From assembly GCA_026026165.1 (NCBI GenBank), contig JAPEUD010000016.1, positions 366,906 to 386,905 on the forward strand: a stretch of 20,000 nt of DNA. The letters run 5' to 3'. The translations under genes and the position numbers were made by a program. The notes beneath the pieces are model-generated. The model was not told the origin of the DNA and made no database searches. It saw only the letters and a program-made list of their open reading frames with translations. This document shows positions 1-20,000 of this stretch, one piece after another; position 1 is the stretch's first letter, and every line of letters begins with the position of its first letter. The DNA is from Sarea resinae (taxonomy: Eukaryota).

Positions 1-674
1 TTGACGTCTTGACAGAATTGGGTCATCTTTCGAGCTGCCTAATGATGATCAATCTTCTACAGTGCATCAAATGCGCTCGCTGGCCTGACGATGGACCCTT
101 GACCATTCTGCCAGGCGTAGAAGTGGAAAGAGAACAGCTACGACTCGCGAAGTCGCAAGCTTCACCAAAGGGTCTGCTTGACATTGCCGGGACTGAGGCA
201 AGAAGCCTCGACACGATTTGCAAACAGCTCGAGATCCCATCCGCCTTAAGGGGCCAATTTATCCGTGCGGCCAATATATTACCGCGTCTGAGGTTGAATA
301 TCATCAACGTCACAGCTCTGAGCATGACGGTTGGCATAGCTCGTCTCAACCCAGTCACGCAAGCGGGACATCGGATATGGGCTCCCAAATTCCCGAAACC
401 GCAGTCGGAGGGCTTCTTCATCGTCGTGGCTGATTCGGCTAAGGATGAGATCATAGCACTAAAGAGAGCAAACTGGCCGCCTGAGGAGAAAATGAGGAAT
501 GGCTCGAGCGCTCGACCGACATCAAGGAGTGTAATCAAGTTGCCCGAGAGTAATGTGGAAAGGAAGCTGGATGTTTTGGTTGTGAGTGATGGTTATCTGA
601 AGATGGTGTGGAAGGTTGAAAATGTAGATGTCCCGTCGCCACCTACGGTTTCGGACGACGGCGATAAGAAATGA
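1..674 (+). CDS. SLH1: 3' end of Ski2-like helicase Slh1/Rqt2 (ASCC3 family), C-terminal Sec63 domain; 5'-truncated by the window edge
   Basis: Frame is open from the window start to TGA at 672-674. Motifs LLQCIKCARWP, LTILPGV, IWAPKFPKPQSEGFFIVVAD..DEIIALKR and LDVLVVSDGY match the second Sec63 unit of Slh1/ASCC3 (FPKPQxEG(W/F)F). Confidence 0.85.
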   Translation, partial: DVLTELGHLSSCLMMINLLQCIKCARWPDDGPLTILPGVEVEREQLRLAKSQASPKGLLDIAGTEARSLDTICKQLEIPSALRGQFIRAANILPRLRLNIINVTALSMTVGIARLNPVTQAGHRIWAPKFPKPQSEGFFIVVADSAKDEIIALKRANWPPEEKMRNGSSARPTSRSVIKLPESNVERKLDVLVVSDGYLKMVWKVENVDVPSPPTVSDDGDKK

Positions 675-975
675 TTTATCTGGCGGCAGGCTTGGAAGTA
701 TCTCGTCATAGCCTTGCAGAGGCTTCAAGACGTATTGTAAATATTAGAATACGTGAATAGGTTATAGAAAAAAGACGACAGGAACGTGAGCATATACTAC
801 CAGAGTATCTTTAAAGCTTGCACGCCCCTCTAAACACTTGCTCAACTAGCCGCACTCCGACCAATGATGCCTGCAAAACCCAAACTTTGTAATAGTACGC
901 TTCCAGCAAACGCCACCAAAAAATATGATGTTCCAAGAATTTAACCGCCATAAGCGCCAAGAACCGTTCCTCCTT

Positions 976-2929
976 CTATAACGTTCCTTCAATATCCACC
1001 GTCTGAGACTTACGTGACCAGCCTCTCTCAAGCTCGACCACGACAGGGGTCAATGGTTTTCGGTCGACCAGCCGCTCCGATTTGGGTACAACGGGCAACA
1101 AAAGCTGACGCCGTGATACGGATATCTGCCGCGCAATCGAGACTTCGGCCGACTTGATGAGTGCTTCAGCTATTTTGGAGCCAGTCGTCAATAAGCAGTG
1201 CTTACGGGATTAGACAGTGAAATAAGTAAGTCGCTCACCTTCTTCGCTTGCGTTACATGGGGAACGTGGCAGCGCTTTATTTTGGTCTGCTGGCGGACTG
1301 CTTTTTCCGGTCGGCCTTGATAAAGCCGTTGGATGCAGAGCTAGAGGTCCGGGCACAGGCGAGGAGACTGCATGGCCAGCCTTTGGATTGCCGATGTTCT
1401 CATGTAATGCCTCCTCGCGATCTCGTTTAATAGGCTTTTCCTTACCAGGCTCCTTCAAATTAGGAATTTTGGCCTTCGCGGTAGCGGACTGTCCTTTCTT
1501 GGGTCTAGGAACGTGGTGACTCGATGCTTGCTGAGATCGTGTACGTCCTCCCTGGGGCCTTGAGGACGTTGAAGGGGAAACTGAGTGATGTTTCGTGTTT
1601 GTCTTGGATTTTTCATGCTTCTGATTCAAGGAATGAACCTCAGGTGCAGTCAAGGATCTCGGGCGCGAATTGGGCCGTTCCGGCAAAGGAGTCACTGCTC
1701 TCTCTTCTTTTGTAGCAGAGGGGAAAAGTGAGAGAGAAGGCGATTGTAGGTACGAAGGTGAAGTAGCCCGCCGTTGTGGCTTTACAATGCTTATCTCTTC
1801 CGTCTGCGGGGGCGAAAGCATGAGCGAGCTAGATTGGGAAGTCTAATAGAGAAGGGAGCAGTCTCACCTGCTCTTCGGCACCATTTACTGAATTTAGCTT
1901 GCCCAGCGTGGCCTGCCTTCTTGCCAATAGTGAAGACGACGATCGATTAGATGCGATCAGGCTCCCAAACATGACACTGTATCGTTCCATTTGCACGTTG
2001 GGAATATCCACGTTCAGCATCGGTCCGGCTTCGAGCCGAAGTTTTGGGGTAGGCTTGGTTACCTTCGTAGATTTTGGGGGCGGCGGCGGTGGCGGAGGCA
2101 GTGATAGCGGGTTGACCTCCGACCGTTTCAGTGGCGCAGAATAAGCTCTCTTAAAATCCGGCTTAGTCCATTCCCTTCTGTCATCCTCTTTGACGGTCCG
2201 GCTTCGCTCGACAGCTGCACGTTTGCCGTCTCTAGCCACGGCAGAATTGTGGCGTTGAGGAACTTTAATGTCTGCATCCGTGGAGCGCGATTCAGTAGAT
2301 GCTGGACGGGATACTTGCAACTGGTAGAAGGGGTCTTGTGATGGCGAGCCTTGGACTTTTCTCCCGAAAATACTATGAAGCATTTTCCATTTACCGGTCT
2401 TTTGGCGAGAAAGTTCATGATCGTTTCTTTGTGGGGCGGGGTCGTGTGTAAGATCGGAATTGGGACTGGTAGCTGTTGACCGTGAATCATTTGAGCCAGT
2501 CCCCTGGAGCTGACGAGGTGGATGAGGTGCCCATCCATATCTTTGGCTAGGACTGCCCAGTGCCCTGCCAATGCCTAGTTCCTCTGGAGACAACGGATGC
2601 ATTACTTCCCATGATGCTGGCGCTTGGAAGTCATTTGGGTGCTGTCGCGCGGCTGCTACCGTAGAGGTGGTAGTCTGAATGTCCAATCTCTGCTCGGCAT
2701 CAGACAAGCCATTTGCTGTCTTTTGACGCTCAAAGACTGCAGGTGATCTATGTGCTGTTCGCCTCAGAGCTTCCGGGTTTGTCCATGCAATATCCAGAGC
2801 GCGAAGATCGTTTCGTGGTTCAGCATCTGTTGCGACGAGGATTGGATTTGATATGAGATCCTCTTTCAGAGGGTTTGCATTCTTGGATTGAGATCGGAGA
2901 GATTTTGACCGCGTCAATCTCCTCGCCAT
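976..2929 (-). CDS. Hypothetical, largely disordered Ser/Pro/Arg-rich protein (~606 aa); join(2929..1868,1803..1239,1169..976)
   Basis: Three ORF-track segments join in frame through two GT-AG introns: 1867..1804 (GTGAGA..GCTCAT..CAG) and 1238..1170 (GTGAGC..TTGAC..TAG); total 1821 nt. Short blocks such as LNVDIPNVQMERYSVMF, SSLLARRQATL and SIARQISVSRRQ..ERLVDRKPLTP resemble a Pezizomycotina uncharacterised family as I recall it. It carries a Pro8 tract. Confidence 0.75.
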
Positions 2930-5287
2930 ACTATCTGGTCGAGGCCAGAAGCTCTTATTGATAGATGATGATTGCGCTATCTGAGAAAAGAAAACTCGCG
3001 CTGGAGTGTGTTAAATTGGTCGCAGACCTGAGTACCTGACTTAGAAAAAAGGCTCTGCCAGGAACGTTCAAGAAGAGAAATGCAAAAGCGGGATGGGTCG
3101 CACAAATGAGAAAGAAGGGAGAATAAAGAGACGCAGAGAACGAAATCAGATTCCTTCTATTATCAGGCTACTCTAGGAGAATACGCCTTCTGCCATGGCG
3201 GGTTGTTAGAGGTAGATTGTCAGGCTGATAGGCGGCATCATGCCGTGAGCTGTGCCGGGCAGGAGTTACAGGGGGGGCTTATTTCAGGCATGAGCTCCCT
3301 TCGCTCAACTGCTGCAGGGCCAATTGATCCTGTTTCTAGTCTTATTCTCTTCATATTCTTTCCAAGGTTTATCGATGGTGGAACAGCGGCCGTTTACTGT
3401 GATGCAAAGCCAAAACGTGCCATCCTAGTTGATCTTGAAACGAAAGGGCGAGAGCGTGAGCTGCTCCCCTCAGACCCTGCGAAGAAATACGACACCAGCA
3501 AGTTATAAGACAGCGGGACAAACTGATACCCGTGACCTTTCCTAATTAGCAATGAATCTTCTCACGATCAGCCTAGACCGGCTAAGTCCCGATTCCTACC
3601 ACGAGAAGACAATGATACATCCTATACGCAAATCCTCCACGATGCGTTGCAGCAGTAATCGATTGATTTGAGCGCGGATTCGAAGGCTGTACCCTGTGGC
3701 ACAGACAAGCATCCGATCGCGATCCTCTAACATTTCCGCTGGCGTTATCTTTAGCTCATCACATCACTAACAATGTTGTTCATAACAACTTTATGGAAAC
3801 CCTCGTTCTAAAGGGCCAGCTAAGTCTGCAAAGGGGGATGAAATGCTGCTGATTCTAACCGATCTGTACTCCGATACGCGCGCAAACCTCCGGGGGTCGA
3901 TTGGATCCGGGCTACGTGTCGACGGGAATCTTGATCTCGCCAAATGCACGCCATCTACTCTATCATGTACGGTCCGACGGTTCCTGATATAAGTCTGAGA
4001 GCACATCGAAGTTCGGTCCATCCCAGAGTGAATCCCGAACACTTAGATAGACGAGGATTTGCTTTCGACCTGATCAGAAGATGCATCCATCGATGAGCAC
4101 AACTCGACCGCCCGCGCATCTGATGATAGAGTACGGAGTACAACGCAGAGTTGAAAGCCCTGCGAGATGTAAGGTAGGCGAGGTACGAAGTACTTCGTAC
4201 AAAGTCTTTCCTCATGCTTCGGGCATGCAGTAGTAGAGTCAGGTGTGGGCTTCAACCAGCTAGAGGGGAGAATGGATACAGTTGCGGGAGTCCCGGGACT
4301 ACGCAGTACAGCAGTACGCATTATTCTTGGGCGGTCGCTCTATTCTACCATGAATCGGTCGTCAAGAGACCACCACTGCTCCACTGGCAAGAACGGTGAC
4401 GGCGCGCTAGCCTCCAATGCTGGAAGGGCGGTGTCTGGTATGTACTTCGTACACTCTACAGAGTGCAGGTATGATATGATTGCGTGATGGCACCCAACCT
4501 TCACCAAAATACTCTCCGCATTATGAGGCTGGAAAATGATAACAACGTTGACATTGACAAATGGAAAGAACATATATTGTCGGGGTTCTGTGATACTGAT
4601 GTATCTATAGAATAAGGTACTATCTATACGATCAAGTGTAGGTAAGGTAGTTGGGGTCAGGTAAAAAGGCTGCAAGACGTCCATGCCCAGTAATACATAC
4701 GGTACCTGCTAGTACCTACCTACCCAGCTCAGGTTGCCCCTAGGTGATAGGTAACGTAAGGTATTCATGACGTCTCAGTCTGGCGACTCACAGACTTACA
4801 AGCTTGACGGCAGCCATGGATGGCTAAGGTCCGTATTGACGAAGATAATGATACTGACTCCGGTAGCTTTACTAAGAGTAAGGACGATACCAAGTAAACT
4901 ATTACCTGGACGGACTGCTTTGCCTGGCTTCTTCTGTACCGTAGGCCCGCTAAAACGTGGTTGTAGAGACTAATGGTGGTCTTCCTTTTGGTGTTGTTTT
5001 TGGCGGGGTCACAGTTTACAATACGACCTCCTGTACACACACCCCACCTGTACTGCACCACTCGGCACTCTCTCTCTCTCTACGTACTACCACTACCAAG
5101 TCAATCTTGCTCGTTGCGGGCCAAAGCCTTTTCGTGCCCTCTAAGCTGATCCTCTCCAATATTTTATTCACATACTTCCCTTCGCACTACTCTATCTAGC
5201 TCTACCCTTCATATCCCGTTCCTACCTTGACCGCGGCACTTCCTCAAATCGCATTCTCAGAAACCCTAATACGATATCATTCGGGCC

Positions 5288-6010
5288 ATGTCGTGGCAAG
5301 GTAAGTACTCGGCCTCAAGCTTCCATTACCCATCCTCCTTATCCGCTAACTCTTATGGTCTCATAGCATATATCGATCAGAGGTATGATCGCGCACAGTT
5401 ACGTTCTAGCTTTCTTTTATCAGCCTGACGTTTCTCAATAGCCTCGTTGGCACCGGCAACGTCGACAAAGCCGCCATCTATGACTCGACCGGCAAAAGCG
5501 TATGGGCTACTTCCTCCAACTTCTCCGTATGTATACTCTGTCTTTGCACTTTGTTATGCTTCTCCACCCACCTGGAGACTAGGAGAGCATTTCCTCTGCT
5601 GCCTTTTCGATATTTTATTGAAGGTATGATGAGGCTAGTGAAGGATGCTAATGTGAGGCCAGATTTCACCAGCCGAGATGGATGAGGTGGTCAGCGCATT
5701 CAAGGACAAGGGAGATGAAAATGGAATAAAACAGGTTCAGAGCACTGGTTTGCATGTTGCCGGGGAGAAGTATATCGTCCTTCTGGCAGAAGAGGACAAG
5801 CGTATAATTGGCAAAAAGGTAATCTTTCTGGCAATCTGTTATGCCCATCTTAGTCCAGGTTCTAATTCCTTCCAGGGCAAGGAGGGTGTCGTTATTGTCA
5901 AGACGACACAAACCATCATCATCACGCATTATCCCGAGACCGTACAGCCTGGCGCCGCTACCAACACCGTCGAGCAGCTGGGCGAATACTTGGTCAGCGT
6001 GGGCTATTAG
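5288..6010 (+). CDS. PFY1: Profilin (134 aa); join(5288..5300,5367..5382,5442..5526,5663..5818,5876..6010)
   Basis: The spliced product MSWQAYIDQSLVGTGNVDKAAIYDSTGKSVWATSSNFSISPAEM...GLHVAGEKY...GKKGKEGVVIVKTTQTIIITHY...VEQLGEYLVSVGY is a classic profilin. Four GT-AG introns with CTRAC/CTAAT branch sites; total 405 nt. Confidence 0.96.
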
Positions 6011-6360
6011 ACGCCCGGTCCATTTCCTTTCATAAGCCTTTGAATACTGTTCCATGATCCTGTACCCTACGAGAGCGGATCTCAACGAATAGAGGCGAAG
6101 TAATCGCAATCAAACAAGAGTCTTTCAAATATTTTCATTTCCCTTGAATCCTGCGGAATTATCGGAGCCCAATCGACTCTGAGCAAGCCTTGCTATGAAG
6201 GCTCTCATCCGATGATAAGATGTTGTTATTACTAGAAGCCAATGCCCGCTGTCGCTTGCCGCAGCTGAGCTGCATGCCTCCTAGACTAAGAGCACTGATG
6301 TCTTAAATCTTCGCAACAGTCATGGTTGATTTCCTTGCCTTGTAGAATTTATATGACCTT

Positions 6361-7039
6361 TCAGACCGGCAGTTCCGCATTCCTCCTGCCTCCCCCTAAT
6401 CTGTTGAGTAGCTCTGCAATGTAAGGCCCGACGACTGGTACGTTGCCTGCGAACCCCGCGATTGTTGCGAAGAAGTCGCCAAATAGAATGAAAATTCCGT
6501 ATGATTCTACGAGAAAACCCAGAAAAGGCCAACGAAAGAGGATCAATAGAATCCCCCCACTGAATGCGGCTGTACCCTTGAGCTTCTGGCGCCGCGCGAA
6601 GAAAATGGCAGTCTTTTGTGGTCCAATTATGAGTGTAAGGCCGAGGATGAAGAGAATCTAGTATTTTGATTGAGGCGTTAGGAGAGGTTGGATTCGGGGA
6701 CCTTGGGAGTGATTCACGTTTCCCATCGCAAGCCTGATCATCTGCGTTAGTAGAGCGCATTTGTATGTAAGAGGTCACAGCTTCTCACATTGCTCTATCA
6801 AAGAACATCATCATGCCTCCAATTAAGAAAAGGCCTCCTTTGCTTGAGAATCAGGTACTCTGTATTTTGCCTATGTCATGATGGTGGATATACCTACCGC
6901 CGCAACAGAAGCCTACCCCGATCTCTAATCAACGCAATCAGTCTTCGATGATCTCGATGAAATGCAGTATCAGTTATCATGGGAGCTTGATCTCCCAGTG
7001 TGACTTACTTTGGGAATCTGAAAGCCACATAGTGGGCAT
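6361..7039 (-). CDS. GOT1: Got1 Golgi vesicle transport membrane protein (139 aa); join(7039..7009,6924..6898,6837..6789,6733..6718,6657..6361)
   Basis: The spliced product [70 protein letters not shown]...NVPVVGPYI...RRNAELPV carries the Got1 signature FFDRA.[8 protein letters not shown]. Total 420 nt. Confidence 0.95.
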
Positions 7040-8160
7040 GTCGCCGAGTCGTGCGCACAGAGCCCAGCTCAGGATGGGTTCCGTGAAAAGATTGGGTAAA
7101 GACGATAGTGGATAGACAGCTTGGGATCTTTAGAGATAGTTATCACAAGGCCAAGTTATGTGAATTTCAATAATGTGTACGACTACAGACTGAGGTACCT
7201 AGCAGGCATTTAATGCCAGGGCTGCCGTGGCCCATGCATGAAGTTGACGCGAAGTTGGGTCGCGTGCGCTAGCGTGGCCCTTTCCACTCTCCACTTCCTA
7301 GGTACTAAGGGGTAGAAAACTTTGTATCTGGCAATCTGTTAAACCATAGACCATTGCTTTAGCCCGGAACACTTGGATTCCTTCTTCAATAATAATGTCC
7401 GATCGGGGCGTGTGCTCTTCGTCAACGTTCTCAATTCTTCTATATAGAAGAAGATGGTCGATTCAGAGCTTAGGTATTGACCTCCACTTCCACAGTCGCT
7501 CGTTGCTGACGCCTGCTTCAGGACAATCTGGATTCTAAGATGCTTACTTACGTTCAACAAGATCTCCCGAAATATTCTTGTTCGCGTTGGTCACTGCTTC
7601 CTTACTTGTTTACTTTTTGCTCTACCGAGTCTTCTTGTGCACAATCGCATTGCATGATTACATTCAGCTTCCCAACTGCGCTTATCCTCTCTGTACCTTG
7701 GGGTCTTTGCGGACAAAGATCGCCTTGACGACAATGGGCATCAAGTCCTTGTAACTGGGTCCTTCCTCGTAGGACACCCGGTACCCCGTCATTCTTGGGC
7801 GAAGAACAATATAATCGAGGTCACGATTAAGCCGGAGCGTCCCTTTGAACCCAATCTCGAAAGAGACAGGGCGGGTGGGGGATGTTTGACTTTGTTGGCC
7901 ACACAGTCCCGCCTCATGATGAAGGCAAGCTCTTGAGCAATCCGCCATCTCTTTCTGCTTGCAACAGGTCCATCAATGAGCCACCTTGACGGACTTTTTA
8001 CCATGTATTGTTCCTAGATGAAAAGTGATCCCCCGCTCTGGTCTATTCCGTATAAGGTGCTGCCAGTTAGACGACTCCAGAGCGTCCAACATCACAGTCG
8101 AGACATTTCTATTGCCGAATGATCCATTAAGAGGCCTCATGTAGGTGCTTTTCGATTGCG

Positions 8161-8733
8161 TCACTTCAACACCACATGAGCCCCTCGAGCCTCCAAGTAC
8201 TTCTCGGCGACACCTTGCCCTAGACTCCTCACGACCGTAAACACCTCCTTGTCATGATATCTAAGTCTCGTTTTTGGATCTCTGTATGGTGCCGGTAGAC
8301 CGGTAATGTCGCAGTAATGCCTCTGATGCGCGGGATGTAAGGAGGGAGCGGATTCGATGTTGGTGTATGTTGCAACGGGGCCTGTCGGGAACGCCGCTTG
8401 GCTGTTCTTTTCAAGTACCAAAGTTGAAAGGTTCTGGGCGGCTTGTGCGATTTTGAAGGACGTTGGTCCAGCATTTGTCGTGACCGGCGTCAACGCTTCA
8501 GTCGCCATGCTTGCCGGCTGCGGTGCTGGTGTTGAGACCCCACTGTTGTTCTGTGTGGCCAGGACAGAGGCCTCTTTGCGAGAGGCTTCCGTGACGATTT
8601 GCTTAACATTCTTGTTTCGACGCTGGGCTGGTTTCCAGTGTGGATTTCGAAAAGGTTTTGGGGCTGAAGCTAGATCGAGCTTGTCTAGGAGCTGTTGATG
8701 GCTGTCGTCTGAAGCAGGTGTTGCTGGAGCCAT
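8161..8733 (-). CDS. IES6: INO80 complex subunit Ies6 (YL1_C domain), 190 aa, intronless
   Basis: Motifs KPFRNPHWK..RRNKNVKQI, TYTNIESAPSL and YCDITGLPAPYRDPKTRLRYH...YLEARGAHVVLK are the Ies6/INO80C signature. Confidence 0.95.
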   Translation of the reverse strand: MAPATPASDDSHQQLLDKLDLASAPKPFRNPHWKPAQRRNKNVKQIVTEASRKEASVLATQNNSGVSTPAPQPASMATEALTPVTTNAGPTSFKIAQAAQNLSTLVLEKNSQAAFPTGPVATYTNIESAPSLHPAHQRHYCDITGLPAPYRDPKTRLRYHDKEVFTVVRSLGQGVAEKYLEARGAHVVLK

Positions 8734-9105
8734 TGCGGAGGACTACCGGCAGAATATATTGGCAAGTTTGTTTGGGGCTTATGATTGATTCGCAGACGCG
8801 ATATAGATGCCTGCAGTGACGAGATGAAGAGTGGCGCCTGTCGCAATAGCGGGATGAAGGGCCACTTGCAGCATAACTCGAAGACGTCGATGAGTCGGAT
8901 GAGAAAGCGCGGGTCCTCTGGCGATCGACTTCGCGTATTTGAAGTATAAGGTATTGATTGATTGCACTGTAATAGGCGTCTGTACCTAGGTATCAAATCC
9001 ACCCCTCCTCCCACCCCGTCTCCAATTCCACGTTGCCAGGTTATCAATCGACTGCTTTTCCTCAATAACCACCTTTGTCGAGTCTGGGAGTGTCTCTAAA
9101 CCACA

Positions 9106-9536
9106 ATGGTGCGTTTCTATTCCTGATTCATATTTTCGTCTTGTGATTGTCTGGCTAGGAAAGTCCACACGAGCACCAACAGAACCTGTTGCTCTCACGA
9201 ATCATCACGAACGTAGTATGTTGCCCTGGATGCCTTTTCTCTCTTTTTCAGTGTCGCTGAGAATTATTCTAGGAGAAACTAAATGAAGCCGTGATGGTCC
9301 TCAACAAGAGTCTACAGGTCTGTATAATATGAGGGTTGCAGGACGCGCTTATACTCATGCTTTGCAGGATATCAACATTCAAAACATGAATGTTGAATTA
9401 GTCGCCCAAATGTTCAAGAACTACCAGTCTAATGTGCTATTCCACTTAGAAGGTCTGCGATTATCCTTTGGTTGTGTCTGCATCGTCTGCTGATTGCATT
9501 TTCACAGCCACGGACAGCCTGAAGGATCCATCTTAA
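9106..9536 (+). CDS. DAD4: DASH/Dam1 kinetochore complex subunit Dad4 (72 aa); join(9106..9108,9159..9215,9273..9317,9368..9452,9508..9536)
   Basis: Absent from the ORF track. Four GT-AG introns of 50-57 nt give [72 protein letters not shown] (219 nt), which matches the Dad4 family pattern along its whole length. Confidence 0.95.
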
Positions 9537-10031
9537 GCATCTGACAAGCTGTATAGTATTGAGCGTTCAGACTAAGGAGACTTGATTTGCACCTTTAGTA
9601 GCAGTAATCAACGAGGATATGCACATTTACTATTGAAATTCTCAGGCGTTTAATGTATATAGGGGCAATTAATTCAGGCCCTTGAGTCTGTCTGTGGCGG
9701 AGTAATGCCTGATATGATGCCTATGATGCCCACTGCATCTTCAAGGTCGGCTCGCGTGAAGACGCGCATCGCTAACCCGAGAAGGACGCTAAGGCGTAAG
9801 CTGGAGGGACGTCAGAAAGCGAGGAGAGATCATTGGAGACCAGGCCATTCGAATTCAGAACAGACCTTCGGATTCAATATCATCATACTTTGATCAGATT
9901 CACCTAGGGGCACGAAACATATCACATTAGTCCGCATTTTGATCTCACTACGAATGAAATGAATACAACATAGTCAAGCTCTTACCACCATAATAATGCC
10001 TGTGTGGCCAACGATCTTCCTCTGATCAGAT

Positions 10032-12541
10032 ATGGCTCATCAAACAAATGGATTTTCGACTCCATCGTCGCGGGCCGCCGCCAAACCACCGCCGAAGATA
10101 TGGAGCGCAAAGGATTTTCCTGCCAGTAGTCATCAGCAGTTCAGGGAGAGCAATCAGGAAGACTCTGGGTCGCCTTCCGAAGGAGCAGCGATCGTCATTG
10201 ACAATGGTAAGCTCATCGATCGTGCTATTCTGGTCATGTTCAAATCAAACCTTGCAATTGACAATGATCGATAGGATCCTCCACTGTCCGAGCGGGCTGG
10301 TCTACCGACAGGACTCCACGCATAACTCTGCCTCCTCTCATGGCTCGATATAGAGATCGCAAACTTGGCAAGACCTATACATTCGTGGGTCCAGATGCCT
10401 ACGTCGATGCAACCTCTCGGGGTCAGACAAGGAACGCCTTTGATACAGGCACGAGCATAGTAAATAATTGGGACGTCATGGAAGGAGTCTTAGACTTCAT
10501 TTTCTTGAACATAGGCGCCCATGGCCAGGACGGTGGGGTGGGATGCCCAATAGTCATGACGGAGCCTGTCGCCAACTTGGGCTATTCCCGGAAAAGTATT
10601 GAACCAAATTCACATCCTGTTGATATGGTCGAGAGACTAACCGCGATATCAATAGCCATGACGGAGATCATATTTGAGTGTTACTCGGCACCTTCCCTTG
10701 CTTACGGCGTAGACTCGCTATTTTCCTACGACTATAATGGCGGCAAGACTGGGCTTATTGTATCTTCATCACACACGTCAACACATCTTATCCCGGTCTT
10801 CGACACCAAGCCACTATTACCGCTTGCGAGTCGATTGAATTGGGGTGGGTTTCAGAACGCTGACTTTCTGCTCAAACTTTTAAAGCTCAAATACCCCACC
10901 TTTCCTGGGAAAATTAGCGATATGCAAGCCGAAGACATGGTTCGAGAGCATTGCTATGTATCTCAGGATTACGAAAAGGAGCTCAGCACCTACCTCGATT
11001 GGAGCGGCCTGGAGGATCGGGATCATATCATCCAGTACCCTTTCACAGAACAGATTGTGGTGGAGAAAAGCCAAGAGGAACTCGCGCGGATAGCGGAGAA
11101 AAGAAAAGAGAGCGGCAGGAGATTACAAGAGCAAGCAGCGAAGATGCGTTTAGAGAAGCTTGTGAAGAAAGAGGAAGAGCTTGAATACTACAAGCACTTA
11201 CAATCAAGGGCGGCTGCAGAGACGAAAAAGGAGTTCAAGCGATTGCTTGAAGCTGACGGTTTCAGAGATGAAGCTCAATTAGATAAGCGGATAAAGGAAT
11301 TGGATAAATCCATAAAGAAGGCAAGGACTAAAGATGTGGGAGGAAATGAGAATGAAGAGGAGGATGAGCCGCCATCGTTTCCTTTCCTAGATATCCCGGA
11401 TGAGGATCTGGACGAGGCTGGTCTGAAGCAGAAGCGACATCAACGTCTGATGAAGTCAAATCATGAAGCTCGCCTTCGCGCAAAGTTGGAAAAGGAGAAG
11501 GAGAAGGCTCGGATAGCCGAAGAAGAGCGACTAGATGACGAGCGACGCGATAATGACTTGGAGGGTTGGCTGGCAGAGCGAAGGGCCGTCCGAAATGTAA
11601 ATTTCCCGATAGTCACTTTGAGAAGAATCGTACTAATTTTTTCGATCAGTCCCTGCTACAGAAGATAAAGGACAGAGAACGGCTCAAGGCCGATCTAGGA
11701 AACCGAAAATCACTTGCAAGTCAGATGCGCATGAAGAGTATCGCCAACCTCGCCTCAGACAATCCGACTAAGAAACGTCGTAGGGGAGGTGATGACGACA
11801 ATTTCGGTGCTAATGATGAGGACTGGGGTGTCTATCGCACTATCGCAACTGGCGAACAGAGTGATGACGACGAGGAAGAGGATACAAATGTCGGACTCAA
11901 GAACGTCGAGGCACAGCTACTAAAGTACGATCCATCCTTTACGGAAGATCATACCATCGAGGCCCAGTCAGATTGGACTAAGAGTTTGATGCACGCCTTC
12001 CTACGCGGTCCTTGGCCGTTCAACCCAGAAAGTCAAAAGGAAATCCATCAAATACATCTGAATGTGGAAAGAATTAGGGTCCCTGAGGTTGTCTTCCAGC
12101 CTTCAATTGCGGGCCTAGATCAGGCAGGTCTCGTTGAAATAGCGGCAGATATTCTCACGCAACGGATATCCGACCCTCACCATCAATCAAGGATTTTCAG
12201 GAATATATTTCTTACCGGTGGGAATACTCTTTTTCGCGGCTTTGAGGAAAGATTTCGCAATGAATTGAAGGCTGTCCTGCCGGCAGATGCGCCGTTGAAT
12301 GTTTCAAGGGCGGGTGACCCTCTGTTGGATGCTTGGAAAGGCGCATCCAGATGGGCCAGTGGACCTAGGTTCAAAACGGCTTCTGTCACAAGAGAAGAAT
12401 ACCTTGAAAAGGGTGCTGAATACTTCAAGGTGAGTCCCATAGTAGCACCCACCCATTTCTCTCCTCTTCTCTTCAAAACTATAGTGACCCTGTCCTAACA
12501 TTTATAAGGAGCATAACTTGGGCAACGCATATGTGGCTTGA
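10032..12541 (+). CDS. ARP5: Actin-related protein Arp5, INO80 complex (749 aa); join(10032..10206,10275..10595,10656..11596,11650..12429,12509..12541)
   Basis: Has the actin-fold start AIVIDNGSSTVRAGW, MARYRDRK, the Arp5-specific charged insertion EKRKESGRRLQEQA and DDDNFGANDEDW, LNVERIRVPEVVFQPSIAGLDQAG, and the terminal EHNLGN. Four introns; total 2250 nt. Confidence 0.96.
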
Positions 12542-13163
12542 CCGGTTGCACGTTCCTGAATCAGTAAACCAGTCTCCGTATAACTCAGAAGGCTTGAATT
12601 GCGTTTGTATAGGGTATGAGCGCAAGCCAAGTATCGCATCGTGGTATTGTTGAGGTGTTTGCGTGATTGAACATCGGCGTTCAAGGAAAGACTTCATCTA
12701 CCTTATGGACATGGCGTTAGAGGTCATCTATCCTTTCAGAATCTTGTCTCAGTGGCTTATTCACGGCGACATGGTGGCCGGTAGAATATATCTTTCCGAC
12801 GTCCACTTTCATTCGTGTGGAGACTGAAACAGTCTCGATAAACATGATATTAGTATACAGTAGTAGAAAGGACGAAAAGGCAAATCTCCAATACACCCCG
12901 CAAGCCAGAGAAAAGCAATGATACCACCTAACGCCGAACAAGCCTATCCGTGGGGAAGCATCATCCATGTCTTCATTGATGTGGAGAAATTCTAAGTGGA
13001 TTGTGGCGTTGCTGTCTAGGCGTGGACGGAAGAGCCATCTCCTTTTCAAGCCTTCATGGTGATCTGCTGAAACCATGGATAAAACGTATCGTCAAAAGCC
13101 TCAGGCGGAGGATTAGGCAGCTGGCGTTGATGACCTTCTGAAACGTGACAACTTCTTCAACTC

Positions 13164-14238
13164 CTAATCGCCGGTTCCGGTTCCGTTCGCGTCTGGCCTT
13201 TGAAGCGTATCACTAGCTGCTTGAGTGAATTGTGGCCCGTCTCCATTTTTTATCCTTTTGGAAGGGTAGTTGTTGCCGATTAGGTAGGCTGCCTCTTCGT
13301 GATGATGCTTTCCACTTCCTAGGTCGGCCACTGCCTGCGCTGCTGAAGCTTGAAGCTGGCTTACTGTAGATGATCCCATAGGCGCCGTCGGTGCGGGGAT
13401 CTGCTGAAGAGGATCGGGCCGCGGATGTGGTAGATCGATATTGGAGGGAGGCTGTGGATATTCACCCTGTGCTTCGATGAGTCTCGACTGCAGGTTGATG
13501 ATGTAGTCGCGTAGTTGATAATTCTCCGCCTGAATAGCCTTATAGTTCTCATTCAGCGCATTATAATCTTTCACCTGTTCCTCCAACTTCTTGATGTAGC
13601 CTTCCTTGCGCTGGCGAAAAGCACGCTGTTTGCCCAACTTATGTAAGCATGTGCATGTCTTGCGAGATGACAACGAATTGACAAAGCAACGATGAAGCGG
13701 AACAACAATAATCGCAAGATGACCTCATCCATGACTTTACAACGACAATAATTATACGACATGCGAATGCTTACTTGAGCAGCCCTATTTTGCGCCGCGC
13801 GCTTCGATGTCGACAACTCGCGTTTTCCACCCTTTTTGCTATCGCTCCCGTTATCATCTCCACCACTGTCTGCGCTATTGCTCACGTTCATGGCACTCCC
13901 TGCGATGGCAGGGTCAATGTTATGATCGTGAGGGCTGGCGGAGCTGGATGGACCCATGGCTTCCAGAGTGTGCTGAGGAGCCGGCGGCGAATGCACCTGG
14001 GCGAGCAAATGCTCTCTTAAGCCTACAAAATCAACACAAGTCAGCGCTGATGCGCTTCGAACCGCCTTGTCTCTTGTACGACAAATCGTATAAGAATTTG
14101 GGGGTTATCTACTTTGTTCTGCTGCATTTTCCTGGTGGTTTCATCAGCACGCGTACAGTGAGGGTTGCGGGCTCCAGAACTTCGTACCTGCGCTGAGCTC
14201 TGCATTGGATGCGATGCTGGGGCTATCGCCGGCTGCAT
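13164..14238 (-). CDS. kapC: bZIP transcription factor, KapC-like (Yap/AP-1-like basic region), ~259 aa; join(14238..14188,14131..14113,14022..13775,13625..13164)
   Basis: The N-terminus MQPAIAPASHPMQSSAQ and the basic region KRELSTSKRAAQNRAAQ|RAFRQRKEGYIKKLEEQV, followed by AIQAENYQLRDYIINLQSRLIE, match Aspergillus KapC as I recall it. The 19-nt exon 2 needs a weak GTAGAT donor, so that exon is less certain. Confidence 0.85.
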
Positions 14239-14844
14239 CTTGAATGGCAGTTAGGGAATCTATATCTGGGTGTACGGACAATTTCTTCGTACTTTGAAGG
14301 ACGGGGCAATGATGGTACTCTCTTCGAGCGTGGAACAATGGAGGTAAAAGGCCGTGGGATTGCGACCGGATATGACCTAGGAATGGCCTTCGCGTCGGAG
14401 ACGGAGAAGCGAGCTTCTCGAACACTCCCTTGGTCCCTTCCGCTTTGCACCTCCCAATTTGTACTTTATGGAAGTTAGCGACAAGAATGCGAATCGTGAT
14501 ACAGATCGTGATTTCGTGTTTCGTGCGTCGCGACTATAATTTTGAATCTCCCGGCCTTCAAGTGGTATACCTAACACAAAGTTACGTACGGTCTGACGGG
14601 TGAAGCTATGTAATCAAACGCTGACAGAACTTCGTCGCTACGTCTTTAGGATGATGAGTAAGACTTCGTAAGGCAGAGCAGCGGAAAAGCCGGCCGAGAG
14701 GCGGGGCTCGGAGCAAACTTACTGCCGAGCGATGAGACCGGGTCCAGTTGGAATGGAAACGCGTACTCCGGAGTACACCGCAAAGTAAGCGCATACCTAC
14801 GTAGTAGGTAAGGTACCTAAGGTAGAGAGCAGACTTGCTCTTTA

Positions 14845-15400
14845 TATGCATATAATTAACTCTAGTAAGTTTTAGAATATAGAATAAGTACTTACGTACT
14901 TAAGTATAGGTATTTTTAAGTTTAATAGTACTAGTAGTAATAGTATTATAGGTGTATTATAACCTCTCTAAGTACTATTAATGTTTTAAAAGTGTTTTAA
15001 TTCTTTAGAAATTAAAAGTACCTCTATTTTTAGTACCTATTATTTACATAGCTATAGCCTATAAAGAACATAGTTATAATTTATATAAAGGGCACTATAG
15101 TCTGCTTTATATAGCTATAAGCTAAGCTATATTCTCTATCTCTAGTAAGACTAATTTAATAGTAGTAGATAAGATTAGCTTAGAGAATTAAGTTAACTTC
15201 TATACATTTATCTACTTCTATATTAATTAAGTCTTAATATAGTAATAATACTACTCACTTACATCTATAAGTAGATAGAATATACTATATTATACTACCC
15301 TAAGCACTATACAAACTCTAGACATACTACTATAGCTTTTATACTAGCAATGTTTTTATAAGTTTTTAGTGTATATATACTCAGAGTAGAGGTAAGAAGA
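14845..15400. repeat. AT-rich tract, probable RIP-degraded transposon/repeat relic (element family not identifiable)
   Basis: Abrupt drop in GC, very dense TpA/TAG/CTA, scarce CpA/TpG and CpG, and frequent stops in all frames. This is the typical composition of RIP products. Boundaries are approximate. Confidence 0.7.
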
Positions 15401-15572
15401 GCAACAATAAGAGCAAGCAGCAATAAGCGTATCGATAATAGCAACAACAAGACCAAAAACAGTACAATTAGACACAACAAGACTAGGATCATACAATGCT
15501 ACTATCAGTAGCAGGGCTCAATAAGCATTCCTCTATACCGTCCGATAGATCTGCAACGACCCTTAGTGTACC

Positions 15573-16381
15573 TTACACCACCCCGAGAACGTGCTTAACA
15601 CGTCTGACTTTATTAGCGTTCGCCGGGCCTTGATTGTTATGTATGTAGGCGGTCACGAAGTTCTGCCGATGAGAGGCGTTCAAGCTGGTTCGAAAGAAAA
15701 ATATCTCTTGCGGGAAGCGCTGGACCAGGAAGACGATGTCTGCGTAGTCTTTGAGGTCTGCTCTATCGAAACAGGCAGCCAGCTTGCTGGAAATTGCATG
15801 CGAAACATTGACTACCGGGTATGTACGCTGGTTGTAGGGGACGGTATCCAGAGAAGTAGCAGGCTCGTCTGGTGCGCCAAGAGAGCCTTTGGAGTGTTAA
15901 TAGGGTGGACACATTGAAAATCCTGCCTTTTGACTCACTACGCAGGATCAAATCTACCTCGACCAACTTGTTTTGGGCAATAGTTCCTTCCAGATTGATA
16001 AAGATCCTCATCACCCCAGAAACGGGTCCGGCCGGACGCAAAACTCTGAATTATCCTAGCTTATTGTAGCGGTCAATCGTACGGAAGGTCTGTTACTTAC
16101 CTGTCTAGGGGCGTCAAAGTTTGAAGGAGTGTCAGCATATTGCAGCCCACAGCAATGTCAACATCGTGGGTCTCTCGAGTGCTCCCTCGAAGATTCAGGG
16201 CGAATCCACCCATAAAGGCAAATGATATGGCACTACCAGACAAAACTCGAGACATATAATCAGCGGTCCTAACGAGCTGCGTTAAAGTCGCATTGCGGGA
16301 GTAGGCCTCAAGTTGGTGTTGCTGCTGAGAGGTATACAATTGGGATTGCGCTAGTTGAGCTTGCTGAATCTGTTGAGACAT
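15573..16381 (-). CDS. AbiEii/MenT (DUF1814)-like nucleotidyltransferase-fold protein, 233 aa; join(16381..16101,16045..15939,15886..15573)
   Basis: Two GT-AG introns (16100..16046 and 15938..15887) give an open 702-nt CDS. It contains FAFMGGFALNLRGSTRETHDVDIAV (hGG-x-DhD), LVEVDLI and SKLAACFDRADLKDYADIVFL (KL.A...R...KD..D). Exon 3 is not in the ORF track. Confidence 0.8.
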
Positions 16382-18315
16382 CTCGACAAGTGATGCTTCG
16401 ACTAGTTAGGGACAAGAATCCTGATAGTGACTTAACAAAGCGTATTGAAAAGTTGATGCCTTGTGCGACGGAGAAAGAAAAGGTTGAAGATGAAATAAAG
16501 TGATTCTCTCAAAGGTAGGTATGATAATTTATATTACCTCTTCTCCACCACCATTACCGCGAGCTTCCTCCAAGCGTTACTATTTGTGCGAATGAGCCTA
16601 TTGAATACTCGTGGACGAATAGTACGTGTTTCTCTTGAACATCTGAAACTTTAGTCGTTTGAGAAACCTATCATCAAAGGCTGGTTTTCTTTCATGTGTT
16701 TCGGGGAAGCGCCAGCTAAAGGTGACAGCTTCGCATATGGTGATTTGGTGATTGATGGTATGTTCTTCATGAACTTTGAGGGCGTAGGTATGATCCATAG
16801 TCCCGGAAAAACGCTGCAAAAAGATCAATCGGTTTCAAGGATGCGGGCCGGAGGCGTAGTTGGCTAAAGCTGCCTAGAGCTGATATTCCCGTCGCACAGC
16901 TGGGTGGCATAGCTAGCTGCTTGCCGCTCAGATCCTTCGCAGATCCTGGCTCTTTATTGCCCGCATATCCATAAGGGAGGTAATGCAACGTTGAGCCGCT
17001 TGCAATCTCGAGAGGCATCCCGATTAAGGTCTTGCCGCTTCGGATCTTCCAGTGTTGTTCAATGCCGTTTGAAGTCAACGTTTTACTAGAACGCTCCATG
17101 GAAGTCGTTTTTCTTGGATCGCGAAGACCATTTCTTCAGTCGTTTGCTGAGCTCCCACTTATTATTTTGCTAGCCATTGCGGCATTCTCGTAGAACTAGT
17201 ACAAAAGCATCAAGGTTCGGAAAGATGTTTTGAGCGATCATGTAGGCTAAAGAAAAGACCAAGAATGCGGTAAAGGGGAGATGCAGCGGGTAAAACGGAT
17301 ACTTGTTCTTGGATGCCAATGGGTGGAACAAGTCAGCCTTCTCTCCAAGCGCGCGCTGCGGCTGAAATCTTGATTAGCCTTGGATTTTTCGTGCCCTCGG
17401 ATGACGCAAGTATCGTTCCCACCAAACTTAGCATGATAGGTAATCTGTATCAAGGGAGCAGAAAGAATACTTAAAAAAAAGGAGCGTGCATTTTCGATGA
17501 GTAGCATGAAACGAATGCGATTTTTTTATCGTACAATGGCGAGAGATATTGGATACTACGCAGCGGTGCGCGTCGTCTTGGAATCGTCTATTGATGGAAA
17601 ACCCTATTAGAGCAGCTCCATACTCCGGCCAATATATAGTATTAAAATTCTGAACCTTTTCAAAACCTCGAAGCTTTCTCTTCTTTGTCCCTCTGGCTGC
17701 GAGTCTTCCCGCAATGCTTCTCTATTCTCCAAGAGCTTTTGTTAAGGCTCTTCAAGATGCTAGCCTCCATAGGAGTTGGGTCAAGGATCTCCATTCATCT
17801 CCTGGCAATCGCTCTTATTCTATTCTGTGGCTAAAGTACGTTTAATCACTCTGGCTTCCAATAGGGCTGATTTGATTACAGGTCTTCTGCTCGCTGGCTG
17901 CATTTCTACCTCGCCAGGCATCTGATACTCCATCTGGTCCCGGCCAAGATTGATGATGGCGCGTATGTCCGAGTAGGCTATTATGGTACATCGGTATTTT
18001 TGCTTGTGAATGCGTTGGATTATTTTTCGAGACGCATTGAGGCCTGAGAGGTTATTGCCAAAGGGGATATACGCTGTGAGATTCCACAGCGTAGCCATGT
18101 CAGGCGAGAACGAGTTCCAGGGAAACCTGACCGCGGTGGTAGTAAAAGCTTTTGGGTGGTTCGGGATGATGGTACCGTAGCTAGCGCGAGCTCACCGAGG
18201 ATCTGTCTATCCGACAGCCCAGACGGTAATATATTGCATCTACTCCCCATCCTTGGGATTCTTTCAAAGTAGACAGTTACAGTAATTTGAAAGATTCAAG
18301 TGTGCCATCGGCCTC

Positions 18316-19183
18316 TCAAGCACAAACCCTGTCTTCCAACCGTGGATCTAGGCTACCACGTGGACGGAAGCGAGTCGCAAACACCTCCATTGGCAACCCA
18401 GGTTTGATGCGGCGCGCTTTAGTTGACACGATCCGATCCCAAGCTTCCTTCCGGCTGAATGGGCCTACACAAACTTCAAGAAGACAGTAAGCGTCCGGAT
18501 ACGGGGCCGAAGCTCTCATCGCTTTGTTCTTTTGCTCAGCCCACACGGTGTCATTCGTGCCACTAAGATCAAGGTGCTGTTCCCCCCATTCTTTAGATAG
18601 ATCCATACCATCGACCAGATCGGTCAGGTCGACGAGTCTGTGCATGTCTAGCAAAGCCTGTGCAAAGACATCCAACTTCGGATAAGGGATCTGCATCATG
18701 CTTATCTCGAAATTTGTTGGATCGCACTCAAAGTGGCAGTCCTGTGAGGGGACAAGCTGAACACAAAGTTGGACGCCTTTGCACTTGAAACGAGGAAATG
18801 TGTGTAGTAGAGACTCAGGTTGTGGCAGTAGTGGCCCGGTCAATTCGTAGTCGTTGGTATAAGGTGTAGATTGTAAGGCTGTGGACACAAAATCCAGTCT
18901 CTCAGTAGGAACACAAACACACCAATCCTGTCAGATAAGCCTATGAAAGCATACTACCTGATCTTCTGAGTGAACTCACATGTCTTATCCGACCTGCCCC
19001 ATAATATATAAGAGCTGAAGTTCCAACTAAGCAGCAGGTGATTCCAAGATCTTCCTCTAATATGTTGATAAAAGTCTTAATCTCCTTAGTCCCATGACCA
19101 TAATAGCTTGCTATCCGGTCGCCGTTAGCATCGATAACGTTTTCATCGAGTGGAGGCAAGCTTAGGTGACTTAAGTCTGCCAT
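18316..19183 (-). CDS. Fungal hypothetical protein with a degenerate nucleotidyltransferase-like N-terminal motif, 271 aa; join(19183..18980,18927..18316)
   Basis: A 52-nt intron at 18979..18928 (GTGAGT..CTGAC..AG) joins two ORFs in frame. The product contains LGITCCLVGTSALIYYGAGRIRH|DWCVCVP, then LLHTFPRFK, IPYPKLDVFAQ and DLTDLVDGMDLSKEWG. The gene model is solid; the NTase fold is inferred from motif shape only. Confidence 0.72.
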
Positions 19184-19269
19184 AGCAACAGATTGTCTGC
19201 TTTACACCACAGCTTAGGCGCTTGCCGCAGGTGCAAGGAGATGAACCTGCTGACTCGGCGACAGAGGAT

Positions 19270-20000
19270 CCTAGGTATCTAGCATGATAAGGTTTCTTTG
19301 GTACGAAGTACTAGTGGTAGAAACCCTAGGTAGTAGAGAGTTCTTAATTCAATAAGAAAGAGTTCTAAAAAGCTAGAGAGAAGAAAAAGTAGTAAGGAGA
19401 GTGTAATAAGGTGTGTCTAACTTTTTTCTAGGCTACCTACCTAGGTACCTAGTATAGCTAGTAATAGAAACTCTAGTTAATAAAAATGTATTATAAGAGT
19501 ATATTAATTATATAAAGTAATAATAAATTAATAATATTAGTAAAAAAAGTAATATAATATATATAAATAGAGAGATATATAACCTTAAAAGTAGAAGCTA
19601 GAGAAGTAAATTTCTTAGCAGTCTAATTAATTAATATAGTTTTTAAAGAAAGCTTAATTCTCTACTAAAAAATGTAAACTTAAGTAGTAAAGACTTATTA
19701 AATTTACTAAAGGTTTTTCTCTTATACTAATTTAAGAAGTAAACATTAAGATATCTTCTTATATTAGTAAAAATATAAAATAGGTTATACACCTATAGTG
19801 TTTGTTAAGAGGTAGCAAAGATAAGTACTAGGTATTACTAGAGAAAGAGTACTAAAGAAGTAGTAGTAGAGAATGTTAGAAGGTAGCATAAAGATATAAG
19901 TAGAGGAAGGTGCTAAAGAAGTATAGTATAGAATGATTGTGTATTGTGAACTTAGAGATTCTAGCTATAGAGGTGTAAGGCAGTCAATATATAGACTTGA
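19270..20000. repeat. AT-rich tract, probable RIP-degraded transposon/repeat relic running off the window end
   Basis: Very high AT with pervasive TpA (e.g. 19480-19580), depleted CpA/CpG and no ORF of 60 aa or more. Confidence 0.72.

What the first reader, a model, noticed from the sequence alone, without database searches (positions are those of the whole stretch)
15573..16381. Intact, intron-containing fungal gene with the motif set of bacterial AbiEii/MenT type IV toxin nucleotidyltransferases
Seen: after removing two canonical introns, the protein has MGGFALNLRGSTRETHDVD, a third acidic strand VEVDLI, and SKLAACFDRADLKDYAD. Established: hG(G/S)..DhD plus KL.A...R...(K/R)D..D characterise DUF1814/AbiEii/MenT NTases, which are toxins in type IV toxin-antitoxin and abortive-infection systems. 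MenT toxins modify tRNA acceptor ends, and MenT3 is silenced by phosphorylation of a Ser just before the DxD; this protein has Thr at that position (RETHDVD). Inference: a domesticated, probably catalytically competent toxin-like NTase in a fungal accessory region, possibly acting in defence, allorecognition or drive. I know of no characterised fungal function for such a protein.
Basis: partly seen in the sequence, partly recalled or inferred. Interest (0 to 1): 0.75.

Follow-up and report, generated by a model that had tools for sequence, protein, structure and literature searches.

The report
Fungal MenT-like enzyme with conserved partner
A fungus carries an intact relative of the bacterial growth-arresting toxins that add nucleotides to RNA ends, and this gene sits beside the same second, unnamed gene in other fungal genomes, much like a bacterial toxin-antitoxin pair.

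Summary

A 271-aa gene of no known family (19183..18316) lies 1.9 kb upstream. Its homologue sits 0.2-0.9 kb from the NTase homologue in 8 other distinct fungal contigs, either in tandem or convergent. The flanking genes differ in every contig, and the two genes co-diverge. The partner's N-terminus is a degenerate copy of the NTase core. The papers I read say fungal DUF1814 genes are not linked to putative antitoxins.

My best reading is a eukaryotic two-gene DUF1814 module. The antitoxin-like role of the partner and an RNA/tRNA target are inferences. No expression or binding evidence was obtained.

The parts
16101..16381 (-). NTase gene exon 1 (aa 1-93 plus 2 nt). It holds a 33-aa N-terminal two-helix extension and motifs I/II: G58 G59, R69, T71, D73, D75.
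16046..16100 (-). Intron 1, 55 nt, GTAAGT...CAG. The same position recurs in homologues.
15939..16045 (-). NTase exon 2. It carries the third acidic strand VEVDLI, with D125 at 15952-15954.
15887..15938 (-). Intron 2, 52 nt, GTGAGT...AAG. The same position recurs in homologues.
15573..15886 (-). NTase exon 3 with stop. It holds motif III (K164 L165 ... R171, 15762-15785) and motif IV (K175 D176 .. D179, 15738-15752).
16169..16171 (-). Codon of T71, equivalent to the phospho-acceptors MenT1 T39 and MenT3 S78. It is at least 90% conserved in 43 fungal homologues.
16382..18315 (.). 1.9-kb spacer between the two genes. None of its 8 ORFs of at least 70 aa has a match in the other loci.
   Evidence: Pfam gave nothing for two of them
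18316..18927 (-). Partner gene (NB) exon 2, 203 aa plus stop. It begins DWCVCV, the counterpart of the NTase DxD strand. 30 columns are invariant across 8 loci.
18928..18979 (-). NB intron, 52 nt, GTGAGT...CTGACAG, phase 0. An acceptor AG sits directly before exon 2 in 8 of 8 other distinct loci. The full GT..AG intron was defined in the window and 5 other loci.
18980..19183 (-). NB exon 1, 68 aa, ATG at 19183. It ends ...GAGRIRH and holds the degenerate helix-strand-G-x-S-helix part of an NTase core.
14800..15450 (.). AT-rich block with a RIP signature: GC 0.27, TpA/ApT 1.85, (CpA+TpG)/(ApC+GpT) 0.38.
19350..20000 (.). Second AT-rich RIP-like block, cut by the window end: GC 0.25, indices 1.86 and 0.35.

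Best explanation
The 233-aa gene encodes an intact DUF1814 (AbiEii/MenT-type) nucleotidyltransferase of the short MenT1/Pb27 kind. It belongs to a patchy family in which every named member found is from Pezizomycotina.

It is one half of a conserved two-gene module. The other half is the 271-aa gene at 19183..18316 (NB). NB is an acidic protein of no named family whose N-terminus is a degenerate copy of the NTase core.

Proposed working:
- The basic NTase (pI 9.2) uses D73/D75/D125 with K164/D179 to transfer a nucleotide onto a nucleic-acid 3' end, most likely tRNA as in MenT1. This would arrest translation.
- NB keeps the NTase in check, possibly through the conserved T71 phospho-switch.

Shown: family membership, fold, conserved residues, and linkage and co-divergence of the two genes.
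Inferred: catalysis, the RNA target, toxicity, and the neutralising role of NB.

My odds:
- Member of DUF1814: 0.95.
- Functional two-gene module: 0.85.
- NB is an antitoxin-like regulator: 0.35.
- tRNA is the target: 0.3.
For: Family and fold:
- Pfam 35.2 bits against 22.5. 9 PADLOC AbiEii models hit.
- AF2 model pLDDT 95, pTM 0.90.
- Foldseek top hits: MenT1 1.8e-7, Pb27 7.4e-7.
- Profile A1 against PDB sequences: MenT1 7.2e-12, Pb27 6.2e-9.

Residues:
- T71, D73, K164 and D179 align with MenT1 T39, D41, K137 and D152. D41A, K137A and D152A abolish MenT1 toxicity (PMC10435456 passages).
- G58, G59, T71, D73, D75, K164, L165, R171, D176 and D179 are at least 90% conserved in 43 homologues.

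Resident fungal gene:
- Both intron positions recur in homologues.
- GC3 resembles that of neighbouring ORFs.
- 19 of 20 clusters looked up carry a Pezizomycotina name and 1 has no name.

Module:
- An NB homologue lies 0.2-0.9 kb from the NTase homologue in 8 other distinct loci. All 7 loci with at least 2 kb held on both sides have it.
- Order is tandem NB-then-NTase in 4 of 9 loci and convergent in 5 of 9.
- Between distinct loci there were 0 flank-to-flank ORF matches, while the pair matched in every comparison. Flank genes differ in every locus: ORC2/ArgJ, peroxiredoxin, ECH/HAUS6, MutS, Pil1 and others.
- Pairwise identities of the two genes correlate, r 0.67. In a Mantel test 25 of 5000 permutations reached this value.

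NB is NTase-like:
- The NB profile hits 5 of 184 stored proteins, always at the helix-GG-DxD region, at E 1.4e-4 to 1.6e-3. 37 passed the Viterbi filter against 0.2 expected. None of 20 shuffled sets gave a hit.
- hhalign of full-length NB against A1: 52 columns, E 6e-4.

Parallel with bacteria:
- NB has pI 5.1 and the NTase pI 9.2.
Against: - No RNA evidence that either gene is expressed or spliced was obtained.
- In L011, NB carries two in-frame stops while the NTase looks intact. A strict poison-antidote pair should not tolerate this.
- The NTase itself carries in-frame stops in L001-3, L004/5 and L006, so the module is dispensable.
- L007 holds an NTase homologue with no NB in 0.9 kb upstream or 4.7 kb downstream.
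- NB keeps an acidic pair (D-W-E) in 5 of 9 loci, so it could itself be an enzyme rather than a regulator.
- MenT1 T39A stays toxic, so conservation of T71 argues for regulation only by analogy.
- All loci come from one pattern-based scan and are not a census of fungal genomes.
Confidence: 0.5

Rival explanations
1. A two-enzyme small-molecule pathway. The NTase, perhaps together with NB, nucleotidylates a metabolite or xenobiotic, as ANT(2'')-Ia and LnuA do with antibiotics. The pair would be a resistance or detoxification cassette, not a toxin with its regulator.
For: - Two family members pass the Pfam Aminoglyc_resit cut-off over its N-terminal part: P0057 22.7 and P0041 22.9 bits against 21.
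- NB keeps D-W-E in 5 of 9 loci.
- An intact NTase with a broken NB in L011 is harmless under this reading.
- Dy et al. [quoted passage not shown]
Against: - P0001 itself hits only AbiEii in Pfam at E up to 0.1.
- It carries DUF1814 motif IV (K175 D176 x x D179), described as specific to AbiEii/DUF1814 proteins.
- NB loses one of the two acids in 4 of 9 loci (DWC, KWE twice, EWD) and has no second glycine.
Confidence: 0.2
2. A stand-alone fungal NTase. NB is merely a neighbour with no functional tie, and the adjacency reflects shared descent of a small chromosome segment.
For: - Dy et al. 2014 and later papers state that fungal DUF1814 genes are not linked to putative antitoxins.
- L007 has no NB in the sequence held.
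- Eukaryotic neighbours need not be functionally related.
Against: - Only the two genes are shared between 10 distinct loci, with 0 flank-flank matches.
- Orientation changes while adjacency is kept.
- The two genes co-diverge.
- NB shares the NTase N-terminal core motif.
Confidence: 0.1
3. A non-catalytic protein. It keeps the NTase fold but serves a structural, binding or surface role. The fungal relative Pb27 is known only as an antigen.
For: - Pb27 is described only as an antigenic NTase-like protein (5UVD title).
- An AbiEii-family protein is listed among abundant proteins of Paracoccidioides extracellular vesicles (figure legend).
- Some Colletotrichum AbiEii proteins are predicted to be secreted.
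Against: - Every metal-binding and nucleotide-binding residue is at least 90% conserved across 43 homologues at 21-51% identity.
- By my reading of the N-terminus, it is Q-rich and has no hydrophobic signal-like stretch.
Confidence: 0.07
4. A decaying relic. The pair is a leftover of a once-mobile element and is not expressed in this fungus.
For: - RIP-like AT-rich blocks lie on both sides.
- The spacer is unusually long, 1.9 kb against 0.2-0.9 kb elsewhere.
- Copies with in-frame stops exist in 4 other loci.
Against: - Both reading frames and all three introns are intact.
- All conserved residues are present.
- RIP indices inside the island are normal.
Confidence: 0.08

Closest known systems
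MenT1 (Rv0078A) of the MenAT1 toxin-antitoxin system, Mycobacterium tuberculosis (PDB 8AN4, 8AN5, 8RR5)
   Same: - Short single-domain DUF1814 form.
- T39, D41, K137 and D152 are all matched.
- In 4 of 9 fungal loci a partner gene sits upstream on the same strand. I recall that bacterial antitoxin genes precede the toxin gene; Dy 2014 says so for AbiE operons.
   Different: - The fungal gene is eukaryotic, has introns and is monocistronic.
- It has an extra 33-aa two-helix N-terminus and a C-terminal helix.
- The partner is 271 aa and NTase-like. MenA1 is a 68-aa protein.
- Activity, target and toxicity are untested.
AbiE (AbiEi/AbiEii) type IV toxin-antitoxin / abortive infection system
   Same: - Same Pfam family as AbiEii, with motifs I-IV present.
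- NB has a degenerate NTase core.
   Different: - No bicistronic operon.
- No family match of any kind, including DNA-binding ones, for NB in Pfam or PADLOC.
- No phage context.
Pb27, antigenic NTase-like protein of Paracoccidioides brasiliensis (PDB 5UVD)
   Same: - A fungal DUF1814-superfamily protein.
- Keeps the GG ... R-R-T-E-D-V-D motif.
   Different: - A distant paralogue, 17% identity. Paracoccidioides has a closer homologue of this gene (P0020/P0177, E 6.3e-33).
- The function of Pb27 is unknown.
- Whether Pb27 has an NB-like neighbour could not be checked.
ANT(2'')-Ia and LnuA antibiotic nucleotidyltransferases
   Different: - P0001 does not hit their Pfam family.
- It carries DUF1814 motifs III and IV.
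- It scores lower against them than against MenT1 and Pb27.

Membership tests
DUF1814 / AbiEii (PF08843) | Scores above the curated Pfam cut-off | tested here: met
   35.2 bits against 22.5, E 1.7e-8, residues 43-188 on profile positions 3-172 of 238
DUF1814 / AbiEii (PF08843) | Motifs I/II, hG[GS]...DhD (Dy 2014) | tested here: met
   M57 G58 G59 ... D73 V D75. All are at least 90% conserved in alignment A1.
DUF1814 / AbiEii (PF08843) | Third acidic residue on a later strand | tested here: met
   D125 in VEVDLI aligns with MenT1 VVVDLL. It is invariant in 14 of 14 sequences in A2.
DUF1814 / AbiEii (PF08843) | Motif III, KLxAaxxR | tested here: met
   K164 L165 A A C F D R171. The aromatic residue is one position later than in the written motif. 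K, L and R are at least 90% conserved.
DUF1814 / AbiEii (PF08843) | Motif IV, +DxxD | tested here: met
   K175 D176 Y A D179. D176 and D179 are at least 90% conserved, and D179 aligns with MenT1 D152.
DUF1814 / AbiEii (PF08843) | NTase fold | tested here: met
   [not shown]
MenT-type tRNA-modifying toxins | The four residues named as the MenT1 catalytic site (T39, D41, K137, D152) | tested here: met
   T71, D73, K164, D179
MenT-type tRNA-modifying toxins | Nucleotide addition to tRNA 3' ends; growth arrest on expression | not testable with these tools
   Needs expression and tRNA 3'-end sequencing.
MenT-type tRNA-modifying toxins | A genetically linked cognate neutralising partner | tested here: inconclusive
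   A conserved linked gene exists: 8 other distinct loci with unrelated flanks and co-divergence. Neutralisation is untested, and L011 has a broken partner beside an intact NTase.
AbiE type IV TA system | Bicistronic operon with a COG5340 or COG4861 transcriptional-regulator antitoxin in front | tested here: not met
   The genes are separate and intron-bearing, 0.2-1.9 kb apart, and convergent in 5 of 9 loci. NB has no Pfam, NCBIfam or PADLOC hit.
ANT(2'')/Lnu small-molecule NTases (PF10706) | Match to the family profile | tested here: not met
   [not shown]
NB as an AbiEi-CTD-like or NTase-like fold | Significant structural or profile match | tested here: inconclusive
   [not shown]

The most novel reading that the evidence does not exclude
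This is a eukaryotic toxin-antitoxin-like (poison-antidote) module. A MenT-type NTase blocks translation by extending tRNA or other RNA 3' ends. A degenerate NTase-like partner switches it off, perhaps by inducing auto-phosphorylation of T71. The pair has spread to unrelated chromosomal sites across Pezizomycotina. It persists either as a selfish addiction or drive element, or as an abortive-infection-type defence against mycoviruses.
Probability: 0.22. Interest if true: 0.88.

Novelty: new variant of a known kind. Interest (0 to 1): 0.62.

Why it matters
DUF1814 toxins are established bacterial growth-arrest effectors. The papers I read treat their fungal relatives as not linked to putative antitoxins and report no biochemical function for them. 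A conserved partner gene that moves with the NTase through fungal genomes gives a concrete two-gene hypothesis. It can be tested by simple co-expression in yeast or Neurospora. If the partner neutralises the NTase, this would carry a prokaryotic toxin-antitoxin architecture into eukaryotes. The same principle would recur: an NTase-like pseudoenzyme controlling an NTase toxin. That bears on fungal conflict systems such as drive, incompatibility and antiviral defence. It would also suggest where to look for a function of the antigen Pb27 and of the AbiEii expansions reported in pathogens such as Colletotrichum.

Tried and rejected
- Complex prediction (collected) on NB exon 1, NB exon 2 and P0001 gave no verdict: median 0.47, with one control at 0.38. 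I do not use it either way.
- The look-up of sequencing runs, kind rna: no RNA holder was listed.
- No whole genome is held for the window.
- tblastn of P0001 on plasmids: no match.
- The search for related loci with the 43-sequence alignment failed because no stretch was conserved enough. I repeated it with the 14-sequence A2.
- The genome-contig scan returned only L025. It is a contig labelled Deltaproteobacteria MAG that carries the intron-split gene and eukaryotic neighbours, so it is a fungal contaminant.
- PF08843 on that genome: no match.
- Profile A1 on 88 genomes of that phylum: 11 other genomes match, but only over the N-terminal motif (query about 27-93, at most 33 bits), in ORFs of 150-191 aa. 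No usable bacterial full-length relatives were obtained, so no fungal-bacterial phylogeny was built.
- hhalign of NB exon 2 (A3) against A1: nothing.
- NB in Pfam, PADLOC and NCBIfam: nothing.
- A1 profile against NB: -2.4 bits.
- No fused NB-NTase protein among the 184 stored proteins.
- The exon-1 'longer' search found no NLR-type or other long fusion.
- Longer homologues carry only gag/jacalin (P0021) or no extra Pfam domain.
- The two AT-rich blocks share no direct or inverted repeat.
- AT-rich brackets are not a general feature: 0 of 9 other loci have a 400-nt window below 35% GC.
- The search of earlier findings by place, sequence and words gave nothing that bears on this locus.
- Literature. 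'AbiEii'+'fungal' found 26 papers, of which 25 were listed. 'AbiEii'+'fungi' found 32, 'DUF1814'+'fungal' 3, and 'AbiEii'+'Ascomycota' 3. 'nucleotidyltransferase'+'spore killer'+'toxin'+'antidote' found 0. In the passages I read, none describes a partner gene for fungal DUF1814 genes. Supplements were not opened.

Full report
**1. The observation**

The gene lies on the minus strand.
- Exon 1 is 16381..16101.
- Intron 1 is 16100..16046 (55 nt, GTAAGT...CAG).
- Exon 2 is 16045..15939.
- Intron 2 is 15938..15887 (52 nt, GTGAGT...AAG).
- Exon 3 is 15886..15573.

A script that joined these coordinates produced a 233-aa protein identical to P0001. P0001 is the record 'MAG: hypothetical protein M1819_001736 [Sarea resinae]', which I found by searching with exon 1 alone.

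The match is well beyond chance.
- Pfam AbiEii scores 35.2 bits against a cut-off of 22.5.
- Exons 1 and 3 each hit the same profile collinearly on their own.
- Nine PADLOC AbiEii models hit.

**2. What the protein is**

With a 43-sequence alignment, AlphaFold2 gives pLDDT 95 and pTM 0.90.
- Foldseek ranks MenT1 (8AN4) first at 1.8e-7. The fungal Pb27 structure 5UVD follows at 7.4e-7.
- Further down come ANT(2'')-Ia at 12.0, JHP933 at 11.8, LnuA and MenT3 at 11.5, and the AbiEi antitoxin at 9.3.

By sequence, P0001 finds MenT1 at E 7.9e-6. The family profile finds MenT1 at 7.2e-12 and Pb27 at 6.2e-9.

In these alignments T71, D73, K164 and D179 fall on MenT1 T39, D41, K137 and D152. Xu et al. 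2023 (PMC10435456, passages) name these four as the conserved catalytic residues. D41A, K137A and D152A abolish toxicity, while T39A stays toxic.

T39 is the residue auto-phosphorylated under the influence of the antitoxin, and MenT3 S78 is its counterpart (PMC11375011, sections 8 and 12). All four motifs defined by Dy et al. 2014 (PMC3985639, passages) are present.

**3. The family**

An exhaustive phmmer search of 1.84 billion representatives gives 197 proteins at E 0.001 or better, 57 at 1e-10 and 13 at 1e-30.

The named hits are as follows.
- In the two word-indexed searches, every named hit is from Pezizomycotina, except three labelled Quercus suber.
- Of 20 further clusters looked up, 19 carry a Pezizomycotina name and 1 has none.
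- The named genera include Sarea, Bogoriella, Ophiobolus, Curvularia, Emmonsiellopsis, Emydomyces, Paracoccidioides, Blastomyces, Aspergillus, Apiospora, Chaetomium, Glarea and Hyaloscypha.

The distribution across classes looks patchy. Identities to P0001 are 21-51%.

In the 43-sequence alignment G66 and R69 are invariant. G58, G59, T71, D73, D75, K164, L165, R171, D176 and D179 are at least 90% conserved.

Many short representatives match only query residues about 1-95 or about 126-233. tblastn segments in other loci break at residues 89-96 and 128-131. Both intron positions are therefore shared by distant homologues. GC and GC3 of the gene resemble neighbouring ORFs. This is an old resident fungal gene, not a recent bacterial import.

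**4. What is already known**

- Dy et al. [quoted passage not shown] - Cai et al. 2020 and Beck et al. 2020 repeat the first point in their introductions.
- A 2026 preprint lists Pb27 in the DUF1814 superfamily.
- Fungal genomics papers mention AbiEii domains without assigning a function:
  - Colletotrichum siamense has an expansion, with 11 proteins predicted to be secreted.
  - Skin-associated fungi are reported to carry the domain.
  - Sporothrix epigloea is reported to carry it.
  - An AbiEii-family protein is listed for Paracoccidioides vesicles.

The gene alone is therefore a new member of a known kind.

**5. The partner gene**

A second minus-strand gene, which I call NB, lies 1.9 kb upstream of the NTase start.
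- Exon 1 is 19183..18980 (68 aa).
- The intron is 52 nt (GTGAGT...CTGACAG).
- Exon 2 is 18927..18316.
- The product is 271 aa.

NB has no Pfam, PADLOC or NCBIfam hit. In the ESM Atlas its nearest clusters are unnamed ascomycete proteins, with scores of 0.94 and 187 and 69 members. Weak 0.84 leads point to Lnu-type NTases.

Exon 1 ends ...GAGRIRH and exon 2 begins DWCVCV. Laid beside the NTase motif, this reads as a degenerate copy:
- the second glycine is lost;
- Arg stands where T71 stands;
- D-W-C stands where D-V-D stands.

**6. Linkage of the two genes**

A pattern scan of metagenome contigs with a 14-sequence alignment returned 24 loci. A scan of GTDB genomes returned 1. After merging records with identical match statistics (flanks checked at 100% identity for L001=L003 and L008=L010), there are 14 fungal-type groups and 4 weak bacterial-type hits. 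The merged sets are L001-3, L004-5, L008-10 with L025, and L016-17.

tblastn with NB finds a homologue at 33-54% identity, 0.2-0.9 kb from the NTase homologue, in 8 groups.
- Tandem, NB upstream: L004, L008, L011. The window has the same order.
- Convergent: L001, L014, L015, L016, L019.

All 7 groups with at least 2 kb held on both sides have NB.

The 6 groups without NB are L006, L007, L012, L013, L018 and L020.
- Each has less than 2 kb on at least one side.
- An NB profile search of their six-frame ORFs also finds nothing, while the positive controls L001 and L011 score well.
- L007 is the most telling miss, with 0.9 kb upstream and 4.7 kb downstream held.

**7. The pair is the only thing shared between loci**

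I ran an all-against-all blastp of six-frame ORFs of at least 70 aa.
- Every pair of distinct loci matched only inside the two-gene span.
- There were 0 flank-to-flank hits.
- Only the duplicate records shared flanks.

In the window only the five exon ORFs have matches elsewhere. None of the 8 spacer ORFs does.

The flanks carry different ordinary eukaryotic genes in each locus.
- L001: ORC2 and ArgJ.
- L004: peroxiredoxin and a flavin monooxygenase.
- L008: enoyl-CoA hydratase and HAUS6.
- L011: a short-chain dehydrogenase and HET.
- L014: Pil1.
- L015: DUF7708.
- L016: MutS and a GHMP kinase.
- L019: a protein kinase, SOD and an Sde182-like protein.

Pairwise identities of NTase exon 1 and NB exon 2 across 8 loci correlate at r 0.67. 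In a Mantel test 25 of 5000 permutations reached that value. Related loci share history, so this shows joint inheritance, not interaction.

An acceptor AG sits directly before exon 2 in all 8 other distinct loci. The full phase-0 GT..AG intron was defined in the window and 5 other loci. NB exon 2 has 30 invariant columns across 8 loci.

**8. What NB is**

A profile of six full-length NB proteins, spliced only inside a script, was run against the 184 stored proteins. Nearly all of those are NTase family members.
- 83 pass the first filter against 3.7 expected, and 37 pass the second against 0.2 expected.
- 5 are reported, at E 1.4e-4 to 1.6e-3.
- Each hit aligns NB residues about 26-92 with the helix-strand-GG-helix-DxD part of the NTase.
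- Twenty shuffled copies of the set gave no hit at E 10 or better.

hhalign of the NB alignment against A1 gives 52 columns, E 6e-4 and probability 28.7%. The C-terminal 200 residues show no relation.

The exon-2 model is only moderate, with pLDDT 68, and finds nothing significant.

The counterpart of the DxD motif varies between loci.
- D-W-E in 5 loci.
- D-W-C in the window.
- K-W-E in 2 loci.
- E-W-D in 1 locus.

My reading is that NB is a very divergent NTase-core protein and probably not a conventional catalyst. Its fold remains unproven.

**9. Evidence that cuts the other way**

- L011 has two in-frame stops in NB while its NTase looks intact.
- The NTase has in-frame stops in L001-3, L004/5 and L006.

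The module is therefore dispensable. At least once the NTase seems to have outlived its partner, which a strict poison-antidote pair should not allow. Assembly error cannot be excluded for this single contig.

- Small-molecule NTases are structural seconds. Two family members pass the Pfam Aminoglyc_resit cut-off over its N-terminal part.
- No RNA run was listed for the locus.
- The two RIP-like AT-rich blocks around the window's 4-kb island are not seen in the 9 other loci. They share no repeats.
- All loci come from one pattern-based scan, so the sample is small and not a census.

**10. Verdict**

The gene by itself is a further fungal member of a family already known to reach fungi.

The new element is the conserved, co-diverging, relocating gene pair. 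The statements I read in Dy 2014 and later papers do not anticipate it.

My best explanation is a two-gene DUF1814 module in which NB regulates a catalytically competent MenT1-like NTase. The antitoxin-like mechanism and an RNA target are inferred by analogy. The main rival is a small-molecule nucleotidylation cassette.

Noticed in passing
L025 (genome contigs) = L008-L010; G001 contig C225: A 21-kb contig filed under a 'Deltaproteobacteria bacterium' MAG carries the intron-split NTase, the NB gene and eukaryotic genes (HAUS6, enoyl-CoA hydratase). It has the same match coordinates and statistics as the metagenome loci L008-L010. It looks like a fungal contig mis-binned into a bacterial genome.
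   Followed up: partly
L024:374-1181: A high-GC bacterial contig with an XRE-type HTH gene (104 aa, Pfam HTH_3 E 3e-13) that overlaps by 8 nt a 166-aa minimal NTase carrying GG...T-Q-D-V-D. This is a classical antitoxin-toxin operon layout and a weak relative of the fungal motif. L021-L023 look similar.
   Followed up: partly
L001:6001-6240, L004:6001-6789, L006:1378-1605, L011:2004-2603: Damaged copies. The NTase has in-frame stops in L001-3 (TAG, between the GG and DxD motifs), in L004/5 (TAA) and in L006 (TAA). The close relative of L004/5, L013, reads Q at the L004/5 stop position. NB has two stops in L011 (TAA, TAG). Several of these could be C-to-T changes of the RIP type. I did not test that.
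   Followed up: partly
window 14800-15450 and 19350-20000: Two blocks of 25-27% GC with strong RIP indices bracket the 4-kb island that holds both genes. They share no repeats, and the right-hand block is cut by the window end. What they once were is unknown.
   Followed up: partly
window 10268-12498 (+): Two overlapping open frames both hit Pfam Actin (E 6.9e-17 and 2.5e-23). A long charged, lysine/glutamate-rich insert lies between the two actin halves. It is probably an intron-bearing actin-related protein gene.
   Followed up: no
window 13164-13724 (-): An ORF with a bZIP_1 match below the Pfam cut-off (23.9 bits against 27.6).
   Followed up: no
window 5410-6010 (+): By eye the translated frames resemble a profilin-like small actin-binding protein split by an intron. 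No tool was run on them.
   Followed up: no
P0013, P0102, P0159: Three family members are filed under Quercus suber (cork oak). All other named members are Pezizomycotina, so these are probably fungal sequences inside the oak assembly.
   Followed up: no
P0021 (Aspergillus avenaceus, 586 aa): The NTase domain sits at residues 347-586, behind a retrotransposon gag match and a weak jacalin match. It may be a merged gene model or a copy next to a transposon.
   Followed up: no
P0001 residues 1-33 (window 16283-16381): The fungal family has a conserved N-terminal extension of two helices (pLDDT 76-94) that neither MenT1 nor Pb27 covers in the structural alignments. Its role is unknown.
   Followed up: no
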